From an uncultured Candidatus Saccharibacteria bacterium (lineage in GTDB: Bacteria > Patescibacteriota > Minisyncoccia > Phycocordibacterales > UBA9973): a DNA stretch of 64,000 nt. Under the pieces are notes generated by a model that saw only the letters and a program-made list of their open reading frames with translations, was not told where the DNA came from and did not search any database. Shown here one piece after another: positions 1 to 64,000 of this stretch. Every line of letters begins with the position of its first letter. The stretch's first letter is position 1. A program made the translations under genes and the position numbers. Location of the stretch: assembly GCA_964634365.1 (NCBI GenBank), contig CAZWJU010000002.1, positions 167,150-231,149 of the forward strand. Direction: 5' to 3'.

Positions 1-955
1 GCCTATGGTCGCTCGTGCAACCGGCTTGCCCAATAAAAACTTTTCTCACTTCCCCGCTTATGCAGTTTATAGAGAGGCATCGTGTTCCGCACGAAGGTTT
101 TTTACCTGCCATTGTTGTTTGGTCGATAAGATTTTATCTGTGGTTGGAAGACACAGAAATTTCTTATTGGGCTATGGGAGCAGATATCTCCCGTCGCCCT
201 TAATCCCAATAGTCAGCCCATGATAACGTCTTTATGACGGATCAAGGATTGAATCACTTTCCTTGTGGAAAGCTAGCTAGGATTTATAACCTTCTTACCA
301 GATGGCACTGGTCCGCTTCTTTTCCCTATCGAAGGGAGATTACCAGAAATGGCAACCACGCTACTTCCGGTAATCTCACTTCGATTTAAAGGGGATTTAT
401 GATTTCAGACAAATGACACTGGCTAACTCCACAATTAAATTATTTAGTGAGTGCGTGTGTCATTTACCTTCATCAAACTTCTGGAGATAGTATAGCAGAT
501 TCAAATTTATTTGTCAAGTATTTTTGCCTAATTTATAAAAATACTTATATTTACCAATGTTTATTGTGTCATTGTATTATGACATTTATATTTTTATTTT
601 GCTAAATAAAGGTTTTTATTGTCTTATTTGCTTGACAAATGTATTTGTATTTGCTATACTCTTTGCATAATTGTTATTTATGTATGACTAACTGCCACAC
701 TCGCGCTGATTTAGCGCCCGTATCGTTCGACAAAAACGTTAATCCCCGTATCCGAGGAAAAACGTAATGTCCATTCGAAGGCCCTGCAAAAAAGAATGTA
801 AAAATCCAAAAGCAGAGCCGTTGTTGATCTATGGGTGACTAAATTTTTGAGGAGGATACTGAAACCTAAAAGGTCCCTCAGTCCTCCTCACCCCCAGGGG
901 GTTTGGTCTACTCATTCAATGTTTTTTGTAGTCATGCGTGAATACAAAAAACATT

Positions 956-988
956 GAAAAAGCCGCTCAATACGAGCGGTCTTTTTAT
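956..988. terminator. GC hairpin (gccgctc..gagcggt) flanked by A-run/T-run, bidirectional intrinsic terminator just downstream of the minus-strand TrmB-like gene
   Basis: Inverted repeat followed by ctttttattt on plus strand and preceded by gaaaaa; located 14 nt after stop of 1002..1772(-). Confidence 0.5.
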
Positions 989-1001
989 TTGTTGTGATAT
1001 C

Positions 1002-1772
1002 CTACCTATTTTTCTTGTCTTTTTCTTCTGCCTCTATCCCCTTTATAGCTAGTCTAAACAAAGTTTTCATAGTATCTGCAAAATCTTTGCTTTTTATATA
1101 TATAGCCGAAAGACTATTTGACAGTGTGTGTATATGCACCCTATCTGCATACAAACCAATCTCACAAGACACATTGTAGTCTTTTGAATCTAGTCTATAA
1201 CGATTCGATGTATTGTCTGATTGATACACTTCATCTTTTGAAGAGTATATAGAAGTAAGCTTGATATTGTTTTTTATGCGGTTTTCTTTTGCTGCCTGCT
1301 GCTCCTTTTCAGAAAACACATCTTTCACTAGGTCGCGAGGGTATATAAGATAAGCATCTTTGTCTTTGTCACCGGCCTGAAAATAATCCCCGACTGATTT
1401 TAGTATCCCCTCTCTGCCTTCATATATCTTCACAATAGGCTTCTCTCCGGTCTGTATAGAAGCACCTTTTAATCTAGGAATTACTTCGTCGAGCAACTTT
1501 TCTTGCTCCATAAGAGAATTTTGCTTGTTTTTTATAAAAGTAATCAGTCTTTCAGGTGGTTCGGCTTGGTATCTAGCCTTTTTACCACTATCAACCTCAA
1601 TAACAAGGTCTTTTTTGATTAATTGTTCTAAAACTGGGTATATAGTGGTTCTGTTTATGAGTGTTAACTTAGAAAGATCAATAACCGAAGCACTCTCTAC
1701 TGTTAGTAGCTTTTGGTATATTTCAGCTTCTTTTTCGGATAGGCCAATATCTTCTAGAAATTGTTGAATCAT
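1002..1772 (-). CDS. TrmB-family (sugar-specific) transcriptional regulator, N-terminal wHTH
   Basis: N-terminus MIQQFLEDIGLSEKEAEIYQKLL...IDLSKLTLINRTTIYPVLEQLIKKDLV matches TrmB HTH architecture; three paralogous ORFs in window share this N-terminal pattern. Confidence 0.55.
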   Translation of the reverse strand: MIQQFLEDIGLSEKEAEIYQKLLTVESASVIDLSKLTLINRTTIYPVLEQLIKKDLVIEVDSGKKARYQAEPPERLITFIKNKQNSLMEQEKLLDEVIPRLKGASIQTGEKPIVKIYEGREGILKSVGDYFQAGDKDKDAYLIYPRDLVKDVFSEKEQQAAKENRIKNNIKLTSIYSSKDEVYQSDNTSNRYRLDSKDYNVSCEIGLYADRVHIHTLSNSLSAIYIKSKDFADTMKTLFRLAIKGIEAEEKDKKNR

Positions 1773-1936
1773 GTTAATAAAATTGTATCACAATATGATG
1801 TTTTTCTTAAAAACCCTTTGCCTATTGCACATTTTTGGGGGTTGGCTATACTTAATTCAAGCGTATAAAGACCCCTCATGGAAAAGGGGTCGTAAAGCGG
1901 GTCGTATTACCACTTAGTTACCACTACAAACTAAAT

Positions 1937-2209
1937 ATGAATAAACAAGCTCTAGTAGAATGGGTTCACGGAAAAATCGGAGGCACAAAAGTGCAAGCTG
2001 AAGAAATCGTGGACGGATTGATAGATGCAATCATCGGTACTTTGAAAAAAGGCGGTGAAGTTTCAATAGCAGGTTTGGGTATTTTCTCAGTTAAAGATCG
2101 TGCAGCTCGTATGGCTCGCAATCCAAAAACTGGAGAACAAGTGAAGGTAGCTGCAACACGTGTTCCAAAATTCCGTGCTGCAAAAGCTTTCAAAGACGCA
2201 GTTAAATAA
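1937..2209 (+). CDS. hup: HU family nucleoid DNA-binding protein
   Basis: 90 aa; MNKQALVE...[41 protein letters not shown] is the classic HU/IHF fold signature. Confidence 0.85.
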   Translation: [90 protein letters not shown]

Positions 2210-2213
2210 TTTT

Positions 2214-2335
2214 CCCCTGCCTGCCGGCAGGCAGGTCTCGAAATTATATATGTATATAAAAAGAAAAACTCGGTCCTATCCCCGAGTTTTTCTTTTTATA
2301 AAAAAACCTCTGGATTACCAGAGGTTTTTATTTTA
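2214..2335 (+). terminator. Three consecutive hairpins after hup: a GC palindrome (cctgcctgccggcaggcagg) and two T-tailed hairpins at 2265-2292 and 2305-2333
   Basis: Perfect inverted repeats each followed by T-runs immediately after the hup stop codon. Confidence 0.6.
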
Positions 2336-2555
2336 TTTTCCGATATTTTTTTGTGACTCTCTTACTTCTGGAGAAGGTTTTTGAGAAAACTTTTCTCTCT
2401 CTTCCCCTTCTGTCTTTATTTTTGTAACAGGTCTACCTGCTTTTTCAAATTCTTCTTGGCCTTTACTCAAAGTATTAAATAAAGAAAAGTACTTTCTATC
2501 CATATTTTGAATTATACACCCAAAAGAAAATCCACCATTTTAAATGGTGGATAAT

Positions 2556-3542
2556 TCAATAGCCAATATCTTCGTATAAAGTAGAGAAGACAACAGAATA
2601 GAACATCTGTTTATACGATCCCCCTAGTTCCAAATGAGCCTCTCGCTCGAACGAGCCTCTTCTGATGTATTCCAATCCATATGCATCACTCCAGGTCTGA
2701 TTGTCAGCATAAGACAAGAAAGATCGTAACGACACAAGCCTAGAGTTGAACATTCCATATATATATTTTGACAGAGAAGTTGCGGGTTTATCCTTGAACT
2801 GCTTTGCATGCCCTAGCTCTTCTAAAAAAAGATCAGGATTCCATGTATAACAATAATATCTATTGTTTTTCAAAGAATCTGTATTCCTTTCAAGTAATTT
2901 AGCTAAAAATATTCTATTGTTTAGTGGATCGTAGAAAGCATCGGCGTATTGCATTGGAAAAGAGTTTGAATTTGGGCAGTATTTCAATTTTGGCGCACCA
3001 AGTGAGAGATATACCTTCCATATGGTTTGATAGGTTGCTGTACTATTCAGACTATCTGGAGCAAAGTAAAATCTTTTTTCTATATCAATACCTTTACCCA
3101 GAAGATGTATATCAAATTCTTGATATGACATAGATTCAATTTCTTCTATAACACTTTGTACACTGTCTCTTATAGAAACTCTAGTACGAAAAGCTGTTTC
3201 AAGTCTACTTAATGTATCTTGATAAAATTGCATCACTTTCCACTCTCTGCTTATATCCTCTTTTCCAGCATAATAATTTACAATCATATCTGTTTCTTTG
3301 TCGCCACTTGTATAATTTGAAGCGTCTGGGGAAAGCAAGCTAAATGTTTCAACAGATAAATCATACTCCCCTCTCTCAAACAAAAAACCATACAAGGCGA
3401 TCGAGATCCAAACCGCAAAAAATAATGCAGTGAAGACTAGCGACGTACGCCAAAAGATTCTATAAATCCTGTTGGCTAGAGCACTCCAAAAAAGTAATTT
3501 CGGGAAATTAGATTTATAATTCCAAAAGCTTTTATATTCCAT
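2556..3542 (-). CDS. Hypothetical membrane-anchored protein (N-terminal TM helix, large extracytoplasmic domain)
   Basis: 328-aa ORF, hydrophobic N-terminal segment LVFTALFFAVWISIALYGFLF; terminator hairpin (atccaccatttaaaatggtggat) right after stop at 2529-2555; no family recognised. Confidence 0.45.
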   Translation of the reverse strand: MEYKSFWNYKSNFPKLLFWSALANRIYRIFWRTSLVFTALFFAVWISIALYGFLFERGEYDLSVETFSLLSPDASNYTSGDKETDMIVNYYAGKEDISREWKVMQFYQDTLSRLETAFRTRVSIRDSVQSVIEEIESMSYQEFDIHLLGKGIDIEKRFYFAPDSLNSTATYQTIWKVYLSLGAPKLKYCPNSNSFPMQYADAFYDPLNNRIFLAKLLERNTDSLKNNRYYCYTWNPDLFLEELGHAKQFKDKPATSLSKYIYGMFNSRLVSLRSFLSYADNQTWSDAYGLEYIRRGSFEREAHLELGGSYKQMFYSVVFSTLYEDIGY

Positions 3543-3622
3543 CGAACAAGTATTTGATTCTTTTTACTCCTATAAAAAGAAAATTGCAAGCAATAAAAAA
3601 ACCACTTTTGTAAGTGGTTTTT

Positions 3623-3979
3623 TTATTTATTTTCGTTCGGATTGTGTGGCGGGTTTGAGTTTGGCTCTTTACTTTGTTCCCCGGGGATAATTCTTTGATC
3701 ATCTTCTTTTGGATTACCCTCTGGGTCAATTTCTTCTGGAAAATCTTCTTCTGGATTTTCTTGTTCAATTTTCTTTTTTTCTTCCAAAAGTCTTTTCTTT
3801 ATATTTAAAATAGATTCTTGTTCTTTTTGAAAATCACCTCTTGGTTTATCACGCCGAGCATTGAAAAGCTCTTCTCCTTCTGGAGGATTTTCTGGCTTAA
3901 AATCACTTCGATTCTTTATACCTTTATCTTTATCATCTCCCCCATTTCTCCAAGGCGGAATCCACTCTTTAAAATTCAT
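3623..3979 (-). CDS. Hypothetical low-complexity charged protein (K/E/D/P-rich)
   Basis: 118-aa ORF followed by intrinsic terminator at 3598-3622 (aaccacttttgtaagtggtt); overlapping 78-aa ORF in other frame judged less likely. Confidence 0.35.
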   Translation of the reverse strand: MNFKEWIPPWRNGGDDKDKGIKNRSDFKPENPPEGEELFNARRDKPRGDFQKEQESILNIKKRLLEEKKKIEQENPEEDFPEEIDPEGNPKEDDQRIIPGEQSKEPNSNPPHNPNENK

Positions 3980-4058
3980 AAATAGATTATATCAGAAAAA
4001 TGAATAATCGCTTTTTCGCAAATACCATTTGGGTATTTGGATATATTTTTAATGCTGG

Positions 4059-4253
4059 GTCGGGGTGCCGGGTGAGCCGTGTGAGGGAACCCTGTGGGTG
4101 GACGGCGCAAGACCTTTTGAGATATCTTTACGAATATTTGAAGTAAAGTATCCAAAAGGTGTACAGGTTCTGTAAGAACTCGAACCCAGAGTCGCCTCTA
4201 TAATGATCCTCGAATACCGTTTATATACCTGGAGGTTGTTCTTAAAAGTTTTG
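4059..4253 (-). repeat. tRNA-Pro trailer element: degenerate direct copy of tRNA-Pro 3' half (aggcgactctgggttcgagttc) plus exact 14-nt copy of the tRNA 3' end (gtcggggtgccggg at 4059-4072), with a 70% GC segment in between
   Basis: Direct sequence comparison with tRNA-Pro at 4254-4326; spurious 114-aa ORF 4049..4393 overlies it. Confidence 0.6.
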
Positions 4254-4326
4254 TCGGGGTGCCGGGATTCGAACCCGGAGTCGCCTGTTCCCAAAACAGG
4301 AATGTTAGCCGTTACACTACACCCCG
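4254..4326 (-). tRNA. tRNA-Pro (anticodon TGG), no encoded CCA
   Basis: Reverse complement folds as cggggtg/caccccg acceptor, anticodon stem cctgt/acagg with loop tttggga, T-arm ccggg-ttcgaat-cccgg; 73 nt. Confidence 0.8.
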
Positions 4327-4418
4327 ACAAAACTTTCAAAATACATAACTTACACAAAACTAGCTTGTAGGGCTCAGTATAGCCGAGATACATATAATCT
4401 TCAAGTTTTTTATAAATT

Positions 4419-4595
4419 GTGCGGGATAGGAGAATCGGTCACAAATAATTTTTATTACATAAAATTTTCGCGACCCCGACTCAGCGACAAGCACTCGCTT
4501 CGCTCGTCTTGTATACCGCCTCCGTCTTTCGATTCCCCTACCGCACTAAAACACAAAAGCCCGAACACTAACATGTCCGAACTTTGTGTTTTATG
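4419..4595 (-). repeat. tRNA-Gly(GCC) trailer element: hairpin, inverted tRNA-3'-like fragment (gtctttcgattcccctaccgcac on plus strand at 4520-4545), GAGTCGGGGTCGC core (plus strand 4470-4484 as reverse complement), ending in a 19-nt direct copy of the tRNA 3' end (4419-4437)
   Basis: gtgcgggataggagaatcg occurs at 4419-4437 and again as the genuine tRNA 3' end at 4596-4614. Confidence 0.6.
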
Positions 4596-4666
4596 TGCGG
4601 GATAGGAGAATCGAACTCCTGTCTCATCCTTGGCAAGGACGTGTTCTACCACTAAACCAATCCCGC
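4596..4666 (-). tRNA. tRNA-Gly (anticodon GCC), no encoded CCA
   Basis: Reverse complement: gcgggat acceptor, anticodon loop ttgccaa, T-arm ggagttcgattctcc, 3' atcccgc + discriminator A. Confidence 0.75.
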
Positions 4667-4715
4667 ATATTCTTTGTACCTTGCGATATTAACATTGAAA
4701 TCGATTTTGTGCAAA

Positions 4716-4746
4716 AGAAAAACCCTGAAAATCAGGGTTTAGTTTT
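4716..4746. terminator. Intrinsic terminator hairpin aaaccctga-aaa-tcagggttt with flanking T-run
   Basis: Perfect 9-bp inverted repeat, immediately 3' of 4748..5170(-). Confidence 0.6.
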
Positions 4747-4747
4747 T

Positions 4748-5170
4748 TTAGGCGAAGGCCTCTTCGTTTGCGAGCATAAAGAGCCTCTCTACCCACTCGG
4801 TGTATTTACCGAGTATAAAAAAGGTCAGGAGCGCAAGCACGAGCTCGATTGCCACACACTGCGTGTGTGGAAGCATTTCACGCTTGTACTTGGATGTAAG
4901 CTCTGAGCGAATGTTTGCTGCAACCTCACAAAGAGGATTATTTTCCCTTCTGTGCATTACTGCGCTCACAGCTTTTGAAAAATGAAACGAATAGTGAAAA
5001 TCGTTTTTAGAAACCCCCTCCAGAGCTTCTTCAATCCCCTTGGCCAAGGCTTTAAATTCCTTGTCATGATTTGCATCGCCAAGATTTTTGATTTCAACGA
5101 TTTTGTTTATCAGAAACGTCGTGAGCTCCTGAAAATGCCGTTTCCCGGCTTCTTGTTTTTCTACTCGCAT
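4748..5170 (-). CDS. Hypothetical protein
   Basis: 140-aa ORF with terminator right after stop; no recognisable family. Confidence 0.4.
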   Translation of the reverse strand: MRVEKQEAGKRHFQELTTFLINKIVEIKNLGDANHDKEFKALAKGIEEALEGVSKNDFHYSFHFSKAVSAVMHRRENNPLCEVAANIRSELTSKYKREMLPHTQCVAIELVLALLTFFILGKYTEWVERLFMLANEEAFA

Positions 5171-5273
5171 AAAGTGGTTTTGGGTTATTTAATTTGTTTA
5201 AAGAACATATAAAATATTACACCTGTGTTTTTATTTTGACAAGTATTTTTATTTGTTGAGTTTTGTAAAATAG

Positions 5274-5648
5274 CTAAATTATATTTTCAATAACCTTAAC
5301 TTTGGCTTTTTTGTTTACATTATCCAAAAGGACACATACCAAGTCTATTTGCCACTCTATGTCCTTTATATTCTTCTCATGTAAATATGTTGATATTGTC
5401 CTTTGTAATTTGACCAATTTAAATTGATTCATGTTTTCTTCTGGTCTTATTGTAGAATTGAAGCTCATAGACTTAACTTCTATAAAATAAATCGCTTTAT
5501 TCTTTTTTGCGATAATATCTATTTCGCCAAGTCTTCTTGTGTAATTTCTTTCAATTATTTCAAAACCATGTTTCATGAGAAACATACAAGCGATCTCCTC
5601 GCCCAATTCTCCTTTCTTTTGAGATTTTGAAGTAAAAACCTTAGGCAT
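5274..5648 (-). CDS. yraN: YraN-family (UPF0102) predicted endonuclease
   Basis: GELGEEIACMFLMKHGFEIIERNYTRRLGEIDIIAKKNKAIYFIEVKS matches the YraN core (G.E.A...L...G..I..RN....GEID.IA.....F.EVK). Confidence 0.7.
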   Translation of the reverse strand: MPKVFTSKSQKKGELGEEIACMFLMKHGFEIIERNYTRRLGEIDIIAKKNKAIYFIEVKSMSFNSTIRPEENMNQFKLVKLQRTISTYLHEKNIKDIEWQIDLVCVLLDNVNKKAKVKVIENII

Positions 5649-5768
5649 GTTTCATATGAAACTAATAATTTATGTAAAAATGATTATATTTTAGTTACAC
5701 GTGCAACTTTTCTAATAAAAAACCACTTGTTTCATGTGTAACTATTTAAATATGTTTCACGTGAAACA
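5647..5768. promoter_or_regulatory. Array of four related palindromic sites (half-site GTTTCA / GTTACA): gtttcatatgaaac, gttacacgtgcaac, gtttcatgtgtaac, atgtttcacgtgaaacat; the first overlaps the yraN start codon
   Basis: Perfect 14-bp and 18-bp palindromes read directly; spacing about 40, 35 and 25 bp in the AT-rich leader between yraN and the tRNA cluster. Confidence 0.45.
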
Positions 5769-5992
5769 TATTTTTATATAGGACATGAGTTTTCCACCTA
5801 AAAACTACTAAAATTCTACAAACCATTGAAAAATAAGGATATTTTATTGAAAAAAGACTGTGGATAAATACACAACTTGATGTCCTTTATAAACAATATA
5901 CACGCCTTTATCCACATATCATTGAAAAATAAAGTTTTTTTGTGTATAAAAGGACATTTAAACCTGCTGAACAACAGATACTTTACCTAAAT

Positions 5993-6117
5993 GTGCATCC
6001 GGAGGGATTCGAATATTACATATTCAGGTATTTTTCGCTTTTGTTGCACAAAAGATCGAAAAATCTTTCGAATACCCCCCCCCGCAAGCAAAGAAGTTTG
6101 CTTGCTCGTATGCACCA
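5993..6117 (-). pseudogene. Interrupted tRNA-like locus: 3' end shares ccggagggattcgaa with the neighbouring tRNA-Arg; T-loop appears split by a ~62-nt insertion with duplicated tattcgaa, preceded by a run of 9 G and a gcaagca/tgcttgc stem
   Basis: Reverse complement ...gcggggggggg tattcgaa agattttt...atgtaata ttcgaatccctccggatgcac; acceptor pairs gcatacg/cggatgc with one mismatch. Either an intron-containing tRNA or a decayed duplicate. Confidence 0.3.
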
Positions 6118-6120
6118 ATG

Positions 6121-6192
6121 TGCACCCGGAGGGATTCGAACCCCCAACAACGGTTCCGAAGACCGGTATGATATCCATTTCACTACGGGTGC
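6121..6192 (-). tRNA. tRNA-Arg (anticodon TCG read from loop cttcgga), no encoded CCA
   Basis: Reverse complement gcacccg-ta-gtga..tcat-a-ccggt-cttcgga-accgt-tgtt-ggggg-ttcgaat-ccctc-cgggtgc-a; 72 nt; one 27-43 mismatch. Confidence 0.6.
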
Positions 6193-6270
6193 AGTAAAAT
6201 CAGTATAAGCTTTATATAATAAATTGCAAAATAAGGTTTTCCTGATATAATCCATTTTATATTAATAATC

Positions 6271-6341
6271 GCGGGATTAGTTAAATGGTATAACTTCAGT
6301 TTTCCAAACTGAAATCAAGGGTTCGATTCCCTTATCCCGCA
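6271..6341 (+). tRNA. tRNA-Gly (anticodon TCC; alternative register would give CCA), no encoded CCA
   Basis: gcgggat-ta-gtta-aatggta-taac-t-tcagt-tttccaa-actga-aatc-aaggg-ttcgatt-ccctt-atcccgc-a; shares acceptor stem with tRNA-Gly(GCC). Confidence 0.65.
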
Positions 6342-6470
6342 CAAATAATTTTATAGGGATAGTGAGCAAACTGCTTTGCTCACGGAAGGGAATCGAAAGA
6401 CTTTTCCATACAAGCGAAGCGAGACGGAAAAGTACCTGGCTATGTAATAGCCGATTCCCTTATCCCGCAC
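6342..6470 (+). repeat. tRNA-Gly(TCC) trailer element: inverted partial copy of the tRNA 3' end with embedded hairpin (gtgagcaaaCTGCtttgctcac), GCGAAGCGAG motif, ending with a 20-nt direct copy of the tRNA 3' end (6451-6470) 10 nt upstream of the cca start
   Basis: ccgattcccttatcccgcac at 6451-6470 versus tRNA 3' end ttcgattcccttatcccgcac at 6321-6341; gggaatcgaaagac and atacaagcgaagcgag shared with the Gly(GCC) trailer. Confidence 0.6.
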
Positions 6471-6480
6471 AAAATGCTCT

Positions 6481-7959
6481 ATGAGCAAAACACACGAAAT
6501 TAAAAAAGAATCCATACCTACTGAGATATTGGATATATTGAAAACTCTTGAAAGTTCTGGGTTTGAGGCTTTTATCGTAGGTGGCTGTGTTCGTGACTTA
6601 CTACTAAATCGTAAACCAAAAGATTGGGATATAACAACAAATGCAATACCAGAAGAAATAATACCTTTGTATGAAAAAACAGTTTACGAAAATACCTTTG
6701 GTACCGTTGCTGTAATACTAGAAGATAGTGAAGATAAAACACTTAGACAAATAGAGATAACTCCTTATAGAACAGAAGGGAAGTATTCTGACAAAAGACA
6801 CCCGGATACAGTGTCCTTTAGTAAAGATATAAAAGATGATTTAGCCAGAAGAGACTTTACGGTAAATGCTCTTGCCTACAACCCCTCTAGAAGTCAATTA
6901 ATTGACCTTTTTGAGGGTATAAAGGACATAGAGGTCAAAACTATAAGGACAGTCGGCAATCCTTCTGACAGGTTCTCTGAAGACGCTTTACGCATGATCA
7001 GGGCGATTCGTTTTTCTTGTGAACTTGGTTTTGCTGTGGATAACGAAACACTTCAGGCAATTGTGGAAAACGCACAAAATATTTCAGAAATTTCTACAGA
7101 AAGAATTAGAGACGAATTTGTAAAAATAATAATGTCCAAAGAGCCGGTGATAGGTGTTGCTATGCTCCAAAAAACTGGGATGCTTAAATACATAATCCCA
7201 GAACTAGAAGAGGGTATAGGGTGTGAACAGGGAGGTGCGCACAAATACAATGTATATGAGCACTTACTCCAGGCACTCCAACACTCTGCTGACAAAAACT
7301 GGCCACTAGAGATCAGACTCTCAGCGCTCTTTCACGATATCGGTAAGCCAAAAACTCGAAGAAAGGGAGTCAAGAAGGCGTATACATTCTATGGGCACGA
7401 AGTTGTTGGAGCAAGGATGGTTAAGGTGATTATGGAGAGACTAAAGTTCCCGAAAGATACAAGCGAGCTAGTGACAAAGCTAGTAAGACAACACATGTTC
7501 TTCTCTGACACAGAACAAATATCACTTTCTGCTGTACGAAGAATTGTGCGGAATGTAGGAGTGGAAAATATTTGGACACTTATGAATGTGCGTGAGTGTG
7601 ATCGTGTGGGAATGGCAAAAGTAGAAGCTCCATATCGATTGCGTAAATATCATGCAATGATCGAGGAGGTTCTGCGTGATCCGATATCTGTTTCGCAACT
7701 TGTGGTAGATGGAAATATTTTGATGGGTGAACTCAATGTGAAGCCCGGACCTCGCATGGGCTGGATACTAAACTCACTTCTAGAAGAAGTGCTCGATGAC
7801 CCAGCAAAAAATACTCGCGAGTATCTGGATAAAAGAGTAGGGGAACTGAACGAGTTGGAAGATAAAAGTTTGAAATTGTTAGCTGACAAAGCTAAGCAAA
7901 CAAAAGATGAACTAGAGGAAAAAGAGATCGAGGAATTACACAAGAAGCATAGAGTATAA
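6481..7959 (+). CDS. cca: CCA-adding tRNA nucleotidyltransferase (class II pol-beta NTase + HD domain)
   Basis: N-terminal GGCVRDLLL..KDWDITT nucleotidyltransferase motif, RDFTVNA, C-terminal HD (FHDIGKP); needed because none of the tRNA genes encode CCA. Confidence 0.8.
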   Translation: MSKTHEIKKESIPTEILDILKTLESSGFEAFIVGGCVRDLLLNRKPKDWDITTNAIPEEIIPLYEKTVYENTFGTVAVILEDSEDKTLRQIEITPYRTEGKYSDKRHPDTVSFSKDIKDDLARRDFTVNALAYNPSRSQLIDLFEGIKDIEVKTIRTVGNPSDRFSEDALRMIRAIRFSCELGFAVDNETLQAIVENAQNISEISTERIRDEFVKIIMSKEPVIGVAMLQKTGMLKYIIPELEEGIGCEQGGAHKYNVYEHLLQALQHSADKNWPLEIRLSALFHDIGKPKTRRKGVKKAYTFYGHEVVGARMVKVIMERLKFPKDTSELVTKLVRQHMFFSDTEQISLSAVRRIVRNVGVENIWTLMNVRECDRVGMAKVEAPYRLRKYHAMIEEVLRDPISVSQLVVDGNILMGELNVKPGPRMGWILNSLLEEVLDDPAKNTREYLDKRVGELNELEDKSLKLLADKAKQTKDELEEKEIEELHKKHRV

Positions 7960-7965
7960 AATAAA

Positions 7966-7992
7966 TAAAACGAGCCAATTGGCTCGTTTTTG
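7966..7992. terminator. Bidirectional intrinsic terminator aaacgagccaattggctcgttt
   Basis: Perfect 9-bp stem with A-run upstream and T-run downstream, between convergent cca and 7994..8293(-). Confidence 0.7.
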
Positions 7993-7993
7993 T

Positions 7994-8293
7994 TTATTGT
8001 TTGCGATTGAAATAAAATATATCTCCATCGAAAAAGTAAGTTCTTTGATTTAACAGGACATAAGGCACTCTCTCCTCGTCTATTTTGTTCCCCATTTTAC
8101 TTAAAATACAAATATCCAAGTTTTTATTTGTATTTTCAATTAAGCAAAAAGATTGAGTGAAGGGAAAAGAAGAATGTCTTTTAAGTCTATTTTTAATATT
8201 TTTAAACTGCTCTTCACTAATCGGCAAATTGCCTTCGATACAATTTAAAATGTTTGTAAAATTCATATCTGACTTTAAAATAAATTTTTCCAT
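7994..8293 (-). CDS. Hypothetical protein
   Basis: 99-aa ORF, no recognised family. Confidence 0.35.
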   Translation of the reverse strand: MEKFILKSDMNFTNILNCIEGNLPISEEQFKNIKNRLKRHSSFPFTQSFCLIENTNKNLDICILSKMGNKIDEERVPYVLLNQRTYFFDGDIFYFNRKQ

Positions 8294-8339
8294 ATACTGT
8301 TTTTTTGAAAAATAACATATATATATGCGTGTGTCAATA

Positions 8340-8528
8340 TCATATAAAAATAAAAAGCGCTCCGGGGGAGCGCTTTTGGTTCAAAGCCTTCACTACTTTG
8401 ATCGAAAGTAACACTGTTGCAGTCTGTGCCACAATCAATAAAACATAGGCAAGATTTTGATAACCCATAATAGCTACTACAATAGTTAAACAAGCTATTG
8501 TAGTAGCAGTAATTCTCAACGCTTTCAT
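8340..8528 (-). CDS. Possible small membrane protein (62 aa); C-terminal codons overlap a terminator hairpin
   Basis: Hydrophobic ORF; hairpin aaaagcgctccgggggagcgctttt at 8355-8384, near-duplicate of the hairpin at 8611-8640. Confidence 0.25.
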   Translation of the reverse strand: MKALRITATTIACLTIVVAIMGYQNLAYVLLIVAQTATVLLSIKVVKALNQKRSPGALFIFI

Positions 8529-8610
8529 TGTACTTATTTTAAATTTAAAATATCACTATATTTCTTTCTTGTCAAGTTAAAGCTGGTTTCTGATTACAAA
8601 AATACAAATA

Positions 8611-8640
8611 AAAAAACGCTCTCTTGGGAGCGCTTTTGGG
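8611..8640. terminator. Intrinsic terminator aaacgctctcttgggagcgcttt downstream of the 8649..9905 gene
   Basis: Inverted repeat with flanking A/T runs; paralogous to the hairpin at 8355-8384. Confidence 0.6.
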
Positions 8641-8648
8641 CGGACGCT

Positions 8649-9905
8649 TTATATTTTTATGAAAGAAAAAACTTTTCCTTCGATAAGAATATAATATGTT
8701 CCTGCCGGTATACTGAGACAATCAAAAACTTTTCTATTATCAACTTCATTGACCATCAAATATATCTCTTCTGACAAAGAAAATATTCTGATGTTTTTTC
8801 CGGCTCCATTTTCGATGACAAGAAATTCTGTTACAGGATTTGGAAAAATCCTAACTTCACTTTCTGATAAATCTTCTATTCCGTCTTCGTAACAAGAGGG
8901 GAGCGAAATGATTCCTGGAGAATGGATGTCTGCTCCATACGTGAAAGACCCGCCTACATAGACAAAGTCTTCATTTGCAGATAGCGAATATCCATTTCCA
9001 TCGAGCCCTCGATCAGTCTGAACAATCTCTTTTGTGGAGCGTTCAAACATTGCGAAGTTTTCAGCATCGCAATTACCGAAATTTGTAAAACTCCCAACAG
9101 TAAAGACGAAACAATCTGTTGCCTCGATCGCAAGGATATTTCCATCACTTGAAAATATGGAGTCCATATCTCCATCGTCCTTGAATTCAGATAAAATCCC
9201 GTATTCCGACGGAGGAGAAAAACTGGTAGAGGAAACATATATCCTGTCTCCTCCATCTGCCCAAGAAATAAAATATTCTCCCTCGGGAAACACATATTTT
9301 ACTTCCCAAACAGAGTCTTCTAATTCTAGTATTTTTTCTTCTCCAAAATCATTTGTAACACAATATTTTTTATCACCCGAGACAACAAACGAAACCAGGC
9401 TTTCTGTTTCTGGAGAGATAAGCGAGCCCATTTCTCCTGTTGCTGGAATAAAAAAGTGGATCAACGAAGGGGACAGTGTATCGGCAATATAAATTCCTGA
9501 TCTAAAAATAAATATTGTGTCTTCTTTGATCAAAAGATCGGAAATACCTTCTGATTTGCAAACAATATTCCAAGAGCAGGATTCTTCCATTTCCAGAATG
9601 TATTTACTTTCGGTATAGAAATAAAACTTATTGCCATAAGCGACACCGTGAGCTATCTCACCAAGTGAATCGGGAAGCGGACAAGTAAGCCAGTTTTCAA
9701 AAAATAAATCCCCAAAAACGACAGGATCGCCAGCGGAAGATGTCCGACCAACACATAGATTGTTCCCATCTAAACTAACAACAGAAACATAGTCGCCGGA
9801 TTCTTGATCTGGTAGATAATTACTCTCCCAAACAGGGATAAAATTTTGTGCATTTACTGTGCAACAGAAAAACACAGAAAATAAAATTAGTATAAGTTTT
9901 TTCAT
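8649..9905 (-). CDS. Secreted protein with N-terminal signal peptide and C-terminal T9SS-type (Por_Secre_tail-like) sorting domain
   Basis: MKKLILILFSVFFCCTVNAQN signal peptide; C-terminus VRIFPNPVTEFLVIEN...IPAGTYYILIEGKVFSFIKI resembles the ~80-aa T9SS CTD motif (PNP..l.i...G.Y.v.v). Confidence 0.5.
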   Translation of the reverse strand: MKKLILILFSVFFCCTVNAQNFIPVWESNYLPDQESGDYVSVVSLDGNNLCVGRTSSAGDPVVFGDLFFENWLTCPLPDSLGEIAHGVAYGNKFYFYTESKYILEMEESCSWNIVCKSEGISDLLIKEDTIFIFRSGIYIADTLSPSLIHFFIPATGEMGSLISPETESLVSFVVSGDKKYCVTNDFGEEKILELEDSVWEVKYVFPEGEYFISWADGGDRIYVSSTSFSPPSEYGILSEFKDDGDMDSIFSSDGNILAIEATDCFVFTVGSFTNFGNCDAENFAMFERSTKEIVQTDRGLDGNGYSLSANEDFVYVGGSFTYGADIHSPGIISLPSCYEDGIEDLSESEVRIFPNPVTEFLVIENGAGKNIRIFSLSEEIYLMVNEVDNRKVFDCLSIPAGTYYILIEGKVFSFIKI

Positions 9906-9978
9906 ATCAAAGTGCTTTGCAGTGTATTATCTCACACAAAAAATAAAAAACTCTGCTGTGTGCAGAGTTTTGGTAAAA

Positions 9979-10140
9979 TTAAACGTATCTTTTGTTGGGA
10001 GTGGATTTAATGACTAAAACAAATCCAGCAATAACCGCTATTCCGAAAACTATTCCTGAATAAATAAAATTTCCTGTAACTGCTGATGCAGTAAATCCGG
10101 ATACAGCAAGAACGCTAATTGAGATAACAATTTTTTTCAT
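9979..10140 (-). CDS. Small (53 aa) hydrophobic protein MKKIVISISVLAVSGFTASAVTGNFIYSGIVFGIAVIAGFVLVIKSTPNKRYV, absent from the ORF track (<60 aa)
   Basis: Hand translation of the minus strand; ATG at 10138-10140, TAA at 9979-9981; terminator hairpin aaactctgcTGTGtgcagagttt at 9945-9970 just downstream. Confidence 0.35.
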   Translation of the reverse strand: MKKIVISISVLAVSGFTASAVTGNFIYSGIVFGIAVIAGFVLVIKSTPNKRYV

Positions 10141-10305
10141 TATTTGATTTTTTTGAGTTAAATAAAAAGTTTAAATTTTAGTGAGATAGGCAAACCGTAT
10201 AGTCATAGCCTATCTGCCATATATGACGTATGAAACAGTATTTTGTGACAAAGGCAAAATAGCCTTATAAAACAAAGTAAAAAGGATGCAAAATGCATCC
10301 TTTGT

Positions 10306-11190
10306 TTAAAATCTTTTAAACAATCTTCTCTTTGGTAAAACTGCGACAAGGGGTGCTGTATGATGTATGTATTTATCTATAGAAACAGGTTTGAGTCCTG
10401 GCTCTGTATAACATACTTCTATTTCACAAACCTCTTGTGGTGATATGTACAATAAAGCAAGTGTTGTATCAACTTTTTCCAACAAAGATTTTCTAATTGC
10501 TAAAAGTTCTTCTTTTGTAAAAGACTTACCAAAACATCTTTTCTGATGTGCTGGGCTAGCATAAACACTGTCGGACAAAACTTGATCTATGTCGTACATA
10601 TTTCTTTCGGTTAATCCAAATTTTTCCATCAATACAGGATCTATAAAGCGTATACCGTCTGAGCGCCTGCCTCTGGTATAAAAACCAGGGTGTGGATTTT
10701 TAGGATCGTTTGGATACCAACACGCAGCACTTGCGTGCGATATTATATTTTTATCTATAATATCTGGGTATTTTCTTTTCAGAGAGTCATTCAACCATCT
10801 ACCTGCTTTTATTTGCATATCGGTAAGTGGCTCATCAAAATACCCAACGTATTCAATGCCTATAAAAAATCGTGACAAGCTAGTGTCTCCTTCATAATAC
10901 GAATCACCCGCATGATCAGCCGCCCGCCAATCGTCGCATATAAGTTCAATACGCCCAGCGCGATTGATCAAATAATTTGTCATCGGAGGACCGTAGTTTA
11001 TACACTGAAGCCAGGTACGACATCCAGGCCAGTCACCTTGGGTATCGTGATTGATTATGCCTATAGTCTTTTCTCTGGGAGGGGTTTCGTCGTTAAACCT
11101 ACTGCGCTCATCATGAATTACAAAAGTGTCTTGTGAGTAAAGTGGTAGCAATAAAACTACACACATTACACAAAAAAAGATTTTTTTCAT
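10306..11190 (-). CDS. N-acetylmuramoyl-L-alanine amidase (Amidase_2 / PGRP-like), secreted; likely start at internal Met (MKKIFFCVM...), frame extends to 11226
   Basis: HDTQGDW...NYLINRAGRIE...AADHAG motifs of zinc amidase_2; signal peptide after second Met; terminator hairpin at 10279-10304. Confidence 0.65.
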   Translation of the reverse strand: MKKIFFCVMCVVLLLPLYSQDTFVIHDERSRFNDETPPREKTIGIINHDTQGDWPGCRTWLQCINYGPPMTNYLINRAGRIELICDDWRAADHAGDSYYEGDTSLSRFFIGIEYVGYFDEPLTDMQIKAGRWLNDSLKRKYPDIIDKNIISHASAACWYPNDPKNPHPGFYTRGRRSDGIRFIDPVLMEKFGLTERNMYDIDQVLSDSVYASPAHQKRCFGKSFTKEELLAIRKSLLEKVDTTLALLYISPQEVCEIEVCYTEPGLKPVSIDKYIHHTAPLVAVLPKRRLFKRF

Positions 11191-11274
11191 ATATGTAGTT
11201 TTAAATGTACTAATTCTAGTGTACAAAATAATTTTATAAAAAGAAAAGACCCGCTAATGGGGTCTTTGGTGTTT

Positions 11275-11727
11275 TTAGTTTGTTATTGTTTTTATTTCAT
11301 CTTCTTTTGGTTTTAGATTTGTGTAGACCAAAAGCATGAATATATAAACATAAATAGATAGAAACACAACAACAATTGCGGCGTTTGCCACGCTTACGTC
11401 AGATGAAAAAAAACTAATGTTTTGCGCATCTGGATATATCTTGTAAACCAAAAAACCAACAGAATTCAAAACAATAAACCACAAAAAGAAGCTGGCGATA
11501 GTTAAAAAACCTAACTTTCTGAAATTTTTTTTCTTTGATACATCGTCAGTATCTCTTTCTTTTAAAGTCAGAGAGCGTTTGGTGTGTACAAACCATAGAG
11601 AATACAAAACCGAAGATACAATTAAAATCGGCATCGATTCTATGGGCGAGAAAAACAACGCCGCAAAAATCAAGCAAATGACCGTCTGCCAAACAGGTAG
11701 GGTAAAGATAAAAAAACTTTTATTCAT
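11275..11727 (-). CDS. Hypothetical multi-pass membrane protein
   Basis: 150-aa ORF with 4 hydrophobic segments; terminator aagacccgctaatggggtctt at 11247-11272. Confidence 0.4.
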   Translation of the reverse strand: MNKSFFIFTLPVWQTVICLIFAALFFSPIESMPILIVSSVLYSLWFVHTKRSLTLKERDTDDVSKKKNFRKLGFLTIASFFLWFIVLNSVGFLVYKIYPDAQNISFFSSDVSVANAAIVVVFLSIYVYIFMLLVYTNLKPKEDEIKTITN

Positions 11728-11796
11728 ACGTATGCGATTTTAAAATGAACAATTAGATGAGACTAAAATATAACCTGAAAAATACCCTTTGTCAAA

Positions 11797-12561
11797 TTAC
11801 TCAATAGAATCCCACATAAATTGAAATAGCGTCAGGAACGTATTTGCGATATCAGTGTTTTCAATAATCGTGGTGACCATAGCATCTTTGTTTTTAACAG
11901 AAGTTATACTAACCTTGCCTTTGTAAATCAAGATGTAAGCTGGCAAGACAAATTTATCTTTTGGGATTATTTTACGAGTTATATTACGCTCCATATCATG
12001 CGAATACACAACACTAGACATATGCTCTAGTTTTGGAGTTAAGACGTACGACCTAATACCAGCTTGCGATTGTTTCTTTAGTTGTTCGCTTATGAGTGTG
12101 CGAAGCTCTTTGTTTTCGTGGTCGTAGAGAGATCTGAAAACAAATACTTCTTTTACGTTTTTCAAAATATCTGAATAGGTTTCTCTTATACCATCGAAAC
12201 CTTCAAAGAATTTTACATGCGGACGAGAATGTAGAGTGTTGAAGTCGCTTACAAGATGTTCTATTACTTTTCCATAGGCTAGGCTCGCTTCATCTGCGAG
12301 AAGTTTTTTCTCTTCAGCAACTCTTTTGATACTTTCTGGATGTTTTGCTCTCCATAACGCAACCTTTCCTATGTTTTCTACTTTTTCACACAAGCCGATA
12401 GCAGTGAGTTGGTCTAGCACATAGTAAGTAAGCTCTCTACCTACTCCAGCATTTTTAGAAATATTACGAACAGGTAAAAGAGGGGACGAGAGGAGCACTT
12501 CATATATAAGAGCCTGCTCTCGGGTTAATCCTATGCGAATTAGTTCATTTGTGTAGTTCAT
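11797..12561 (-). CDS. TrmB-family transcriptional regulator
   Basis: N-terminus IRIGLTREQALIYEVLLSSP...ISKNAGVGRELTYYVLDQLTAIGL is the same wHTH architecture as 1002..1772. Confidence 0.55.
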   Translation of the reverse strand: MNYTNELIRIGLTREQALIYEVLLSSPLLPVRNISKNAGVGRELTYYVLDQLTAIGLCEKVENIGKVALWRAKHPESIKRVAEEKKLLADEASLAYGKVIEHLVSDFNTLHSRPHVKFFEGFDGIRETYSDILKNVKEVFVFRSLYDHENKELRTLISEQLKKQSQAGIRSYVLTPKLEHMSSVVYSHDMERNITRKIIPKDKFVLPAYILIYKGKVSITSVKNKDAMVTTIIENTDIANTFLTLFQFMWDSIE

Positions 12562-12726
12562 ATTGTAAAATCTTATTTACAATTTAATACTATTAAAATG
12601 CATGTATTTTGTCAATAAGTAAAGGCTTATATACTTGTTAGCAAAAAAACGTAAAAAATCTATTACATTTTATATTTATAACCTGTATAGTCAGGATAGA
12701 TTCATTTCATTTAAAACAAAATAACT

Positions 12727-12957
12727 ATGGAAGTAATATTTACACAGAAAATCTCAAATTGTATTGACTGCCCATTTCATAAAGTTTTACCGGACCCTGA
12801 TCCAGACGACTGGTTCTGTGACGACGATATGAAAGTGGTTTGCACAAAAAAAGAAAACAAAGAAATCACTTGTGCATGCAGACCTTACAATCTAAGAAAA
12901 GAATCTGAGGTACCAACATGGTGCCCGCTAACTGAAACCGAAAAACAAGAAAAATGA
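12727..12957 (+). CDS. Small Cys-rich protein (7 Cys; CIDCP...C..C...CAC...C), possible zinc ribbon; stop overlaps start of downstream HD gene (ATGA)
   Basis: 76-aa ORF, 4-bp overlap with 12954..13592 suggests translational coupling. Confidence 0.4.
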   Translation: MEVIFTQKISNCIDCPFHKVLPDPDPDDWFCDDDMKVVCTKKENKEITCACRPYNLRKESEVPTWCPLTETEKQEK

Positions 12958-13592
12958 AAGAAAATAGAAACACATTTATTGAAAGACTGAAAAGACATGG
13001 TGCGAGTAGTTCTGATATGGACATGATTATGCTTGCATATGATATATCCAAAGAAGCCCACAGAACTCATACTCGTGATAGCGGTGAAAGATATTTTGAA
13101 CATCCTAGAGCTCTCGTGATTATCGCTCTTGATGAACTTAACTGGTACGACAGAGATGTAATATGTGCATTGTTCTTGCACGATGCAGGGGAGGACTCTC
13201 CGATATTTGGGAACAGAAGTATTGGATGGGAAAATTTTGTAAGGACTGCAAAATATCGTATCGGTAGAATGTTCAACGAAAATATTGCGGCGATAGTGAT
13301 AGCACTTACAAAACCAGAGGTTGATGGTATTCTATTTTTCTCCAAAAAAGAAACCACTGAGTACTATCTGTCGAATATTGTAAAAAGAGAAAAAGTTATT
13401 CGCTGCAAAGGCATAGACAGACTTCACAATCTTCGAACACTGCCAAATTGTACTGCAAAAAAGATTACGAGGATGATCATAGAAACTGAGGAGAAATACA
13501 TTCCCTTGTTTGGTACAAACAATGAAGAAATCGATGTGTTAATCATGCAAAAAATTAACACTGAGTTGGAAAATCTTCATCAGTTAGTATAG
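12954..13592 (+). CDS. HD-domain protein related to RelA/SpoT N-terminal (p)ppGpp hydrolase domain (small alarmone hydrolase-like)
   Basis: ERYFEHPRALVIIALDEL....ICALFLHDAGEDS parallels the SpoT HD signature (G.PY..HP..VA.IL......D...I.AALLHD..EDT); terminator aaacccgcaaatatttgcgggttt at 13594-13620. Confidence 0.55.
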   Translation: MKENRNTFIERLKRHGASSSDMDMIMLAYDISKEAHRTHTRDSGERYFEHPRALVIIALDELNWYDRDVICALFLHDAGEDSPIFGNRSIGWENFVRTAKYRIGRMFNENIAAIVIALTKPEVDGILFFSKKETTEYYLSNIVKREKVIRCKGIDRLHNLRTLPNCTAKKITRMIIETEEKYIPLFGTNNEEIDVLIMQKINTELENLHQLV

Positions 13593-13622
13593 TAAAACCC
13601 GCAAATATTTGCGGGTTTATTT

Positions 13623-14405
13623 TTATATAATTTTGTGCAAGTTTTGTTTGAACTCCTCGAACGTAATGTCCTCAAAACGGACAGAGTATGCCCAATCTAT
13701 GACTCTCTCGGGCCAAGACATTATTGTTTTTAAAGACTCGAAAGGATCTTGAAATATCTTTCTTGCACCACTGGTTAGAAAAACCTCTCCTGTTATAGAA
13801 GCTTTTTCTAAAGTTTTAAGAAACTTTAATTGCTCAGAGTGAATAAACCCGAACGGAGTTAGCAGTGAACCATTGCGCTCTCGATTGAATTCATCAACCA
13901 ATCCCATAGTTGCCCACAGCCAATATTCTGGACCTTTTCCGATAGATGCTATATCAGCATCTTGGACTATGCATACCCACAGGTCTGAAGACTTACCATG
14001 TGCAGAAAATTTAGTTGAGAGTATTAAGTCTCGGATTCTCTGCTGAGCAATTCTGGTAGGCACTCCACAGATTTTAAAATCTTCTTTTGATAGGGCGCTC
14101 ATCATACGGGTAGCTGCACGCTCCTCGTCGTTTGGACGATGTACTCCACGATGATCTGCGTCGTGAAAAAGTAGAGCAAGGGCAATTGTGTTGATCTCTT
14201 CTCGATTACATCCACAAGCTTCTGCGATCAGAATCCCACTCTCGGTCACACCAAGTGCATGACCAAATCCATGATATGGATTTGGTATAGCAGACTTTTG
14301 GGCTTTGTTGATAATATCAATTGAAATATCTGTATGCTCTAAAATAAATTTAATTTTTTCTTCGTTTGCACGAATGCGAAAATATTTTACTTCTTTTGTT
14401 TGCAT
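13623..14405 (-). CDS. HD-superfamily metal-dependent phosphohydrolase, function unknown
   Basis: HGFGHALGV ... LLFHDADH motifs (H..H...HD...D). Confidence 0.55.
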   Translation of the reverse strand: MQTKEVKYFRIRANEEKIKFILEHTDISIDIINKAQKSAIPNPYHGFGHALGVTESGILIAEACGCNREEINTIALALLFHDADHRGVHRPNDEERAATRMMSALSKEDFKICGVPTRIAQQRIRDLILSTKFSAHGKSSDLWVCIVQDADIASIGKGPEYWLWATMGLVDEFNRERNGSLLTPFGFIHSEQLKFLKTLEKASITGEVFLTSGARKIFQDPFESLKTIMSWPERVIDWAYSVRFEDITFEEFKQNLHKII

Positions 14406-14460
14406 GTTTTACGATTCTTTTTTGAAAGTAGCATTTTGAATACAAAATTGCAAAAGTTAA

Positions 14461-14487
14461 ACCCTCGGCAAATGTCGAGGGTTGTAT
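14461..14487. terminator. Hairpin aaccctcggcaaatgtcgagggtt between convergent genes
   Basis: 8-bp perfect stem, T-run follows on plus strand. Confidence 0.55.
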
Positions 14488-14490
14488 ATT

Positions 14491-15027
14491 TTAAGCTGCT
14501 GCTCTTTTTTTAATCACATTTTCAATTGGCACCAGCCAAGAATTGTCTTCTGCGATCAGTTTTTTAACTGCATCGAGAACCTCAGTCCCTTGAGTTATTG
14601 TTACAAGTGGGTGAGTATCCAGCTCTTCAATCAGGAAATCTTCTTTGCTCTCAGTGTTCATAGAACTCCCTGCGAGCCCTAAGATATCGACAGCAACTTC
14701 TTCGTCTTGTTTTTTCTTGCTCTCCTCGTACCAAGCATCGCGCTTGTTTTTTGTGTCCTGGTGAATAGAATCTCCTACATACTCAAGATACAAATAATCG
14801 ATCTCAACTTGCTCTAAATAAGAGAGCTTGTTGATGATGGTGGGGTATATGTGCATACCCAGAATATTTTTGAAATTTCTTTTATCCTTCTCAAGTTCTT
14901 TGACTTGAAAATTTTGCTCTTCGCGCCGATCTGTCCGATCTTTTTGTCGAGCAAAAAATTTACTTAGCTCGCGGTAAATTTCTTTACCACCCGCACCATA
15001 CTTCAACCAATCAAAATCAAAAAGCAT
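14491..15027 (-). CDS. Hypothetical protein, possible C-terminal CBS-like domain
   Basis: 178-aa ORF; C-terminus HPLVTITQGTEVLDAVKKLIAEDNSWLVPIEN is CBS-like. Confidence 0.4.
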   Translation of the reverse strand: MLFDFDWLKYGAGGKEIYRELSKFFARQKDRTDRREEQNFQVKELEKDKRNFKNILGMHIYPTIINKLSYLEQVEIDYLYLEYVGDSIHQDTKNKRDAWYEESKKKQDEEVAVDILGLAGSSMNTESKEDFLIEELDTHPLVTITQGTEVLDAVKKLIAEDNSWLVPIENVIKKRAAA

Positions 15028-15096
15028 ATATTATGTTTAATATGTTAAATGAACTATGTACACAATAGCACATTTTTTGTATAAAGTCAAATATAT

Positions 15097-15894
15097 TTAG
15101 TCTTTGATTTCCAGGAGAATAGGGCAGTGATCGGACCCGATTTGTTCAGATAAAATCTGGGATTTGGTGATTTTTGAGGTAAGTTTTTTGGATGTAAAAA
15201 AGTAATCTATGCGCCAACCTATATTTCTTGCGCGTGCGGCTGCAAAGTGACTCCACCAAGTATAGTGACCACCATCTTTTGTAAAAATACGAAAAGCATC
15301 TACAAATCCAGAGGAGATTATGTTATCTATTCCGCTTCTTTCCTCGTCGGTAAAACCTTTCTTGCCGATATTTTCTTTTGGACGAGCTAGATCTAGGGGA
15401 GTGTGTGCAACATTTAAGTCCCCACAAAAAATAACAGGCTTTTGCTTTTCCAAACTCAAAACATATTCTAGAAATGCCTTGTCCCACTTTTTGTATCTGA
15501 GTGGAATTCGTGACAGATCATCTTTAGAATTTGGAGTATATACTGTAACAACAAAAAATTTCTTAAATTCTAGCGCTATTAAACGACCCTCAGTATTTGG
15601 GTCACCGTATTTATCTTTCAAGGTAGAGTATTTTTTTACGATTTCTTTTGGGATATCTAGTAGGACTTTTTCGGGTTTTATTTTTGAAAAAATTGCTGTT
15701 CCACTATAGCCTGGGCGTTTTGCAGAATTCCAATACTCTTCATACTCAGGCAGATCAACTTCTGACTGATGCTCTTCTGCTTTTGTTTCTTGTAAACAAA
15801 CTATGTCTGGATTGTACTTTTTTATAAAAGGAACAAAAAGACCCTTTTTATGTACCGATCGTATTCCGTTTACATTCCATGAAATTATTTTCAT
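15097..15894 (-). CDS. xth: Exodeoxyribonuclease III / AP endonuclease (EEP family); start at internal Met (MKIISWNVNG), frame extends to 15990
   Basis: MKIISWNVNGIRS...CLQETK...GDLNV...SDHCP are canonical Xth/ExoIII motifs. Confidence 0.85.
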   Translation of the reverse strand: MKIISWNVNGIRSVHKKGLFVPFIKKYNPDIVCLQETKAEEHQSEVDLPEYEEYWNSAKRPGYSGTAIFSKIKPEKVLLDIPKEIVKKYSTLKDKYGDPNTEGRLIALEFKKFFVVTVYTPNSKDDLSRIPLRYKKWDKAFLEYVLSLEKQKPVIFCGDLNVAHTPLDLARPKENIGKKGFTDEERSGIDNIISSGFVDAFRIFTKDGGHYTWWSHFAAARARNIGWRIDYFFTSKKLTSKITKSQILSEQIGSDHCPILLEIKD

Positions 15895-16177
15895 AAAAGC
15901 ATTATAACAATATAAAGCATTTGACAAAAAAACTTCTTTGGAATAATATCTCTGCCAAGGGTTATTTAAAGGGTATTGTTTTACGCACAAGGTATCAGCT
16001 TGATTTGGGTTTCGCTACCTTATCTCTGGCTGAGTACGCCTGTATGTTCGCTCCCGAAGCGTTCGTGCTGGTCAAGATGACCTTGTAACACAGAAACTCC
16101 TCCGAGTCTGTGACGTAAACAATTAGGATTGGGTTCGCAAGAACTCAATCCTTTTTATTTCAAAAAATATTTTGAAA

Positions 16178-16250
16178 GCGAAGGTAGCTCAGTTGGCAGA
16201 GCATCGGTCTCCAAAACCGAGGGTCGTGGGTTCGAGTCCCACCTTTCGCG
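16178..16250 (+). tRNA. tRNA-Trp (anticodon CCA), no encoded CCA
   Basis: gcgaagg-ta-gctc-agttggca-gagc-a-tcggt-ctccaaa-accga-gggtc-gtggg-ttcgagt-cccac-ctttcgc-g; 73 nt. Confidence 0.8.
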
Positions 16251-16253
16251 CGA

Positions 16254-16290
16254 AACCTGAAACATTTTGTTTCAGGTTTTTATTTTTTAC
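16254..16290 (+). terminator. Long hairpin aaacctgaaaca-tttt-gtttcaggttt followed by T-run, terminator of the tRNA-Trp transcript
   Basis: 12-bp perfect inverted repeat directly after the tRNA. Confidence 0.7.
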
Positions 16291-16927
16291 GAAAAATAGT
16301 TACTAGATAAGCTAGATTTTCGCGACCTTTTATATAATCGATTTTTTTATGCTCTAGTGTGGCGCTATCTCTAAAAAGATTGATTAGTTCATCTGGTGTA
16401 AAGAAGTGGTACAAGACGCCCTCGTTTTTAAAATCTCCATTTAAATCTTTTTTTGGGTTCCATTTTAGGTATTTGTCTGTTTCTCTAGATAGTAATACTA
16501 ATAAAAAGTATCCTCCACTTTTTAAAACTCTCAGGGATTCTCGTATATAAGTCGGCCAATCATTTTTATCTAAATGCTGGAGCAGTCCGAAATCTACAAC
16601 ACCATCAAAACTATTGTCTGCAAAAGGAATATCTAAAACATCTCCTTCTATAAATCGAATCTTGTCAGATATTTTATTTATTTTTATTTCGTCATTGTTT
16701 TTTTGAACTATATCTTTTACATACTCAAGCCCAATAACTCTAAAACCTAAATTTACTAGCTCAAAAGGAAATCTTCCACGACCACTGCCGAGGTCTAGTA
16801 TCATAGCGTTTGGTGCTAGGTAGGGCAGGAGGTCTTTGCCTTTTAGTTCATATGGGGTATGAGTCCAAATATCAGAACCTGTTCTGTATGCACGTTCAAA
16901 ATATTCTTTTTGTGTTTTGTAATCCAT
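16280..16927 (-). CDS. Class I SAM-dependent methyltransferase
   Basis: ILDLGSGRGRF (motif I GxGxG) and downstream acidic motif II; 215 aa. Confidence 0.65.
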   Translation of the reverse strand: MDYKTQKEYFERAYRTGSDIWTHTPYELKGKDLLPYLAPNAMILDLGSGRGRFPFELVNLGFRVIGLEYVKDIVQKNNDEIKINKISDKIRFIEGDVLDIPFADNSFDGVVDFGLLQHLDKNDWPTYIRESLRVLKSGGYFLLVLLSRETDKYLKWNPKKDLNGDFKNEGVLYHFFTPDELINLFRDSATLEHKKIDYIKGRENLAYLVTIFRKK

Positions 16928-16952
16928 TGTCTTATATCATACAACATTAAAT

Positions 16953-17867
16953 TTATTTCTTTGAATGAAATTTTTTATGAACATCGCGAAGCTGCTTGTC
17001 GGTAACATGGGTATATATCTGAGTAGTAGCAATATTTGCATGCCCTAACATCATCTGTACAGAACGTATGTCTGCACCGTTTGAAAGCAGGTCAGTTGCA
17101 AAAGAGTGGCGTATTACATGCGGAGTAACTTTTTTAGAGATACCGGCTTTAATTGCATAGTGTTTTACGATTCTCTCGATTGATCTTTGTGTTAGCCGAC
17201 CACCGCTTTGGCCTTTGTTTCTTGCATGCTGAACAAACATTGGTTCGTCTGTGTCAGTACGCTTTTTCAAATAATCACGAATAGCAGATTTTGCGGAATC
17301 TGATAAAAAAACCACACGAACCTTTTCACCCTTTCCACGAATTGAAAACTCATCTTTAGATAAATCTAAATCTCGATTTAGAGAACACAACTCGGATAAA
17401 CGCAATCCTGTTGAGAAAAATAATTCTAATATAGCTCTATCTCGCAATGATTTTAAATCATCTTTGTCTGGAGCTTTCAGTAGGCGATTTAATTCTTCGA
17501 CAGTTATCAGGTCTAGATGTCTCTCTTTTATTTTAGCGAGCTCTATCGCATCTGGAGAGATTGCTTGTATACCTCGCTTCATTAGATATTTTAAAAACCT
17601 GCGAAGAGCGATTAGGTAGTAGTTTTGAGTGTTTTTCTTCATTGTGGCACTAGACTGTCCACGTACATGTATCCCTGGCTGCCTGTTTAAATACAATCTG
17701 TATTCACGAATTGAATCGTCGGTTATATCTTTTAGACTGTCAGATTTTATAAACTCAAAAAAACGAGACAGGTACCTATCATAATTTGAAACTGTATTGA
17801 GACTTGCTCCACGTTCAATTTCCATGTATTCCAAAAATTGACGTTTTAGATTTTGAACCTCTGACAT
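16953..17867 (-). CDS. xerC: Tyrosine site-specific recombinase XerC/XerD family
   Basis: C-terminal HVIRHSFATDLLSNGADIRSVQMMLGHANIATTQIYTHV contains the R..H..R..Y catalytic box II. Confidence 0.8.
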   Translation of the reverse strand: MSEVQNLKRQFLEYMEIERGASLNTVSNYDRYLSRFFEFIKSDSLKDITDDSIREYRLYLNRQPGIHVRGQSSATMKKNTQNYYLIALRRFLKYLMKRGIQAISPDAIELAKIKERHLDLITVEELNRLLKAPDKDDLKSLRDRAILELFFSTGLRLSELCSLNRDLDLSKDEFSIRGKGEKVRVVFLSDSAKSAIRDYLKKRTDTDEPMFVQHARNKGQSGGRLTQRSIERIVKHYAIKAGISKKVTPHVIRHSFATDLLSNGADIRSVQMMLGHANIATTQIYTHVTDKQLRDVHKKFHSKK

Positions 17868-18224
17868 ATGCCAAATTATAGCATTTTTGACTTTTGTAGA
17901 CTTTTCGTATTTAATGAAGAAAAGTTTTTTATGAAAAAGATATTTTATTTTATTTTTGATTGGCTATTTCTGATTGTTCGGTTTACTATACGTGCAATAA
18001 AGGGAGTACTCATATTGTCTTTGTTTATCTATCCAATATACCTACTTTTAGATTACTTTGGGTGGATTTCCGGTGTAAGCATATCTATTGTTGCGGTTTT
18101 GATATCCATTTTAGTGACCGCTCGGAAAAGGAACTCATGGAGAGATATAGGACTTGCCTTGATTTTTATAGGGCAAATAATCTTCATGGATGTAAGTGCC
18201 TACGAAGACACCGAAACAGCCTAA
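17868..18224 (+). CDS. Hypothetical membrane protein
   Basis: 118-aa hydrophobic ORF; terminator gcccccgacaacgtcgggggc at 18235-18258. Confidence 0.35.
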   Translation: MPNYSIFDFCRLFVFNEEKFFMKKIFYFIFDWLFLIVRFTIRAIKGVLILSLFIYPIYLLLDYFGWISGVSISIVAVLISILVTARKRNSWRDIGLALIFIGQIIFMDVSAYEDTETA

Positions 18225-18295
18225 AATAAGCCAAAAGCCCCCGACAACGTCGGGGGCTTGCAATTTGTAGATAAATATGCTACTATATATGCACA

Positions 18296-18556
18296 ATGCT
18301 TACAGTAAAGAAAAAACAAACAGTTATAAAGAAGAGCCAGGTTCATGATAAAGACACTGGTTCACCAGAAGTGCAGATAGCTATCCTATCGGCTTCTATT
18401 GACGAACTTACAACTCATCTTAAAAAACACAAAAAAGATGACCATTCAAGACGAGGACTTATAAAGATGGTTGGCGATCGAAGATCACACCTAAAATACC
18501 TCGAGAAGAAAGATAAGACACGTCACGCTGCAGCTGTTAAAAAAATCAAAGAATAA
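18296..18556 (+). CDS. rpsO: 30S ribosomal protein S15
   Basis: [48 protein letters not shown] matches universal S15 signature; terminator at 18560-18594. Confidence 0.9.
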
Positions 18557-18685
18557 AAAAATATCACTCGAGCAATCGAGTGATATTTTTTATAAACTCT
18601 CTTTTTTTATATATTTTGTTACACTTAGGGAGAGGTAGGCATTTTTATAATATTTATTAGTTAAAAATTTTTCAAAATAAACTAT

Positions 18686-19213
18686 ATGGCAGTTATTAAA
18701 CACCCAGAACAGCGCGTAGCGGTATTTATTGATACTCAAAACTTATATCACAGCGCCAAAAATCTATACAAAGCTAGGGTAAACTTTGGAGCAATCCTAA
18801 AAGACGCAGTGGCAGGTCGCAAACTAGTACGTGCAATAGCGTACGTTATAAACACAGAAGCAGGTGATGAAAAAAACTTTTTCGATGCACTTACTAAAAT
18901 GGGAATCGAAACTAAAACTAAAGACCTTCAAGTTTTTGTTGATGGAGCAAAAAAAGGTGACTGGGACGTAGGACTTGCTGTTGATGCGATCACTATGGCA
19001 ACAAAACTTGATGCGGTAATAATCGTATCAGGAGATGGAGACTATGTACCACTTGTAGAATATCTACAAATACACTCCGGTGTACAAGTAGAAGTAGTAT
19101 CTTTTGGTAAGTCTTCTTCTATGAAACTAAAAGAAGCTGTAGATGACTTTATGGATCTTTCAGAAAATCCTAGAAAATATCTTATCGGCGGTTTAGGAAA
19201 ACAGAGAAGATAG
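18686..19213 (+). CDS. NYN-domain (LabA/YacP-like) predicted ribonuclease
   Basis: VAVFIDTQNLY...IIVSGDGDYVPLVEYL typical of NYN/PIN-like domain. Confidence 0.6.
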   Translation: MAVIKHPEQRVAVFIDTQNLYHSAKNLYKARVNFGAILKDAVAGRKLVRAIAYVINTEAGDEKNFFDALTKMGIETKTKDLQVFVDGAKKGDWDVGLAVDAITMATKLDAVIIVSGDGDYVPLVEYLQIHSGVQVEVVSFGKSSSMKLKEAVDDFMDLSENPRKYLIGGLGKQRR

Positions 19214-19359
19214 GAACAAAAGCTCCAGAGATGGGGCTTTTGTTTTTTATAAAAGTTTTGCTAGTCTAAAGATATTACGAACTAATAATAGGTCTCTAAA
19301 CATGTAGTAATGGAAGCTGGGCGTGCTTACATACTAAAGTTTAGAGATTCTAAACAAAT

Positions 19360-21519
19360 ATGTACAAAAAAGAATATATATTGGAGATTGCAGGGAGAAA
19401 AATTACAGCAATATTTTCAGACCTAGCAGATCAAGCACATGGATCAGTAATGCTAAAGTGCGAAGATACTGTAGTTTTAGCAACTGCAGTTATGAGTAAA
19501 GATGGAAAAAATAATCCAGGATTTTTTAACCTAACGGTTGAATACTTAGAGAAATTTTATGCATCTGGTCAAATACTAGGAAGTCAATTTACTCGCCGCG
19601 AAGGAAAGCCGTCCGACAAGGCAATACTTGCATCACGTGTTATAGATCGTACAATCCGTCCACTTTTCTCTCATCATATTAAAAACGCAGTTCAAGTAAT
19701 CGTGACTGTTATTGCAGTTGGAAAAGCAGACCCGACAATACTTGGAGTAAACGCGGCTTCTCTTGCCATAGCAACATCAGATATTCCATGGCGTGGACCT
19801 GTTGGATGTGTACATATCGGAAAACCAAAGGGTGAGAGTGCTGTTGATGTCGATTTGTATATAGCACCAGACGGAGAATCTAAATACGATCTAGACCTGA
19901 CTGTGTGCGGTCGTGATGGACACATCACAATGATCGAAGCTATGGCAAGCGAGATAGTCGAAGGGGAACTGGGCGATGCTTTTGATTTAGCTATGAAACA
20001 CATAACAGAGATAGAAAATTTTCAGAAAAAAATTGTATCTGAAATCGGCAAGGAAAAGAAAGTATTCGAAGAGCCTGTTGTTCCACAAGAAATAAAAGAT
20101 TTGTTTCACACTGAAATAGGACCAAAGATGGAGGGTAGTCTTTTCAATAAAGATAGCAAGAAAACAATTCACGAACTTGAAGATGCTTGGATAAAAATAC
20201 TTGATGACAAGTACGGCACAAGTGATGAAAACAAAGAAACTGTATCAATAGCAAAAGATTATTTTTCTGACAAAGTTGACCAGGAGTTACATAGAGGAGC
20301 TATAGAGGACAACAAGCGCGCTGATGGAAGAGCGATGGGTGAAGTTAGACCCCTATTTTGTGAAGCAGGTGGCGTGTCTAGTGTGTTACACGGAACAGGA
20401 ATATTTTATAGAGGAGAAACTCATGTTCTTTCTGTTCTAACACTCGGAGGACCAGAAGATACTTTTGTTCAAGATGGAATGGAAGTAAAAGGGGAGAAGC
20501 GCTTCATGCATCACTACAATTTTCCTCCATACTCAGCTGGTGAAACAGGAAGACTTGGTGGAATAAACCGCCGTGAAATGGGACATGGATTTTTAGCAGA
20601 AAAAGCACTTACGCCAGTTATTCCAAATAAAATGGATTTTCCATATACAATACGCGTTGTTTCTGAATCTATGGCTTCAAACGGATCAACCTCACAGGCT
20701 TCGATTTGTGCATCTTCAATAGCACTTATGGACGGAGGCGTGCCAATATCTTCACCAGTTGCTGGTATAGCAATGGGATTAATGTTATCTGAAAAAGATA
20801 AAACAAAATACAAAATTTTAACTGACATACAAGGACCGGAAGATCATTATGGAGATATGGATTTCAAGGTAGCAGGAACTAAAAACGGTATTACAGCTAT
20901 TCAGCTTGATATAAAACTAGATGGAGTGCCCGTGCAAATACTAAAAGAAGCTGTTAAAGAATCTAGAGTTGCACATCAAACAATATTGGCAGAAATAAAT
21001 AAGACGATTGAAAAACCAAGAGGAGATATTTCACCAAATGCACCAAAAATATTAGTAATAAAAATAAACCCTGATCAAATAGGTATGGTGATTGGATCTG
21101 GAGGAAAAACAGTAAACAAAATTCGAGAAGAAACAGGAGCTGAGATCACAATAGAAGATGATGGAACTGTATTTTTAACTGGTAAAAATGGTGGCGCAGA
21201 AAAAGCTCGAGATATTATTGAATCAATGACTCATGAATATGTTGTCGGTGAAATGTTTACTGCAAAAATTGTTAAGATAATCGAAGTTGGAGCAATAGCA
21301 GAATTCAACAATGGTGGAGCAGAGGGTTTGATACATATATCCGAAATTGCACCTTTCCGAGTAAGTAAGGTTACTGATGTTTTGAAAGAAGGTATGGAGG
21401 TTCCAATAAAAATCGTCGGCGTAGACAAAGAGCGTGGACGCATCAGTCTATCAATCAAAGAAGCTGATAGAAACTTTATAAATAATCCATATCCACCTGT
21501 AGAACCTCAAAAACAATAA
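19360..21519 (+). CDS. pnp: Polynucleotide phosphorylase (two RNase PH domains, KH, S1)
   Basis: 719 aa; FTRREGKPSDKAILASRVIDRTIRPLF, second PH domain, KH (GSGGKTVNKIREETGAEI) and S1 (GEMFTAKIVKIIEVGAIAEF) all recognisable; terminator at 21528-21558. Confidence 0.95.
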   Translation: MYKKEYILEIAGRKITAIFSDLADQAHGSVMLKCEDTVVLATAVMSKDGKNNPGFFNLTVEYLEKFYASGQILGSQFTRREGKPSDKAILASRVIDRTIRPLFSHHIKNAVQVIVTVIAVGKADPTILGVNAASLAIATSDIPWRGPVGCVHIGKPKGESAVDVDLYIAPDGESKYDLDLTVCGRDGHITMIEAMASEIVEGELGDAFDLAMKHITEIENFQKKIVSEIGKEKKVFEEPVVPQEIKDLFHTEIGPKMEGSLFNKDSKKTIHELEDAWIKILDDKYGTSDENKETVSIAKDYFSDKVDQELHRGAIEDNKRADGRAMGEVRPLFCEAGGVSSVLHGTGIFYRGETHVLSVLTLGGPEDTFVQDGMEVKGEKRFMHHYNFPPYSAGETGRLGGINRREMGHGFLAEKALTPVIPNKMDFPYTIRVVSESMASNGSTSQASICASSIALMDGGVPISSPVAGIAMGLMLSEKDKTKYKILTDIQGPEDHYGDMDFKVAGTKNGITAIQLDIKLDGVPVQILKEAVKESRVAHQTILAEINKTIEKPRGDISPNAPKILVIKINPDQIGMVIGSGGKTVNKIREETGAEITIEDDGTVFLTGKNGGAEKARDIIESMTHEYVVGEMFTAKIVKIIEVGAIAEFNNGGAEGLIHISEIAPFRVSKVTDVLKEGMEVPIKIVGVDKERGRISLSIKEADRNFINNPYPPVEPQKQ

Positions 21520-21591
21520 ACGTTCAATTTAAAAAATCAGACCCTTGGTCTGATTTTTTAAATTGAATAAAATAAGATAAAATTAAACATA

Positions 21592-22503
21592 ATGGAACCA
21601 AATCCAATAAACATAAAAAATGATTCAAATACCGAACCTGTAAAAACAAGTCCTTATTCGGATCTAAAAACAATCAGAACTTACGCAAGCGATATGGCAA
21701 AAGCCTTAAGCGACCAACAAGGATCTGTTATAAAAATCGCCATGGCTGAACATAAAAAGAAAGAGTCTGATTTTGAAAATATTTCTCCTGCTTCTAAGAA
21801 GAATATAAAACTAATTGTGGGGAGCGTGATTATGATACTTATTGGGGCTGGTGTTATATCTTATGTATTTTTGAATAAAAAAAATGATGTTGTGGTTGTA
21901 GACAAAAAACCAGTTATTTTGTCTCTTATAGTTTCTGAATTAACAGAAGAGATAAAAGTTGAGGATATTTTAACACCAAAACAGTTTTCTGACTCTGTTC
22001 TTGTATTGAAAGAAAGAGAGAATGGAGACGGGGTTCTTAATATAATTTTTACAACACCAACAGAAACAGGCAGTAGATTTATAACAGTAGAAGAACTTTT
22101 AGAAAAGATTGATGCTGATGTCAGTGGATATTTTGTTAGATCTCTAACAAACAATTATATGTTTGGATTAAATACAAAAGATAATGTAAGTGAGTTTTTT
22201 ATGGTTTTAAAAACAACTTCTCGAGAAACATCTTTAGCTGGTATGCTTGAGTGGGAAAACAAGATGTTTGATAATTTTTATGGAATACTGGGTATAACCC
22301 CAAACACAGAAAATAATTATCTTTTTTCTGAAAAATTTAGTGATATTGTGATTGAAAATCGAGACGCTAGGGTGCTATACGACAAAGAGGGTAAGCCGGT
22401 GATTGTGTATATTTTTATAGATGCTGGAACAATACTAATAACAGAGTCCTTTGAAACCATAAATGAGGTAATAGACAGATTAAATGCTAGTATTGATAGG
22501 TAG
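21592..22503 (+). CDS. Hypothetical membrane-anchored protein
   Basis: 303 aa, one TM (LIVGSVIMILIGAGVISYVFL). Confidence 0.4.
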   Translation: MEPNPINIKNDSNTEPVKTSPYSDLKTIRTYASDMAKALSDQQGSVIKIAMAEHKKKESDFENISPASKKNIKLIVGSVIMILIGAGVISYVFLNKKNDVVVVDKKPVILSLIVSELTEEIKVEDILTPKQFSDSVLVLKERENGDGVLNIIFTTPTETGSRFITVEELLEKIDADVSGYFVRSLTNNYMFGLNTKDNVSEFFMVLKTTSRETSLAGMLEWENKMFDNFYGILGITPNTENNYLFSEKFSDIVIENRDARVLYDKEGKPVIVYIFIDAGTILITESFETINEVIDRLNASIDR

Positions 22504-22546
22504 GTTGATTTGCTATTAAATTTAAGCATGTTATTATACGCTCACC

Positions 22547-22903
22547 ATGAAAATAGATATGAAAAACTTTGAGGAAAAATTAAAAGCAGAAAAAACAACT
22601 CTTTTGGAAGAGCTTAAGGGTTTGGGTGCTATAAGAAACCCAGAAACAAATGACTGGGATGCTATCCCAGAAGAATCTGTGCCTGAAGCAGATGAAAATG
22701 ACCGCGCAGATAGAGCAGAGGACTACGAAGAAAGAACAGCTCTAGTAAATGCACTCGAAAGTAGACTAAATGATGTTGAGGGTGCTCTAGAAAAAATAGG
22801 TAAAAATAGTTTTGGTAAATGTGAGGTTTGTGGAGAAGATATAGAAGAAGAAAGACTTGAAGCAAACGCAGCTGCTCCAACATGCATAAAACATATGAAC
22901 TAA
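22547..22903 (+). CDS. dksA: DksA/TraR-family C4 zinc-finger protein
   Basis: C-terminal CEVCGEDIEEERLEANAAAPTCIKH is the TraR/DksA C4 finger; acidic coiled-coil N-terminus; terminator aaccgccacagaaggcggtt at 22908-22938. Confidence 0.65.
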   Translation: MKIDMKNFEEKLKAEKTTLLEELKGLGAIRNPETNDWDAIPEESVPEADENDRADRAEDYEERTALVNALESRLNDVEGALEKIGKNSFGKCEVCGEDIEEERLEANAAAPTCIKHMN

Positions 22904-22973
22904 TAAAACAAAAAACCGCCACAGAAGGCGGTTTTTTGTTTACTTTTTCAAAAAAGAAAACTAAAATTAGTAG

Positions 22974-24503
22974 ATGTCCTTTGCGCGTGTATACACAGCA
23001 CAAATAAATTTGCTCAGTGGTCAACTAGTAAATGTAGAAGTTGATATATCAACTGGCCTTTATGCTTTTTCAATTGTTGGATTACCAGACAAAGCAGTAG
23101 AAGAAGCGCGTGATCGTGTAAGCTCGGCTATAAAAAATTCTGGCTTTACATCTCCTAAAAGTAAAAATCAAAAAATTGTAGTTTCTCTTTCTCCTGCAGA
23201 CACCAAAAAGGAAGGTTCTTTTTTTGATATTGCGATAGCTCTCGGCTATCTTTTGGCAAACGAGGAAATATCTTTCGATGTAGGTAAGAAAATATTCCTC
23301 GGAGAACTTTCTTTAAATGGAGATGTTTTACCTATTAGAGGGGCTCTACCACTTGCTATGCTCGCAAAATCCGAAGGTTTTAGTGAGTTGTATTTACCAA
23401 AAGAAAATGCAAAAGAAGCAGCCTTAATTGAGGGTGTTGATATATATGGAGTATCCACCTTGAAAGAGCTTGTTACACATCTTACAGATAAAAACATATC
23501 TATAATAAAAGAACCGAAAACTCTTATTGAAGATATGGGAGACGAAACTTTTGTTGACCTTGCTGACATAAAAGGTCAGGAGAGTGCAAAGAGAGGCTTG
23601 GAAATTGCAGCTAGTGGTGGACACAACATAGCAATGTATGGACCACCAGGAACTGGTAAAACAATGCTTGCTAGAGCTTTTAGATCACTACTACCTAGTC
23701 TTTCGGTGGCTGAAGCATTAGAAATAACTAGTATATATTCTATTGCAGGAAATTTAAAAACACCTGTAATAACAAAAGTGCCTTTTCGTTCACCACACCA
23801 TACATCTTCTTATGTATCAGTTATTGGAGGTGGTGCGTTTCCTAAACCAGGAGAGGTTACACTTGCTCACAGAGGAATTCTTTTCTTGGACGAATTCCCT
23901 GAGTTCGATAAAAGGGTTATAGAATCCCTGAGACAGCCTTTGGAAGATAATTTTGTTTCTATATCTAGAGCAAAAGGAACAGCTCTTTTTCCTTCAAATT
24001 TTATACTTATTGCTGCTATGAATCCTTGTCCGTGTGGTTTTAGAGGCTCAAAAAATAAAGCTTGTGTATGCACAGCAGGTGATATATCTAGGTATCAAAG
24101 AAAATTATCTGGCCCAATAATGGATCGTGTTGATATTTGGGTTGAAGTAGGGAATATTGAATATGAAAAACTTAATGAAAAAAACACCACTTCAGAAAAT
24201 ACAAAATCAGTTTTAAACAGAATAAAAAAAGCTAGAGAAAAACAAGTTTCTAGATTTGAAAATACTCAAGGTAAGATTCTTAGAAATTCTGATATGCCAG
24301 CAAAAGATATACCAAAATATATAGAATTATCAAAAGAAACAGAAGATGTATTAAACCAAGCTGCAGCAAAATTAAATTTATCAGCCCGCGCATATCACAG
24401 AGTATTGAAACTTGCTCGAACGATAGCAGACTTGAGTGATAGTGAAAAAATAGAAACAAAACATATCCTAGAGGCGATACAATATAGGCCCAGAATAACA
24501 TAA
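22974..24503 (+). CDS. yifB: YifB/ComM family Mg-chelatase-like AAA+ ATPase
   Basis: Lon-like N-domain, Walker A GPPGTGKTMLA, ILFLDEFPEF Walker B, C-terminal Mg_chelatase_C. Confidence 0.85.
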   Translation: MSFARVYTAQINLLSGQLVNVEVDISTGLYAFSIVGLPDKAVEEARDRVSSAIKNSGFTSPKSKNQKIVVSLSPADTKKEGSFFDIAIALGYLLANEEISFDVGKKIFLGELSLNGDVLPIRGALPLAMLAKSEGFSELYLPKENAKEAALIEGVDIYGVSTLKELVTHLTDKNISIIKEPKTLIEDMGDETFVDLADIKGQESAKRGLEIAASGGHNIAMYGPPGTGKTMLARAFRSLLPSLSVAEALEITSIYSIAGNLKTPVITKVPFRSPHHTSSYVSVIGGGAFPKPGEVTLAHRGILFLDEFPEFDKRVIESLRQPLEDNFVSISRAKGTALFPSNFILIAAMNPCPCGFRGSKNKACVCTAGDISRYQRKLSGPIMDRVDIWVEVGNIEYEKLNEKNTTSENTKSVLNRIKKAREKQVSRFENTQGKILRNSDMPAKDIPKYIELSKETEDVLNQAAAKLNLSARAYHRVLKLARTIADLSDSEKIETKHILEAIQYRPRIT

Positions 24504-24538
24504 AACACCCCCAATTCAGGAGGTGTTTTAGTTATATG

Positions 24539-25009
24539 CTATATGTTTCCAATGTATTTTATTACCACTCTTCTATCTTGACCAAAACCGGTTGATTCTG
24601 TTTTTATATCTGTTTTGTTTTCTAAAAAAGTATGGATGATACGTCTATCAAAAGAGCTCATTGGGTCTATTTCTACGTTTGATTTAAAGTATCTAGCTCT
24701 TTCAGCCATCATATGAGCTATTGTTTTTAAATTTTCTATCCTATTTTTTTGATAATCATTTACATCTATTAAAACATTTAGGAGTGTTTGATTTTCTGGG
24801 TTTTTGGATTCTATTATTTTTCTAAAAATATAATTTAAAGCTTTTAGTGTTTCACCATCTTTTCCTATTAAAAGGTGTGATTCTTTTGATTTTATTTTAA
24901 ACCAATATGAACCAGACTGATCATCGAGATGAAAATCTATTTCATCTACAGAAATATTGGTTAATTTTACGATTTCTTCTACTATTAATTTTAAATCATC
25001 TGGTTTCAT
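24539..25009 (-). CDS. khpB: Jag/KhpB (KH + R3H RNA-binding protein)
   Basis: C-terminal R3H SFDRRIIHTFLEN...; conserved position downstream of yidC. Confidence 0.7.
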   Translation of the reverse strand: MKPDDLKLIVEEIVKLTNISVDEIDFHLDDQSGSYWFKIKSKESHLLIGKDGETLKALNYIFRKIIESKNPENQTLLNVLIDVNDYQKNRIENLKTIAHMMAERARYFKSNVEIDPMSSFDRRIIHTFLENKTDIKTESTGFGQDRRVVIKYIGNI

Positions 25010-25012
25010 GTT

Positions 25013-25744
25013 TTATAACTTTAGAAAACTTTCTTTTTTTATTAATCCAGCTTTTGATCTAATTATAAGCTCTTGAATTATTGTAATTATGTTACTAGTA
25101 ACCCAGTAAAGAGCTATCGCTGCAGATACGCTATATGCTACAAAGGCCACAAAAAATGGTAGGATGTATTTCATTTGAAATTGCATACTTTTTGCTAGCT
25201 GACCTTTGAAAGATAAGTCATTTGGATCTGCCGGTTTTATCATAGATGTGCTTATTTTCATTTGTATAAATTGTGTAAGACCAGCTAAAATCGCAAAAAT
25301 AATACTCTTTTCTTCTAGATTTATACCTAAAAACATTGTTGATAGATTTTCTGGTATGTGAACAAAAGAATAAAGTATTCCTGTGTTAGATTCTATTCCT
25401 CTTAAAAAAACTTGGTAAAGAGCTATGATTATTGGTAGTTGTATTAATATAACTAAACAACTAGAAAAAGGGTTTACATTATTTTTTTTATATAATTCTA
25501 GTGTTTTTTTAGATTGTTCTGTTTTATCTGGATAATCTTTCTTTATTTTTTCTATATCATCATTTAGTGCGTATATTTTTGCCTGACTTAATATAGATTT
25601 TTTTGTAAGAGGGAACATTAGTATTTTTACTATTAATGTGAGGGTTATAACAGCAAGTCCAATACCCCCAAAAGTACCTGTAAAAAATACGAGCGCATTA
25701 TATAGTGGCTCATAAAAAATAGTTGTCCAAATATTTGATAGCAT
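25013..25744 (-). CDS. yidC: Membrane protein insertase YidC (short form)
   Basis: 243 aa, 5 TM, conserved LNDD..K.......LYKKNNVNP and PFFVAFVAY motifs; synteny with yidD/rnpA/rpmH. Confidence 0.8.
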   Translation of the reverse strand: MLSNIWTTIFYEPLYNALVFFTGTFGGIGLAVITLTLIVKILMFPLTKKSILSQAKIYALNDDIEKIKKDYPDKTEQSKKTLELYKKNNVNPFSSCLVILIQLPIIIALYQVFLRGIESNTGILYSFVHIPENLSTMFLGINLEEKSIIFAILAGLTQFIQMKISTSMIKPADPNDLSFKGQLAKSMQFQMKYILPFFVAFVAYSVSAAIALYWVTSNIITIIQELIIRSKAGLIKKESFLKL

Positions 25745-25783
25745 TAATCAATTGTATCTATAAACCCTGAAATTGCAATCTAT

Positions 25784-26044
25784 TTAAGGAACCGGATCGA
25801 AGTGGTTTTTTTGCCAAGGATGGCAGCGTAGTATGCGTTTTATGCCCAAAAAAGAACCTTTTATAAATCCATACTTGATAATGGCAATTCTTGTATATTC
25901 AGAGCAAGTAGGGGTAAAAACACAAACAGGCCTGTTAATTAAGCCTATTTTATGGGGTATCCCTGTGTCTGGAGATATGTATTTTTGATAAAAATCAATA
26001 ATTATATTGATGATTTTATCTTTATTTTGCTTTTTTAAGCCCAT
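25784..26044 (-). CDS. yidD: Membrane protein insertion efficiency factor YidD
   Basis: C.F.PTCS.Y......kyG motif ([19 protein letters not shown]). Confidence 0.8.
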
Positions 26045-26351
26045 TTATAAGGGTTTTTTCAATATCATCTAGTAAAATTTGGTGTTTTTCTGGTATTCCA
26101 CTTTTTATAAACACAACTATCTCTTTGTTTAAAAAGTCTTTATTTTTAGGCCTTAAATGGTGATATATAACTCTTTTTATCTTATTTCGGTCAACAGCCC
26201 TTGAAGCAACCTTTTTGGATACAACAATAGCTATTTTAGGCTTTAAATTAAGGCTATTTTTAATAGTTATCCTGTTATAAAGACCAAAAAAACCTGATTT
26301 TTCCTTGAAAATAGGGGATTTTTTAGAGATCTTTTGAGATTTAGGAAACAT
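26022..26351 (-). CDS. rnpA: RNase P protein component
   Basis: 109 aa basic protein, RNR-like motif ([17 protein letters not shown]); conserved rpmH-rnpA linkage. Confidence 0.75.
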
Positions 26352-26356
26352 TACTG

Positions 26357-26491
26357 TTATACAGTTAGTTTTGCTCTGCCTTTTTGACGTCTTCGGGTAA
26401 GGACTTTTTTGCCGTTTTTTGACTTTATTCTATTTCGAAAACCGTGAGTTTTGGCTCTCTTTTTCTTCTTTGGTTGGTATGTTTGTGACAT
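26357..26491 (-). CDS. rpmH: 50S ribosomal protein L34 (44 aa: [44 protein letters not shown])
   Basis: Hand-translated from minus strand; not in ORF track (<60 aa); near-identical to universal L34 consensus. Confidence 0.85.
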
Positions 26492-26638
26492 GCCTTGCAT
26501 CATACATTAAAAGGCTGTTTTGGGCAAGATTTTGTATTGTTTTTTTATAAAATATTATTAACAGTTTATACACAATTGTATTTTTATTTTAGGTCTTTTT
26601 ATTATCAATCTGTAGACTATAATGAGTTAACTAAACTT

Positions 26639-27985
26639 ATGATGGAAAACAAACAACTTTGGGAAACATGCTTATCTGAGATTGAACAGTCTGTTTCTAG
26701 GGCAAATTTCAGTACATGGTTTAAAAATACTTCTATTACTAAACAAGATTCTGGAACCGCTTATATTGGTGTCCCAAATGAATTCGTAAAAGATTGGCTT
26801 TTCAATAAATATCACAAGTTAATACTTAAAACTCTTATGAATCATTCAGAAAATGTTCGTGGTATTGAGTTTGTTATAGTAAAACATGATATAAGGCAAA
26901 AAATAGAAGATATAGAGCAGAAATCAATCTTAAACAAAGAACTGCCTCTGGCTGATCTATATATAAACAAAGAAGATAATCTTAATCCAAGATATATATT
27001 TGATGGATTTATTGTTGGAGGGTTCAATGAACTAGCTTTTGCAGCCTCACAAGCTATTGTAAGCAAGCCTGGAACAAGTTATAACCCATTTTTCGTATAT
27101 GGAGGTACAGGACTTGGTAAAACGCATTTAATCCAAGCAATAGGTAATACTATTAAAACAAAATACCCAGAAAAAAGGGTGCATTATATAACTCTTGAAA
27201 AATTTGCTACTGATCTAATAAACTCTTTTCAAACAAATAAAGCCAATTCATTTAAAGAAAAGTATAGAAAATACGATGTTTTGATTATTGATGATATCCA
27301 GTTTGTAGGGAAGATGGAAAAAACTCAAGAAGAACTTTTTCATACATTTAATACTTTTTATGAAAATAATAAACAAATAATATTTTCATCAGACAAACAC
27401 CCTAATTATATCCCGGGATTAGAAGACCGTATGAAGTCTAGATTTCAAGCTGGAATGATTATAGATATAGGCGAACCTGAATATGAATCTAGATTAGCTA
27501 TACTTAAAGCTAAAGTAAAAGAGCAGGGTGTACCTATAAACGATGATGTTGTTGATTTTATAGCTTCTTCTATAAATGGATCTATTCGTGAACTTGAAGG
27601 TAGTCTAAATGCTATAGTTTGCCAAACTAGATTGAAAAATAAAGAGATTTCTTTAACAGAGGCAAAGAATTTGATTAAAAACAATATTAGACCAAAGAAA
27701 AGTGTCTCTATAGACGAAGTGGTTAAAGTAGTTGCTCAGTTTTATAATATAGATGAATCTACTGTATACGAAAAAACACGTAGAAAAGAGATTGTTAAAA
27801 CGAGACAAATGATAATGTACCTTCTTCGTGAAGATTTTAACGTTTCATATCCATTGATAGGTCAAAAACTAGGTGGAAAAGATCACACAACAGTTATACA
27901 TTCTTTCTTGAAGATAAAAGACGATCTAAAAACAAACCAAACATTGGCGCAGGAATTAGAACAGATAAGAGTTATGTTTAAATAA
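26639..27985 (+). CDS. dnaA: Chromosomal replication initiator DnaA (start at MMENKQLWE; the ORF-track N-terminal 48 codons are likely non-coding leader)
   Basis: Walker A GGTGLGKTHL, DnaA signature ...DDIQF, sensor, C-terminal HTH (VKTRQMIMYLLRE...DHTTV). Confidence 0.95.
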   Translation: MMENKQLWETCLSEIEQSVSRANFSTWFKNTSITKQDSGTAYIGVPNEFVKDWLFNKYHKLILKTLMNHSENVRGIEFVIVKHDIRQKIEDIEQKSILNKELPLADLYINKEDNLNPRYIFDGFIVGGFNELAFAASQAIVSKPGTSYNPFFVYGGTGLGKTHLIQAIGNTIKTKYPEKRVHYITLEKFATDLINSFQTNKANSFKEKYRKYDVLIIDDIQFVGKMEKTQEELFHTFNTFYENNKQIIFSSDKHPNYIPGLEDRMKSRFQAGMIIDIGEPEYESRLAILKAKVKEQGVPINDDVVDFIASSINGSIRELEGSLNAIVCQTRLKNKEISLTEAKNLIKNNIRPKKSVSIDEVVKVVAQFYNIDESTVYEKTRRKEIVKTRQMIMYLLREDFNVSYPLIGQKLGGKDHTTVIHSFLKIKDDLKTNQTLAQELEQIRVMFK

Positions 27986-28194
27986 TGTTAATAACTGTTT
28001 AAAACGTGTAGATAAAAATATGATAAATAAATTAAAAACTCAATTTATTTTTATAAACACAAGATTAAACATAAAAATTATATTTTAAATATGATAAATA
28101 AATTAAAAATAACTTTATATATCAAGATTAAATATAGATATCCACATATCCACAGGGCTAATATAAGTATTTAATTAAATAAAAAGAAAATACT
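27986..28194. promoter_or_regulatory. oriC candidate: AT-rich dnaA-dnaN spacer with two tandem DnaA-box-like 9-mers (ATATCCACA at 28138-28155) and a 22-bp direct repeat AATATGATAAATAAATTAAAAA x2 (28018-28040, 28089-28111)
   Basis: Read directly from sequence; canonical position between dnaA and dnaN. Confidence 0.6.
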
Positions 28195-29292
28195 ATGAAT
28201 ATAAATACTACTGCAAAAAAAATAAAACAAGCTATAAACTTTACAGAAAAGATAACTGGTAAAAATCTAACATTACCTATTCTAAGTTCTATTCTCATTA
28301 TAGCTTCAGGTAAAACTCTTAAATTTAGATCAACAAACCTAAATCTAGGTATAGAAGTTGATATACCAGTAAAAGTAGTGAAAGACGGTGTTGTGGCTGT
28401 AAGAGGGGACGTTTTATCTCAAATATTTTCAACAATACAAGACAATGAAGATATAGAACTAAAACAAGAAAATGATAACTTATTGATAGTAACTAAAAAC
28501 AATCAGCTGTTAATAAAATCTAATTCTTATGAAGATTTTCCAACAATACCAGTTGTTTCTGGTGATAAACATATATTGAATTCAAAAAAAATAGTAGAAG
28601 GTATAAAATCAGTAGTTTATAGCTGTTCTATATCAGAAATAAAACCAGAAATGGCTAGTGTTTACATATATTCTGATGATGGAAATCTAGTTTTTGTAGC
28701 TACAGATTCATTTAGACTTGCAGAGAAAAAAATCAAATCAAAACATAGTACAGATTTTTCACCAATATTGATCCCTTTTAAAAATATAAATGAAATATTA
28801 AGGATATTAGAATCAACCTCTGAAGATATAGAGTGTGTAACCAGTAAAAATCAAATATCTTTCATGTTTGATGGTATATACATAACATCAAGGTTAATAG
28901 ATGGTGTTTTCCCAGATTATAAACAAATAATACCTAAAAATTTTACAACCGAAGTTGTTTTACTAAGACAAGATTTTTTAAATGCTTTAAAAATATCTAA
29001 TATATTTTCAGATAAATTTAATCAAATAACTTTCAATATAGACCCAAAAAGTAAAACATGTGAATTAAACGCTAGAAACAATGATATAGGGGAAAATAAA
29101 ACAAAAATTGACGCAACAATAGAAGGTGAACCAATTTCAATGAGCTTCAACTACAAGTATATTATCGATTGTTTTCAATCTATAAATCAAGATAGTCTAA
29201 CTTTAAAATTTAACGGCTCAAACAAACCGCTAATCATAAAAGGTGGTAGTGATCAAACATTTATATATTTAGTTATGCCTATGAATAGATAA
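28195..29292 (+). CDS. dnaN: DNA polymerase III beta sliding clamp
   Basis: 365 aa, three-domain clamp pattern; position after dnaA. Confidence 0.9.
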   Translation: MNINTTAKKIKQAINFTEKITGKNLTLPILSSILIIASGKTLKFRSTNLNLGIEVDIPVKVVKDGVVAVRGDVLSQIFSTIQDNEDIELKQENDNLLIVTKNNQLLIKSNSYEDFPTIPVVSGDKHILNSKKIVEGIKSVVYSCSISEIKPEMASVYIYSDDGNLVFVATDSFRLAEKKIKSKHSTDFSPILIPFKNINEILRILESTSEDIECVTSKNQISFMFDGIYITSRLIDGVFPDYKQIIPKNFTTEVVLLRQDFLNALKISNIFSDKFNQITFNIDPKSKTCELNARNNDIGENKTKIDATIEGEPISMSFNYKYIIDCFQSINQDSLTLKFNGSNKPLIIKGGSDQTFIYLVMPMNR

Positions 29293-29294
29293 AA

Positions 29295-29555
29295 ATGTTC
29301 AATAATATTGAAAATTTTCTACTAAAAAGATTAAACCCAGCAATAGCGCACAATAATTTTTTAGTTAATATATCTCTGATAATTAAAAAAAATACAAATA
29401 TTGATATTTCTGAGAGAAAATTAAAAATAATAAATAAAACTTTATTTATTAAAACTAATCCAATAAGAAAACAAGAAATTTTACTTAAAAAAGATAAAAT
29501 AATCTTAGATATTAAGGATTTAAATTATAAAACAGATATTGATAATATAGCCTAA
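29295..29555 (+). CDS. Questionable small ORF (86 aa, low complexity, AT-rich)
   Basis: Only ORF-track support; overlaps 3' end of the convergent PBP gene. Confidence 0.2.
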   Translation: MFNNIENFLLKRLNPAIAHNNFLVNISLIIKKNTNIDISERKLKIINKTLFIKTNPIRKQEILLKKDKIILDIKDLNYKTDIDNIA

Positions 29556-32065
29556 TTTATATCTATATTGATAGATATATTTTTTTTATTGTATACAGTA
29601 TCGTAAACTATTGCATTTAAAGTATGATTTCCTTTTGAAATGTTACTTTCTGAAGGTATAAATACAAAGTCTTTTGCATTACTAGTTCCTAAAAATATAT
29701 TGTCTACAAATATATCAAATTTTTGAAAAGGATATGTACCATCATAGTCTAGATTTACACTGAGTGGTAAAGTTTGAGAATACTGCACTCCATTTTTAGG
29801 ATTTGAAAAAGAAACATCAGGAATATTATTTTCTGTGTGAATATTGTCGTAAGTCGTTGGTATTTCATCTATAGAAACACTGTTGTATAGATATTTATTT
29901 TTCATCCACCAATCCTGCACTGTTGTTTCCCAGCGTAAATACTGTGAATCATCACTAGGATTTGCTGGAATAGGACCTCTTGGGTTATTTTTATTTACCC
30001 AATGAAGTATGTCGTGTACATTTGTAACAACTATTTCTTTTCTTGTTTCTGGTGGAGTAAAATCAGTAGCAAGCTTACCAGAAATAGTATCTATTACATA
30101 GCTTTCTCCTCCCATCCACTCTCCTCTTAGTATTGGTTTTAGTATATTTGGATCATTTTCTATAATAGGTTTTTCAAAATCTTCTTGAGGGATTGCTTTT
30201 AGTGCTATATTCATAAATTCATTCCACATTGGGCCAGATATAGAAGAACCTTTTTTCATAGGCTTATTATCATTGTTTCCTGACCAAACACCAACAACTA
30301 CAGATGGAGTATATCCAATCAACCAAGCATCTTTATTATTGTTTGTAGTTCCTGTTTTTGCTGCTACTTCATATCCAGGGAATACCATAAATGAATTTGA
30401 TCCAAAGAGTGGAGTTCTAGCCACATTGTCTGCCAATATATCTGAAATAGTTAAAGCTACATTACTATCTAGAGCATTTGTTGGGTTTTCTTTGAATTCT
30501 TCCAGTACTTGCCCATCATGGTCTTCTATTTTCAATACTCCATTATAAGGATTTCTAATGCCTTTATTTGCAAAAACACTATAACTAGAAACCATATCAA
30601 GCAAACTAACTTCTCCACCTCCAAGTACAAGGGTTAAACCATAAACACTTGCATCTGATAGTGTTGTTATTCCCATAGTTCTAGCTGTTGCTATAGAGTC
30701 TTGTACGCCTGCTAAATATAAAAGCTTAACAGATGTGACGTTTCTAGATTGCCCCAAAGAATTTCTTAGATTTATAGGACCAACATATTTACCATCATAG
30801 TTTTCAGGGCTATAACAATCATCCTGGCTGTTTCCAGGTAAAGCTACACCATAAGCATTACAACCACCCTGAAACTCAGTAGGAACATCAAATAAAACAG
30901 TATTTGCAGTATAGCCCTCTTTTAGTGCTGTGGCATATACAAAGGGTTTAAATGATGATCCTGGCTGTCTCTCGGCTGTTGCTATATTGAAGTTTCCATC
31001 TATCTCTTTATCAAAATAATCTCTAGAACCAACCATAACCAGTATTTGTCCTGTTTTTGGATCTATTGCAACCATACTTGCGTTACTTGCGTTCCAATCT
31101 ACTTCATTTTTTAAAGCATTTCTTTTTACTATTTCCTCAGCTTGTTCTTGTAGTGAATAATCCAAAGTAGTAATAACTTTTAACCCTCCGTTTTCTACAG
31201 CATCTTGCCCATATTGTTCTTCCAAGTACTCTTTTATAAAGAAAACAAAATGAGGAGCTTTTATACCCTTACCTTCTACAGTCTTAAATTCAACAACCTC
31301 TGCTTTTGCTGTTTGGTATGTCACCTCGTCAATCATCCCAATTTCTAACATTCTGGATAGGACTGTGTTTTTTCTATCGTCTAACTTATCTCTATGCTGA
31401 CCAAAAGGTGAGTAATATGTAGGTGCTTTTGGTATTGCAGCCAAGTAGGCCGCTTCTGCTAAAGTTAAATCTATTGGGTTTTTGTTGAAAAATGTTTTTG
31501 AAGCTTCTTGTACACCGTAAATACTTCCTCCATAAGGTGCGTCATTTAGATAAACAGCAAGTATTTCATCTTTACTCATAACCCCATCTAGTTTTATAGC
31601 CAAAATCCATTCTTTGAATTTTCTAGTTATTGTTTTTTCAGTAGTAAGTAGAGTATTTTTAATTACTTGTTGAGTTATAGTAGAGCCACCTTGTGAAAAA
31701 TCTCCACTAAAAATATTTGCAATAATTGCTCGAACAATAGAAGTTGGTCTAATACCATTGTGTTCATAAAAAGAAGAATCTTCTATTGCAATTGTTGCGT
31801 TTTTTATATTTTCACCCATTTGCTCATAAGGTATAACTGTACGTCTGAAATCCTGATGAACATCATAAAGCAAAACCTCACCTGTTCTATCGTATATTTT
31901 GGTCGAACGAGCAATCTTACGCTCTTCAAAAGATTTAAAATCTGGTAGCTCTATAGTAGATAGCCAAACAGCTCCAATAGAGCAAAAAAGCACAAAAAAT
32001 GTCCCAACAATAAATAAAATACTTCTTTTTTTATGATTCATATGGAGTTTATTCATATTTAGCAA
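29552..32065 (-). CDS. mrcA: Class A penicillin-binding protein (PBP1A: GT51 transglycosylase + transpeptidase) with C-terminal extension
   Basis: GT51 motifs (EDSSFYEHNGI, GGSTITQQ), transpeptidase SSFKP active-site motif (SxxK), SXN and KTG(T) motifs; N-terminal TM. Confidence 0.85.
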   Translation of the reverse strand: MLNMNKLHMNHKKRSILFIVGTFFVLFCSIGAVWLSTIELPDFKSFEERKIARSTKIYDRTGEVLLYDVHQDFRRTVIPYEQMGENIKNATIAIEDSSFYEHNGIRPTSIVRAIIANIFSGDFSQGGSTITQQVIKNTLLTTEKTITRKFKEWILAIKLDGVMSKDEILAVYLNDAPYGGSIYGVQEASKTFFNKNPIDLTLAEAAYLAAIPKAPTYYSPFGQHRDKLDDRKNTVLSRMLEIGMIDEVTYQTAKAEVVEFKTVEGKGIKAPHFVFFIKEYLEEQYGQDAVENGGLKVITTLDYSLQEQAEEIVKRNALKNEVDWNASNASMVAIDPKTGQILVMVGSRDYFDKEIDGNFNIATAERQPGSSFKPFVYATALKEGYTANTVLFDVPTEFQGGCNAYGVALPGNSQDDCYSPENYDGKYVGPINLRNSLGQSRNVTSVKLLYLAGVQDSIATARTMGITTLSDASVYGLTLVLGGGEVSLLDMVSSYSVFANKGIRNPYNGVLKIEDHDGQVLEEFKENPTNALDSNVALTISDILADNVARTPLFGSNSFMVFPGYEVAAKTGTTNNNKDAWLIGYTPSVVVGVWSGNNDNKPMKKGSSISGPMWNEFMNIALKAIPQEDFEKPIIENDPNILKPILRGEWMGGESYVIDTISGKLATDFTPPETRKEIVVTNVHDILHWVNKNNPRGPIPANPSDDSQYLRWETTVQDWWMKNKYLYNSVSIDEIPTTYDNIHTENNIPDVSFSNPKNGVQYSQTLPLSVNLDYDGTYPFQKFDIFVDNIFLGTSNAKDFVFIPSESNISKGNHTLNAIVYDTVYNKKNISINIDIN

Positions 32066-32125
32066 TCATAACACAATATCCATATACATAAAGACATAAA
32101 ACCACAAATATGCTAAAGTGTTCTT

Positions 32126-33334
32126 ATGAAAGTTATAGTAGATGAAGCAAAAATAGATGAAATATTGAGCCGTGGAGTTCATGAAGTTTTTACAAAAGAA
32201 GAACTAAAAAAGAAGCTAATGAGCGGCAAACAATTGCATATAAAACTCGGTACAGATGTAACCGGAGCTTTTTTGCATCTTGGACACTCTGTTTTACATA
32301 GAAAAGTTAGAGATTTTCAAGAGCTTGGACATAAAGTAACTTTGATAGTGGGTGATTTCACAACCCTAGTTGGAGATCATTCTGACAAGGTTGATATGAG
32401 AGCTGATATAACAGAAGATCAGATAAAGAAAAACCAAAAAGGTTGGGAGAAACAATTCTATAAAACAATAATTAAAAAATCTTCAAAGATAAAGAAAAAT
32501 TCAGAGTGGCTTAAAAAACTTACATTTAAAGATGTTTTGAATCTAACAAAGCAATTTACTGTTTCTCAGATGTTAGATAGAGAAACTTTTCTACTAAGAT
32601 ATAACTCTGGGAAACCAATTGGTTTAGATGAGTTTCTATACCCACTAATGCAAGGCTATGATTCTGTTGCTATAAAATGCGATGTAGAAATTGGAGCAAC
32701 AGACCAAACCTTCAATCTTTTGGCCGGAAGAAGGCTTATGGAAGCATTTTCTATAAAACCACAGTCTGCTTTGGTTATGAAACTTTTAGTTGGTAGCGAT
32801 GGAAGACCGATGGGGAAGAGTTTGCAAAATTTTATTGCAATAAGCGAAGACCCAAACGAAATGTACGGTAAAATAATGTCTATCGTCGATTCTGTAATAT
32901 TTGAATATTTCGAGCTTGTAACAAGAGTTCCTATGCAAAAAATAGAAGAAATGAAAAAAGCTGTTTCAAACGGCGAAAACCCAATGATATACAAAAAGAT
33001 ATTGGCAAAAGAAATAGTTGGTTTTTACCACGGAGAAGATTCTGCAAAAAAAGCCGAAGAAGCTTTTGAAAATACTTTTAGTAAAGGCGAAATTCCAGAA
33101 GATATCAAAAAAGTAACTGTAAAAATAAAAATGCCTCTTGTTGATATTTTGATTAAAAACGGTATGGTTTCTTCTAAATCAGAATTCAGAAGACTGGTAG
33201 AAGAGGGCGCAATAAAACTTCATGTAAACATGGAAGAAAAGAAAATAATAGACCCAAATACTCTAATAGAAGGCGATGGAGCTATAAAAATTGGTAAAAA
33301 AAGGTTTATACATATAACTGTTCAGAAAAAATAA
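32126..33334 (+). CDS. tyrS: Tyrosyl-tRNA synthetase (class I, C-terminal S4 domain)
   Basis: HLGH (HIGH) motif, KMGKS-like (PMGKSLQN), C-terminal S4 EFRRLVEEGAIKL; terminator aacccactttgtgggtt at 33337-33360. Confidence 0.8.
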   Translation: MKVIVDEAKIDEILSRGVHEVFTKEELKKKLMSGKQLHIKLGTDVTGAFLHLGHSVLHRKVRDFQELGHKVTLIVGDFTTLVGDHSDKVDMRADITEDQIKKNQKGWEKQFYKTIIKKSSKIKKNSEWLKKLTFKDVLNLTKQFTVSQMLDRETFLLRYNSGKPIGLDEFLYPLMQGYDSVAIKCDVEIGATDQTFNLLAGRRLMEAFSIKPQSALVMKLLVGSDGRPMGKSLQNFIAISEDPNEMYGKIMSIVDSVIFEYFELVTRVPMQKIEEMKKAVSNGENPMIYKKILAKEIVGFYHGEDSAKKAEEAFENTFSKGEIPEDIKKVTVKIKMPLVDILIKNGMVSSKSEFRRLVEEGAIKLHVNMEEKKIIDPNTLIEGDGAIKIGKKRFIHITVQKK

Positions 33335-33362
33335 AAAACCCACTTTGTGGGTTTTTTATTTT

Positions 33363-33518
33363 TTAATATGATTCGTCTTCATCTTCTCCGTCTTCTCCAT
33401 CTTCTTCTGCAATAACGTCATCTATAGATAAAAGATCTTCATCTAAAGCGTCGTCTCCATCTAGAGCTTCAAGAAGGTCTTCTTCGTTTAAATCCTTATC
33501 TTCTTCTTCGTTGTACAT
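33363..33518 (-). CDS. Possible small highly acidic protein (51 aa: MYNEEEDKDLNEEDLLEALDGDDALDEDLLSIDDVIAEEDGEDGEDEDESY)
   Basis: Hand translation of minus strand; absent from ORF track; codon-level periodicity of GAA/GAT repeats. Confidence 0.3.
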   Translation of the reverse strand: MYNEEEDKDLNEEDLLEALDGDDALDEDLLSIDDVIAEEDGEDGEDEDESY

Positions 33519-33630
33519 GTACGATTAATTTAAATTTATAAATTAGATCACACTGTTTTGTGTGCCTCAGGTATTTTTATCAAATGCACTTTATATTTGC
33601 AAGAAAAAAAGCCCTTTTTTGTGGATAACT

Positions 33631-34113
33631 TTATCTATTTTTATACTTGATTGTTGCAGATAGGGTAAGTGCTATCGCTATAGCATCTACTTCGTCATCT
33701 TTCATTTTTTTTGCGCCTAAATCTATTAGCTTAGGAACCATTTTGGCCACATCGTTTTTTGTTGCTTTTCCAAAACCTGCTGCTGCCATCTTTATTTCCA
33801 TGGGTGTAAATTCATAAATTGGAACTTTGGCTTTTTGTGATTCGTATAATATAACCCCACGTGCCTCTGCTACGTTCATGGCTGTTTTTTGGTTTACGGT
33901 CATGTATAATTTTTCGATACTTGTATAATCCGGTTTGTATTTTTCTATACACAAAGATATTTTTTTTCCGATCATAAAAAGTCTTTCCGCGAAAGAATCT
34001 TTTTTGTTTGTTTCAAAACACTCAGAATACACTAAAGTTTCTTTCCCTTTTTCGCCTTTGTCTACTATAGCTATTCCCAGTCGATCAAACCCAGGATCTA
34101 TTCCAAGTATTCT
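33631..34113 (-). CDS. ruvC: Holliday junction resolvase RuvC (start at MRILGIDPG; frame extends to 34152)
   Basis: ILGIDPGFDRLGIAIV catalytic Asp motif and C-terminal DAIAIAL. Confidence 0.85.
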   Translation of the reverse strand, partial: RILGIDPGFDRLGIAIVDKGEKGKETLVYSECFETNKKDSFAERLFMIGKKISLCIEKYKPDYTSIEKLYMTVNQKTAMNVAEARGVILYESQKAKVPIYEFTPMEIKMAAAGFGKATKNDVAKMVPKLIDLGAKKMKDDEVDAIAIALTLSATIKYKNR

Positions 34114-34345
34114 CATGTATAGATTATGATTTATTAATATTAATTTTACCAATTGACAATAAAAGCATCTCTTGTTAGATTACATACCGAAATGTTTTTA
34201 TGGGGATCCTTCGGCCAAAGCTCCTGTAAAAAGGTGTGGAGGCTGAAGGTTTTAAAATAAATTCTGATAGTATTTATCAGAAAAACTTTGTTCTTTTCAT
34301 ACTTGAACAAAATGGGGGTTTCCTGGAAACGGGAAGCCCCCTATT

Positions 34346-35374
34346 TTATTTTTCTAATTCTTTGTATTCAAAACTCAAATGCTCATAGGCTTTTTTTGTT
34401 ACAACTCTCCCTCTCGGTGTTCTATCAAGCAAACCTCTTTGTATTAAATACGGCTCCACAACATCTTCTATGGTCGCCTCCTCTTCGCTTGTTGCTGCTG
34501 CAATAGTGTTTAGTCCAACAGGTCCACCTTCAAATTTTTCTATAATAGTAGTTAGTATAGATCTGTCTACTTCAGACAATCCAAGCTCGTCTATTCCAAG
34601 TAGAGAAAGAGCCAAGAATACGGTTTTTTTATCTAAATCTTTTTTGTGTACTTGAGCATAGTCTCGAACTCTTTTCAGAAAATAGTTTGCAGTACGTGGA
34701 GTAAATCTACTTCTTTTTGCAATTTCAGATACAGCTTCTCCCTCCAGTTCTACACCAAGAATTTTTGCAGATCTATTTATGATTTTTGATATCTCTTCTT
34801 CTTTGTAAAATTCTAGACGAAAAGTTCCTCCAGAAAATCTTGATCTAAGTGGAGCAGAAAGTAGTGCTATACGAGTTGTCGCTGCGATAAGTGTAAATGC
34901 AGGTAGGTCTAGTTGAATAGTTCTAGCTGAAGGTCCTTTGCCTATAATAATATCTAGAATCCCACTCTCCATTGCTGGATACAGAACTTCCTCAACCATT
35001 TTATTTAGTCTATGTATTTCGTCTATAAACAAAATATCTCCAGAAGAAAGGTTTGTTAATATAGAAGCTAGATCACCAACTTTTTCTATGGCCGGACCAG
35101 ATGTGATTTTTATCTGTCTGTTTGTTTCCTTGGCTATTAGATGGGCGAGAGTAGTTTTTCCAAGACCTGGTGGACCATAAAACAATATATGTTCTGCGGG
35201 GTGATTTCTCTCCTTTGCTGCGGTGAGTAATATACGCAAGTTTTCCTTGATTTGCTCTTGGCCGACGTACTCTTCCCATGTTTGTGGGCGCAAAGTTAGA
35301 TCAAGCCTAGTATCTGTATTTTCTCTCTTTTCTTCCATGTGGTAAGTATAACCCATACTGCCGGTAGTTGACAA
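34346..35374 (-). CDS. ruvB: Holliday junction branch-migration helicase RuvB
   Basis: [13 protein letters not shown], Walker [22 protein letters not shown], winged-helix C-terminus. Confidence 0.95.
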
Positions 35375-35734
35375 AAAAATTCTAATATGCTAAGATGTGT
35401 TTAGTTGTAACGACCTCGGTCGTGCAGGAAACATATAAAAGCCAACAAAATATAGGGCTTTTTATTTTTGCACTATTTTCCACACAATGTCCACAAGACG
35501 ATATTTTTTACGTCTAGGCAAGTGCAAAAGTATACGTATACTTATAAAGCGATCAGTTACTAAAGAGGACATAAATCTCTAAGCAATCAGATGAATTTCT
35601 ATATGTATTTGCGTAGGACGTTCTGGTACTATTTATAGACCACTGGGGCTATCCTTCAAAAATATGTTACTTACTAGGCCTAGCCTTTTAAGGATTGTTT
35701 AGAGATTTATGTTTTTTTTGTTTTAAAATAAAAA

Positions 35735-35770
35735 TCTAAAACCCGTCTCTGGCGGGGTTTATTTTTCTAA
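35735..35770. terminator. Hairpin aacccgtctctggcggggtt with flanking A/T runs
   Basis: Inverted repeat in long non-coding region. Confidence 0.4.
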
Positions 35771-35799
35771 TCGTTACTTTTTCAAAAAACAACTCACTT

Positions 35800-35889
35800 A
35801 ATAGTGTTTCAAAAGACACGAAAATTTACTGCTATAAATTTTCTTTGTTTCGCGCCGTCGCACTACACAGAGTCTTTTGAAACACTATT
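35800..35889. repeat. Hairpin element 1: perfect 18-bp inverted repeat AATAGTGTTTCAAAAGAC / GTCTTTTGAAACACTATT enclosing a 54-nt GC-richer loop (..cgcgccgtcgcac..)
   Basis: Read directly; lies in 750-bp gene-free region. Confidence 0.6.
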
Positions 35890-35954
35890 TGCGTTCGTCT
35901 AGATATGTAAATCTACAAGGCAAAGTTAGGCTCCAAGAATTCTAAATACACCAA

Positions 35955-36046
35955 TCCATACTTTTAAAAAGCCTAACGGAACGCGTCGGCGTGAGTTTGA
36001 GGGATTTTTCAGCAGAAAAATACCCGTGCTTTTTAAAAGTTATGGA
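35955..36046. repeat. Hairpin element 2: 18-bp near-perfect inverted repeat TCCATACTTTTAAAAAGC / GCTTTTTAAAAGTTATGGA enclosing a 55-nt loop (..cgcgtcggcgtga..)
   Basis: Read directly; same architecture and similar loop motif as element 1. Confidence 0.6.
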
Positions 36047-36129
36047 TAAAATAAAGTTTTCCGGAAACTGGGCTATGAGTTACTGCGAACTTAATATGGG
36101 TTACAAAAAATAAAAACCCTTACGGGTTT

Positions 36130-37827
36130 CTATTCTTCATCAAGTTCTACAACACTCTTCACCTCAGACAAACTTGTTACTCCCATTAGTACTTTTACAA
36201 TTCCGTCTTCTTTCATATCGAGCGTGCCTTGTGCATGTGCAGTTCTTTTTATTTCTCGTTCACTTGGATTTTCTGGGATGATTTTTTCAATCGATTCATC
36301 GGTTTGGATTGCTTCAAATATTCCCATTCGTCCCTTGTATCCTGTACCGTTACAAGCCGGGCATCCAACAGCGCTCCATATTTTTAGAGTTTGATTTGGA
36401 TCTACGTTTACCTCTTCAACTATTTTATTTTCGTTTTTTATACCAGTTAAAATTTTTCTCATTACAACTTCATCTTCCTTTGATATTTCTTGTTCTTTTT
36501 TACATTCGTTGCAAAGTTTTCTTACAAGTCTTTGTGCTATAGACAAACGTAGCGCTGACACAAGTATTTTTGGATTTACTTCCAAGTCTATAAGACGAGG
36601 GATCACACCTCCTGCATTGTTTGTGTGAAGCGTCGAGAAAACCAAGTGCCCAGTCAACGCACTTTCTACTGCAATCTTTGCAGTTTCAGAATCGCGTATT
36701 TCTCCGACCATTATCACATCTGGGTCTTGGCGGAGCGCGCTACGCAAACCTTCTAGGAAAGAATAATTTTTTTCTACTTGTGTTTGTGTGATACCTGCAA
36801 GGTGGTATTCTATTGGGTCTTCGATTGTGATTATTTTCAATTCACTTGAATATATTTTACGCAAAAATGCGTACAGTGTTGTGGTTTTACCCGAACCAGT
36901 CGGACCTGTGATAAGTATAAGTCCGTTTGGTTTTGCTATTTCAGCTTCCATAACTGATAAAAGTTTTTTTGGAATACCCATCTCGTCTAGATTTACTTGA
37001 ATTGATTTTGGATCTAGAATTCTCATCACGATTGATTCGCCATATGCTCCTGGTATTACAGATACACGCATAGATATTTCAGTTCCGTCTGATTGGTAAA
37101 TACTAAATCTTCCATCTTGCGCCACACTTTTTATTACAAGTTTTAAACCAGAAACAAGTTTAATACGAGAGTTTACGAGTTTGTAAGTTTCGTGTGGGAA
37201 GGTAAGTATGTTTTGTAGCACACCATCTAGTCTAAAACGCACCTGAACATTGTCCTCGCCTGGTTCTATATGAATATCAGATGCTTTTATAGCAATAGCT
37301 CCACCGAGTATTATTTCTAGCATGTGAGATAGTTTGTGTGTTTTACTGTCGCTCGCAACTTCTTCTACAGTTTTTGCTACATCGTCTATGCTATGGATTT
37401 TTTGTGCGATATCTAAAAGTGCTTCACTGGATATATCTAAGCCACCAGCCTTTGAAGCAGAAGCAAAAGATATTTCTCCATATCTAGACCAAGCCTTCTC
37501 TAAAGAGGCAAGAGAAGCCATATATAGAATCGGATTGTAGTTTTGGCTTTTTATATCTTCAAGTACTTGTGTTAAGTCTTCTCGGACAGGGGATCTAACT
37601 GCGATATGTAGATTTTTACCAAGCACCTTGAAAGGGGCGATCTCTACAGCTTTAGCAGTTTTTTCAGGTACGATACGAAGCGCTTCGTTTTCAATAGTTG
37701 TACTAGATAGATCAATATAGGGGATATTGTATTTTGCAGCAGACAGAATACGAACCAAGTCCTCTTCTTCTTGGTATTTTAAGTCCTCGAGACGCTTTTT
37801 TTGTTTATCCTCATCAAATTGGATCAT
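36130..37827 (-). CDS. pilB: Type IV pilus / type II secretion assembly ATPase (GspE/PilB family); probable start at MIQFDEDKQ (frame extends to 37905)
   Basis: Walker A GPTGSGKTTT, Asp box, His box, C-terminal zinc tetracysteine (CNECKK..CPACNGTG); terminator aaaccc ttac gggttt at 36108-36133. Confidence 0.85.
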   Translation of the reverse strand: MIQFDEDKQKKRLEDLKYQEEEDLVRILSAAKYNIPYIDLSSTTIENEALRIVPEKTAKAVEIAPFKVLGKNLHIAVRSPVREDLTQVLEDIKSQNYNPILYMASLASLEKAWSRYGEISFASASKAGGLDISSEALLDIAQKIHSIDDVAKTVEEVASDSKTHKLSHMLEIILGGAIAIKASDIHIEPGEDNVQVRFRLDGVLQNILTFPHETYKLVNSRIKLVSGLKLVIKSVAQDGRFSIYQSDGTEISMRVSVIPGAYGESIVMRILDPKSIQVNLDEMGIPKKLLSVMEAEIAKPNGLILITGPTGSGKTTTLYAFLRKIYSSELKIITIEDPIEYHLAGITQTQVEKNYSFLEGLRSALRQDPDVIMVGEIRDSETAKIAVESALTGHLVFSTLHTNNAGGVIPRLIDLEVNPKILVSALRLSIAQRLVRKLCNECKKEQEISKEDEVVMRKILTGIKNENKIVEEVNVDPNQTLKIWSAVGCPACNGTGYKGRMGIFEAIQTDESIEKIIPENPSEREIKRTAHAQGTLDMKEDGIVKVLMGVTSLSEVKSVVELDEE

Positions 37828-37999
37828 TACCTTAAATAATACAATGAAATATCTAAAATAAGAAGAAAAACAAGGGGATTTTGGATTAAAGAACTTGCCC
37901 AGCACTAAGCATACTTTGCGCTTAGTGCTGGGTTGACAATAATGCTTAAATGTGATAAGATAAAGAAAAATATTCCGTAAATCCTAAAATCCGATTGAT

Positions 38000-39001
38000 A
38001 TGAAAAAAATACTGTTCATCTTAGTTTTATTGCAAATTATTACTACCTCCGCCTTTGGGCAGGATGGTAAACCCATTCTGAAATCAGAGTGGTGCGGGAA
38101 AATTACTGGTGACCAGTATGTCACCGCAATTGAAAACGGAGACCCTGACGGGATCTTCAACTGTACAACCACAGAGCTCAAAAAAACCTTTAAGGATGTT
38201 TTGAATTGGGATATTGAGCACAAGTGGAAAGATCAAAATTTAAACCCTATTGTAACTGATCAAGATTTGTACTCATCTTTAAGAGCTTGTTTTTCTGGTT
38301 TATCAGACGCCAGCTTTAAAAAAGGCGAAAGATTAATTGGTTATGTGGCCGAAGATGGAACAATCAAGTTCAAGGCATTCCGATCTAATTATGCCGGAGA
38401 AGAAAGTTACAAGTATAGTGGTTTTGATATTTGGTCACAGTGGTGTGGTAATCCGTTCGCTGACTTGGCTTTTTTGGGAAGCACAGGCACTGTTAAAAAA
38501 GATGCCGTTGTTGCAAGTGCAAATGGTCAGCCGATCATCATAAACAACTATGTTTATGCCGGCAACAATAATGGTAATGGTAACGGTGGAGACGCATTGG
38601 CGCTCAGCACCGCGCCAGCTGCAGATAATGCAGTAGATGCGTCAGTGCCTGCGCCGGTTGTTTATCAGCCGCCTGCACCACGCTATGATCCACCTGCGCA
38701 AGTTGTTTACCAACAACCACAACAACCGGTTGTTTATCAAACAGGTCCTGCGCCATCAAGCGGAGGGGATTGCCCTGAGTGTAAGAAGGGTGTACCTGCA
38801 TGGGTTCCGGTTGCAACTGCGGCCGGTGGGGTTGTGTTAGGGTATTTCCTGAACGAATGGATCGGAAACGGTTCTTCAGGAGGAACCTACTACGGAACTC
38901 CAACGGGATATCCTGTTGATGTCAATGGTGGAAACCCTGTTGGCCCTGGTGGTCCAGTAGACATACCGGGTGGCCCTGTGGACATCTCAGGTGGTGGATG
39001 A
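38000..39001 (+). CDS. Secreted hypothetical protein with signal peptide and Pro/Gly/Gln-rich C-terminal region
   Basis: MKKILFILVLLQIITTSAFG signal; C-terminal PAPVVYQPPAPRYDPPAQVVYQQPQQPVVYQ repeats; terminator at 39008-39040. Confidence 0.5.
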   Translation: MKKILFILVLLQIITTSAFGQDGKPILKSEWCGKITGDQYVTAIENGDPDGIFNCTTTELKKTFKDVLNWDIEHKWKDQNLNPIVTDQDLYSSLRACFSGLSDASFKKGERLIGYVAEDGTIKFKAFRSNYAGEESYKYSGFDIWSQWCGNPFADLAFLGSTGTVKKDAVVASANGQPIIINNYVYAGNNNGNGNGGDALALSTAPAADNAVDASVPAPVVYQPPAPRYDPPAQVVYQQPQQPVVYQTGPAPSSGGDCPECKKGVPAWVPVATAAGGVVLGYFLNEWIGNGSSGGTYYGTPTGYPVDVNGGNPVGPGGPVDIPGGPVDISGGG

Positions 39002-39235
39002 TTTGCAATGTTTTTGTACGACCTCGAAGTCGGGGTCGTACTACTTTTTTAGTTCTTGATTTTGGTTTATGCTAGAATCGAGGCCTAAAACATGTAGTTA
39101 TAAGTAGTTTAATATAGATCTCCTATTAGATCCTCCCATATACGGGTGGGTGGGGACTTAATTGACTTTTAAGCTAAAATGTTGTATAATACATATTATT
39201 AGTTGTCATTTATTAGAGATTAAAAAACAAATTTT

Positions 39236-41470
39236 ATGAAAAACTTTATTAAAAAAATCGCATACACATTTTCTTTCCTAGCCTTTGTTGGTTTAGGATT
39301 TACAGCGCTTCCTACAGAGGCTGCTGCTTTTGTGGCGTTCAACAACGATCCACAAGACTATGCTACTTTCCGTGGCATGAACGTTTCAGACTATCCAAAC
39401 GGTACAAACTGGATATCTACAACAGTATCAGCTGATGCTGGTGAAACAATATCTTTCGATATTTATTACCACAACACTGGTAACACAACAGCAAACAATG
39501 TGAAGCTTAAGGTGTCTCCAGAATCTACTGGAACAGGTACATCACACACTTTCACGGGTAGCATATCTGCTGATGGATACGGAGGTCTTTCAGACTCTGT
39601 AAGTGTGTCTCTTTCTAGTTCTCAATCTCTAACATACATCGACAACTCTGCTACTTGGTTTCCAAACCAAACAACTACTGGTTCTGCAATAAGTGATTCA
39701 AGTCTATTCTCAAGTGGAATAAACATCGGTTCAGTTGCACCAGGATGGTCTAGTCAAGGACACCTACGTGTTCAATTCAAAGTAAGTGGAACTACTGATG
39801 TTGCACAATGTGATGACAACGAAGACAACGATGGCGACGGATATACAGATATGGATGACCCAAGTTGTTCAAGTCCAAGTGACGACTCAGAATCTCCATA
39901 TGACGGAGGAGGTGATGATGCTAGTGCTCCTAGTGTAAGCACTCTTTCAGCTGATGATGTAGACGATAACTCTGCAACACTACGTGGTAGTGCTGATGCA
40001 AACGGAGACAGTATAAACAACTGTTGGTTTGAATGGGGTACAAACGATGCAATCGGTGATCTAGATAACACAGAAGATGTTTCATGTTCTATTCCAGATG
40101 ATTCTACTGAAGACTTTTCTGAAAATATATCTGGTCTATCTGACAATGAAGACTATTACTACCGCGCTTGTGCAGAAAACGGCGAAGGTACAGATTGTGG
40201 AGATATTGTTCATTTTGAAACAAATTCTACAGACACAGGTTCTGATCAAGAGCCAGATGTTACAACACTTTCAGAAGACAATGTTGATGAAGACTCTGCA
40301 ACACTTCGAGGAGAAGTTGATGCAAACGATGATTCAGTAAACTCATGTTGGTTTGAATGGGGTACAAACGATGCAATCGATGACCTCGATGAAACAGAAA
40401 ATGTTTCTTGTTCAATCTCAAGTGGAGATACAGAAGAATTTTCTGAGACTATAAACGGTCTAGATGATAACCAAGATTACTACTACCGCGCTTGTGCAGA
40501 GAGTGACATAGGAGAAGACTGTGGATCTATCATGAGTTTCACTACAGATAGTGACAACAATGATGATACAGATTTTGATTATTCAGACGTAACAGTTTCT
40601 ACTGTTAGTGCTACATCTATAACACAAACATCTGCAACACTTTCTGGATTTGTTTACAACACATCAAACGATAATCCTACAGGATGGTTTGAATACGGAC
40701 CAACAACTTACATGGGTCTATACTCATCACAGCAATTACTTGGTACAAATTCAACACTCTCTTACTTCAACACTGTTACAGGTTTAGTTGCTAACACAAC
40801 TTACTATTACAGAGCTGTAGTTCGCGCAGATGATGGAACCCTAAAGTATGGACAAGTTCTAACATTTAGAACACTTTCATACTCAGTTCCAGTGGTTCCA
40901 GTTGTTATCAATACAGGTACAACTATATCTACAGGTACAGGTAATGGAGACATCATGCTTACTATAGACTCTAGATATGAAAATGTTTATATGGGAGATA
41001 TAGTAGATTACACACTTATCTACAAAAATATAAGTGGAAAGACACTTCAAAACGCTACGCTTCGTGTTCTGTTCCCACAAAATATTAACTTCAGAAATTC
41101 TTCAATAGGTGATTACTCACTTGCTGACCACGCTCTAACAATTCAACTCGGTACACTCATTCCAAATCAGACCGGTACGTTCTATATTCAAGGGGTTGTC
41201 GCAAATAGTGCAAAACTAGGTGAGCTACTCGTTACAACTGCAAGTTTAGTTTACACTGACCCTAAGGGTGCTCAGCAAGAAGCTATTGCATACGAGATGA
41301 ATCGTGTTTCTACAAGTAGAAACCCACTTCTGGGTTTAGCATTCTTCTCAGGTCTTGGATTCTTCCCGAATACACTACTTGGATGGTTGCTACTCATACT
41401 TGTGATATTCGCACTAGTTTATCTAGCTCGTAGAATATATACACGTAGACCAACACCAAATTTCAACTAA
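39236..41470 (+). CDS. Large acidic cell-surface protein: signal peptide, two ~120-aa internal repeats, DUF11-like beta domain, C-terminal TM anchor
   Basis: Repeat CWFEWGTNDAI(G/D)DLD(N/E)TE(D/N)VSCSI...DYYYRACAE..G.DCG occurs twice; C-terminus LLGWLLLILVIFALVYLARRIY; terminator aaacccactctagagagtgggttt at 41482-41510. Confidence 0.55.
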   Translation: MKNFIKKIAYTFSFLAFVGLGFTALPTEAAAFVAFNNDPQDYATFRGMNVSDYPNGTNWISTTVSADAGETISFDIYYHNTGNTTANNVKLKVSPESTGTGTSHTFTGSISADGYGGLSDSVSVSLSSSQSLTYIDNSATWFPNQTTTGSAISDSSLFSSGINIGSVAPGWSSQGHLRVQFKVSGTTDVAQCDDNEDNDGDGYTDMDDPSCSSPSDDSESPYDGGGDDASAPSVSTLSADDVDDNSATLRGSADANGDSINNCWFEWGTNDAIGDLDNTEDVSCSIPDDSTEDFSENISGLSDNEDYYYRACAENGEGTDCGDIVHFETNSTDTGSDQEPDVTTLSEDNVDEDSATLRGEVDANDDSVNSCWFEWGTNDAIDDLDETENVSCSISSGDTEEFSETINGLDDNQDYYYRACAESDIGEDCGSIMSFTTDSDNNDDTDFDYSDVTVSTVSATSITQTSATLSGFVYNTSNDNPTGWFEYGPTTYMGLYSSQQLLGTNSTLSYFNTVTGLVANTTYYYRAVVRADDGTLKYGQVLTFRTLSYSVPVVPVVINTGTTISTGTGNGDIMLTIDSRYENVYMGDIVDYTLIYKNISGKTLQNATLRVLFPQNINFRNSSIGDYSLADHALTIQLGTLIPNQTGTFYIQGVVANSAKLGELLVTTASLVYTDPKGAQQEAIAYEMNRVSTSRNPLLGLAFFSGLGFFPNTLLGWLLLILVIFALVYLARRIYTRRPTPNFN

Positions 41471-41500
41471 AGAAGTAAACAACAAAACCCACTCTAGAGA

Positions 41501-41989
41501 GTGGGTTTTGTTTATGCTAGAATCCGTCATATGAAAAGAGTGTTTGAGATAAATGAAATCGATAGTGTTGTAAAAGAATTGCTAAATGCAATTTCTGTAC
41601 CAAAAGATTCTGCGACCGTGATCGCTCTCTCTGGTGATTTGGGTGCGGGCAAAACTACTCTTACTCAAAATATTGCTTTGGTTTGTGGAATAAACGAACA
41701 AGTTCTTTCTCCAACTTTTGTTCTAATGCGAATCTACAAGATAGATGAAAAAAATAGTCAAAAAATATTTGGTTTCAAATACGAACACCTAATACATATC
41801 GACGCATATAGAATAGAAAAAGAAAAAGAACTTCTGACTTTAGGTTGGGAAGAAATGTTAAAAGAGAAAAAGAATTTGATTTTGATCGAGTGGCCAGAGA
41901 AGGTGAGTGGACTAGTTCCTAAAAACGCAATTTCAGTAAAACTAAAACACAAGGGAGAAAAAATAAGAGAAATCGAGGTTTCAAAGTAA
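41501..41989 (+). CDS. tsaE: tRNA t6A37 biosynthesis ATPase TsaE (YjeE); likely start at MKRVFEIN (41531)
   Basis: P-loop LSGDLGAGKTTLTQ and SPTFVLMRIY..HIDAYRIE motifs typical of TsaE. Confidence 0.75.
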   Translation: MGFVYARIRHMKRVFEINEIDSVVKELLNAISVPKDSATVIALSGDLGAGKTTLTQNIALVCGINEQVLSPTFVLMRIYKIDEKNSQKIFGFKYEHLIHIDAYRIEKEKELLTLGWEEMLKEKKNLILIEWPEKVSGLVPKNAISVKLKHKGEKIREIEVSK

Positions 41990-42020
41990 TAGGTATTTTA
42001 GTGATATAATTGGCTTACAA

Positions 42021-44408
42021 ATGCCAAAAAAATCTGAAAATTTAAACAAAAATAAGCTTGTTTTGCTTGATACGCACGCTATTATTCACCGTGCTTACCA
42101 CGCCCTCCCAGACTTCGCCTCTTCAAAAGGAGAGCCTACAGGGGCAATATATGGCCTTCTGACCATGCTTTTAAAGATAATTACAGATATTAAGCCGGAT
42201 TATATTGTGGCCTGCTATGACTTGCCTGAAAAGACTTTTCGACATATTGCCTACGAGCACTACAAAGCTGGACGTGTAAAAGCCGATGATGCGCTGGTGG
42301 TCCAGCTAAATAGTTCAAGAAAAATATTTGAGGCACTTTCTATTCCTATGTATGACTCTCCAGGTTTTGAGGCTGATGATATGCTCGGCACCATAACCGA
42401 GAATTTGAAGAAGAACAAAGATGTAGATATTGTTATAGCTTCAGGTGATATGGACACGCTACAGCTTGTAGATGACAAGAGAGTTCAAGTTTTTACTTTG
42501 AAAAAAGGTATCAACGATACAATTTTATACGACGAAGAAAAGGTTCTAGAAAGGTTTGGTTTCCGTCCTGAATTTTTGCCAGACTACAAAGGTCTGCGTG
42601 GTGACCCGTCTGACAACATAATCGGGATCAAGGGTATTGGAGAAAAAACCGCAGAAATTTTAATTCAAAAATTCGGTACTTTAGAGAAAATGTACAAAGA
42701 GATCAAGAAAGATCCGCTTTGTATAAAAAATGCTGGCCTGTCAGATAGAATCTCTGAGCTTATTAAAAACGGTGAAGAAGAAGCGATTTTTTCTAAAACA
42801 CTAGCTACAATCAGACGCGATGCCCCAATAGATTTCAATCTCCCAGAAAAAAAGTTTTTAGAATCTGTAAATATAGAATCAGTAGAAGAGCTTTTGCGTG
42901 ACTTTGAATTCAAATCTCTAATGAATCGCGTGCGTTCAGTTTTAGGTGGTGCAGAAAATACAAATATTCCCGGCAAAAACATAACAGAGAGTATTTCAAA
43001 AGAGGAAGAAGAAAAAATCAGGATTGCTTTTTGGTTGTTGAATTCAGAAGTTGCCGATGCAAACTTTGAAGACATACTTTCATACGGAGGAGCCAAGAAT
43101 TTTTCTGAAGCTAAAAAAAATATAATTGATAAAATTGAAAAAGAAAATCTCGGTTATGTTTATGAAAAAATTGAACTGTCGATTATACCCATAATCAGAA
43201 AAATGGAAGAGTATGGTGTTCTTGTAGATACTTCATATTTGAAAAAATTATCAGAAAAATATCACACCGAACTCAAAAAACAAGAAGCTTCTATATGGGA
43301 GGATGCTGGGCATGAGTTCAATATAAACTCTCCAAAACAGCTTGGCGTAGTGCTTTTTGATGAAATGAAGCTTGTTCCAGAAACTGGTCGGATGAAAAAA
43401 ACTGCAGGAGGAGCTCGCTCGACAAAGGAGTCTGAGCTTGAAAAACTGCGCGGTTCCAGTCCTATAATAGATAAAATATTTTTATATCGCGAACTACAAA
43501 AACTACTCTCAACTTATATAGATGTGATACCAACACTTGTCGGTAGTGATAGTAGACTACATGCTCACTTTAAACAAAACGGTGCAGCAACAGGCAGATT
43601 TTCTTCACAAGATCCAAACTTACAAAACATACCAACAAAAACAGAGCTTGGTAAAAATATCAGAAATTCTTTTGTAGCACCAAAAGGACATAGCTTGATG
43701 TCTTTTGATTATTCACAAATTGAGCTCCGACTCGCGGCGCTTATGTCCGGAGATGAATATTTGCGAAATGTTTTCGTAGAAGGTCGCGATGTTCACTCTG
43801 CTGTTGCGATGAGGGTTTTTGATGTAAATGAAAAAGATGTGACAGCAGAAATGCGTAGACGTGCAAAGGTGATAAACTTCGGAATACTTTACGGCATGGG
43901 AGTGCTCGCATTAAAACAAAATCTTGGCACAGACAGAGCAGAAGCTCAAAAATTTTACGATAGTTATTTTGAAGAATTTCCAACAATACGCGGATATTTG
44001 GATTCTGTTATTGCACAAGCAAAAGAAAAAGGATATACAGAAACCCTTTTTGGTCGCAGAAGATATTTTCCAGGACTTAGATCAAAAATTCCTTTTATAA
44101 AAGCTATGGCTGAACGCATGGCTATAAATGCACCTCTTCAGGGTACAGCTGCAGATATAATCAAGATTGCAATTAAAAATTCACATGAGGCACTAAAAAA
44201 TGCTGGGTTGCTTGATGGGTGCCACCTCATACTTCAGGTTCATGATGAGTTGGTGTACGAAGTCAAAGAAGAGTATGTAGAAAAAGCCAAGAGTGTTGTG
44301 GTAGAAGCAATGAAAAATGTTATTCCATCTGAATTTATAAAAGATAAAAAACCTGTTCCACTAGATGTACATATATCTGTTGGCAAGAATTGGGGGGAGA
44401 TGAAATAG
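42021..44408 (+). CDS. polA: DNA polymerase I (5'-3' exonuclease + family A polymerase)
   Basis: N-terminal FEN/5'-nuclease motifs, polymerase motifs A (DYSQIELR), B (RRRAKVINFGILYG), C (QVHDELV). Confidence 0.95.
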   Translation: MPKKSENLNKNKLVLLDTHAIIHRAYHALPDFASSKGEPTGAIYGLLTMLLKIITDIKPDYIVACYDLPEKTFRHIAYEHYKAGRVKADDALVVQLNSSRKIFEALSIPMYDSPGFEADDMLGTITENLKKNKDVDIVIASGDMDTLQLVDDKRVQVFTLKKGINDTILYDEEKVLERFGFRPEFLPDYKGLRGDPSDNIIGIKGIGEKTAEILIQKFGTLEKMYKEIKKDPLCIKNAGLSDRISELIKNGEEEAIFSKTLATIRRDAPIDFNLPEKKFLESVNIESVEELLRDFEFKSLMNRVRSVLGGAENTNIPGKNITESISKEEEEKIRIAFWLLNSEVADANFEDILSYGGAKNFSEAKKNIIDKIEKENLGYVYEKIELSIIPIIRKMEEYGVLVDTSYLKKLSEKYHTELKKQEASIWEDAGHEFNINSPKQLGVVLFDEMKLVPETGRMKKTAGGARSTKESELEKLRGSSPIIDKIFLYRELQKLLSTYIDVIPTLVGSDSRLHAHFKQNGAATGRFSSQDPNLQNIPTKTELGKNIRNSFVAPKGHSLMSFDYSQIELRLAALMSGDEYLRNVFVEGRDVHSAVAMRVFDVNEKDVTAEMRRRAKVINFGILYGMGVLALKQNLGTDRAEAQKFYDSYFEEFPTIRGYLDSVIAQAKEKGYTETLFGRRRYFPGLRSKIPFIKAMAERMAINAPLQGTAADIIKIAIKNSHEALKNAGLLDGCHLILQVHDELVYEVKEEYVEKAKSVVVEAMKNVIPSEFIKDKKPVPLDVHISVGKNWGEMK

Positions 44409-44453
44409 TCCCAAGACTCTTCACAAAATTGCTACCCGTGCTACACTTTTTTT

Positions 44454-44924
44454 ATGAACAAAAATAAAACACCAAAAACAGTTCACGAGATACTGGCCCA
44501 CTCATACATCACATACTTCACAGCTCTGGTTTTGGGTCTTATTTTGGACTATTTGTACCCGCTTAGAGTTATGTCTGAAACGCTTGTTTCACTAGGGCCA
44601 CTACTGCTTATACTGGCAACTGTGCTTATATTCTGGTCTCAAAAGACATCTGACAGAACAAAAAAACACAGACTTGATCCAGAAAATCTAACAGCAAAAG
44701 AGTTTCGAAAGGGTCCGTATGTATATCTCAGAAGCCCTACACACCTTGGGCTAGCGCTGTTAGTTTTAGGTTTTGGATTTCTATCAAACTCTGTGATTAT
44801 TGTCTGTGCTTCAATGGTTACTTTTCTTGCAACAAGATATATTTTTGTTGTTAAAGAAGAAAAATATCTCGAGAAAAAATACGGCAAAGCGTATGAAGAT
44901 TATAAAAAAACTGTTAGATTTTAA
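44454..44924 (+). CDS. Isoprenylcysteine carboxyl methyltransferase (ICMT/PEMT-like) family membrane protein
   Basis: 4 TM; C-terminal ...GPYVYLRSPTHLG....EEKYLEKKYGKAYEDYKKTV matches ICMT-family C-terminal signature. Confidence 0.55.
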   Translation: MNKNKTPKTVHEILAHSYITYFTALVLGLILDYLYPLRVMSETLVSLGPLLLILATVLIFWSQKTSDRTKKHRLDPENLTAKEFRKGPYVYLRSPTHLGLALLVLGFGFLSNSVIIVCASMVTFLATRYIFVVKEEKYLEKKYGKAYEDYKKTVRF

Positions 44925-44926
44925 AT

Positions 44927-45649
44927 ATGCTTTATGTTTTTTATGGTAACGATATAGAAAAACGCACAAAATCTCTTGAGCGTTTTTTAGATAAAACAAA
45001 GAAAGATGGTTTTATAGTTAATTTGTTGGACAGCAGTCTAGACGAAGGATTTTTAGCTTCATCAATAGACAGCGTCAATCTATTTGGCGAAAAAACAGCT
45101 TTTGTATTGAGACACACAATAGACGAAGAGAGTGAGAGCTCTTTTGTTTTGGATAATATTTCTAAAATGTCTAAATCAGACAATCTTTTTATTATAGTAG
45201 AGACCGATATAAAGAAATCTGTGCTCAAAGAATTTGAATCCGAAAAAGCAGAAATAGAATTTTTTAAAACAGACAAGAAAGACAAAGAAAGGCCAGCAAT
45301 CTTCTCTCTGACTGATAGTTTTGGGAATAAAGACAAGAAAAACGCTTGGATTATATTTAGAAAAATGCGAGATGATAGCATATCCCCAGACGAAATAATA
45401 CCTATGCTATTTTGGTCTATTAAAAATGCGCTTTTGGTGTATAAGCAAAATCAGAACAATCTCAGTAAAGATAGTACAAAATTAGCACCATTTGTTTATG
45501 GAAAAGCTTCTAATATGGCAAAAAAGTTTACAGACCTAGAATTGTCATCTTTTTTAGAGTCACTAAACGACATGTATCACAATGCGAGGAGTGGGAAAAG
45601 GGATTTAGATAAGGATTTGGAGCTATTTATACTAAAAGCATTGGCATAA
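44927..45649 (+). CDS. Hypothetical; possibly DNA polymerase III delta subunit-like
   Basis: N-terminus MLYVFYGNDIEKRTKSL resembles HolA start; weak. Confidence 0.3.
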   Translation: MLYVFYGNDIEKRTKSLERFLDKTKKDGFIVNLLDSSLDEGFLASSIDSVNLFGEKTAFVLRHTIDEESESSFVLDNISKMSKSDNLFIIVETDIKKSVLKEFESEKAEIEFFKTDKKDKERPAIFSLTDSFGNKDKKNAWIIFRKMRDDSISPDEIIPMLFWSIKNALLVYKQNQNNLSKDSTKLAPFVYGKASNMAKKFTDLELSSFLESLNDMYHNARSGKRDLDKDLELFILKALA

Positions 45650-45876
45650 AAATAAAAAAAGGGTCTCGTGTATGGCGCGTAACCTTTACGCAACATGCAT
45701 GAGACCCTTTCTCCTATCCTAAAGAACAGAAAACCTGTGATTTATACGGATAATAATAATTTCCGTACATAATGAACTGTTTCGATATTTTTTTGCTATC
45801 CCTTAAATATATTCCCTAAATGGGTTACCTGGGGTGCAATTTTTTATGTGCTCTCCCTATATTGTACAACAGTATT

Positions 45877-46434
45877 TTATTGTTGCACTGTGTTTGTTGT
45901 GGATAAGTCAGATCCACCTTGTTTTTTAAGCGTAAAATACACACCGAAGAGTCCAATAAATAGGAACATTGCCATTAGTGGTATTGTTGAAAATCCAAAT
46001 GTAAATACGAATCTTTGTGTGCATGACACAGCAGCAGGGCAAGGTATGGGATTAAAATTCGTATAGGTGATGATTATGTGATACAGAGAGAATATACTTC
46101 CGATTATAGTTAGAGCTAGGTTTATTTGAGATACTAAAAATCTTGGGTATTTTTTTACCATAGCAAGTCCAAACAATACAACCTGAGGATATATGAAAAT
46201 TCTTTGATACCAACACAGAACACATGGTGGGTATTTGTATACATCTGAGTATATAAGACTCATTGCAACAGCACCCAGTGTAATCAAGAATCCGATCAGG
46301 TATGCTTTTTTTGAAATTAGGGCACCAAAAGCTGTTTGTTTCTTTGAAAAAGCCAAATAAATAGCCACTAGGCCAAATACCCCTATAAATATAGAGCCAA
46401 TAGTCGCCAATATGTTGAATATTTCTATAGACAT
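45877..46434 (-). CDS. dsbB: Disulfide bond formation protein B-like membrane oxidoreductase
   Basis: 4 TM; PCVLCWYQRI matches the DsbB CxxC..QR motif; second Cys pair (CPAAVSC) in later loop. Confidence 0.6.
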   Translation of the reverse strand: MSIEIFNILATIGSIFIGVFGLVAIYLAFSKKQTAFGALISKKAYLIGFLITLGAVAMSLIYSDVYKYPPCVLCWYQRIFIYPQVVLFGLAMVKKYPRFLVSQINLALTIIGSIFSLYHIIITYTNFNPIPCPAAVSCTQRFVFTFGFSTIPLMAMFLFIGLFGVYFTLKKQGGSDLSTTNTVQQ

Positions 46435-46438
46435 ATTT

Positions 46439-46831
46439 TTAGTTTGGAGCTACGCAACCAGATTTTTCTGCCAGTGTAGATAGTGGTATTTCTCCACTAA
46501 GTCTCGATCCATCTGTAAATTCCCAAGTAGGGTAACCTTCTATTTTGTTATCTATACACACCTGTAGTTGGTCTTTTCCGTCTGTAGTAGAGCATTCTAT
46601 ATAAGGAAGAAGCTTAGATGCAGATCTTCCGAACATCTGTTTTTGTTTTTGGCAGTGGGGGCACCAAAAAGTACCATAAAACTTAACCCCATTATCTTTT
46701 AAACACTGAGCTAGTGTTTCCTGTGGAGTAGGGACTTTTATTGAATTCTTTGATTTTATAAAAAAGCTTGTAAAACCTAGTATTAAAATACCAAATATTA
46801 CAGCTAAGATTATTTTTGTTTTTGGTTTCAT
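46439..46831 (-). CDS. Thioredoxin-fold thiol-disulfide oxidoreductase (WCPHC active site), secreted/membrane-anchored partner of DsbB-like protein
   Basis: YGTFWCPHCQKQK motif; N-terminal TM; 4-nt spacing to dsbB-like gene. Confidence 0.65.
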   Translation of the reverse strand: MKPKTKIILAVIFGILILGFTSFFIKSKNSIKVPTPQETLAQCLKDNGVKFYGTFWCPHCQKQKQMFGRSASKLLPYIECSTTDGKDQLQVCIDNKIEGYPTWEFTDGSRLSGEIPLSTLAEKSGCVAPN

Positions 46832-46930
46832 ATATTTATTTGTAACATATCTATATTTTTTTAAAAAGCATTTTTTGTGTAAATATATTTGCCGAAAAGC
46901 TATAAATATGTTATTTTCAATGAGTTAAAT

Positions 46931-47003
46931 CCTCCCGTAGCTCAGTCGGTAGAGCAGCTCCCTTTTAAGGAGAGGGTCGTAGGTTCGATTCCTACCGGGA
47001 GGA
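46931..47003 (+). tRNA. tRNA-Lys (anticodon TTT), no encoded CCA
   Basis: cctcccg-ta-gctc-agtcggta-gagc-a-gctcc-cttttaa-ggaga-gggtc-gtagg-ttcgatt-cctac-cgggagg-a. Confidence 0.7.
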
Positions 47004-47180
47004 CAAGGTCGAAAAAGTGGACTGCTCCACTTTTGAGTACACTTGTCCTAGACGGAAACATGTTTCGTTAGCAGACGAAACAGTTGAGTCGGGGTCGCAG
47101 AAAAATACGAGCGGCGGCGAGTATTTTATCTGTGACGACACATTCACTCTTAAATAAGGAAAGATTCCTACCAAGATAAT
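47004..47180 (+). repeat. tRNA-Lys trailer element: hairpin aaaagtggaCTGCtccactttt, core GAGTCGGGGTCGC (47086-47098) ...ACGAGCGGCGGCGAGTA..TGTGACGACA, ending with a 10-nt copy of the tRNA 3' region (gattcctacc, 47163-47172)
   Basis: Aligned by eye with the element after tRNA-Arg(GCG) (53146-53300) and after tRNA-Gly(GCC). Confidence 0.55.
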
Positions 47181-47192
47181 GTAAAATACTCC

Positions 47193-47669
47193 ATGATAGT
47201 CTTAGACTTCTTGATTTTTAAACAAATAGGTTTTTTTACACCACTTGTTCAAATATTTTTGATTATTTTTCTATTTCTATTTACCCTAATAACACAAAGA
47301 AGGCAGTTTAAAGAAACTGGATTTACTTGGGGGAAATATCCTTGGCGAATTTCTACATTCCTTTCTAGTGCCTACGAAGAAATAATATTTAGAGGAATTG
47401 TATTGTTTGGATTGATGTACGCACTTCCAATATTTTGGTCAGTAGTCATATCTTCCGTGTTGTTCGGTCTTTGGCATATAAAAAATTATAAGTGGCAATC
47501 TAAAAAAGATACAATATATCAAGTTCTATACACAGGAATTATTTTTGGTCCCATAGCTTGCGTGATTACTTTATGGACAGGGACTATATGGATGGCTGTT
47601 ATTTTACACTACGCTCACAATTTATTAATTAGCATATTCAATAAATATTTAATCCGCTATGAACAATAA
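47193..47669 (+). CDS. CPBP-family intramembrane metalloprotease (CAAX protease / Abi)
   Basis: EEIIFRG motif 1, FGLWH motif 2, HYAHN motif 3. Confidence 0.7.
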   Translation: MIVLDFLIFKQIGFFTPLVQIFLIIFLFLFTLITQRRQFKETGFTWGKYPWRISTFLSSAYEEIIFRGIVLFGLMYALPIFWSVVISSVLFGLWHIKNYKWQSKKDTIYQVLYTGIIFGPIACVITLWTGTIWMAVILHYAHNLLISIFNKYLIRYEQ

Positions 47670-48129
47670 AATCCTAATCCTAGACAATATTCGAAGCGCG
47701 GAAAACGTCGGCGCTATTTTTCGTACTGCGGACGCTGTGGGTATAGATGAAATAATCCTCTGTGGTACTACGCCTGACCCAATAGATCGTTTTGGTAGAC
47801 CAAACCCTAAAGTCGCAAAGTCTGCTCTCGGTGCAGAGAAAACTGTTCTCTGGCGACACACAAGCGATACTCTGTCCGAAGTAGAGAATCTTAAAAAATA
47901 TGGATACCAAATAATCGCGATTGAGATTGCAGAAAATTCAATTGATTATAAAAAAGTTGTACCGGCTGAAAAAGTAGTTTTCATACTCGGCTCTGAAACT
48001 CTAGGCATATCAAAAAGTATTTTAGACATATCCGACATGATCGCTGAAATTCCAATGCAGGGCGAAAAAGAATCTCTGAATGTTTCAGTTTCTACTGGAA
48101 TTGCATTATTTAGAATGCTTGGGGTCTAA
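47659..48129 (+). CDS. trmH: SpoU/TrmH-family RNA 2'-O-methyltransferase (SPOUT)
   Basis: ILILDNIRSAENVGAIFRTADAVG, ILGSETLGIS, ...IPMQG..ESLNVSVSTGIALF motifs. Confidence 0.75.
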   Translation: MNNKILILDNIRSAENVGAIFRTADAVGIDEIILCGTTPDPIDRFGRPNPKVAKSALGAEKTVLWRHTSDTLSEVENLKKYGYQIIAIEIAENSIDYKKVVPAEKVVFILGSETLGISKSILDISDMIAEIPMQGEKESLNVSVSTGIALFRMLGV

Positions 48130-48692
48130 TAGAATTCTAAAGTTCTAAAAATAGAAAATGCAGTGTTTTGAACACTAGGATTTAGGTTGTATCCAGATAT
48201 TGAAAATTTTTCTAGAGCTGGTGTGCGATCAATAAACATACCTGTTGTATTTCCTAAAAATCCTGTAGGTTTGATCATTGTCGCATAGTATCCACTAACA
48301 GTTTCGTGAGTAAAAGTATGTCTGTCGTCTGTTGTCGGAACTGGAATCGTAGCATATGGTCCGTATTCAAAAAACAGAACAGTGTTTCCGTTTGTAAATT
48401 CTCCTCTGTATGAATTCCAAACACTAGAGTCAGATTCATTGAATGCCCAATCTGTCGGCATAGCTACAGAAAAATATTTTGTTGAAACAGATTTCCACCC
48501 AGCTGGAGTATTTGGATTTAGTGCTGTGTTGTCTGGTCCATATATTTCGCCCGTATCAAGAGGGGAAGGTGGCTTTATAAAAGGTTTGTCGTTTTCTGGG
48601 TCGTATCTTTCTGGTCCGCCACTAATAAACCAAGCCAAAAAAAGCACTGCTAGTAGGCTACCAAACCATTTTAATTCTTTCATTCCGTCCAT
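48126..48692 (-). CDS. Hypothetical secreted/membrane-anchored protein
   Basis: 188 aa with N-terminal hydrophobic segment. Confidence 0.4.
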   Translation of the reverse strand: MDGMKELKWFGSLLAVLFLAWFISGGPERYDPENDKPFIKPPSPLDTGEIYGPDNTALNPNTPAGWKSVSTKYFSVAMPTDWAFNESDSSVWNSYRGEFTNGNTVLFFEYGPYATIPVPTTDDRHTFTHETVSGYYATMIKPTGFLGNTTGMFIDRTPALEKFSISGYNLNPSVQNTAFSIFRTLEFY

Positions 48693-48697
48693 GTTTT

Positions 48698-49633
48698 TTA
48701 ATTATACACTTTTTGGTGTTTTGTACAGAAGTGAGCTGATCGTCCGCCAGTAACTATGCGCTCTATTTTTCCAGAACATTTTTTCTTGCCACATGTTTCA
48801 CCTTTTTTTCTATAAACATTGTGATGGTGATGAAAAGTACCCTTCTTGCCATCTGTATTTCTATAGTCACTTGTAGAATCTCCCCCGAAATCTATACCCT
48901 TCTTTAACACTTCTTTCATTGCGCCATAAAGCTGTTTCATTTGTTTTTTGGGTATTTTTGATACAACAGAAACTGGATGAATACCAGAGAGCCATAGCAT
49001 TTCATCAGAATAAATATTACCAATACCTGAAATCACCAATTGGTCCATCAAAACTTGTTTTATTTTTCCTTTTGGTTTCATACCAAGTGTTTCAATAAAC
49101 TTTTCAAATGTGAAACCACTCTCTAGTGGCTCTGGTCCAAGTTTTCCAAGATGACTTTTTGTGTGTATATCTTCTGTATTTACAATTTTTACTGTGCCAA
49201 ATTTTCTAGCATCGCAGAAAACCAAATGTTTACCATTTGAAAGTGAAAAAACAACATGAATAAATTTGTTGTATGAATCAGATAATGCCAAATTTTTTTC
49301 GCTTTCATCTGGAGACCAAGAATTTTTCTTTTTATCGTATTTGTATTTTCCGATCATCAGATGTCCGGTCATCTTCAGGTGTACTAAAATCGTATTTTCT
49401 CCAGTTATGTTTATGAGAATATTTTTTGCGCGACGTTCGGCTTTTATAAATTTTTGCCCAGCAACCTTTTTCTTGAACTCTTTGAAATAGGGAAGGTATT
49501 TTATTGTATGAACAAAGTCTTTGCGTGTAACTTTGTTTGTAGGCAAATCACTCCAAACATCTGTGATTGTAAGTTTTGGTAGGGCTTTGTTTAGACCGTT
49601 TGTTGTTGTTTGTACTTCAGGTAGCTCGGGCAT
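48698..49633 (-). CDS. mutM: Formamidopyrimidine-DNA glycosylase (Fpg/Nei family); start at MPELPEV (frame extends to 49690)
   Basis: N-terminal PELPEVQ catalytic Pro/Glu, H2TH, C-terminal zinc finger C..C...C..C. Confidence 0.8.
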   Translation of the reverse strand: MPELPEVQTTTNGLNKALPKLTITDVWSDLPTNKVTRKDFVHTIKYLPYFKEFKKKVAGQKFIKAERRAKNILINITGENTILVHLKMTGHLMIGKYKYDKKKNSWSPDESEKNLALSDSYNKFIHVVFSLSNGKHLVFCDARKFGTVKIVNTEDIHTKSHLGKLGPEPLESGFTFEKFIETLGMKPKGKIKQVLMDQLVISGIGNIYSDEMLWLSGIHPVSVVSKIPKKQMKQLYGAMKEVLKKGIDFGGDSTSDYRNTDGKKGTFHHHHNVYRKKGETCGKKKCSGKIERIVTGGRSAHFCTKHQKVYN

Positions 49634-49716
49634 ATAGATTAGGTTATATGGAAAAGGGGGTAGGTGCAAGTCTATTTGACTAAATTTCATTTAGCTGTTA
49701 TAGTAAAAAGAAAAAT

Positions 49717-49983
49717 ATGAAAAGCACTTTTATACTTATTTGGAAGCTTGTTTGTATAGGGTTCAAAAATGGTTCTGGTCAAATTTCAAAGGAAGAATTG
49801 TTGTATCAAAATGCACAAGTATTTATAAGATCCAAAGCCGCCACGGACTATGATGCAGTTAAGGCAATAAAAGATTGTTTAGACAATAAAAATATACCAG
49901 ATAAAAAAATTGATGAGCTTGTAGAATTATTTATAAAAGAAAGACCTAGTGCTACAAATAACTTAATAAATTTTTCAAAATAA
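49717..49983 (+). CDS. Hypothetical small protein
   Basis: 88-aa ORF; terminator aaacgactccgatgagtcgttt at 49990-50012. Confidence 0.35.
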   Translation: MKSTFILIWKLVCIGFKNGSGQISKEELLYQNAQVFIRSKAATDYDAVKAIKDCLDNKNIPDKKIDELVELFIKERPSATNNLINFSK

Positions 49984-50010
49984 ATTTAAAAACGACTCCG
50001 ATGAGTCGTT

Positions 50011-50589
50011 TTATTTTTTTCCTAAAATTTTTAGAGCCTCTTTTATGCGAGCACTTGTGCCGACAATAGTATTGTCGATTTCTTTTAGTGCGTCACGAGC
50101 TTCGTTCTGTGAGTAGCCGAGAGATTTGAGTGCTTCGACAACATCACTTTCTGCGCGCAACATTCCTGGAGTATCGCCTGCGTTTACATGAGCGCGCAAT
50201 TTATCTCTCAGTTCAATCACAATTTTCTCGGCAGTCTTTCGTCCGATTCCAGAAACTTTTGTTAGATACGATGTATCGCCTGAGCCGATGGCTTGCCTCA
50301 GTGTGTCTATAGTAGTAGCTGAGAGTACTCCGAGTGCTGACTTTGGTCCTATACCAGACACAGATAGTAGCATCTCAAAGAAATCATGCTCCTCGGAGCT
50401 TATAAAGCCATATAAGTCTAGTGCGTCCTCTCGTACTGAAAGATATGTGTATAGGGCCACAGAGTCTTTTTTGGTCACAATAGAGAGTGTTTCTGGGGAG
50501 CAGTATATTCTGTATCCGACACCTTTTACGTCCAAAATAACCCACTTTTCGCTCGCTTCTATTACGTCGCCTTCTAGTCTTGCAATCAT
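50011..50589 (-). CDS. ruvA: Holliday junction DNA helicase RuvA
   Basis: OB-fold N-terminus MIARLEG.V, two HhH motifs (GIGPKSA, VSGIGRKTAEKI), C-terminal domain III. Confidence 0.9.
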   Translation of the reverse strand: MIARLEGDVIEASEKWVILDVKGVGYRIYCSPETLSIVTKKDSVALYTYLSVREDALDLYGFISSEEHDFFEMLLSVSGIGPKSALGVLSATTIDTLRQAIGSGDTSYLTKVSGIGRKTAEKIVIELRDKLRAHVNAGDTPGMLRAESDVVEALKSLGYSQNEARDALKEIDNTIVGTSARIKEALKILGKK

Positions 50590-50645
50590 TTTTACAGTAT
50601 AACTTACGAATCTCTTTTTTAAAATGAGACATAAACCTGTATACT

Positions 50646-52196
50646 TTGTGTATGGAAAAAAATGAAAGTCTAGTTTTAAATCAAAAAACCGTAGAAAATC
50701 CTGAGGAAAATATTTTCTCTGAAATCAAACACAACCTCCTGCGAATATATAGTCTATTGAATAACCCAGAAACAATCACTTCAGAAAAAATATCTGAAAC
50801 AACACTAGAGATAGAAAAAGCAGTGGATGCTATATATAGTTTGGATATAAAAATAATTTTGGAAGATCAGAATTTTCGAATGGAGATTATTCGATATATA
50901 AATTCGATATATTCTCAGATACCAACTTTTGGATATTCGCCAGACTATGACAAGAATCTAGAAGATATATACAGAAACATAGGGCATGTCGTGTACAAGC
51001 TTCAAGAAGATCTTTATAAAAATCAGGATAGATATGATTTGGATAAGATAGATATCGAATTGGGTCGCATTAAGAATCCTGTTTTAATAGCCAACGATCT
51101 TTTTTTATTTTTCTCGTTGATTGAGAGATACGGTGGAGGCATGTCCAATTATATGGATTTAGCAGAAAAAGCACTTTTCAATTCTAGAGACAATATATCC
51201 GTCGCTTTTTCAAGATATAGTGTTGAGCCAGACGGAACAGCTTTTTTACTTGTTAGAATTTATCAAAAAGCAGAGAGTGATGCAAAAGAAAAAATAGATG
51301 CTTTTCTAGAGGAAGAAATAAAAAAGGGTAACTATACAACATTTGAAGACATACTAAAAAGTGAGCGCAGGACTGCTGTTGAGAAGAAGTGTTTTGAATT
51401 GCTCAACAATCTTTTTGTAAAAGAATTTGGAATTACCAAGAAAAATTTTGCTGAAGGATTGAACTATCAAGATGGTATTATAAAAAAGAACTTACTCGCG
51501 ATGAATTTCATTGAAAATATTCATCCAGGTGGAGTTAGAGAGCTAAATGAAAAATACAACATACACGAATTTAGAAGGTATTCATTTGATATGCTCGTAT
51601 CTCAGCTTGAGCATCAAGACGACCAGCTTCCATATGGTCTTGTGATATTCCCGCGCTCTGACCACAATGGAGCTTTTGATAAAATAGGTGGCAGTATCTA
51701 CAATGTTTTTCGAGATACAAAAGACAAGCTTTTGCTTCGAATTTATGAGGCATCTAGCAAATATGATATTGCACGCATCTTTTTAGAATGTGATAAAAAA
51801 TACGGAGAAGAAAATAAAATCTCATATCTTATTTTAGGTGGACACGGACAACGCGAGCTTTTGAACTTAGGGTCTCATGTCGCTAGGCATGTTGGAGAGT
51901 CAAACAAAAATTATATTTTTAAACATGATTTTTTAGGAAAGGGGGTAAAAAAATCTGAAAAGTTTTTTGTTGAAAAACCAACCATAGCACTCATATCTTG
52001 TTCTACAGGAGAAGACAATGGATTGATCGATAATTTCTCAAAAACATACAACGCAGAAGTGGTCGCACCAAAGATCCCAACAAGCGTTAGAGATATAAAA
52101 GCTAAATTTGATAAATCTGGGCAGGTTCACTTTGATATAGAGTGGACAGACGAAGGTGCAAATAGTTTGCGTGTAGGAGGGGAAAAGGTTTCCTAA
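50646..52196 (+). CDS. Large hypothetical protein (516 aa), no recognisable domain
   Basis: Uninterrupted ORF; C-terminal half contains ILGGHGQ and ISCSTGED motifs that could be a nucleotide/hydrolase fold. Confidence 0.45.
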   Translation: MCMEKNESLVLNQKTVENPEENIFSEIKHNLLRIYSLLNNPETITSEKISETTLEIEKAVDAIYSLDIKIILEDQNFRMEIIRYINSIYSQIPTFGYSPDYDKNLEDIYRNIGHVVYKLQEDLYKNQDRYDLDKIDIELGRIKNPVLIANDLFLFFSLIERYGGGMSNYMDLAEKALFNSRDNISVAFSRYSVEPDGTAFLLVRIYQKAESDAKEKIDAFLEEEIKKGNYTTFEDILKSERRTAVEKKCFELLNNLFVKEFGITKKNFAEGLNYQDGIIKKNLLAMNFIENIHPGGVRELNEKYNIHEFRRYSFDMLVSQLEHQDDQLPYGLVIFPRSDHNGAFDKIGGSIYNVFRDTKDKLLLRIYEASSKYDIARIFLECDKKYGEENKISYLILGGHGQRELLNLGSHVARHVGESNKNYIFKHDFLGKGVKKSEKFFVEKPTIALISCSTGEDNGLIDNFSKTYNAEVVAPKIPTSVRDIKAKFDKSGQVHFDIEWTDEGANSLRVGGEKVS

Positions 52197-52394
52197 TCCC
52201 CCTGCCCAGTTAGAGAATACTTTTTCTAATACAAATCAACAGAATATAAGAAGTGGCTCGATTGAGTGGTTTCTCTAACAGGGTTTACAAAATAGGATTT
52301 TTTGCTATAGTAGTAAGACAAGAAAAGTGTTGTGTCTCAATACTCTCTTGGGAAAAATCCCCGGAAAATTAATTGAATAATATCTAAGTAAAAT

Positions 52395-52646
52395 ATGCCA
52401 ATTACAAAATCAGCAAAAAAAGCACTTCGTGGTTCAGAGCGCAAAAAGGTTATAAACGACCGCCGCACAAAGATCATGAAAGACACAATCAAGCGCGTTG
52501 AAAAGCTAGCAAAGGAAAACAAGTCCGATGCAAAGAAAATGCTCCCGAGCGCATATGCAGCAATCGACAAAGCTATGAAGCGCGGTGTTATCAAGAAAAA
52601 CAACGCTTCTCGCAAGAAAGCTCGTCTATCTAAAATCACAAAATAA
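52395..52646 (+). CDS. rpsT: 30S ribosomal protein S20
   Basis: MPITKSAKKALRGSERKKVINDRRTKIMKDTIKRV...KAMKRGVIKKNNASRKK; terminator aactccacgaaagtggggtt at 52653-52675. Confidence 0.9.
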   Translation: MPITKSAKKALRGSERKKVINDRRTKIMKDTIKRVEKLAKENKSDAKKMLPSAYAAIDKAMKRGVIKKNNASRKKARLSKITK

Positions 52647-52741
52647 ACAAAAAACTCCACGAAAGTGGGGTTTTTTGTTGTATAGCCGAAAACTTGTTTT
52701 TACGATACACTAAGGAAGTTAATATTAAGCTAAATAAAAAA

Positions 52742-53002
52742 ATGCCATTAATCAATTTTTACGGAGAAGAGTGCCCACATTGCCAACATATGCATACTGT
52801 AGTCGAAAAACTCGAGAAAGAAGAGGGGATAAAAGTAGAAAAGATGGAAGTCTGGCACAACAAGGAAAATTTAAAGAAACTTGAAGACCTCGACAAGGGT
52901 GTGTGTGGTGGAGTGCCGTTTTTCATAAATACAGAAACAGGCAAGACTATTTGTGGCGAAGCTGAGTACGAAGCTCTAAAATCTTGGGCAAAAGGGGAAT
53001 AA
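52742..53002 (+). CDS. Small thioredoxin/glutaredoxin-like protein (CPHC active site); start at MPLINFYGEECPHC (frame begins 52694)
   Basis: ECPHCQ...GVPFF pattern typical of glutaredoxin-like YruB/NrdH fold; terminator aacacccatctcgggtgtt at 53008-53031. Confidence 0.6.
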   Translation: MPLINFYGEECPHCQHMHTVVEKLEKEEGIKVEKMEVWHNKENLKKLEDLDKGVCGGVPFFINTETGKTICGEAEYEALKSWAKGE

Positions 53003-53073
53003 AAATAAAAACACCCATCTCGGGTGTTTTTATTTACAAAATCCTTAAAATACAGTATATTTCAATCTGCTAC

Positions 53074-53145
53074 GGCCCCGTAGTTCAACGGATAGAATGC
53101 AAGATTGCGGATCTTGTGATCCAAGTTCGATTCTTGGCGGGGTCA
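53074..53145 (+). tRNA. tRNA-Arg (anticodon GCG as read; loop ttgcgga), no encoded CCA
   Basis: ggccccg-ta-gttc-aacggata-gaat-g-caaga-ttgcgga-tcttg-tgat-ccaag-ttcgatt-cttgg-cggggtc-a; 72 nt. Confidence 0.6.
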
Positions 53146-53420
53146 CATATAAGAAAAAGACTGGACTGCTCCAGCCTTTTTCTTATATGTGACGGGCGCA
53201 GTGATGTTTTATTAGAGAACAAAACCACGAGCCGGGGTCGAGAAATTTTGCGAGTGGCGACGAGTAAAATATTCGTGACCACAAGGTGGTATAATGAGCA
53301 GACTTAGTAACTTGTGACCACATTAAATCTCTATGTGACGACAAGAAATTGTTTGTAGCCACACTACTAAAAGTCGCGATAAATTTCCATCAGGAAATTT
53401 ACTTGTGATCATACCTAAAA
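53146..53420 (+). repeat. tRNA-Arg trailer element expanded into an iteron-like array: 16-bp-stem hairpin with loop actggaCTGCtccagc (53146-53193), core GAGCCGGGGTCG (53229-53240)...GCGAGTGGCGACGAGTA, then 5-6 copies of (T)TGTGAC(N)ACA-like sites
   Basis: Sites read at 53180(tatgtgacggg), 53271(ttcgtgaccaca), 53311(cttgtgaccaca), 53332(tatgtgacgaca), 53356(ttgtagccaca), 53401(cttgtgatcata); followed by an AT-rich stretch to 53610. Confidence 0.55.
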
Positions 53421-53614
53421 ATACCAAAAGGTGTTTTTTAGATCTATACCTTGTAGAATATATAATATTGACTTAATATTATATTTATGCTATAATTCTA
53501 AAATAGCTCTTTAAACTATATTGATTTGCATCAATATTTATTGAGTTTTCTTGGTTTCTTATTAGGGGATTCAAGATGACTCAGTAAATATTTAAATTTA
53601 AATCAATATAAAAC

Positions 53615-54103
53615 ATGGGATACGAATTAAGAAAGGTGCCGGCAAGTTGGGAGCACCCAAAAAATGAAAAAGGTAATTACATACCACTTTTTGGTGGTAG
53701 TTACTCAAAATATTCAAAACACTTTGATATCCGCAGAGAAATGTGGAACAAAGGTTTTGATTTAAGTACGAATATTATAGAAGGAAAAATCGTAAATAAC
53801 TGGATTCCTAAAGATAAAGATAATACAGATTCTTTTGAGGACTGGTGGGATGGAGAAAAAAGAACGCCGGTAGACTATATGCCGGATTGGACTGAAGCTG
53901 AGCTCACGCATTTTCAAATGTATGAGAACGTTACAGAAGGAACGCCAATTTCTCCGGTTTTTGAAAAACCTGAAGACCTTGCTCATTGGTTGGGATTGAA
54001 TCTTGATAATAATTTATATCCATATACACAAGCTGAATGGCTTGTGATAATTAAAAAACCTGATGACCCCTCAACAAGTTTGATAATCCCCATCCAAACT
54101 TGA
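53615..54103 (+). CDS. Hypothetical protein
   Basis: 162-aa ORF, Trp-rich, no family recognised; terminator aaggcttcataacgaagcctt at 54135-54160. Confidence 0.4.
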   Translation: MGYELRKVPASWEHPKNEKGNYIPLFGGSYSKYSKHFDIRREMWNKGFDLSTNIIEGKIVNNWIPKDKDNTDSFEDWWDGEKRTPVDYMPDWTEAELTHFQMYENVTEGTPISPVFEKPEDLAHWLGLNLDNNLYPYTQAEWLVIIKKPDDPSTSLIIPIQT

Positions 54104-54159
54104 TGTGCTCAAAATTAAATTAAATATTTTTATAAAAAGGCTTCATAACGAAGCCTTTT

Positions 54160-54633
54160 CTAAAACCCCAACACATCCAATATCTTATGAAGTCCTGGTT
54201 CGTGGAGCTCTTCTTCTTTCATGTATTTCAATAAAAATTCTTTTAGTCCGTCGGTGTCTACGTTTTCAGGTATAAGTATTGTGATATGTGGGAGTATTGT
54301 TCGGTCTATGTGGATTATGAGTTCATTATGAGATTCGTGCTCACCGATCCAAAATGCTTTTATTTTATGGTAAGGGAAAAAGTAACTTCCAATACGGATA
54401 CCTTTTTCATTTATAGTATAAGTTACTAAATCTGGTTTTTTTACACTAAAAATAGCGATACTTATACTTGCAAGTAAAATGAAAATTCCAAAAAGATAAT
54501 TTTTGAAAACAAAAGATGCAATACATGTAGAGATTGCAATAATACCAAGTGCCCAATACCAATCTACTTTTCTTTCTCGGTATTCATATTCAAGTGCTTG
54601 CCAGGTTGCACTGATCTTGCCCTGTTCGTCCAT
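54160..54633 (-). CDS. Hypothetical membrane protein (2 TM then soluble domain)
   Basis: 157-aa ORF. Confidence 0.4.
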   Translation of the reverse strand: MDEQGKISATWQALEYEYRERKVDWYWALGIIAISTCIASFVFKNYLFGIFILLASISIAIFSVKKPDLVTYTINEKGIRIGSYFFPYHKIKAFWIGEHESHNELIIHIDRTILPHITILIPENVDTDGLKEFLLKYMKEEELHEPGLHKILDVLGF

Positions 54634-54697
54634 ATGTAAACTTTACCATGAACTTGTTTTAAAAAACATAATCCCCCGATAGATTCGGGGGATTTCT

Positions 54698-55519
54698 TTA
54701 TGTGGTTTTTTTTATTTTTATAAAACCGATTTTTTCTAGGAAAAGCATCCAGTGATAATACATATCGTACTGGCCTTCAGTACCGAAGTTTGGACTGCTT
54801 GGATATTTGTGGTGGTCGTTGTGATACGATTCTCCGCCCATCAATATATCGTGCTCAAAAAGATTTTTCGATGAATCTCCGGTTTCGTGCGGAGCATCAC
54901 CGTATTTGTGAGCAAACCAATTTATCATAACTCCATGCAGTGGGCCCATTATGAAATGGATTAGCAAGAGTGGATAGCACCAAAGTGGGGGATCTATAGA
55001 GATGTATATAAATATATATATCCCCATCCAAGTCAGTCTACACCACCATGAGCTCGCAAATTTATCAAAGCTTTCCCACTCGGGAACATTTTCTTTGAAC
55101 TTTTCATCTACTCTATATTTTCCAGACCCTATGTCACTGTAGTAGACTTTTGTCCTCCACATAAGCTGGAAAAGTCCCCAGGGTCCATGGAACATATCTG
55201 CTGGGTGAGGGTCCGCCGGGCTATCTGAATATGCATGATGGAGTCTGTGTAACAGTCCATATATGTAAGCTGATAGATACGATGGACCCATCAGTATAAA
55301 CGCAAGTATCCAAAAAGCTTTTTCAACTCTCGAGCTCATTTGGATTTGCCCGTGAGCCGAATACCGATGCATAAATATACTCTGTATTCCCAAAGATAGG
55401 TACCAGTGACACACCAGTAGTACCAGTATGATGGGTGGTACGTACAGTAAGGCTGCTGCCACAAGAACTAAAACTATTCCGTATAGGATTATCTTTTTCA
55501 AATCTCTCATTGTGTACAA
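54698..55519 (-). CDS. Membrane fatty-acid desaturase family protein (three His boxes)
   Basis: HRYSAH, HRLHH, HNDHH histidine boxes in the canonical order with intervening TM segments; terminator aatcccccgatagattcgggggatt at 54670-54697. Confidence 0.6.
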   Translation of the reverse strand: MYTMRDLKKIILYGIVLVLVAAALLYVPPIILVLLVCHWYLSLGIQSIFMHRYSAHGQIQMSSRVEKAFWILAFILMGPSYLSAYIYGLLHRLHHAYSDSPADPHPADMFHGPWGLFQLMWRTKVYYSDIGSGKYRVDEKFKENVPEWESFDKFASSWWCRLTWMGIYIFIYISIDPPLWCYPLLLIHFIMGPLHGVMINWFAHKYGDAPHETGDSSKNLFEHDILMGGESYHNDHHKYPSSPNFGTEGQYDMYYHWMLFLEKIGFIKIKKTT

Positions 55520-55583
55520 ATTTGAGATTAGTCTAGCACAAGATAAACAAAAATCCCCTGTTTTTAGTCAGGGGATTTTTGTT

Positions 55584-56336
55584 TTATTCAAATGATTTTT
55601 TTAGTTCTACGCGTGCTGTTTCTAGTGAGCTTTTGAATTGTTCTTGGACAATTTTCATCTTTTCAGAAGTTTGTGTTTCGTAGATTTCGATAGAAGTTTT
55701 AGGATCTTGAGATTTGATTGTATTTTTTAGATTTTCTCTAGCTTGCTCCATCGCAGACTTTAGATTTTCACGAATATCTCTAGTTGAAACATCGTTTTCA
55801 CATTGGGCACTGATATCACTGATAGCAGAGTTCACACTAGCTTTGAATTCGTCTACAGCGCTCCCAGCTATTTCGTTTCTGTTCTCCATAGCAGTGTTTA
55901 TGTTTGATCTATAGTCTTTTATGATCTCGTCTATCGCTACTCTGCGAACCTCAAGTGCGTTTTTTACTGATGTTTCATAGTTTGCGATAGCTTGTCTCTG
56001 TGCATCTGTTGTTGCTTTTGTATTTAGACTAGCGATTTGGGTTGATAGTACTGTATCAGCTTCGAGTCTTTTTGCTTCGCGCTTTGCGTCTATTTCAGCC
56101 CACTTGCTACCAAGATCAGTCATACGGTTTTCTTTTTTTGTTTCAAACATTGTTTCACGCTCAGTGATTTTACTAGATATCTTTGCGTCTATTTCGTTCC
56201 ACTCAGAGCAAAAAATACTTGCTCTATCAAAAGGGCTTGCAGCAAAAGTTTGTGTAGCAAAAAACAATGCAAACAAACTCAATATTGTAATGTTTATTTT
56301 ATATATTTTCTTCATAAAATGGTTGATTAAAATCAC
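55584..56336 (-). CDS. Secreted coiled-coil protein, hypothetical
   Basis: Signal peptide ILSLFALFFATQTFA; remainder heptad-like alpha-helical; terminator aaatcccctgtttttagtcaggggattt at 55549-55580. Confidence 0.45.
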   Translation of the reverse strand: MILINHFMKKIYKINITILSLFALFFATQTFAASPFDRASIFCSEWNEIDAKISSKITERETMFETKKENRMTDLGSKWAEIDAKREAKRLEADTVLSTQIASLNTKATTDAQRQAIANYETSVKNALEVRRVAIDEIIKDYRSNINTAMENRNEIAGSAVDEFKASVNSAISDISAQCENDVSTRDIRENLKSAMEQARENLKNTIKSQDPKTSIEIYETQTSEKMKIVQEQFKSSLETARVELKKSFE

Positions 56337-56793
56337 TCGTAATATCGCTTTCTGCTACTGCTAAGACAAAAGATCCTTCCTCTGCAAATAAATCCGAGTC
56401 ATCTTCAATACTATACAGTGAATCTTCGATTATGACAATAGGCTCTTTGATCTGTGTAGGTAGTGCAACCTTTTGTGTGTGCTGGTATTCTGGTAGCAAT
56501 ACAAGTGTTAAAAGTAGTGCGCTTGGTACAAGTATCATGCCCATCTTCCACCAAGAAGTTTTAACCGGCTGGCGTGCATCCACATAAACCTTTTTGCTTT
56601 TAGGTATTTGCCCCAAGATTGAGTTCAGTACTTCTTTTGGAGCTATGACAGATTTTTCTTTTAATCGAGCGGATTCAAAGAAGGATACTAGGCTATCTAT
56701 ATTTTCATCGTGGCTGTTTTCCAAAGAAAATACCTCATTTAGTTCTTTTTCTAAATCAAGGTCTCTTATTTTGTTTTTATTTATATTTTTCAT
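56299..56793 (-). CDS. Putative anti-sigma factor (single-pass membrane protein encoded immediately downstream of, and overlapping, the ECF sigma gene)
   Basis: Position and topology only (cytoplasmic N-domain, TM WWKMGMILVPSALLLTLVLL, extracytoplasmic C-domain); 4-bp overlap with sigma gene. Confidence 0.4.
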   Translation of the reverse strand: MKNINKNKIRDLDLEKELNEVFSLENSHDENIDSLVSFFESARLKEKSVIAPKEVLNSILGQIPKSKKVYVDARQPVKTSWWKMGMILVPSALLLTLVLLPEYQHTQKVALPTQIKEPIVIIEDSLYSIEDDSDLFAEEGSFVLAVAESDITSDFNQPFYEENI

Positions 56794-57356
56794 TTGTTTT
56801 TATTTAAATTTTCTTTGAGTATTTTTAGTGCTCGCGATTGAAGTTGTCTTATCGCATCTTCTCTTTTATTTAAGACTGTAGAGATTTCTTTGTAAGACAT
56901 GTCATGTATAAATCTCATGGTGACCACTTCTCGCTGTTCTTCGGTTAGATTTTGCATAGCTTTTTCGACTGATGCGAATTCTATTTGTGTGTCTATCGTC
57001 TCCTCGATCCCAGTCTCTTCCGAGGGTATTTCTGGCATCTCTTCGCTGTCTAAGATATACAGATCTTTTTTCTTCCTTCGGTAATCTATCAAGGTGTTTC
57101 TAGCTACTGTATAGAAGTAAGCCAGAGGCTCGTTTTTAGATACCTCTACCGTGTCCAAGGATTTGTAAACTTTCAGAAACACAGTTTGAGACAGGTCGGA
57201 AGCTTCGTCTTTATCTTTAAGTCTAAAGTATAAATATCGATATATAGGAGTATAAAAAAGCTCATAGAGCTTACCGTACGCATCATTATTTCCAGCTTTT
57301 GCTAGCTCTATTAGTTGTTTTGGGTCCATATTTTCACCTATCGATATATCTCTCAT
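56790..57356 (-). CDS. sigE: RNA polymerase sigma-70 factor, ECF subfamily
   Basis: Region 2 (YRYLYFRLKDKDEASDLSQTVFLKVY) and region 4 HTH (MSYKEISTVLNKREDAIRQLQSRALKIL). Confidence 0.8.
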   Translation of the reverse strand: MRDISIGENMDPKQLIELAKAGNNDAYGKLYELFYTPIYRYLYFRLKDKDEASDLSQTVFLKVYKSLDTVEVSKNEPLAYFYTVARNTLIDYRRKKKDLYILDSEEMPEIPSEETGIEETIDTQIEFASVEKAMQNLTEEQREVVTMRFIHDMSYKEISTVLNKREDAIRQLQSRALKILKENLNKNK

Positions 57357-57427
57357 ATATAACGTATAGTATAGCTTTTTGTGATTTTTCCGCCAAAAGA
57401 AAATAGAGGCACTCGGCCTCTATGTGT

Positions 57428-57997
57428 TTAAATCCCCAATATTTCTTGCCAGTTATCCATATCCCACCTGATACGTTTGTTTTCGGTCAGATGACGGTTG
57501 TAGGACGTGTCGTAGACTATATGTTCCCATATAGGCACCTCTCGGAGTCCGGTGATGTCTGGTCTGTCGTCAATCAGCATATCTCCGCCCACAATAGTCT
57601 TGTCATAGGCATAGGTAACTTTTTTCGTATATTTTTTACCGAGATACTTTTCGATCCATTCATGCTTTTCAGAAAGCGAGTGCCCAGCATAGTGGAGCGG
57701 GGTGGTGCAGAGCATAATTTCATGCCCGCGACTCTCGATTAATTTTATAGCTTCAATGCTACCTGGGATTGGTTTGAGTTTTTTGAAGAACTCTTTTTGG
57801 TAATATATTGAGATTATTTGTTGCCTCAGCTCTTCTGGGAAGTTGTCTTCCAGAAAATAATTTAACCTGTCTTTCAATTTGTCTTTGTGTTCTGGAGGAC
57901 AAATTTTTTCCCATATTTCTAAAAAACCTGTTTCAAAATCCGCCAACACTCCGTCCTGATCAATCAGATATAATTTCAAGTGTTTGTGTATGTACAT
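57428..57997 (-). CDS. 5'(3')-deoxyribonucleotidase (HAD superfamily, NT5C-like)
   Basis: LYLIDQDGVLADFETGFL (DxDGVLADFE motif I), LIDDRPDITG, WEH match cytosolic/mitochondrial 5'(3')-deoxyribonucleotidase family. Confidence 0.7.
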   Translation of the reverse strand: MYIHKHLKLYLIDQDGVLADFETGFLEIWEKICPPEHKDKLKDRLNYFLEDNFPEELRQQIISIYYQKEFFKKLKPIPGSIEAIKLIESRGHEIMLCTTPLHYAGHSLSEKHEWIEKYLGKKYTKKVTYAYDKTIVGGDMLIDDRPDITGLREVPIWEHIVYDTSYNRHLTENKRIRWDMDNWQEILGI

Positions 57998-58066
57998 ACG
58001 TATTTATTTGTCTGCACATTACCACAGAATATAGAAAAATCAAATCCACCCAAATGGGTGGATTAT

Positions 58067-58585
58067 TTATTTACAAAACGACTTAAACAACTCAATTAAT
58101 TCTTTTTTTCGGTTTTCATTAAGAGAGGAGAGTTTATAATCACTTTTCGGAGAAAATCTATCCCAAGGTTTGCCTGTTACCATAAGTGTATATGTAAGAT
58201 TTTCGAGTGGTCTTACATAATGCCAGCCATCAGGATCAATCATTTCATATTCATCACCTTCATTTAATACAATCGTGCAAGCTATAGGCGGGTATTCTTC
58301 ACCCTTACCATAGCCAACCCCCATTTCATATCTTCCCTTAAGTATTTTCATTCCACTAGGCCAAGGATGTGGATGATAGAGAACTTCTTCGCGTGTACAT
58401 GGATGAATCGCGTGGAGTGATATCCGGAAATCCTCGAATTCAGTCCAGAGTCTTTCCACATATGGATGCTCATAATTTACAAATAAACTTTTCCATAATT
58501 CTGGTTTATCCAGAAGGGAAGGTAATATTTTTTCAATTTTTTCCAAAAGATTAATGTAATCTCCAGTTTCTTTTTTAGTTTTCAT
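58067..58585 (-). CDS. Hypothetical protein, possibly cupin-like; start uncertain (frame extends to 58696)
   Basis: HPHPWPSG...H motifs suggestive of a metal-binding beta-barrel; weak. Confidence 0.35.
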   Translation of the reverse strand: MKTKKETGDYINLLEKIEKILPSLLDKPELWKSLFVNYEHPYVERLWTEFEDFRISLHAIHPCTREEVLYHPHPWPSGMKILKGRYEMGVGYGKGEEYPPIACTIVLNEGDEYEMIDPDGWHYVRPLENLTYTLMVTGKPWDRFSPKSDYKLSSLNENRKKELIELFKSFCK

Positions 58586-58652
58586 AATACTTTTTCTTTT
58601 AGTATGTGCTTCTTTACAAATATGTACAAAATGTCGTACAATTACGACAACA

Positions 58653-59438
58653 ATGGATAAAAGAAAAGAAATTCTAATAGAGCTTGGACTTGGCAACCAT
58701 GAGGCACTCGTATACAGTGCTCTCTTGGAAGAGTCTTCTTGCGGTGCAACAAAACTTTCTAAAAAGGTAGGGCTAGCGCGAAGCAGTGTCTATACAACCC
58801 TTTCTGGTCTTATAAGTAAGGGTCTAGTGGGCGAGAAGAAGAGTGGTAGTACAACTGAATTTAAGGCAGGCTCAATTGAGGCATTAGAAACATATCTTGA
58901 AAAACAAAAAGCCAATTCTATAAGAAAATTAAATATATTATCTAGTTCAAAAAGCCTCTTAAAAATTGAAAAGATCGAACTAGATGAAAGTAAGCCCGAA
59001 ATAATTACTTTCTCAGGTGTAGATGGTCTCAAGCGTATTTACTTACAAATGCTTCGAGATGCAAAATCAGGAGATGAGCTTTTAATGATACGTGATGAAT
59101 TTGTATGGAATAGTAAATGGAGATTTATTTTTGAGCCACAGTGGCATATACGTGTAAGAAAAATCAGAAAAGAAAAAAATATTAAAGCAAAATTACTTGT
59201 GAACAACTCTAAGATCGAAAAATCTAAACAAAATTTTTATAAATCACGCAGGAGTACAACATTTAGATTTTTATCAAAAGATTTATGTTTGGAAAATTAT
59301 GCTGAATATATAATTGGTAATACTATGTGCGTACTATCCACGGAAAAAGATAATCCAGTAGGAATTTTTATCCGAAACAAGACTATGGCTAAAAATTCCG
59401 CTAGAATTTTTGAAAATATCTGGAAAAATTCTAAATAG
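58653..59438 (+). CDS. TrmB-family transcriptional regulator
   Basis: ILIELGLGNHEALVYSALLEESSCGATKLSKKVGLARSSVYTTLSGLISKGLV wHTH. Confidence 0.55.
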   Translation: MDKRKEILIELGLGNHEALVYSALLEESSCGATKLSKKVGLARSSVYTTLSGLISKGLVGEKKSGSTTEFKAGSIEALETYLEKQKANSIRKLNILSSSKSLLKIEKIELDESKPEIITFSGVDGLKRIYLQMLRDAKSGDELLMIRDEFVWNSKWRFIFEPQWHIRVRKIRKEKNIKAKLLVNNSKIEKSKQNFYKSRRSTTFRFLSKDLCLENYAEYIIGNTMCVLSTEKDNPVGIFIRNKTMAKNSARIFENIWKNSK

Positions 59439-59440
59439 TT

Positions 59441-60235
59441 TTATTTTGCATGGGGTTTGGATGCACCCCAGAGGCCTTCGAAAACTGCACGCATTGTGTT
59501 TGCGTGCTCAGCTGAAGATATAAGGACTGCGTAGCACTCTTTCATAGAAGATACATACAAAGTAGAGTTGTCGAATATAAATATAGTAGTACTGAATTTG
59601 TCCTTCATAACACTCGGAAGTATTTGTACATCTGCAGCTTTTTCATAATATTTTTTAAAAATAGATTTCTCTATCTCACGTTCCCAGAGATTGCGTGTAT
59701 GGATATTGCGCTTTATTCTTTCCTCTACGAAACTTTTTACAAACTCCCCGCCGATATCCCAAAAAAAGTTTTTTGATGGTGCTATACAAAATATCTCCTT
59801 TTCTTTTACATACATTGTATCCATCACGACACGTTTGATAGCCTCTCTCCCTTCAAAGAATGAAACTTGAGGTTTTGTATTTTTGTCACTTTGTTTTTTT
59901 GACAGTAGAGGGGCAAGTTCTCCGATTTTTTCTGTGAGCATCATTGCTTCACTCTCTCGTTCGCGAGCTATAGCTACGAGACGTTCTGTGGGGGAGAGTG
60001 TAAAACCAGAATCATTTTCTTTTTTTGATTTTGAGATCAAACCTCTTTTTTCAAGAGAAGAAAGCGCATAGTAGACTGTTGGGCGCTTCATCTTGGTCAC
60101 CTTCAGTAAATCTCTGGCGCTGGTAGAACCGGCAACCATACTCAAATACACGGTAGTTTCGGACTCCGACAGACCAAGTTCTTTTAGATATTTTTCTGGG
60201 TCAATCATAGTTGTATAACGGTTATTATACAGCAT
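59441..60235 (-). CDS. TrmB-family transcriptional regulator
   Basis: LKELGLSESETTVYLSMVAGSTSARDLLKVTKMKRPTVYYALSSLEKRGLI wHTH; convergent with the other paralog. Confidence 0.55.
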   Translation of the reverse strand: MLYNNRYTTMIDPEKYLKELGLSESETTVYLSMVAGSTSARDLLKVTKMKRPTVYYALSSLEKRGLISKSKKENDSGFTLSPTERLVAIARERESEAMMLTEKIGELAPLLSKKQSDKNTKPQVSFFEGREAIKRVVMDTMYVKEKEIFCIAPSKNFFWDIGGEFVKSFVEERIKRNIHTRNLWEREIEKSIFKKYYEKAADVQILPSVMKDKFSTTIFIFDNSTLYVSSMKECYAVLISSAEHANTMRAVFEGLWGASKPHAK

Positions 60236-60292
60236 TGTACAGATTTTGGCAAAGGGTTAGATTGGTAATAAAGATACTTAAAAATTAAATAT

Positions 60293-60895
60293 ATGAAACG
60301 CAAACCCATTGGTCTTACTGGAAATATCGGTTGTGGCAAGAGTACTGTTGCAGATTTTCTTAGAAAAAACGGCGCTATTGTTTTGGATATGGATTCTATG
60401 GCAAAGGAAATACTTTTCTCTTTACCAAAAGATTTTGTAAATCAAAAACTCGGAGCAGATGTGTTTTCTGAAAATAAGCTTGATACAAAAAAAGTAGCAC
60501 AGATTATTTTCAGTGACACAGGGAAGAGAAGAACACTAGAAGATATTGTCCACCCAAAGTTATGGGGAAAAATCGACAAGGTGATTGAATCTGTCGATAA
60601 CGAAACTCTAATATTTGTAGAGTCTGCAATTCTGTATGAAAAAGGTAGCGATAAAAACTGCGAACTTACTGTCGCTGTAACGTGTCCTAAAGATGTTCAA
60701 ATAAAAAGACTTTTAGATAAACGCGGTATGGCACTATCTGATATAGAGGCAAGAATTGCAACACAAATACCCAATAAGGAAAAAGAAAAAATGGCGCAGT
60801 TTGTTGTGTCGACTGACTGTGACTTATTCGAGTTAGAGGAAAGAGTAAAAACTTTATTTTTACAAATCAAAAACAAACAAGGAGGTAAAAAATGA
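60293..60895 (+). CDS. coaE: Dephospho-CoA kinase
   Basis: IGLTGNIGCGKSTVA P-loop and overall CoaE length. Confidence 0.85.
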   Translation: MKRKPIGLTGNIGCGKSTVADFLRKNGAIVLDMDSMAKEILFSLPKDFVNQKLGADVFSENKLDTKKVAQIIFSDTGKRRTLEDIVHPKLWGKIDKVIESVDNETLIFVESAILYEKGSDKNCELTVAVTCPKDVQIKRLLDKRGMALSDIEARIATQIPNKEKEKMAQFVVSTDCDLFELEERVKTLFLQIKNKQGGKK

Positions 60896-61992
60896 AAAAG
60901 GCAATTTATACCGGAACTTTTGATCCGCCTACGCTTGGTCACGAATGGGTGATAGATCAATCAAGAAAAATTTTTCACAAAGTAATTGTGGTAATTGCAA
61001 TAAATTCTGAAAAGAAAACCATGTTCACAATAGACGAACGCAAAGCAATGCTTTTATCTATTACAAAAAATATGGAAAATGTCAGTATAGAGATTTGTTC
61101 CGATAAATTTATTGCAAATTTTGCAAAAGAGTTGGGTGCAGAATATGTAGTTCGTGGAGTACGAAGTAATCAAGACTTGGAATATGAAACCCTAATCCAA
61201 GAAGTAAACAGGAAGATCAACCCAAACTTACAACACGTGTATCTGGTCCCGCCTGCAAGTCTTGCTCACACGAGTTCATCTCTTGCAAAAGGTCTTGTTG
61301 GGCCAGAGGGGTGGGAAGGAGCGGTTAGTGAATACGTTTCGCACTCAGTTCTAGCAAGGCTAAAAGCTAAATTTGGCAAGAAAAGTAATTTGTGGAAAGC
61401 GCTGGAGGGGAGAAATGCGTCTGGGAGTGAAATAGAATTCTGGGATATGCTCAAATCCCCATACTATGAAACAGGGCGCTTCTATCACAACATGGACCAT
61501 ATAAATTCTATGCTTTGTGAAGTGGAAGATATAAAAAGATTTCTAATTGACCCGGAGGCAGTTGAGCTTGCAATATGGTTTCATGACAGAGTGTACGATA
61601 CAAAGGCGCTAGACAATGAACTAAAGAGTGCAGATGAAGGCTTTGAGATTATGAAAAAGTTTGGCTTATCAGAATTTTTCTGCAAATACATTCATCATTT
61701 TGTGCTCGTAACTGATCACAAAACTGTTCCACTCAATACTGATGAAAAATATATTGCTGACATAGATCTTGCGATCCTTGGAAAAGATACCGAGGAATTT
61801 GATGAATATGAAAAAAATATTCGCAAGGAATACTCTTGGGTTCCAGAGGAAACTTATCGTATTGAGCGCAAGAAAGTGCTTCAGTATTTTCTGAAAAGGG
61901 AATATATATACCACACTGAATATTTCATGGGTAAGTATGAAACAAAAGCTCGCGAAAATCTAAAGCGATCAATCGAAGTTCTTTCTAAGTAA
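60892..61992 (+). CDS. coaD: Phosphopantetheine adenylyltransferase fused to a C-terminal HD-superfamily domain
   Basis: N-terminal AIYTGTFDPPTLGHEWVI (T/HxGH nucleotidyltransferase motif) through ~aa 160; C-terminal 200 aa with YHNMDH...WFHDRVYD (HD-like); 4-bp overlap with coaE; terminator aaaccccgcaatcgcggggttt at 61996-62020. Confidence 0.7.
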   Translation: MKKAIYTGTFDPPTLGHEWVIDQSRKIFHKVIVVIAINSEKKTMFTIDERKAMLLSITKNMENVSIEICSDKFIANFAKELGAEYVVRGVRSNQDLEYETLIQEVNRKINPNLQHVYLVPPASLAHTSSSLAKGLVGPEGWEGAVSEYVSHSVLARLKAKFGKKSNLWKALEGRNASGSEIEFWDMLKSPYYETGRFYHNMDHINSMLCEVEDIKRFLIDPEAVELAIWFHDRVYDTKALDNELKSADEGFEIMKKFGLSEFFCKYIHHFVLVTDHKTVPLNTDEKYIADIDLAILGKDTEEFDEYEKNIRKEYSWVPEETYRIERKKVLQYFLKREYIYHTEYFMGKYETKARENLKRSIEVLSK

Positions 61993-62025
61993 AAACAAAC
62001 CCCGCAATCGCGGGGTTTTAATTTT

Positions 62026-62700
62026 TTATTTTAACAAGAATCTGAGAGTAGAAACTAGACGAATCTTTTTATATTCAGGAGAGCCTGGGTCTTTGTCTGT
62101 AATATCAAACACTCCCTGGTTGCCGCGAGTCACACTTCCTACTCGACTACCTGCATTTTTAGCGAATTGTGAAGCTGTATCACGAGCATTTTTTATAGCC
62201 TCAGCAAGCATTTCTGGTTTTATACTGTTCAAATCTGAGAATTCAAATGAAATATAATTTTGGCTCAATACTACACCGTCTTTTACTAAAAGCAGAGTTT
62301 CATTTGAAGCTGATTTAGCCAAATCTACTTTTTTTGTGTATATAGCCACCTGGCTTGTTGAGTTGTATCTAAAAGCCGCATCTTTGTATGTATCTTGATA
62401 TATATTTACAGGTGCAACATTGATCTCAGATTCCTCAAATCCTTTCTCGACAAGAAACTTCTTTATTGTGGTTATGTTTTCTTCTATATCAGAATAAAGC
62501 GTGTCTACATTGTTTGACTTTACTTCAAAGCTCATAGACCAAATAGCCGTGTCTGCTTTTACGATTCTTTCTGATAGGCCCTTTACCTCAACATATGACC
62601 CTTGTTTGGAAAAATTGTGTGCAGCAAAAAAGAATACGAGAGAGAATATTACCAGAGCTCCGCTCAATATTAGTACCCAATTGTTTTTTAGTGTTTCCAT
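62026..62700 (-). CDS. SIMPL/BP26-family (DUF541) periplasmic protein with N-terminal TM/signal anchor
   Basis: C-terminal LAEAIKNARDTASQFAKNAGSRVGSV resembles SIMPL family signature. Confidence 0.5.
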   Translation of the reverse strand: METLKNNWVLILSGALVIFSLVFFFAAHNFSKQGSYVEVKGLSERIVKADTAIWSMSFEVKSNNVDTLYSDIEENITTIKKFLVEKGFEESEINVAPVNIYQDTYKDAAFRYNSTSQVAIYTKKVDLAKSASNETLLLVKDGVVLSQNYISFEFSDLNSIKPEMLAEAIKNARDTASQFAKNAGSRVGSVTRGNQGVFDITDKDPGSPEYKKIRLVSTLRFLLK

Positions 62701-62753
62701 ACTTTATATTATAGCACCAACACAGTATTGGGTCACCAACAGAAGGTGTGTAT

Positions 62754-63761
62754 TTATTCAGAAATTTTTTGCAGAAGCATTGTTGAATTATTCATAATAT
62801 ACATATTGTAACGTTCGGTTTTTAGTAGTTCAGAGACAGATTTTACCCAAGCGGATTTTCTGACTTCGAATTTTTCTGCTCTATCGAACATCTCGTGTCC
62901 ATCTCTTTTAAAATCTAGAAGAAATAATGGGTGGATTCTAAGTATTCCATTTACAGCTAGTAGATGATCTATGTTTTTGAACATATTTTCTATATCTTTT
63001 GCTGTTTCAAGATACATAGGTACAGACCATGTCGCCCATATCTCGTCAGCTTTTTCTATTCCAAAATTTTTTAATTCTTCACTTTCTGCTTCGAGGACAA
63101 TAGAGCGGTAATTTTTTCTTTGATTTTTGTCTTTATCTTCAAATTTTATAAATGAATCAATATTTACAATAGAAGATGGTTTTATGTCAGATTCTAAAAT
63201 CAGGTCGTTTATGGAATCCCCACCCCCGAGTAAAATAATCTTTTTGTTATCGAGGATTTTTCTCAAAAGTTCTTTTCTGTGTTCTTTGCTTAAACAATCT
63301 AAATCAAACAAGCTTTCAATCAACGGCGGTTTTTTACCTGGAACTTTTTTTGAAAAATCTCTATTGATTTCTGTTCTATCAAAATATTCTTCTCGATTTT
63401 GAATTTTATCTAGATCGTCTATCGGATTAGACATTTGATCTATAGACTGATTTAAGTGTCTCAATTCCTGATTTAAAAGAAGCACGGGCATTCTTTCTGG
63501 TGTTCTAGATTCTATTTTTTTAACTTCCTCCCAAATCAATGGCTCTATGATATCCCAATCAGCTACTAGCTCCTTCTCGTCTTTTCCGCTCAGATTTATC
63601 TTACTGAAAAGCACGCTAGAAGAAATATTTTCGACCACTCTATACAAATACATCTCAGAATTTTCATAAGGGAGTGATGTTATATTTTTGGACCACCAAT
63701 AATCCTTGTTTTCTGGTTTGGGTGTTTTATTTTTTGGGGTATCTTTGCCGAATTCATTCAT
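62754..63761 (-). CDS. Hypothetical protein, possible Rossmann-fold (ILLGGGDS) enzyme
   Basis: 335-aa ORF; GGGD motif reminiscent of spermidine-synthase-like folds, not conclusive. Confidence 0.35.
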   Translation of the reverse strand: MNEFGKDTPKNKTPKPENKDYWWSKNITSLPYENSEMYLYRVVENISSSVLFSKINLSGKDEKELVADWDIIEPLIWEEVKKIESRTPERMPVLLLNQELRHLNQSIDQMSNPIDDLDKIQNREEYFDRTEINRDFSKKVPGKKPPLIESLFDLDCLSKEHRKELLRKILDNKKIILLGGGDSINDLILESDIKPSSIVNIDSFIKFEDKDKNQRKNYRSIVLEAESEELKNFGIEKADEIWATWSVPMYLETAKDIENMFKNIDHLLAVNGILRIHPLFLLDFKRDGHEMFDRAEKFEVRKSAWVKSVSELLKTERYNMYIMNNSTMLLQKISE

Positions 63762-63820
63762 AATAGTATTTTTATCATACTATATTGTAATAGTCCCGTC
63801 ATTTTGCTATTATGCCCTTG

Positions 63821-64000
63821 CATATACGTAAGTATATTGGAGGCGTGGCTGAGTGGAATAAATATAAACTGCTTTATATTTATTCCGAAGGAGGACAACC
63901 ACTTAGCCACGCTTCCCAAAGGGCGACAATACGTAAGTATATTGGAGGCGTGGCTGAGTGGAATAAATATAAACTGCTTTATATTTATTCCGAAGGAGGA
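63821..64000. repeat. Tandem direct repeat (period ~104 nt, at least 1.7 copies, truncated by window end); each unit contains nested inverted repeats GGAGGCGTGGCTGAGTGG / CCACTTAGCCACGCTTCC around a perfect palindrome AATAAATATAAA-CTGC-TTTATATTTATT
   Basis: 63821-63897 is identical to 63925-64000 over at least 76 nt. Confidence 0.6.

Follow-up and report, generated by a model that had tools for sequence, protein, structure and literature searches.

In a tRNA gene, the segment between the T-loop and a point slightly beyond the 3' end is reportedly the classic identity block of T-loop-targeting integrases. In CTX-phi-type (IMEX) elements, the attP carries inverted and direct copies of the target about 100 nt apart, which fold on one strand and mimic the target, and heterologous IMEX elements pile up in tandem at the regenerated site. 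At the level of RNA, we know of no natural riboswitch-type example for tRNAs. A synthetic RNase P riboswitch that controls tRNA processing has been described (PMC7897497), and theta (HDV-like) ribozymes are said to abut phage tRNA 3' ends in PMC10879173, the consulted passages of which make no mention of tRNA-derived arms or of an 'acceptor stem' for these ribozymes. The tRNA group I introns of Patescibacteria sit at position 35/36 and not in trailers (bioRxiv 10.1101/2025.07.03.662931); an intron of this class would interrupt the anticodon loop and possess a P3-P9 core no shorter than ~200 nt.

In this study we examined the trailer of a tRNA-Gly(UCC) gene located immediately upstream of cca in a stretch of DNA of 64,000 nt, hereafter the window, which has the content of a cellular CPR genome and encodes PNPase, PolA and PBP1. 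The trailer belongs to a family of CPR tRNA-trailer elements that is widespread, apparently undescribed and not tied to cca. The data show that this family exists, that it is linked to co-oriented tRNAs, that its arms match the cognate tRNA, that its fold is kept on the tRNA-sense strand and that its presence is independent of cca; our explanation as a whole, in which these structured elements resemble insertions, has a probability of roughly 55%. The copies follow a shared plan. They begin with the 3' end of the tRNA itself (T-loop C56 to discriminator+1), optionally followed by a terminator-like hairpin, and continue with an inverted copy of that end. The inverted copy is usually split by the hairpin H1, and is followed by a TCGAAAG junction with the hairpins H2 and H3 and, finally, by a direct copy of the tRNA end.

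At the locus itself, the original prediction had recognized a direct repeat of the tRNA end, an inverted partial copy split by a hairpin, and a cca start codon 10 nt behind the repeat, and all three were confirmed (Table 1). The tRNA gene, from which CCA is absent, forms an uninterrupted cloverleaf according to both ARAGORN and Rfam. Its last 18 nt, together with 4 nt of the trailer, constitute DR1, and the exact 22-nt repeat DR2 is found after a spacing of 106 nt, the ORFs overlapping this interval being short. The 20-mer reported originally, ccgattcccttatcccgcac, occupies 6451-6470 and is followed after 10 nt by the ATG of cca at 6481. Between the two repeats, the inverted copy as a whole extends over 6356-6395 and is divided by H1 at the boundary between acceptor and T-stem; its second part, AAGGGAATCGAA, is 100% complementary both to 6322-6333 and to 6452-6461 and continues into the conserved TCGAAAG junction. 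The sequence GCGAAGCGAG lies at 6414-6423, within the tip of H2. This copy of the element corresponds to the segment 6343-6473, and the flanking protein genes are cca and UPF0102. For the + strand from 6342 to 6480, prediction yielded no intrinsic terminator, and neither H1 nor the closing helix is followed by T-runs; a second promoter between the tRNA and cca was not predicted either.

Table 1. Features of the tRNA-Gly(UCC)-cca locus and of the related trailers in the window; positions are counted from the first nucleotide of the window.
Feature	Position	Strand	Description
Predicted sigma-70-like promoter of tRNA-Gly(UCC)	6224-6251	+	TTGCAA-16-TATAAT with upstream TG; strong
tRNA-Gly(UCC)	6271-6341/6342	+	ARAGORN Gly(tcc); Rfam RF00005, 72.9 bits against a threshold of 29
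DR1, first copy of the 22-nt direct repeat	6324-6345	+	tRNA's own T-loop C56 to discriminator, plus 4 nt
IR-a, GGGATA	6356-6361	+	Inverted copy of part of the acceptor 3' strand (complement of TATCCC)
H1 hairpin	6362-6383	+	Perfect 9-bp stem, CUGC loop; conserved
IR-b, AAGGGAATCGAA	6386-6397	+	Inverted copy of T-loop 56-60 and T-stem 3' strand
H2 hairpin	6400-6433	+	Conserved base CUUUUC/GAAAAG, variable tip
Joiner UACC and H3	6434-6452 (H3 6438-6452)	+	GGCUAU-GUA-AUAGCC; UACC and GUA loop conserved
DR2	6452-6473	+	Repeats the tRNA 3' end exactly and in direct orientation; pairs with IR-b and IR-a, closing the element
AUG hairpin, UGCUC-UAU-GAGCA	6475-6487	+	Encloses the cca AUG; part of the conserved tRNA-cca junction, outside the element
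cca, CCA-adding tRNA nucleotidyltransferase	6481-7959	+	PolyA_pol head, RNA-binding, HD and tRNA_NucTran2_2 domains
tRNA-Arg(UCG), divergent neighbour	6121-6192	-	ARAGORN, Rfam; 3' end repeat 6117-6140
Sister element of tRNA-Arg(UCG)	5990-6116	-	Mirror orientation, same architecture; 105 bits (5993-6116) by covariance model
tRNA-Gly(GCC)	4596-4666	-	Related element behind
Related element of tRNA-Gly(GCC)	4418-4594	-	Trailer of tRNA 4596-4666
Degenerate family-B trailer of tRNA-Lys(UUU)	47005-47172	+	10-nt copy GATTCCTACC left at 47163-47172

Comparable trailers were found at other tRNAs of the window. Behind the divergent tRNA-Arg(UCG), the segment 5990-6116 is 82% complementary to 6365-6460 and contains its own 24-nt copy of the tRNA end (5990-6013) as well as its own matching inverted copy. 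The element of tRNA-Gly(GCC) comprises a terminator-like hairpin (4556-4585), a contiguous inverted copy (4530-4546), a core with a GAGTCGGGGTCG...GTGAC helix and, at 4418-4437, a direct repeat of 20 nt. Together with the trailers of tRNA-Lys(UUU), of tRNA-Pro, which keeps a 14-nt tRNA-end copy, and of tRNA-Arg(GCG), which has a related core, these bring to six of seven the window tRNAs that carry some such trailer.

An initial alignment of 19 copies, drawn from the window and 80 related cca loci, was used to build a covariance model (R1), which was run on the loci of the relatives (Candidatus Nomurabacteria/Paceibacterota) and on metagenome contigs. The family was defined by H1, IR-b, TCGAAAG, H2, YACCYG, H3 and a copy of the tRNA end, located directly 3' of a co-oriented tRNA. 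The top match of the model (6351-6470, 121 bits) is itself a seed sequence; about 130 further matches are non-seed, and some 155 copies were obtained altogether from relatives and metagenomes. Among the relatives, 55 covariance-model matches were identified in 1.28 Mb, 52 of them at most 48 nt downstream of a co-oriented tRNA. In the metagenome contigs, a pattern scan yielded 80 more loci and the covariance model 102 matches; 57 of 81 pattern matches lay no more than 150 nt after a co-oriented tRNA, covering 27 anticodon species, and the others were mostly second or third tandem copies or stood at contig edges, with a few orphans or tRNA remnants. A survey of repeat edges increased the number of anticodon species carrying the family to at least 28, with downstream genes of any kind, and at a single locus the element follows a copy of the tmRNA 3' end, an 880-nt islet separating this copy from the tmRNA. 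The link of the family to tRNAs is strict and always co-oriented, with the exception of tandem copies, contig edges and a few orphans. Its hosts are Paceibacteria/Nomurabacteria-type CPR bacteria, in which the elements measure roughly 100-170 nt; viral contigs scanned with the family pattern gave 0 matches. When the trailer 6343-6480 and the sister trailers were searched against Rfam 15, at the gathering score and at E<=10, the tRNA alone was recovered and nothing credible was detected over the trailers. No description of such a tRNA-trailer family was found in the literature, in agreement with the original view that the arrangement had not been described.

The family is unevenly spread. Most tRNAs of the relatives lack an element, a family-A copy being present at about one fifth of the four cca-linked tRNAs among them, and many copies are degenerate, truncated or orphaned, which indicates that the element is dispensable. 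In the relatives, the gap from the tRNA to the element varies between 0 and 48 nt, often with an intervening terminator. About half of the family copies have an intrinsic-terminator-like hairpin between tRNA and element, so that such copies would be transcribed by read-through only. The arms are common to several core families (A, B and C).

Both tRNA-derived arms fit the cognate tRNA. The longest word common to the tRNA end and the element end had a median length of 11 nt in cognate pairs versus 5 nt in non-cognate pairs (n=111). At positions 59-65, which were chosen so that the universal T-loop TCGA was excluded, the inverted copy showed a pairing of 0.85 with its own tRNA (0.90 when G·U pairs were included) compared to 0.50 with other tRNAs, and the direct copy an identity of 0.86 to the tRNA. 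The match of the inverted copy is kept whether the direct copy reaches the discriminator or stops at the T-stem. A further claim, that the fit to the tRNA is closer in the inverted copy than in the direct one, was withdrawn, since both are equal on positions 59-65 and the apparent advantage arose because 3 of 10 positions coincide with the T-loop TCGA and the TCGAAAG of the element. Sequence identity with the tRNA is what a competition for pairing, or a templated origin, would need.

Taken alone, the trailer of tRNA-Gly(UCC) has a predicted folding energy of -46.6 kcal/mol (z = -5.5 relative to shuffles), a value that, along with the ~155 recurrences of the architecture, excludes chance. The conserved covariation that the original prediction had asked for in the trailer turned out to be strong. 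In a 102-sequence alignment, fitted to the covariance model and hence biased toward the structure of that model, pairing holds at 96.1% of stem positions, and changes on both sides were seen in all 24 pairs (24/24), compared with a pairing of at most 48% in control alignments slid by 1-3 columns. All four helices also covary in the alignment of 19 copies. Helix 1 (H1) is 98% paired, with compensatory changes in 9/9 pairs, helix 3 (H2) is 99.8% paired, and the differences among Pro-linked copies across genomes are mainly compensatory. The stems contain 71 G·U pairs versus 19 A·C mismatches, an excess by which the structure is assigned to the tRNA-sense strand, whether of RNA or of DNA; palindrome-templated correction combined with strand-biased C-to-T mutation, and not selection on RNA, could be responsible in part for this excess and for the covariation of the hairpins. 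Conservation also extends to unpaired letters and fixed motifs (TCGAAAG, CUUUUC/GAAAAG, YACCYG, the GUA loop and the CUKC loop), and such conservation in loops and junction speaks against junk.

The element has the appearance of an insertion with a duplication of ~19 nt of the tRNA gene. In the closest relative, whose cca is 84% identical, an identical tRNA-Gly(UCC) is followed by a terminator only. The repeats have defined edges: they start at T-loop C56 in 23 cases, at G57 in 12 and at position 60/61 in 11, and they end at discriminator+1 plus 0-4 nt, rarely extending to +13, with a modal length of 19 nt. Tandem arrays occur, as illustrated by a tRNA-Pro followed by two 122-nt units, and heterologous arrays are also present (tRNA, family-B element, repeat, family-A element, repeat); contigs were seen to break within arrays. 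Such presence/absence polymorphism, edges and arrays are all expected from a selfish or neutral repeat acting at the DNA level, either palindromic and MITE/REP-like or a miniature integrative element, that would enter tRNA genes at the T-loop-to-3'-end segment with a target duplication of ~19 bp and an RNA devoid of any role, the fold serving a single-stranded DNA intermediate or persisting by palindrome correction. The abundance of decayed copies, the frequent placement after a terminator, the islet at the tmRNA, where cargo DNA lies between repeats of the same kind, and the long perfect palindromes that the inverted copy and the terminator make with the tRNA end also fit this explanation, which we nevertheless regard as unlikely. 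Core identity within one contig was 0.58 versus 0.58-0.60 between contigs; copies within a genome are therefore as diverged as those between genomes, unlike a transposing family, and recent intragenomic transposition is ruled against. No transposase or integrase was detected among the ORFs and neighbours of the window element, viral contigs lack copies, and the unpaired loop and junction letters are conserved. Moreover, the arms differ from one tRNA species to the next, a result that neither cut-and-paste nor integrase chemistry provides. Flat identity, compensatory changes and the lack of transposases and viral copies point to elements that are old, structurally constrained and not recently transposing. 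A repeat derived from a MITE or another transposon was also considered and rejected, because the arms copy the neighbouring tRNA and are not element-specific, and because core identity within contigs equals that between contigs.

An att remnant, put forward in the original prediction as an equally good explanation, fared differently in its parts. What stood was the direct repeat, which spans from the T-loop to just beyond the 3' end, with edges at C56/G57 and discriminator+1. This repeat, the tandem arrays and the 880-nt islet at the tmRNA would be compatible with a scar composed of attL and attR minus their interior, left by integrative elements that target the T-loop-to-3'-end segment of tRNAs. 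The remainder did not stand, and we consider such a scar very unlikely. Around the copies that were inspected, including the tmRNA locus, there was no sign of an integrase, and a search of the loci for bigger repeat-flanked islands found none. The insert measures merely 100-170 nt (106 nt between the repeats of the window) and contains no island cargo. One core is found at no fewer than 28 tRNA species, with its arms, the inverted copy among them, matched each time, and its fold is conserved with strong structural covariation. Beside DR2, furthermore, the T-stem 5' arm is missing, unlike in an attR, and H3 stands in its place.

Comparison of the regions upstream of cca in the relatives, suggested by the original prediction, revealed that at 71 of the 81 loci the nearest feature is a co-oriented tRNA, its identity being Arg-UCG, Gly-GCC or Gly-UCC, and 8 of the 10 remaining loci are without any upstream sequence. 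Of 68 relatives, 46 have the start codon 6-20 nt downstream of a tRNA that carries no element, and in 16 an insert of 100-317 nt separates tRNA and cca. Where a family-A element occupies this gap, its direct copy ends 6-13 nt before the start codon (the window and loci L045, L066, L074 and L004), with the exception of L035, in which the element ends 64 nt upstream of cca. This mostly short distance implies that the ancestral tRNA-cca junction has usually been kept, and in the window the element lies within an otherwise conserved tRNA-10 nt-AUG(cca) junction, which is rebuilt by the direct copy. The family-A copies in the tRNA-cca gap are without the terminator-like hairpin that is common before elements at other tRNAs. 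The AUG hairpin, with a stem of at least 4 bp, was recovered in 60% of the relatives against 13% of shuffles, and shows covariation. The cca-specific features are this hairpin and the tRNA-cca linkage, rather than the element.

These observations bear directly on the original proposal of a regulatory leader through which cca would sense tRNA 3' processing. The tRNA does stand directly before cca in nearly all relatives, with the start codon in a conserved small hairpin, and the element is probably on the cca transcript. The distribution nonetheless largely refutes a cca-specific leader, to which we give hardly any credence. Bare tRNA-cca junctions are found in most relatives, the closest relative having no element at its identical tRNA; the family is located behind any tRNA, and behind one tmRNA-end copy, regardless of the downstream gene; and the two sister elements of the window, those of tRNA-Arg(UCG) and tRNA-Gly(GCC), are not upstream of cca. 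The presence of one predicted promoter with none further downstream, and of no predicted terminator before cca, makes a tRNA-element-cca cotranscript likely, and the element is probably a cotranscribed passenger insertion in the tRNA-cca operon. The conserved tRNA-10 nt-AUG junction suggests that the cca mRNA is released out of the tRNA precursor.

The mutually exclusive folds of tRNA and trailer envisaged at the outset were recovered in silico. The minimum-energy fold of 6271-6480 is nested (-73.4 kcal/mol), the 5' strands of the tRNA being paired to the downstream copy and its own 3' strand being taken up by the inverted copy, and the alternative, a cloverleaf followed by a self-contained element, reaches -70.0 kcal/mol; the two states are thus predicted to be near-isoenergetic by a calculation that leaves aside tRNA tertiary structure and modification, so that the competition may never happen in vivo. 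When the downstream copy was removed, the inverted copy was predicted to capture the tRNA 3' strand, which is our reason for reading the direct copy as a putative decoy. We rate as even the chances that transcription from the promoter at 6224-6251 covers the element along with tRNA-Gly and cca and that the element acts by base pairing. In that case, the inverted copy would be able to capture the 3' strand of the tRNA, the direct copy would constitute an internal decoy that occupies the inverted copy and leaves the tRNA free to fold, and a transcript with its decoy paired would still display a tRNA-end-like helix beside cca.

A conditional RNA switch gating the maturation of its own tRNA could be constructed from the same parts. 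Pairing of the inverted copy with the decoy would allow the tRNA to fold, pairing with the tRNA 3' strand would lock it or expose it to degradation, and the three-way-junction core would sense a ligand, a protein or a physical cue; in a variant of this model, the arms would be written from the target by a templating or homing mechanism. The DR1-IR-DR2 topology with its two predicted folds, the arms matched in sequence to the tRNA as base-pairing competition demands, the core with its conserved junction and loops, and the strictly cis position and orientation are all consistent with a switch, the principle of which is proven by a synthetic counterpart (PMC7897497). We find it decidedly unlikely even so. 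A terminator stands upstream of the element in approximately half of the loci, a frequency at odds with a simple regulatory role; among relatives, the element occurs patchily and can be dispensed with; known aptamer classes were unmatched in Rfam even at E<=10; the tRNA is made and foldable before the inverted copy exists; and the arms recur with several different cores (families A, B and C).

The occurrence of a structured RNA right 3' of tRNAs, with a conserved junction and the theta ribozymes as a precedent (PMC10879173), could also be taken to reflect trimming of the 3' trailer by a self-cleaving ribozyme or by a nuclease guide. By analogy with the HDV-like example this would be conceivable, and we judge it scarcely credible: the Rfam ribozyme families (hammerhead, HDV-like/theta, twister, pistol and hatchet) were unmatched even at E<=10, the strands of the three-way junction misfit the hammerhead and HDV cores on inspection, the gap to the tRNA varies over 0-48 nt with a terminator often in between, and the aligned copies have no conserved letters at the tRNA/element boundary.

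Several other candidates were tried and rejected. Readings of the junction as a hammerhead, an HDV ribozyme or a K-turn require strand lengths that are not those observed. A tandem tRNA pseudogene does not explain an inverted copy with complementarity to the discriminator, position 74 and T-loop 56-60, a property that the tRNA 5' strands lack. A retroviral-type primer-binding site was set aside because the complement extends over the trailer encoded in the gene and not over CCA. For a TnpB/Cas12-type guide (a scaffold with a 19-nt 3' guide after GGTT), the 'guide' is internally paired and no nuclease gene is adjacent, and the two guides of an IS110 bridge RNA bind adjacent segments, not one and the same. 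An RNA-derived origin of the direct copy was discarded because the repeat at times reaches 7-13 nt into the trailer. Finally, a group I intron was dismissed given that the tRNA is uninterrupted, the element is only ~128 nt long and RF00028 was unmatched at E<=10. The interpretation that we favour, a family of insertion-like, structured tRNA-trailer elements, has a difficulty of its own: we arrived at no mechanism by which the target could be written into the element in inverted form with a conserved hairpin dividing the copy, and this counts against it.

If this interpretation is correct, a large share of the tRNA genes in a major bacterial radiation that is still poorly understood bear a conserved folded appendage whose arms are matched to the tRNA. 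The family raises the questions of what selects for the conserved core and of how the inverted and direct copies of each tRNA 3' end come to be written or are maintained, and either answer would represent new biology, as a mode of controlling or processing tRNA precursors or as the copying of target sequence into an element. Should the switch turn out to be true, genome-reduced CPR bacteria would throttle or quality-control the supply of individual tRNAs at the transcript level. In practical terms, the elements break metagenome assemblies, may pass for att sites of integrated elements, and enlarge the 'intergenic' space of otherwise compact genomes.

Each of the known systems shares some traits with the element and departs from it in defining ones. 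As in the attL/attR of tyrosine-integrase islands, a repeat extends from the T-loop to or past the 3' end and leaves the tRNA intact, and the element arrays recall the tandem stacking of island insertions, in which the target is regenerated each time. The element differs from these islands in its insert of ~100-170 nt, with no integrase and at most short overlapping ORFs, in its conserved folded core over at least 28 tRNA species, in its added inverted copy of the target and in the high divergence of its copies within a genome. MITEs, REP/BIME, Correia and Rickettsia palindromic elements are likewise non-coding, hairpin-forming, ~100-150 nt long, intergenic and variably present; unlike them, the element is tied to co-oriented tRNA 3' ends, takes its arms from the neighbouring gene and shows no bursts of similar copies. 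Relative to the attP of IMEX elements, the resemblance would be one of analogy, the element having no dif/Xer site, being far too small for a replicon and having a target that differs with each tRNA. Theta ribozymes, mascRNA and the herpesvirus TMERs are also structured RNAs directly 3' of a tRNA and presumed to belong to the same precursor, but the element differs from theta ribozymes in having no ribozyme signature or Rfam match and in belonging to the genomes of cellular CPR bacteria, the viral contigs scanned containing no copy. In attenuators and riboswitch platforms, a second segment pairs with either the first or the third, and the middle segment is antisense to a strand of a functional RNA, as in the element; in contrast to these platforms, the element lies downstream of the RNA that it might affect, has no fourth segment or terminator as a read-out and has no known ligand. 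To our knowledge, a design with two arms matched to the individual tRNA is unlike that of any known mobile element, att site, ribozyme or riboswitch.

The start codon of cca, the CCA-adding tRNA nucleotidyltransferase gene, lies 6-20 nt past a co-oriented tRNA in 46 of the 68 relatives compared (loci L002-L080; window junction 6342-6483), the tRNA directly ahead being Arg-UCG, Gly-GCC or Gly-UCC. This spacing suggests that cca shares a transcript with the CCA-less tRNA precursor, from which its mRNA is then released. The cca AUG itself is enclosed by a small hairpin (UGCUC-UAU-GAGCA), and counterpart hairpins of differing sequence, e.g. GTTTC..GAAAC or TGCC..GGCA, were found in 60% of relatives, as against 13% of shuffles. 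None of the seven tRNA genes of the window encodes CCA, all of them ending in the discriminator plus C followed by A/T-rich sequence, and the adjacent cca gene is therefore presumably essential in this genome. Among the tRNA calls, ARAGORN labelled positions 46931-47003 'tRNA-Stop(tta)', an apparent mis-call of a tRNA-Lys(UUU) with the anticodon loop CTTTTAA (compare Lys(CTT) in L101); the reassignment was made by inspection only, and the label, as an apparent mis-call, constitutes no evidence for stop-codon recoding.

Close relatives differ in how the four tRNAs of the cluster (Pro, Gly-GCC, Arg-UCG and Gly-UCC; window 4253-6342) are ordered and oriented, and in which of them faces cca (compared in the window, L001, L004, L005 and L007). 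These differences imply that the cluster has been rearranged repeatedly, with breakpoints at tRNA genes. The cluster also harbours a nuclease-like ORF of the UPF0102/YraN family.

Besides family A, the trailer element combining H1 (a conserved hairpin splitting the inverted tRNA-end copy), a three-way junction and a direct tRNA-end copy, other trailer types occur (see the table). Behind tRNA-Pro, a second, incomplete copy of the variable loop and T-arm precedes approximately 105 nt that look like a family-A variant in reverse orientation, after which the tRNA end is repeated. Another core type, family B, is marked by the conserved helix GGGGTCGC...GTGACC, and the tRNA-Arg(GCG) trailer additionally carries four or five repeated TGTGAC[CG]AC words. 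A minimal version behind tRNA-Arg in L013 has no three-way junction; its parts are a hairpin, the acceptor copied in inverted form, an H1-like hairpin whose loop is CTGC, and a 12-nt copy of the acceptor.

Location of the features (L, comparison loci)
Feature	Position	Strand
tRNA-Pro trailer, complex	window 4059-4252	-
its variable loop/T-arm copy	window 4178-4197	-
its last part, 14-nt tRNA-end copy	window 4059-4072	-
Family B	window 4419-4530	-
Family B	window 47005-47172	
Family B	window 53147-53410	
UPF0102/YraN ORF, between tRNA-Gly(GCC) and tRNA-Arg(UCG)	window 5274-5648	-
AUG hairpin	window 6475-6487	
Minimal 62-nt element	L013 3766-3827	-
tmRNA locus with islet and family-A element	L156 1964-3415	

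Many metagenome contigs start or stop within an element or a tandem element array (L086, L087, L103, L104, L111, L123, L134, L151 and L158), which suggests that assemblies are broken by such arrays or by presence/absence variants. In L156, an 880-nt islet containing a 188-aa ORF, judged by eye to be NYN/LabA-like, follows the tmRNA; next come the duplicated 3' end of the tmRNA and a terminator hairpin, then a family-A element with a further partial copy behind it. Repeats of the kind seen in tRNA trailers can thus flank protein-coding cargo.

Follow-up and report, generated by a model that had tools for sequence, protein, structure and literature searches.

Paired hairpins between ruvB and pilB are probably diverged copies of a multi-copy palindromic element in CPR bacteria

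Introduction

CPR/Patescibacteria genomes are tiny and tightly packed, and are usually held to be poor in repeats and mobile DNA. The question addressed here is what two structured hairpins, E1 and E2, represent in a wide gap between ruvB and pilB in one such genome. The window analyzed was a stretch of 64,000 nt from an uncultured Candidatus Saccharibacteria bacterium, and positions are numbered from its first letter. The original prediction, made from the letters of the window, had described two tandem hairpins with perfect 18-bp stems and related GC-rich loops, and had offered small RNAs, MITE copies or recombination sites as explanations.

Results

The ruvB–pilB region

Both flanking genes lie on the minus strand; pilB, ending at 36130, is transcribed into the region, and ruvB, starting at 35338, out of it. 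RuvB was confirmed by Pfam and PilB was identified as a T2SSE family member, and an exact-protein look-up of the window RuvB and PilB returned no identical record. About 750 bp had been called gene-free. The gap between the two coding sequences is indeed 791 nt (35339-36129), but beyond E1 and E2 it contains a candidate RNA gene (E0, described below), two hairpin terminators and two promoter-like sites. The first terminator, CCCGTCTCTGGCGGG (35742..35766), lies between E1 and E0 and has a plus-strand T-run and a preceding A-run, from which it is read as working both ways. The second (36114..36129) lies between E2 and pilB, right behind the pilB stop codon. The E1/E2 pair is in a transcriptionally insulated pocket, with the pilB terminator on one side and the E0 terminator on the other. 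Many perfect hairpins of 15-24 bp with loops of 3-8 nt, resembling bidirectional terminators, were seen across the window.

Anatomy and orientation of E1 and E2

E1 occupies 35800..35889 and E2 occupies 35954..36047, each supported by covariance model score and by fold z; E1 folds on its minus strand and E2 on its plus strand, in each case called the folded (F) strand. Both are real hairpins, with z values of -5.0 to -7.6 against shuffles on either strand with RNA or DNA parameters (E1, -7.6 with RNA and -7.5 with DNA parameters; E2, -5.6). The outer stem (P1) of E1 is the perfect 18-bp stem that had been predicted: its 5' arm on the folded strand, AAUAGUGUUUCAAAAGAC (35872..35889), and its 3' arm (35800..35817) are 100% complementary, with 54 nt between them. 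In the window, the E1 18-mer was found at its two arm sites only, and two or more matches occurred in 0 of 100 shuffles. The E2 stem had been described in the same way and proved different. Its 19-nt 5' arm (35954..35972) pairs with a 20-nt 3' arm (36028..36047, from repeat search and fold) through 19 pairs and one bulged T, with a 13-bp perfect core (35960-35972 with 36028-36040); the repeat search alone gave the E2 arms as 17 nt and 82%.

The interiors of 54-55 nt, taken in the original prediction for plain GC-rich loops, each hold two hairpins and form a three-way junction, as placed by folding and by family alignment. The P2 arm of E1 (35844..35871) has a short UGU/ACA lower helix, a purine-rich internal loop, and an upper helix GUGC/GCGC (35860-35863 with 35852-35855) closed by the loop GACG (35856-35859). 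That of E2 (35973..36000) has an AAC/GUU lower helix, a GGA/GA internal loop, and an upper helix ACGC/GCGU (35981-35984 with 35989-35992) closed by GUCG (35985-35988). The P3 hairpins are GAAAAUUUAU-AGCA-GUAAAUUUUC in E1 (35820..35843) and GGGAUUUUUC-AGCA-GAAAAAUACCC in E2 (36001..36025).

When E1 on the minus strand was aligned with E2 on the plus strand, the alignment was gapless with 56 invariant columns; plus against plus, gaps were needed and 43 columns were invariant. The units are therefore head-to-head, not tandem, with a 64-bp spacer between their 5' ends (35890..35953), and the likeness noticed between their loop words is genuine but links one word to the reverse complement of the other; on the folded strand they read GUGCGACGGCGC and ACGCGUCGGCGU. 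Mutual identity is only ~50%, and no arm sequence is held in common. Same-site copies in other genomes (L009, L017) are nearer to E1 and E2 than these are to each other, which argues for old residents in this lineage rather than recent jumps.

A family of structured copies

The family was defined by two covariance models, R2 and R3, the latter built solely from 72 unrelated metagenome copies, with the window sequences excluded. With R3, the minus strand of E1 reached 79.2 bits (E=3e-21), compared with 12.7 bits for its plus strand, and the plus strand of E2 reached 77.2 bits (E=1.5e-20); nothing else in the window exceeded 17 bits. A further 100 or so copies came from Nomurabacteria/Paceibacteria genomes and from freshwater and groundwater metagenomes. 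They are imperfect palindromes of about 85-140 bp, with lengths of 80-178 nt over the whole set, every one with inverted arms whose sequence differs among copies; terminal repeats are common only to subfamilies, e.g., TTAAAATAG...CTATTTTAA. What is conserved is the head, a T- or Y-shaped three-way junction atop a long stem of variable sequence. In one arm of the head, a GC-rich hairpin closed by a GACG/GUCG loop stands over a G-A-rich internal loop; the hairpin of the other arm is A/U-rich and ends in an AGCA loop. Metagenome copies were gathered by a P3 sequence pattern, and P3 conservation among them is partly a sampling effect.

Compensatory changes on both sides were present in all 26 modelled pairs of P1, P2b and P3 across 99 copies, the P2b pairs included. 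Paired cells made up 93.2% in these copies and 63% in shuffled ones, and the covariation score was 0.757 (0.19 for shuffles, 0.10-0.13 for slid controls). On the F strand, G-U/U-G pairs outnumbered A-C/C-A mismatches 106 to 17, which identifies one strand as the folded one. G-A motifs of non-Watson-Crick type are kept in the outer stem on one strand: the first mismatch beyond the stem was A-G 30 times and the mirror-image C-T twice, and tandem GA/GA was seen 7 times with TC/TC 0 times. This retention of structure on one strand, G-A motifs included, could instead mean that the folded strand serves the host.

Rfam searches, which had been suggested as a check, gave no family match for E1 or E2. 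At the gathering threshold only tRNAs were found over the whole window, and at E<=10 over 35200-36300 and E<=5 over seven related loci nothing relevant appeared, only chance miRNA-like hairpins. When viral contigs were scanned with the P3 18-mer, 61 loci were picked up, and the model confirmed none of them. Unique 18-mers and a lack of conservation had been named in advance as grounds for abandoning the original prediction; the 18-mers are unique in the window, yet the structure of the family is strongly conserved, and that rule would have misled.

Dispersal, insertion and inversion

In about 25 relatives the ruvB–ruvC spacer measured -20 to +7 nt, mostly 2 nt; in five loci (L056, L038, L039, L045 and L047) it measured 139-187 nt and was made up of one long hairpin with the family head. 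Copies also lie within long open reading frames (10 of 99, 6 sense and 4 antisense), and the reading frame stays open. Their hosts encode UvrD, a XerC/D-type recombinase, TsaD, Dus, RecG, KsgA (three loci) and Fmt. In alignments to solved structures the additional residues coincided precisely with the element, at amino acids 108-143 of KsgA and 206-242 of TsaD, and a peptide predicted from such an insert reads ...QRKFSAENFRGE... An intron reading of these copies was rejected on the grounds that they occur in both orientations with the frame always open, and that the reading frames around tight intergenic copies are complete separate genes, not split halves.

Among pairs of copies at least 80% identical, flanks were unrelated in 12 of 14, e.g., a RecG copy and a KsgA copy sharing 83%. 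Some loci hold 3-4 copies in 3-6 kb, and the neighbors of copies are diverse core housekeeping genes. Convergent genes flank 19 copies and divergent genes only 4; between co-directional genes, 23 copies are sense and 21 antisense. Many copies have merely 5-30 nt on either side. Copies at orthologous sites can face opposite ways, as seen behind pilB, behind ruvB and at one KsgA site; the whole hairpin is able to flip later at a given site. In the closest relative (L001, RuvB 92% identical) the upstream gene is another one and no element copy is present. Of 6 adjacent pairs, 5 are head-to-head (the window, L241, L188, L240 and L233) and one, in L184, is tandem, an excess of head-to-head pairs that a purely selfish model does not predict.

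Direct repeats were sought at 96 stem ends and at filled and empty ruvB–ruvC sites, and none was consistent. Old copies are expected to lose target-site duplications (PMC10969869). Apparent GAGCG repeats are better read as helix extensions containing G-A pairs than as target duplications. None of the copies had a transposase, reverse transcriptase or HUH gene next to it, and no IS was seen in any locus.

Discussion

A probable palindromic insertion element

E1 and E2 are likely to be diverged copies of a previously undescribed multi-copy palindromic element in CPR bacteria, and a new RPE/MITE-like palindromic element is the best reading of the family. The family has spread to unrelated sites, namely gene 3' ends, 2-nt gene junctions and in-frame positions in conserved genes, and its orientation with respect to neighboring genes is random. 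Propagation may proceed via a single-stranded intermediate, DNA or RNA, within which a trans-acting enzyme would recognize the folded head; such an intermediate would explain why the F strand alone retains its pairing, its G-U wobbles and its G-A mismatches. Flipping could occur by template switching inside the palindrome, like other hairpin 'flip-flop' inversions. Any effect on the host is probably small, e.g., an extra hairpin in read-through transcripts.

A bolder extension, which we regard as quite unlikely, takes the three-way-junction head for the recognition module of a novel Patescibacteria mobilization system. This would move a 'headed hairpin' with a freely varying stem, either by RNA-templated copying or by a structure-specific enzyme, of HUH type or another, working on folded ssDNA, with flip-flop inversion as part of the life cycle. 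Possibly the folded strand has been co-opted by the host, which would account for the head-to-head pairs and for G-A motifs persisting in old copies.

The element is now known across CPR intergenic junctions and in frame in essential genes (KsgA, TsaD, UvrD, RecG and Fmt), with support from covariation. It accounts for unexpected inserts of 30-40 residues in CPR proteins and for overlong gene spacers, and it indicates that CPR proteins, too, are shaped by 'selfish' coding palindromes, for which Rickettsia is the best-known case. Its architecture, with a conserved head, a free stem and constraint on a single strand, is unusual for a bacterial repeat. It could be used as a marker for strain typing and for the detection of inversions, and offers a defined structured substrate with which to seek its mobilizing enzyme.

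Structured RNAs or recombination sites as alternatives

Among other readings, the units could be structured RNAs that function for the host: in the window two divergent small RNAs, each ending at a flanking terminator, and elsewhere cis-acting three-way-junction motifs in mRNA that serve as protein-binding, processing or 3'-end-stabilizing signals. The very strong covariation and the strand-specific pairing with G-U and tandem G-A are as this would have it, and copies favor gene 3' ends. The folded strands of E1 (minus) and E2 (plus) diverge from the 64-bp spacer with a hairpin terminator within about 45-80 nt of each, and -10-like hexamers are in weak excess (30 versus 15) at 20-39 nt upstream of the F strand. 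Against this, the spacer holds only weak sigma-70-like promoter matches, and across copies no F-strand-specific promoter, U-run or extended -10 signal was found. The near-equal numbers of sense and antisense copies between co-directional genes, and the antisense orientation of 4 of the 10 intragenic ones, count against a function in transcripts, as do copies set in 2-nt gene junctions and in coding sequence. The margins of 5-30 nt at many copies leave no room for a promoter. With so many copies this close to genes or inside them, in either orientation, independent small RNA genes find no support as a general explanation, though at the ruvB–pilB locus itself they are a possibility, and a host RNA function is unlikely overall. 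An internal or upstream promoter was also considered and rejected: the extended -10-like TGCTATAAA in the complement of E1 P3 is not conserved family-wide, and neither promoter nor U-run signals keep a set position. Hammerhead and other small self-cleaving ribozymes were set aside on comparison by eye, because the junction strands are short and variable, with no core (e.g., CUGANGA ... GAAA), and there is no Rfam ribozyme match.

The units could instead be structure-specific DNA recombination or inversion sites, either attC-like folded single strands on which a tyrosine recombinase would act or small invertible switches with the stem arms as their borders. In attC sites of integrons the structure is conserved, the sequence is variable, one strand is functional and the position is after stop codons. 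The family resembles them in keeping structure over sequence with one strand constrained and in placing copies right behind stop codons within gene runs (L195, L252), and a tyrosine recombinase gene adjoins copies in L195 and L180; the changes of orientation at orthologous sites also fit. The conserved part of attC, however, is the stem base (R and L boxes, GTTRRRY core), whereas here the tip is conserved, the stem bases are variable and unrelated between copies, and the R and L boxes with their GTTRRRY/RYYYAAC pair were not seen, so that a recombination site of attC type finds no support. Neighboring genes are core housekeeping genes, not cassettes; the L195/L180 recombinase is one half of a conserved recombinase-exonuclease gene pair, and a copy itself interrupts a recombinase gene in L156. 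A 54-nt interior is also very short for recombinase-mediated inversion. Recombination sites are accordingly a very unlikely explanation. Tas-associated TIGR arrays have units with two variable spacers of 8-12 nt, box C/D flanks and a Nop-domain gene alongside (PMC12045711); they were rejected, as the interiors here are conserved base-paired hairpins, not variable spacers, and the units are dispersed and form no arrays.

That E1 and E2 are chance inverted repeats or ordinary terminators of an AT-rich spacer has a negligible probability, since the many terminator-like hairpins of the window that would favor it have small loops and not structured 54-55-nt interiors, and R3 gives both units E values of about 1e-20 with about 100 covarying homologs.

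Comparison with known palindromic elements

Returning to an inserted palindromic element, a close parallel in behavior, not in sequence membership, is with the Rickettsia palindromic elements (RPE). These are short palindromes (about 100-150 bp) of a reduced, host-dependent genome, scattered between genes and also in frame in unrelated housekeeping genes, to which they add a conserved peptide (PMC10969869); the present family shares these traits. RPE differ in that the arms of the present family vary freely beneath a conserved three-way-junction head with strand-specific G-U and G-A; nearly half of the copies are intragenic in some RPE families, compared with about 10% of sampled copies here, and the hosts are Alphaproteobacteria, not Patescibacteria. 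Prokaryotic MITEs such as Correia, ERIC and QMITE are likewise multi-copy sequences of less than 500 bp with inverted repeats at their ends, mostly AT-rich and intergenic, found in either orientation and with predicted folds into stable stem-loops (PMC10969869). They differ in that the E1/E2 family shows compensatory change along the whole stem, with no target-site duplication or related IS found. Among the explanations first offered, the MITE copy came nearest to the evidence in positing dispersed, multi-copy inserted DNA, but, unlike in a textbook MITE, the arms are unconserved in sequence, and neither a target-site duplication nor a parent transposase came to light. Stem arms unconserved between most copies, unlike the terminal repeats of classical MITEs, count against selfish insertion.

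REP/REPIN sequences, with their RAYT (HUH/Y1) enzymes, are also extragenic repeats that form hairpins, lie at the ends of genes and often come in inverted pairs, and they probably work as folded single strands. REP super-families carry GTAG or CGTC tags (PMC3733652); the complement of the P2 loop reads CGTC. REP are simple hairpins of 20-40 bp with the tag at the foot, whereas copies here are about 90-140 nt with a three-way junction and the tetranucleotide in a loop, and no RAYT gene was seen.

Inverted terminal repeats (ITRs) of parvoviruses share a long stem around two small internal palindromes, a three-way junction formed in single-stranded DNA and two orientations of the asymmetric center; the ITR of AAV is T-shaped and exists in flip and flop forms. 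The likeness is an analogy of shape alone, as the E1/E2 family lies inside bacterial chromosomes, not at replicon ends, with no linked Rep-like gene. As a further likeness, some copies have GAGC-type repeats in their stem flanks.

A candidate small RNA beside the pair

E0 (35562..35727, plus strand), which lies outside the E1/E2 element family, is a candidate for a conserved but unannotated structured sRNA gene. It is closed by a 27-bp stem followed by a U-run, and its core was found by blastn in nearly all of 80 ruvB loci. The predicted fold has 53 pairs, 27 of which show compensatory changes, and its invariant G-U pairs are compatible with the plus strand only.

Host and locus layout

The window is DNA of a CPR bacterium (Patescibacteria) in the Nomurabacteria/Paceibacteria group; the encoded RuvB was 92% identical to that of one Candidatus Paceibacterota MAG, and the best 80 RuvB loci all belonged to the same group. 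On the minus strand, pilB (37905-36130; T2SSE family) was followed by a 791-nt spacer, ruvB (35338-34346) and ruvC (34116-33631). The spacer, described in the original prediction as gene-free, was found to be filled by promoter-like sites, a structured RNA candidate (E0), two terminators (bidirectional, 35742-35766; pilB, 36114-36129) and two hairpin units, E1 (35800-35889, folded on the minus strand) and E2 (35954-36047, folded on the plus strand).

Structure of E1 and E2

E1 was as first described, with perfectly complementary 18-nt arms at 35800-35817 and 35872-35889, separated by 54 nt; its 18-mer was confined to these two arm sites and was reproduced by no shuffle of the window. The perfect 18-bp stem ascribed to E2 was reduced to a perfect core of 13 bp within a 19-pair helix that contains one bulge (35954-35972 / 36028-36047). 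Both units folded at z of -5 to -7.6 against shuffled sequence, whichever strand was folded and whether RNA or DNA energies were used. In place of the GC-rich loops first described, each interior contained two hairpins, a short GC-rich one and an A/U-rich one, and both E1 and E2 are therefore three-way junctions; nor were the units in tandem, since the minus strand of E1 aligned gap-free to the plus strand of E2 and the two are thus oppositely oriented. The strand carrying the folded order (F) ran through a long P1 stem, the P2 arm (a short lower and a 4-bp upper helix separated by a purine-rich internal loop, with GACG or GUCG as the loop on top), the P3 arm (A/U-rich helix capped by an AGCA loop), and then 'GU' and the returning strand of P1. 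P1 had no sequence common to E1 and E2, yet was paired in both.

Family membership and covariation

A first covariance model was built from E1, E2 and three relatives found by blastn, and recovered 19 further copies in the 80 RuvB loci. A single metagenome scan with a P3 word returned 120 loci and, being a word-based choice, inflates P3 conservation in this set; most of these loci held full units, and many held extra copies without the search word. A scan of viral contigs gave chance matches only. When 99 copies were aligned, 93.2% of cells were paired, compared with 63% in shuffles; each of the 26 modelled pairs showed changes on both sides, and the covariation score was 0.757, compared with 0.19 for shuffled and ~0.11 for slid controls. 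A third model was built solely on 72 metagenome copies and is therefore independent of the window; it scored E1 (minus) at 79.2 bits and E2 (plus) at 77.2 bits. Their opposite strands reached no more than 12.7 bits, and the rest of the 64-kb window no more than 17 bits. E1 and E2 are members of a family and not a coincidence. No Rfam family matched them, and full-text literature searches found no account of such elements in CPR bacteria.

Evidence for constraint on the folded strand

The F strand carried 106 G-U/U-G pairs against 17 A-C/C-A mismatches. The hairpin often extended past the modelled stem to a total of 110-178 nt, by way of A-G and tandem G-A appositions (e.g., 5'-GAGCGA / 5'-GAGCG) or a 6x6 loop, GUCGCA/GAGAAA, closed by AAACUC/GAGUUU. 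The first mismatch beyond the stem was A-G in 30 copies and the mirror C-T in 2. The G-U excess and the one-sided G-A appositions cannot come from duplication of DNA inverted repeats, and these strand-biased features point to a constraint acting on the single-stranded form of F, as RNA or DNA.

Insertion, dispersal and inversion

Family copies behave like inserted DNA. The ruvB-ruvC distance was 2-7 nt, or an overlap, in ~25 relatives, whereas in five related loci (L056, L038, L039, L045 and L047) a spacer of 139-187 nt was almost entirely one long hairpin with the family head. Flanks were unrelated in 12 of the 14 copy pairs at least 80% identical (e.g., a copy in RecG and a copy in KsgA, 83%), some contigs held three or four copies per 3-6 kb, and the genes beside copies were unrelated housekeeping genes. 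By the crude ORF calls on which all context statistics were based, 10 of the 99 copies lay within long open reading frames (6 sense, 4 antisense), co-directional gene gaps held 23 sense and 21 antisense copies, 19 copies lay in convergent gaps and 4 in divergent gaps, and the gaps around intergenic copies were usually 5-40 nt. Orientation relative to genes is neutral. ORFs flanking tight intergenic copies were complete genes, with no split halves of one gene. Interrupted genes encoded UvrD, an XerC/D-type recombinase, TsaD, Dus, RecG, KsgA and Fmt; on alignment to solved structures, the extra residues coincided exactly with the element in KsgA (108-143) and TsaD (206-242).

The entire hairpin, including asymmetric mismatches and outer flanks, was inverted between orthologous sites: after ruvB (L056 and L038 versus L039 and L045), after pilB, and at one place in KsgA/RsmA, just ahead of YKIIANIPY. 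There, three contigs carried the element (L194:6032-6132, L208:9888-9988 and L167:10948-11048) in differing orientations and reading phases; either this site attracts insertions as a hot spot, or an old insertion has later flipped and shifted frame. The P3 palindrome AAATTTTCAGCAGAAAATTT translates as K-F-S-A-E-N-F in both orientations, so that a flip leaves the frame open and even part of the peptide intact.

Comparison with known systems

These properties match those of bacterial palindromic insertion elements. Closest among these are the Rickettsia palindromic elements, for which in-frame insertion into unrelated genes is also described (PMC10969869). In contrast to textbook MITEs, the arms here vary and the head is conserved, and neither a target-site duplication nor a parent IS or transposase was found. 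The family thus works like an RPE or a MITE, a likeness of behaviour and not a placement in any named family. Spread would proceed via a single-stranded intermediate whose folded head is recognised by an enzyme, and flipping through template switching inside the palindrome.

The element could be proposed to be purely selfish, but three points count against this: E1 and E2 are old, each being closer to a same-site copy in another genome (L009 and L017); the F-strand structure is well preserved; and adjacent copies stand head-to-head in five of six pairs, the left copy folding on the minus strand and the right copy on the plus (E1/E2, L241:5201-5431, L188:1770-2023, L240:2957-3342 and L233:3483-3838; the sole exception, L184:4238-4439, is in tandem). 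No model considered accounts for the head-to-head preference. A reading of E1 and E2 as divergent small RNAs fits the window locus, in which the units diverge and a terminator lies beyond each of them, but does not fit the element family taken as a whole.

E0 and the putative ruvB promoter region

E0 (35562-35727, plus) is a candidate structured RNA of ~166 nt, divergent from ruvB, closed by a 27-bp stem and carrying a U-run; it may extend in the 5' direction to about 35403. Its core was detected by blastn in nearly all 80 RuvB loci, and 35368-35731 was 86.6% identical to the closest relative (L001), compared with 77% for ruvB DNA. Compensatory changes were present in 27 of its 53 pairs, and invariant G-U pairs were compatible with the plus strand only. 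E0 had no Rfam match; its layout of a closing stem, a large central loop carrying a 3' hairpin, and an internal stem bears a possible resemblance to 6S RNA.

A strong promoter-like site directed at E0 (TTGACA-17-TAAGAT with an upstream TG; 35368-35396, plus) stood back-to-back with one for ruvB (TTGTCA-18-TATACT; 35374-35345, minus). The latter ended 6 nt ahead of the ruvB ATG (35338), a spacing suggestive of a leaderless ruvB transcript. In many relatives the ruvB side read AAATGCTATAAT. The ruvB-ruvC spacer of the window (34117-34345, ~229 nt; 213 nt in L001, and 2-7 nt or overlapping in most relatives) opened with a GC hairpin terminator (GGGGGCUUCCC...GGAAACCCCC); it matched no element-family model and is therefore not a family copy.

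Other repeats and genes

Many intergenic perfect or near-perfect hairpins of 15-24 bp, with an A-run, GC core, T-run and 3-8-nt loop, were present window-wide (e.g., 21523-21567, 53142-53193, 915-958, 2255-2300 and 33326-33364), and are unusually long; they are probably bidirectional intrinsic terminators. Relatives contained other cassettes between genes, flanked by long perfect inverted repeats and lacking the three-way-junction head (L056:3590-3738, L039:4815-4892 and L056:5588-5737). Among them were one with 22-bp arms around ~100 nt of AT-rich DNA and a perfect 23-bp hairpin whose loop has 4 nt; these could represent additional families of palindromic elements. A 194-aa nucleoside diphosphate kinase (L231:2421-3005, minus) matched its 135-position Pfam profile in two stretches, which suggests another insertion, ~45 residues long and unrelated to the element family.

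ARAGORN called 46931-47004 (plus) as tRNA-Stop (anticodon tta). Manual parsing gave an anticodon loop of C32-U33-UUU-A37-A38 with a G27-A43 mismatch, indicating an ordinary tRNA-Lys(UUU); the suppressor assignment appears to be an artefact of register. A 20-nt inverted repeat (4242-4261 / 4320-4339, 95% complementary) enclosed tRNA-Pro (4253-4326, minus), lengthening its acceptor stem by ~11 bp into the flanks and giving an unusually long precursor stem. Near the window end, two identical 32-nt self-complementary copies (GGAATAAATATAAACTGCTTTATATTTATTCC; 63855-63886 and 63960-63991) lay 105 nt apart.

Follow-up and report, generated by a model that had tools for sequence, protein, structure and literature searches.

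REPINs and REP-BIMEs (RAYT) and MITEs such as Correia, RUP and ERIC are short, protein-less, hairpin-forming repeats that lie between genes, often just behind them, that are patchy among relatives and gather in tandem clusters, and whose enzyme is encoded elsewhere. The elements considered here, which follow tRNA genes in the window (the whole 64-kb stretch of DNA that was analysed) and in related genomes, resemble them in each of these respects at a length of about 100-180 nt, with an enzyme that would likewise lie elsewhere. Unlike REPINs and MITEs, which end in a fixed terminal repeat, they have a locus-specific closing stem that copies the 3' end of the tRNA; their conserved part is an internal three-way-junction module, their repeats run from 4 to 23 nt, and no RAYT or transposase was seen in the window or in the related loci. 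Integrative elements that target tRNA or tmRNA genes, and CIMEs, provide a second comparison. T-loop-to-end duplication, use of tmRNA and tandem arrays are hallmarks of integrase-mediated tRNA integration, and the present elements show the same order of intact tRNA, insert and T-loop-to-3'-end repeat, the same arrays and, occasionally, islands with defence genes. They depart from that model in having no integrase, an insert of only about 100-180 nt, an antisense copy of the core, covarying helices, one interior combined with dozens of tRNA specificities, and short-repeat and non-tRNA forms.

Further parallels are more partial. With IS200/IS605 elements, PATEs and TnpB omega/reRNA the elements share strand-specific structure, subterminal hairpins, insertion next to hairpins, arrays and a right-end scaffold followed directly by about 20 nt of target-derived sequence. 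Unlike in IS200/IS605, no TnpA or TnpB gene lies nearby, the target-derived segment is paired to an internal antisense strand, and the target recurs as a direct repeat. Group I and II introns (IGS, EBS/IBS) and the IS110 bridge RNA similarly join a conserved structure to target-complementary segments that tolerate G.U pairs, but the elements have no ribozyme core or recombinase gene, lie outside the mature tRNA and duplicate their target. The primer-binding site of retroviruses and LTR elements is likewise an element-borne complement of the tRNA from T-loop to 3' end (about 18-19 nt), whereas here the complement follows the gene sequence (N73-C74-A) and not the mature CCA unless that is encoded, the setting is bacterial and no RT was found. 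To our knowledge, no known mechanism explains an exact copy of the target, an antisense to the target and a conserved module together.

The window is a chromosome segment of 35% GC that carries dnaA-dnaN, ruvABC, polA, pnp, fpg and genes for a CCA-adding enzyme and a Xer-type recombinase; judged by orthologues of the CCA enzyme, the host belongs to Candidatus Paceibacterota/Nomurabacteria, within Patescibacteria. A close relative, CP064973.1, is available as a complete genome (Fpg 86% and RuvB 94% identical). The tRNA-Lys(UUU) gene (46931..47004, plus strand) ends at A73-C74 with no encoded CCA; ARAGORN reads its anticodon as 'tta', and the canonical 7-nt loop CUUUUAA gives UUU. tRNA-Arg(GCG) occupies 53074..53146 (plus strand), and predicted promoter-like sites lie 5' of the tRNAs. 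The other tRNAs of concern are tRNA-Gly(GCC) (4595..4666, minus), tRNA-Gly(UCC) (6271-6342, plus), tRNA-Arg(UCG) (6120-6192, minus) and tRNA-Pro(UGG) (4253-4326, minus).

The preliminary description had singled out a core motif common to the trailers of tRNA-Lys, tRNA-Arg and tRNA-Gly, and this observation stands. The core GAGYCGGGGTCG has three exact copies in the 64-kb window, at 4471-4482 (minus), 47086-47097 (plus) and 53229-53240 (plus), where shuffled sequence gives an expectation of 0.04 and four copies were reached in 0 of 100 shuffles. All three lie 80-115 nt 3' of a tRNA (Gly-GCC, Lys and Arg-GCG) and on its strand; the glycine copy, real enough, had therefore been called inverted in window coordinates only, and is sense relative to its own tRNA. 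The single copy with one mismatch, at 39027-39038, had been counted as a relative sitting in a terminator loop. It proves to be the 3' arm of an ordinary terminator hairpin (39016..39046, plus) behind an ORF at 38000-39001, which contains AAGTCGGGGTCG by chance and on which the type B covariance model described below is silent; on these sequence features the match at 39027 is taken as fortuitous and placed outside the family. The lysine and Arg(GCG) trailers are alignable as had been claimed, over about 135 nt and not about 60, and both do begin with a CUGC-tetraloop hairpin. They differ by compensatory changes (AAAATAC/GTATTTT versus ATTTTGC/GTAAAAT, and GTTTCG/CGAAAC versus GTTTT/AAAAC), and their regions fold with z = -7.7 and -8.0 against shuffles. 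No enrichment of TGTGACNACA holds for the window overall, where 16 matches compare with an expectation of 11.1. The matches that cluster at 53274-53415 belong to an array of 5'-truncated element 3' ends, all of which terminate in GTGAC followed by NACA, and a protein-binding iteron or DnaA-like box was rejected on that account, the motif being the end of a P3 helix plus a short repeat of the target.

The core marks the junction of two helices in a module of about 65 nt, termed type B. From 5' to 3' this consists of the 5' strand of a closing stem P1, AAA, a 3-bp helix, a GGA/GA internal loop, a small hairpin, GG, the helix P3 (GGUCG.../...UGACC) and the repeat, so that GAGYCGGGGTCG is composed of GA, the 3' strand of the short helix, GG and the first five bases of P3, and in 'TGTGAC-NACA' the last bases of P3 run into a short repeat of the tRNA terminus. 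An apical insert, CGAGCGNNGCGAG (the 'GCGAG...GCGAGTA' of the preliminary description), is optional in the type B P3 and recurs at the tip of P2 in a second module, type A. Type A opens with the P1a 5' strand, the hairpin GCAAGCAAA-CUKC-UUUGCUUGC, which is conserved, and the P1b 5' strand, facing the T-loop and with UCGAA at its end, and continues with AAAG, P2 (CUUUUC...GAAAAG), YACCUG, P3 (a 5-bp stem with a GUA loop) and the repeat. The interiors of the two types differ and their three-way-junction layout is the same; in both, P3 adjoins the repeat directly, with no linker.

A covariance model had been proposed as a check; it was run, and covariation is strong. In 15 minimal type B copies 86.9% of cells pair, where slid controls give 37-50%; GC, CG and AU all occur as the middle pair of the 3-bp helix, covariation extends to each of the four pairs in the small hairpin, and the fifth pair of P3 is a G.U invariant in 15 of 15. 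In 20 type A copies 88.3% of cells pair, against 38-52%, with double-sided changes in 29 of 41 pairs, values that none of 500 shuffles reached. Across paired columns G.U outnumbers A.C by 182 to 83, an excess that points to a single-stranded structure formed by the sense strand, as RNA or ssDNA. Compensatory changes beyond controls in both types are what a structured RNA would be expected to show, although the molecule may be RNA or ssDNA.

What joins each module to its site is the closing stem. Behind five of the seven tRNAs in the window, at a distance of 107-181 nt, their own 3' end is repeated exactly and in direct orientation (19-20 nt for Gly-GCC, 19-22 nt for Gly-UCC, 21/22 nt for Arg-UCG, 14 nt for Pro and 10 nt for Lys), and among 243 tRNAs of relatives 35 have such a repeat downstream versus 3 upstream. 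Between tRNA and repeat lie conserved hairpins and a segment antisense, with G.U pairs, to the same tRNA 3' end; antisense and repeat together form a long locus-specific stem, P1, around the three-way junction, of which the repeat is the 3' strand (4-23 nt). The order at tRNA and tmRNA genes is accordingly intact tRNA, optional terminator-like hairpin, antisense, module and direct repeat, and since everything added lies behind an intact gene the tRNA should remain functional. The preliminary description had suggested looking for precise placement at tRNA 3' ends with target-site duplications: repeats of the tRNA's own 3' end are indeed found, and a duplication of fixed length is not.

In type A the repeat spans T-loop position ~56 to C74, give or take 2 nt; it reaches 15 nt or more in 64 of the 135 tRNA-adjacent copies listed, and its lengths are bimodal (17-22 nt and 0-12 nt). 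Type B has a long-stem form, seen at Gly-GCC, with a repeat of 19-20 nt, and a short-stem form, seen at Lys and Arg-GCG, with one of 4-5 nt, in which the antisense strand extends the leading hairpin into the final 6-8 nt of the tRNA. As a rule the repeat is perfect and the antisense is not, carrying G.U pairs and mismatches. Comparison of the window with CP064973.1 catches the three parts changing jointly (tRNA end GTCACA/GTCACCA, antisense TGTGAC/TGGTGAC, repeat CACA/CACCA), with full compensation between the two in the outer part of the leading hairpin. In L118 the repeat extends through an encoded CCA plus 4 nt and is therefore a duplication at the level of DNA. Perfect repeats beside imperfect antisense strands are not what simple templated copying predicts.

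Several readings of this arrangement were set aside. A degenerate second tRNA with an insertion in its T-loop was rejected, given that the two strands of the closing stem are Watson-Crick complements, the 5' one being no copy of the tRNA 5' half (GAGGG versus GGGGG in L110) and that the hairpin between the stems is conserved across tRNA types. Copying from a processed, mature tRNA is unlikely, as the repeat matches the gene (A73-C74-A) and extends, in L118, beyond the encoded CCA by 4 nt. An intron in the T-loop, either group I or archaeal bulge-helix-bulge, was considered because tRNAs of Patescibacteria carry group I introns (PMC13011429); the known ones are larger and sit in the anticodon loop, and the tRNA here is complete without splicing.

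In the window the lysine element resolves as follows (all plus strand). Its leading hairpin, HP0 (47000..47049), pairs the tRNA 3' end plus 2 nt, AGGACAAG (47000-47007), with the antisense CUUGUCCU (47042-47049) and encloses an inner terminator-like hairpin with a CUGC loop (47013-47034). P2 (47051..47090) is made of the 3-bp helix GAC/GUC (47051-53 and 47088-90), a GGAA/GA internal loop and the hairpin GUUUCG..CGAAAC (47062-47081). The core GAGUCGGGGUCG (47086..47097) supplies the GA of that loop, the GUC, the GG junction and the GGUCG that starts P3, a hairpin GGUCGC...GUGAC (47093..47136) with the conserved G.U pair and with the apical insert CGAGCGGCGGCGAG at 47108-47121. A short direct repeat of the tRNA terminus, GACA (47137..47140), is the 3' strand of a minimal closing stem, and beyond it, at 47150..47173, lies a remnant of an older type A2 element, ..UAAGGAAA plus GAUUCCUACC, with the 10-nt repeat of the tRNA-Lys T-loop and T-stem. 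The lysine leader has no terminator score, and the modules themselves have no trailing U runs.

The Arg(GCG) element (53142..53283, plus) is of the same short-stem form: HP0 (53142-53193) pairs GUCACAU with AUGUGAC around an inner hairpin (53161-53174) that scores as a two-way terminator, followed by P2 (53195-53233), the core (53229-53240), P3 (53236-53280) and the repeat CACA (53280-53283). Behind it, at 53284..53415 (plus), stands the array of 5'-truncated type B 3' ends from which the TGTGACNACA repeats stem, each ending (G/A)UGA(C/U)+NA(C/U)A, with a lone P3 at 53374-53408. The Gly(GCC) element (4418..4594, minus) is the long-stem form, with HP0 at 4547-4593, the antisense strand GUGCGGUAGGGGAAUCG at 4530-4546, P2 at 4484-4526, the core at 4471-4482, P3 at 4437-4475 and a 20-nt exact repeat of the tRNA 3' end, CGAUUCUCCUAUCCCGCACA, at 4418-4437. 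Type A elements lie behind tRNA-Gly(UCC) (6343..6473, plus; repeat of 19-22 nt at 6452-6473, 8 nt before the cca start codon) and behind tRNA-Arg(UCG) (5992..6119, minus; 21/22 repeat at 5992-6013). The tRNA-Pro(UGG) trailer holds an unclassified insert (4045..4252, minus) with two partial copies of the tRNA 3' half, among them a 14-nt exact repeat at 4059-4072. The own-tRNA 3'-end repeat and its antisense, the second type of module in the window and the modules away from tRNAs had all been overlooked in the preliminary description.

Beyond the window the family is abundant, with at least ~160 type A and ~80 type B copies in ~2 Mb of relatives' sequence and metagenome contigs; a scan of metagenomes with the type A pattern alone gave at least 120 contigs. 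Model R1 (type A), run on the window and 80 orthologous cca loci, returned 55 matches, 50 of them within 120 nt behind a same-strand tRNA, and among the matches listed 125 of 162 type A copies start no more than 60 nt behind a tRNA or tmRNA on the same strand, in 39 anticodon classes, these proportions being biased to tRNA-type stems because both R1 and the scan pattern contain T-loop-complementary positions. Most of the other type A matches are at the edges of contigs or follow tRNA-like genes not called by ARAGORN. Model R2 (type B) was built without the closing stem. In the window it finds the three reported copies and two more in the spacer between ruvB and the T2SS-ATPase gene: a type B-like module with no tRNA nearby (35955..36047, plus; 47 bits), at the tip of a 19-bp inverted repeat, and a weaker one (35800..35890, minus; 19.6 bits) flanked by a 12-14-bp inverted repeat. 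In relatives type B was found ~30 times by motif and 53 times more by R2, and many R2 matches lie behind protein genes, capping inverted repeats of 13-35 bp. Some non-tRNA copies have conserved outer arms, AAUAGUCUU.../...AAGAGCUAUU; several elements lie between a tRNA and the cca gene, and some follow a strong promoter-like cassette without a tRNA. Roughly a quarter of the sampled Paceibacteria tRNAs carry a member of the family (50 type A among the relatives' 243 tRNAs, to which type B adds).

Occupancy of these sites changes between close relatives. L066, whose CCA enzyme is 84% identical, has no element at Gly-UCC or Gly-GCC and, at Arg-UCG, a type B element where the window has type A. 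Behind tRNA-Lys, CP064973.1 has an intact type A2 and the window has type B followed by the A2 3' remnant, so the lysine type B element is a lineage-specific replacement. No module occupies the ruvB spacer in L272-274 (ttttaat directly followed by TATGGAT) or, at the site orthologous to 35955..36047, in CP064973.1; the spacer is filled in the window and in L275/276 by different module variants in opposite orientation, whose outer arm ATCCATA/TATGGAT includes the native flank. Types A, B and C stand in tandem behind one tRNA with a common tRNA-specific stem in L081, L146 and L174, and L081 has a nested copy with ~9 nt of antisense and a repeat of 6 nt. Copies with 5' truncation occur in L088 and L130 as well as in the window array. 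High-scoring type A copies have longer and perfect repeats and low-scoring ones are decayed, which suggests a series in age from intact to decayed. An identical 37-nt P3 is found in five unrelated contigs behind different tRNAs. Recurrence of the sequences in independently made assemblies makes an assembly artefact unlikely to account for the repeats. Logan assemblies of the same strain are identical in sequence, and their short-read contigs start or end inside two of the elements.

Searches for a known family or a mobilising gene gave little. With Rfam 15 the trailers matched only tRNA at the gathering score and, at E<=10, spurious miRNA-type hairpins, and the non-tRNA copies matched nothing. 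The module is thus neither confined to the three original places nor part of a known RNA family: it occurs in many genomes and contigs and, those hairpins apart, has no Rfam match at E<=10. Self-cleaving ribozymes (hammerhead, twister, HDV-like, hatchet and pistol) were dismissed for lack of any match at that threshold, and by eye the junctions (AAA; GG or YACCUG; no linker) misfit the order of a hammerhead core. Pattern scans of viral contigs returned chance matches or none, none near a tRNA, and blastn against phage and plasmid collections had no match; neither search supports an origin in phages or plasmids. Neither the 64-kb window nor ~2 Mb of related loci showed a transposase, RT, RAYT, TnpB or element-linked integrase. 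Within the window there is no RAYT-like ORF (hairpin repeats are present) and no TnpA or TnpB ORF, and the Rfam families for IS605-orfB and other OMEGA-related RNAs have no match. The sole recombinase in Pfam scans of the window and of island ORFs is a syntenic housekeeping Xer-type gene; by tblastn, homologues of it lie 3-11 kb from elements and also in loci without elements, and an element-linked integrase was discounted, the only other hit being a stray fragment in L194. The elements were not seen in any free, circular or extrachromosomal form, and a full-text search of the literature found no description of such elements.

Taken together, these comparisons argue that the elements are a dispersed, structured family, specific to this lineage, whose members turn over, a reading to which we give a probability of about 0.85. 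It agrees with the earlier suggestion of a dispersed MITE-like element or conserved RNA module and not att debris, in that the copies span many genomes, covary and differ in presence among close relatives. The third option then offered, a miniature integrative element with its own binding sites, is the least supported, no integrase or binding sites having been found. That the family is in addition mobile, a non-autonomous MITE- or REPIN-like one mobilised in trans with pairing to, or copying of, the target, we judge to have somewhat better than an even chance. Transposition by machinery encoded elsewhere would then be the cause of the turnover; base pairing with the flanking target, or templated copying of it, would have made or selected the closing stem; the active form would be a single-stranded sense strand, either an RNA transcribed together with the tRNA or, as in REPIN and IS200/IS605-type systems, ssDNA of the top strand; and the preferred sites would be the 3' ends of tRNA and tmRNA genes, where insertion leaves the tRNA intact. 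The want of a mobilising gene linked to the elements, and of a free form, counts against this account. A MITE in the strict sense was rejected, the closing stems being locus-specific and matched to the local tRNA and the repeats varying in length.

Much of the same evidence would serve a different reading, unlikely in our view, in which the elements are RNAs useful to the host: devices for processing, termination or stability at the 3' ends of highly expressed RNAs, whose antisense pairs with the tRNA 3' strand or with the decoy copy and so controls 3' maturation (RNase Z, P, III, CCA addition), or which insulate downstream genes such as cca, the copies spreading by duplication or gene conversion with frequent loss. 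The exact siting at RNA 3' ends, whether of tRNA, tmRNA or protein genes, the copies between tRNA and cca and those after a promoter-like cassette would suit such a role, as would the joint covariation of tRNA end, antisense and repeat and the persistence of an antisense that still complements the tRNA where the repeat has decayed. Compensatory change in orthologous copies shows structure to be kept over time, which fits a host-useful RNA and a selfish element alike. A minority of orthologous tRNAs, however, carry an element (~35 of 243 by the repeat) and close relatives differ, so that no element can be essential; one and the same position is taken by unrelated interiors (A, B and C), which may even follow a single tRNA in tandem; many copies are truncated or decayed; and it is not obvious what an exact copy of the tRNA end would do in processing. 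The module is often preceded by a terminator-like hairpin, for which reason its transcription is putative.

Mobility could also be more specific than in the favoured reading, or more conventional. It is doubtful, though conceivable, that these are programmable protein-less elements in which an antisense guide picks a tRNA, a tmRNA or a hairpin-prone site and insertion duplicates the paired segment, by a new RNA- or ssDNA-guided or fold-back mechanism that a host or trans-acting enzyme would drive in these genome-reduced bacteria of the candidate phyla radiation (CPR). Less probable again is guide-directed insertion in the strict sense, which overlaps with trans-mobilisation: the antisense would be a programmable RNA or ssDNA guide to the tRNA 3' part or to hairpin-prone sites, and a trans-acting nuclease or recombinase would make a staggered cut around the paired segment, giving a duplication of the pairing length (4-6 or 19-23 nt). 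The repeat does track the antisense (4-5 nt for 5-7 nt in short type B, 19-23 for 17-19 in long stems, 6 for ~9 in L081), it is perfect where the guide tolerates G.U, the part of the antisense facing the T-loop (UCGAA) is conserved as a seed might be, the same interiors go with 39 tRNA specificities, and L118 points to duplication in DNA. Against this, no candidate effector gene was found, the folded form buries the guide in the closing stem, no retargeting intermediate (an element beside a non-matching tRNA) was seen, and selection or gene conversion could also have produced the covariation. Very improbable, finally, are classical integrase footprints, with the repeats as attL and attR, crossover in the T-loop and the inserts of 100-180 nt as CIME-like deletion derivatives mobilised by integrases of larger islands or phages. 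The elements do display the T-loop-to-tRNA-end duplication, the use of tmRNA and the tandem arrays, flanking direct repeats are present (exact over 14-22 nt at four window tRNAs and 10 nt at Lys), and at two loci cargo islands of 1.7-2.5 kb lie between tRNA and elements, one encoding an OLD-family nuclease and an HTH protein. But no integrase lies inside or beside any island or element or tracks the family, the only candidate being the syntenic Xer-type gene; a double-stranded circle of 110-180 bp is a poor substrate for recombination; internal antisense, RNA-like covariation and an invariant G.U are unexpected of protein arm sites; one conserved interior serves 39 tRNA specificities, with some repeats of only 4-5 nt; and related modules occur at non-tRNA sites, with no match in phage, plasmid or viral collections.

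In kind, then, the elements belong with hairpin-forming non-autonomous repeats, and the target-matching stem could prove new. The pairing of a tRNA 3'-end copy with its antisense in each element suggests an unusual way of choosing or marking insertion sites. Further, annotation misses the family and contigs break inside two of its members, so that it bears on genome annotation and assembly. Should the antisense strand choose the target, the family would represent a compact programmable insertion system; should the RNA be useful to the host, it would represent a new class of tRNA-linked regulatory or processing RNA. More broadly, Patescibacteria have very small genomes with few known mobile elements, and an abundant protein-less repeat that varies among close relatives, and so offers strain markers, implies that these genomes are less static than has been assumed.

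Besides types A and B, the two interiors that the elements carry behind tRNA 3' ends, relatives' loci and metagenome contigs (L numbers) hold a third, type C, with the pattern …GGUGCCCA…GAGCGRCGGCGAA… (L073:6574-6732, L145:5233-5391 and L081:4230-4345); its closing-stem logic is that of the other elements, and it scores weakly, at 35-42 bits, with R1, the type A covariance model. The tRNA-Pro(UGG) trailer may represent a further element type. Its unclassified insert (window 4045-4252, minus strand), in which the 3' half of the tRNA is partly copied twice, differs from the other trailer inserts, and in relatives (L076:4745-4814 and L092) tRNA-Pro is followed by comparable inserts, about 70 nt long, whose repeats span 21-26 nt. 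Within type A itself, a 14-nt mini-hairpin, AAGYG-UACU-CRCGG, recurs in many copies (e.g., L143:1368-1494, L123:7099-7218, L146 and L174), where it sits inside the tRNA-end repeat and breaks it right after CGAU/CGAA. The stem of this mini-hairpin shows covariation (GCG/CGC, GUG/CAC, AUG/CAU).

All seven tRNA genes of the window encode N73-C74 followed by a base that does not form CCA (A in six, G after tRNA-Trp), and in some relatives the gene for the same tRNA includes CCA in full (L111, L115, L118, L129, L137 and L266). The gene at 46931-47004, like its sequence-identical copy in a close relative (L266:10602-10675), is reported by ARAGORN as 'tRNA-Stop, anticodon tta'; the canonical fold, with a 7-nt loop CUUUUAA and a 5-nt variable loop, gives Lys(UUU). 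Short-read Logan contigs of the same strain (L268, L269, L270 and L271) start inside this tRNA-Lys (46950 and 46970) or the type A element (6428); the repeats apparently interrupt assemblies.

In L081 (4600-7110) and L122 (6300-7900), tRNA-Gly(UCC) is separated from the trailer elements by cargo islands of 1.7-2.5 kb. The former island carries genes for a nuclease of the OLD family (AAA_15 with TOPRIM) and for an HTH protein, together with one small ORF; the latter has small ORFs. No integrase was found in either, Pfam having covered the L081 island. In the window, a 304-aa Xer-type tyrosine recombinase (16953-17867, minus strand), whose synteny is kept in nearly all relatives, adjoins tRNA-Trp, the only tRNA of the window that lacks an element and is followed by a plain terminator.

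A 40-nt promoter-like cassette, TTGAAAATAGGTTCTAACTTGGTACAATAGAGACAC, absent from the window, recurs in near-identical form at several other loci (L074:241-280, L079:22-60, L169, L203:1799-1840, L241:229-270 and two copies in L245), lying, as a putative promoter, upstream of cca (the CCA-adding enzyme gene), a tRNA, or elements that lack an upstream tRNA. The cassette may serve as a portable promoter, or it may form the 5' end of 'master' copies of the element. A DnaA-box-like cluster (TGTGGATAA / TTATCCACA; about 5850-5990, minus strand), which follows the tRNA-Arg(UCG) element on its downstream side and is kept at the same place by many relatives, lies 20 kb from dnaA-dnaN (26495-29292). Finally, the intergenic region upstream of ruvB (35400-35720) shares about 97% identity with that of five relatives, a conservation far above that of the adjoining spacer, and has no match in Rfam; it may be an undescribed non-coding RNA or regulatory region.
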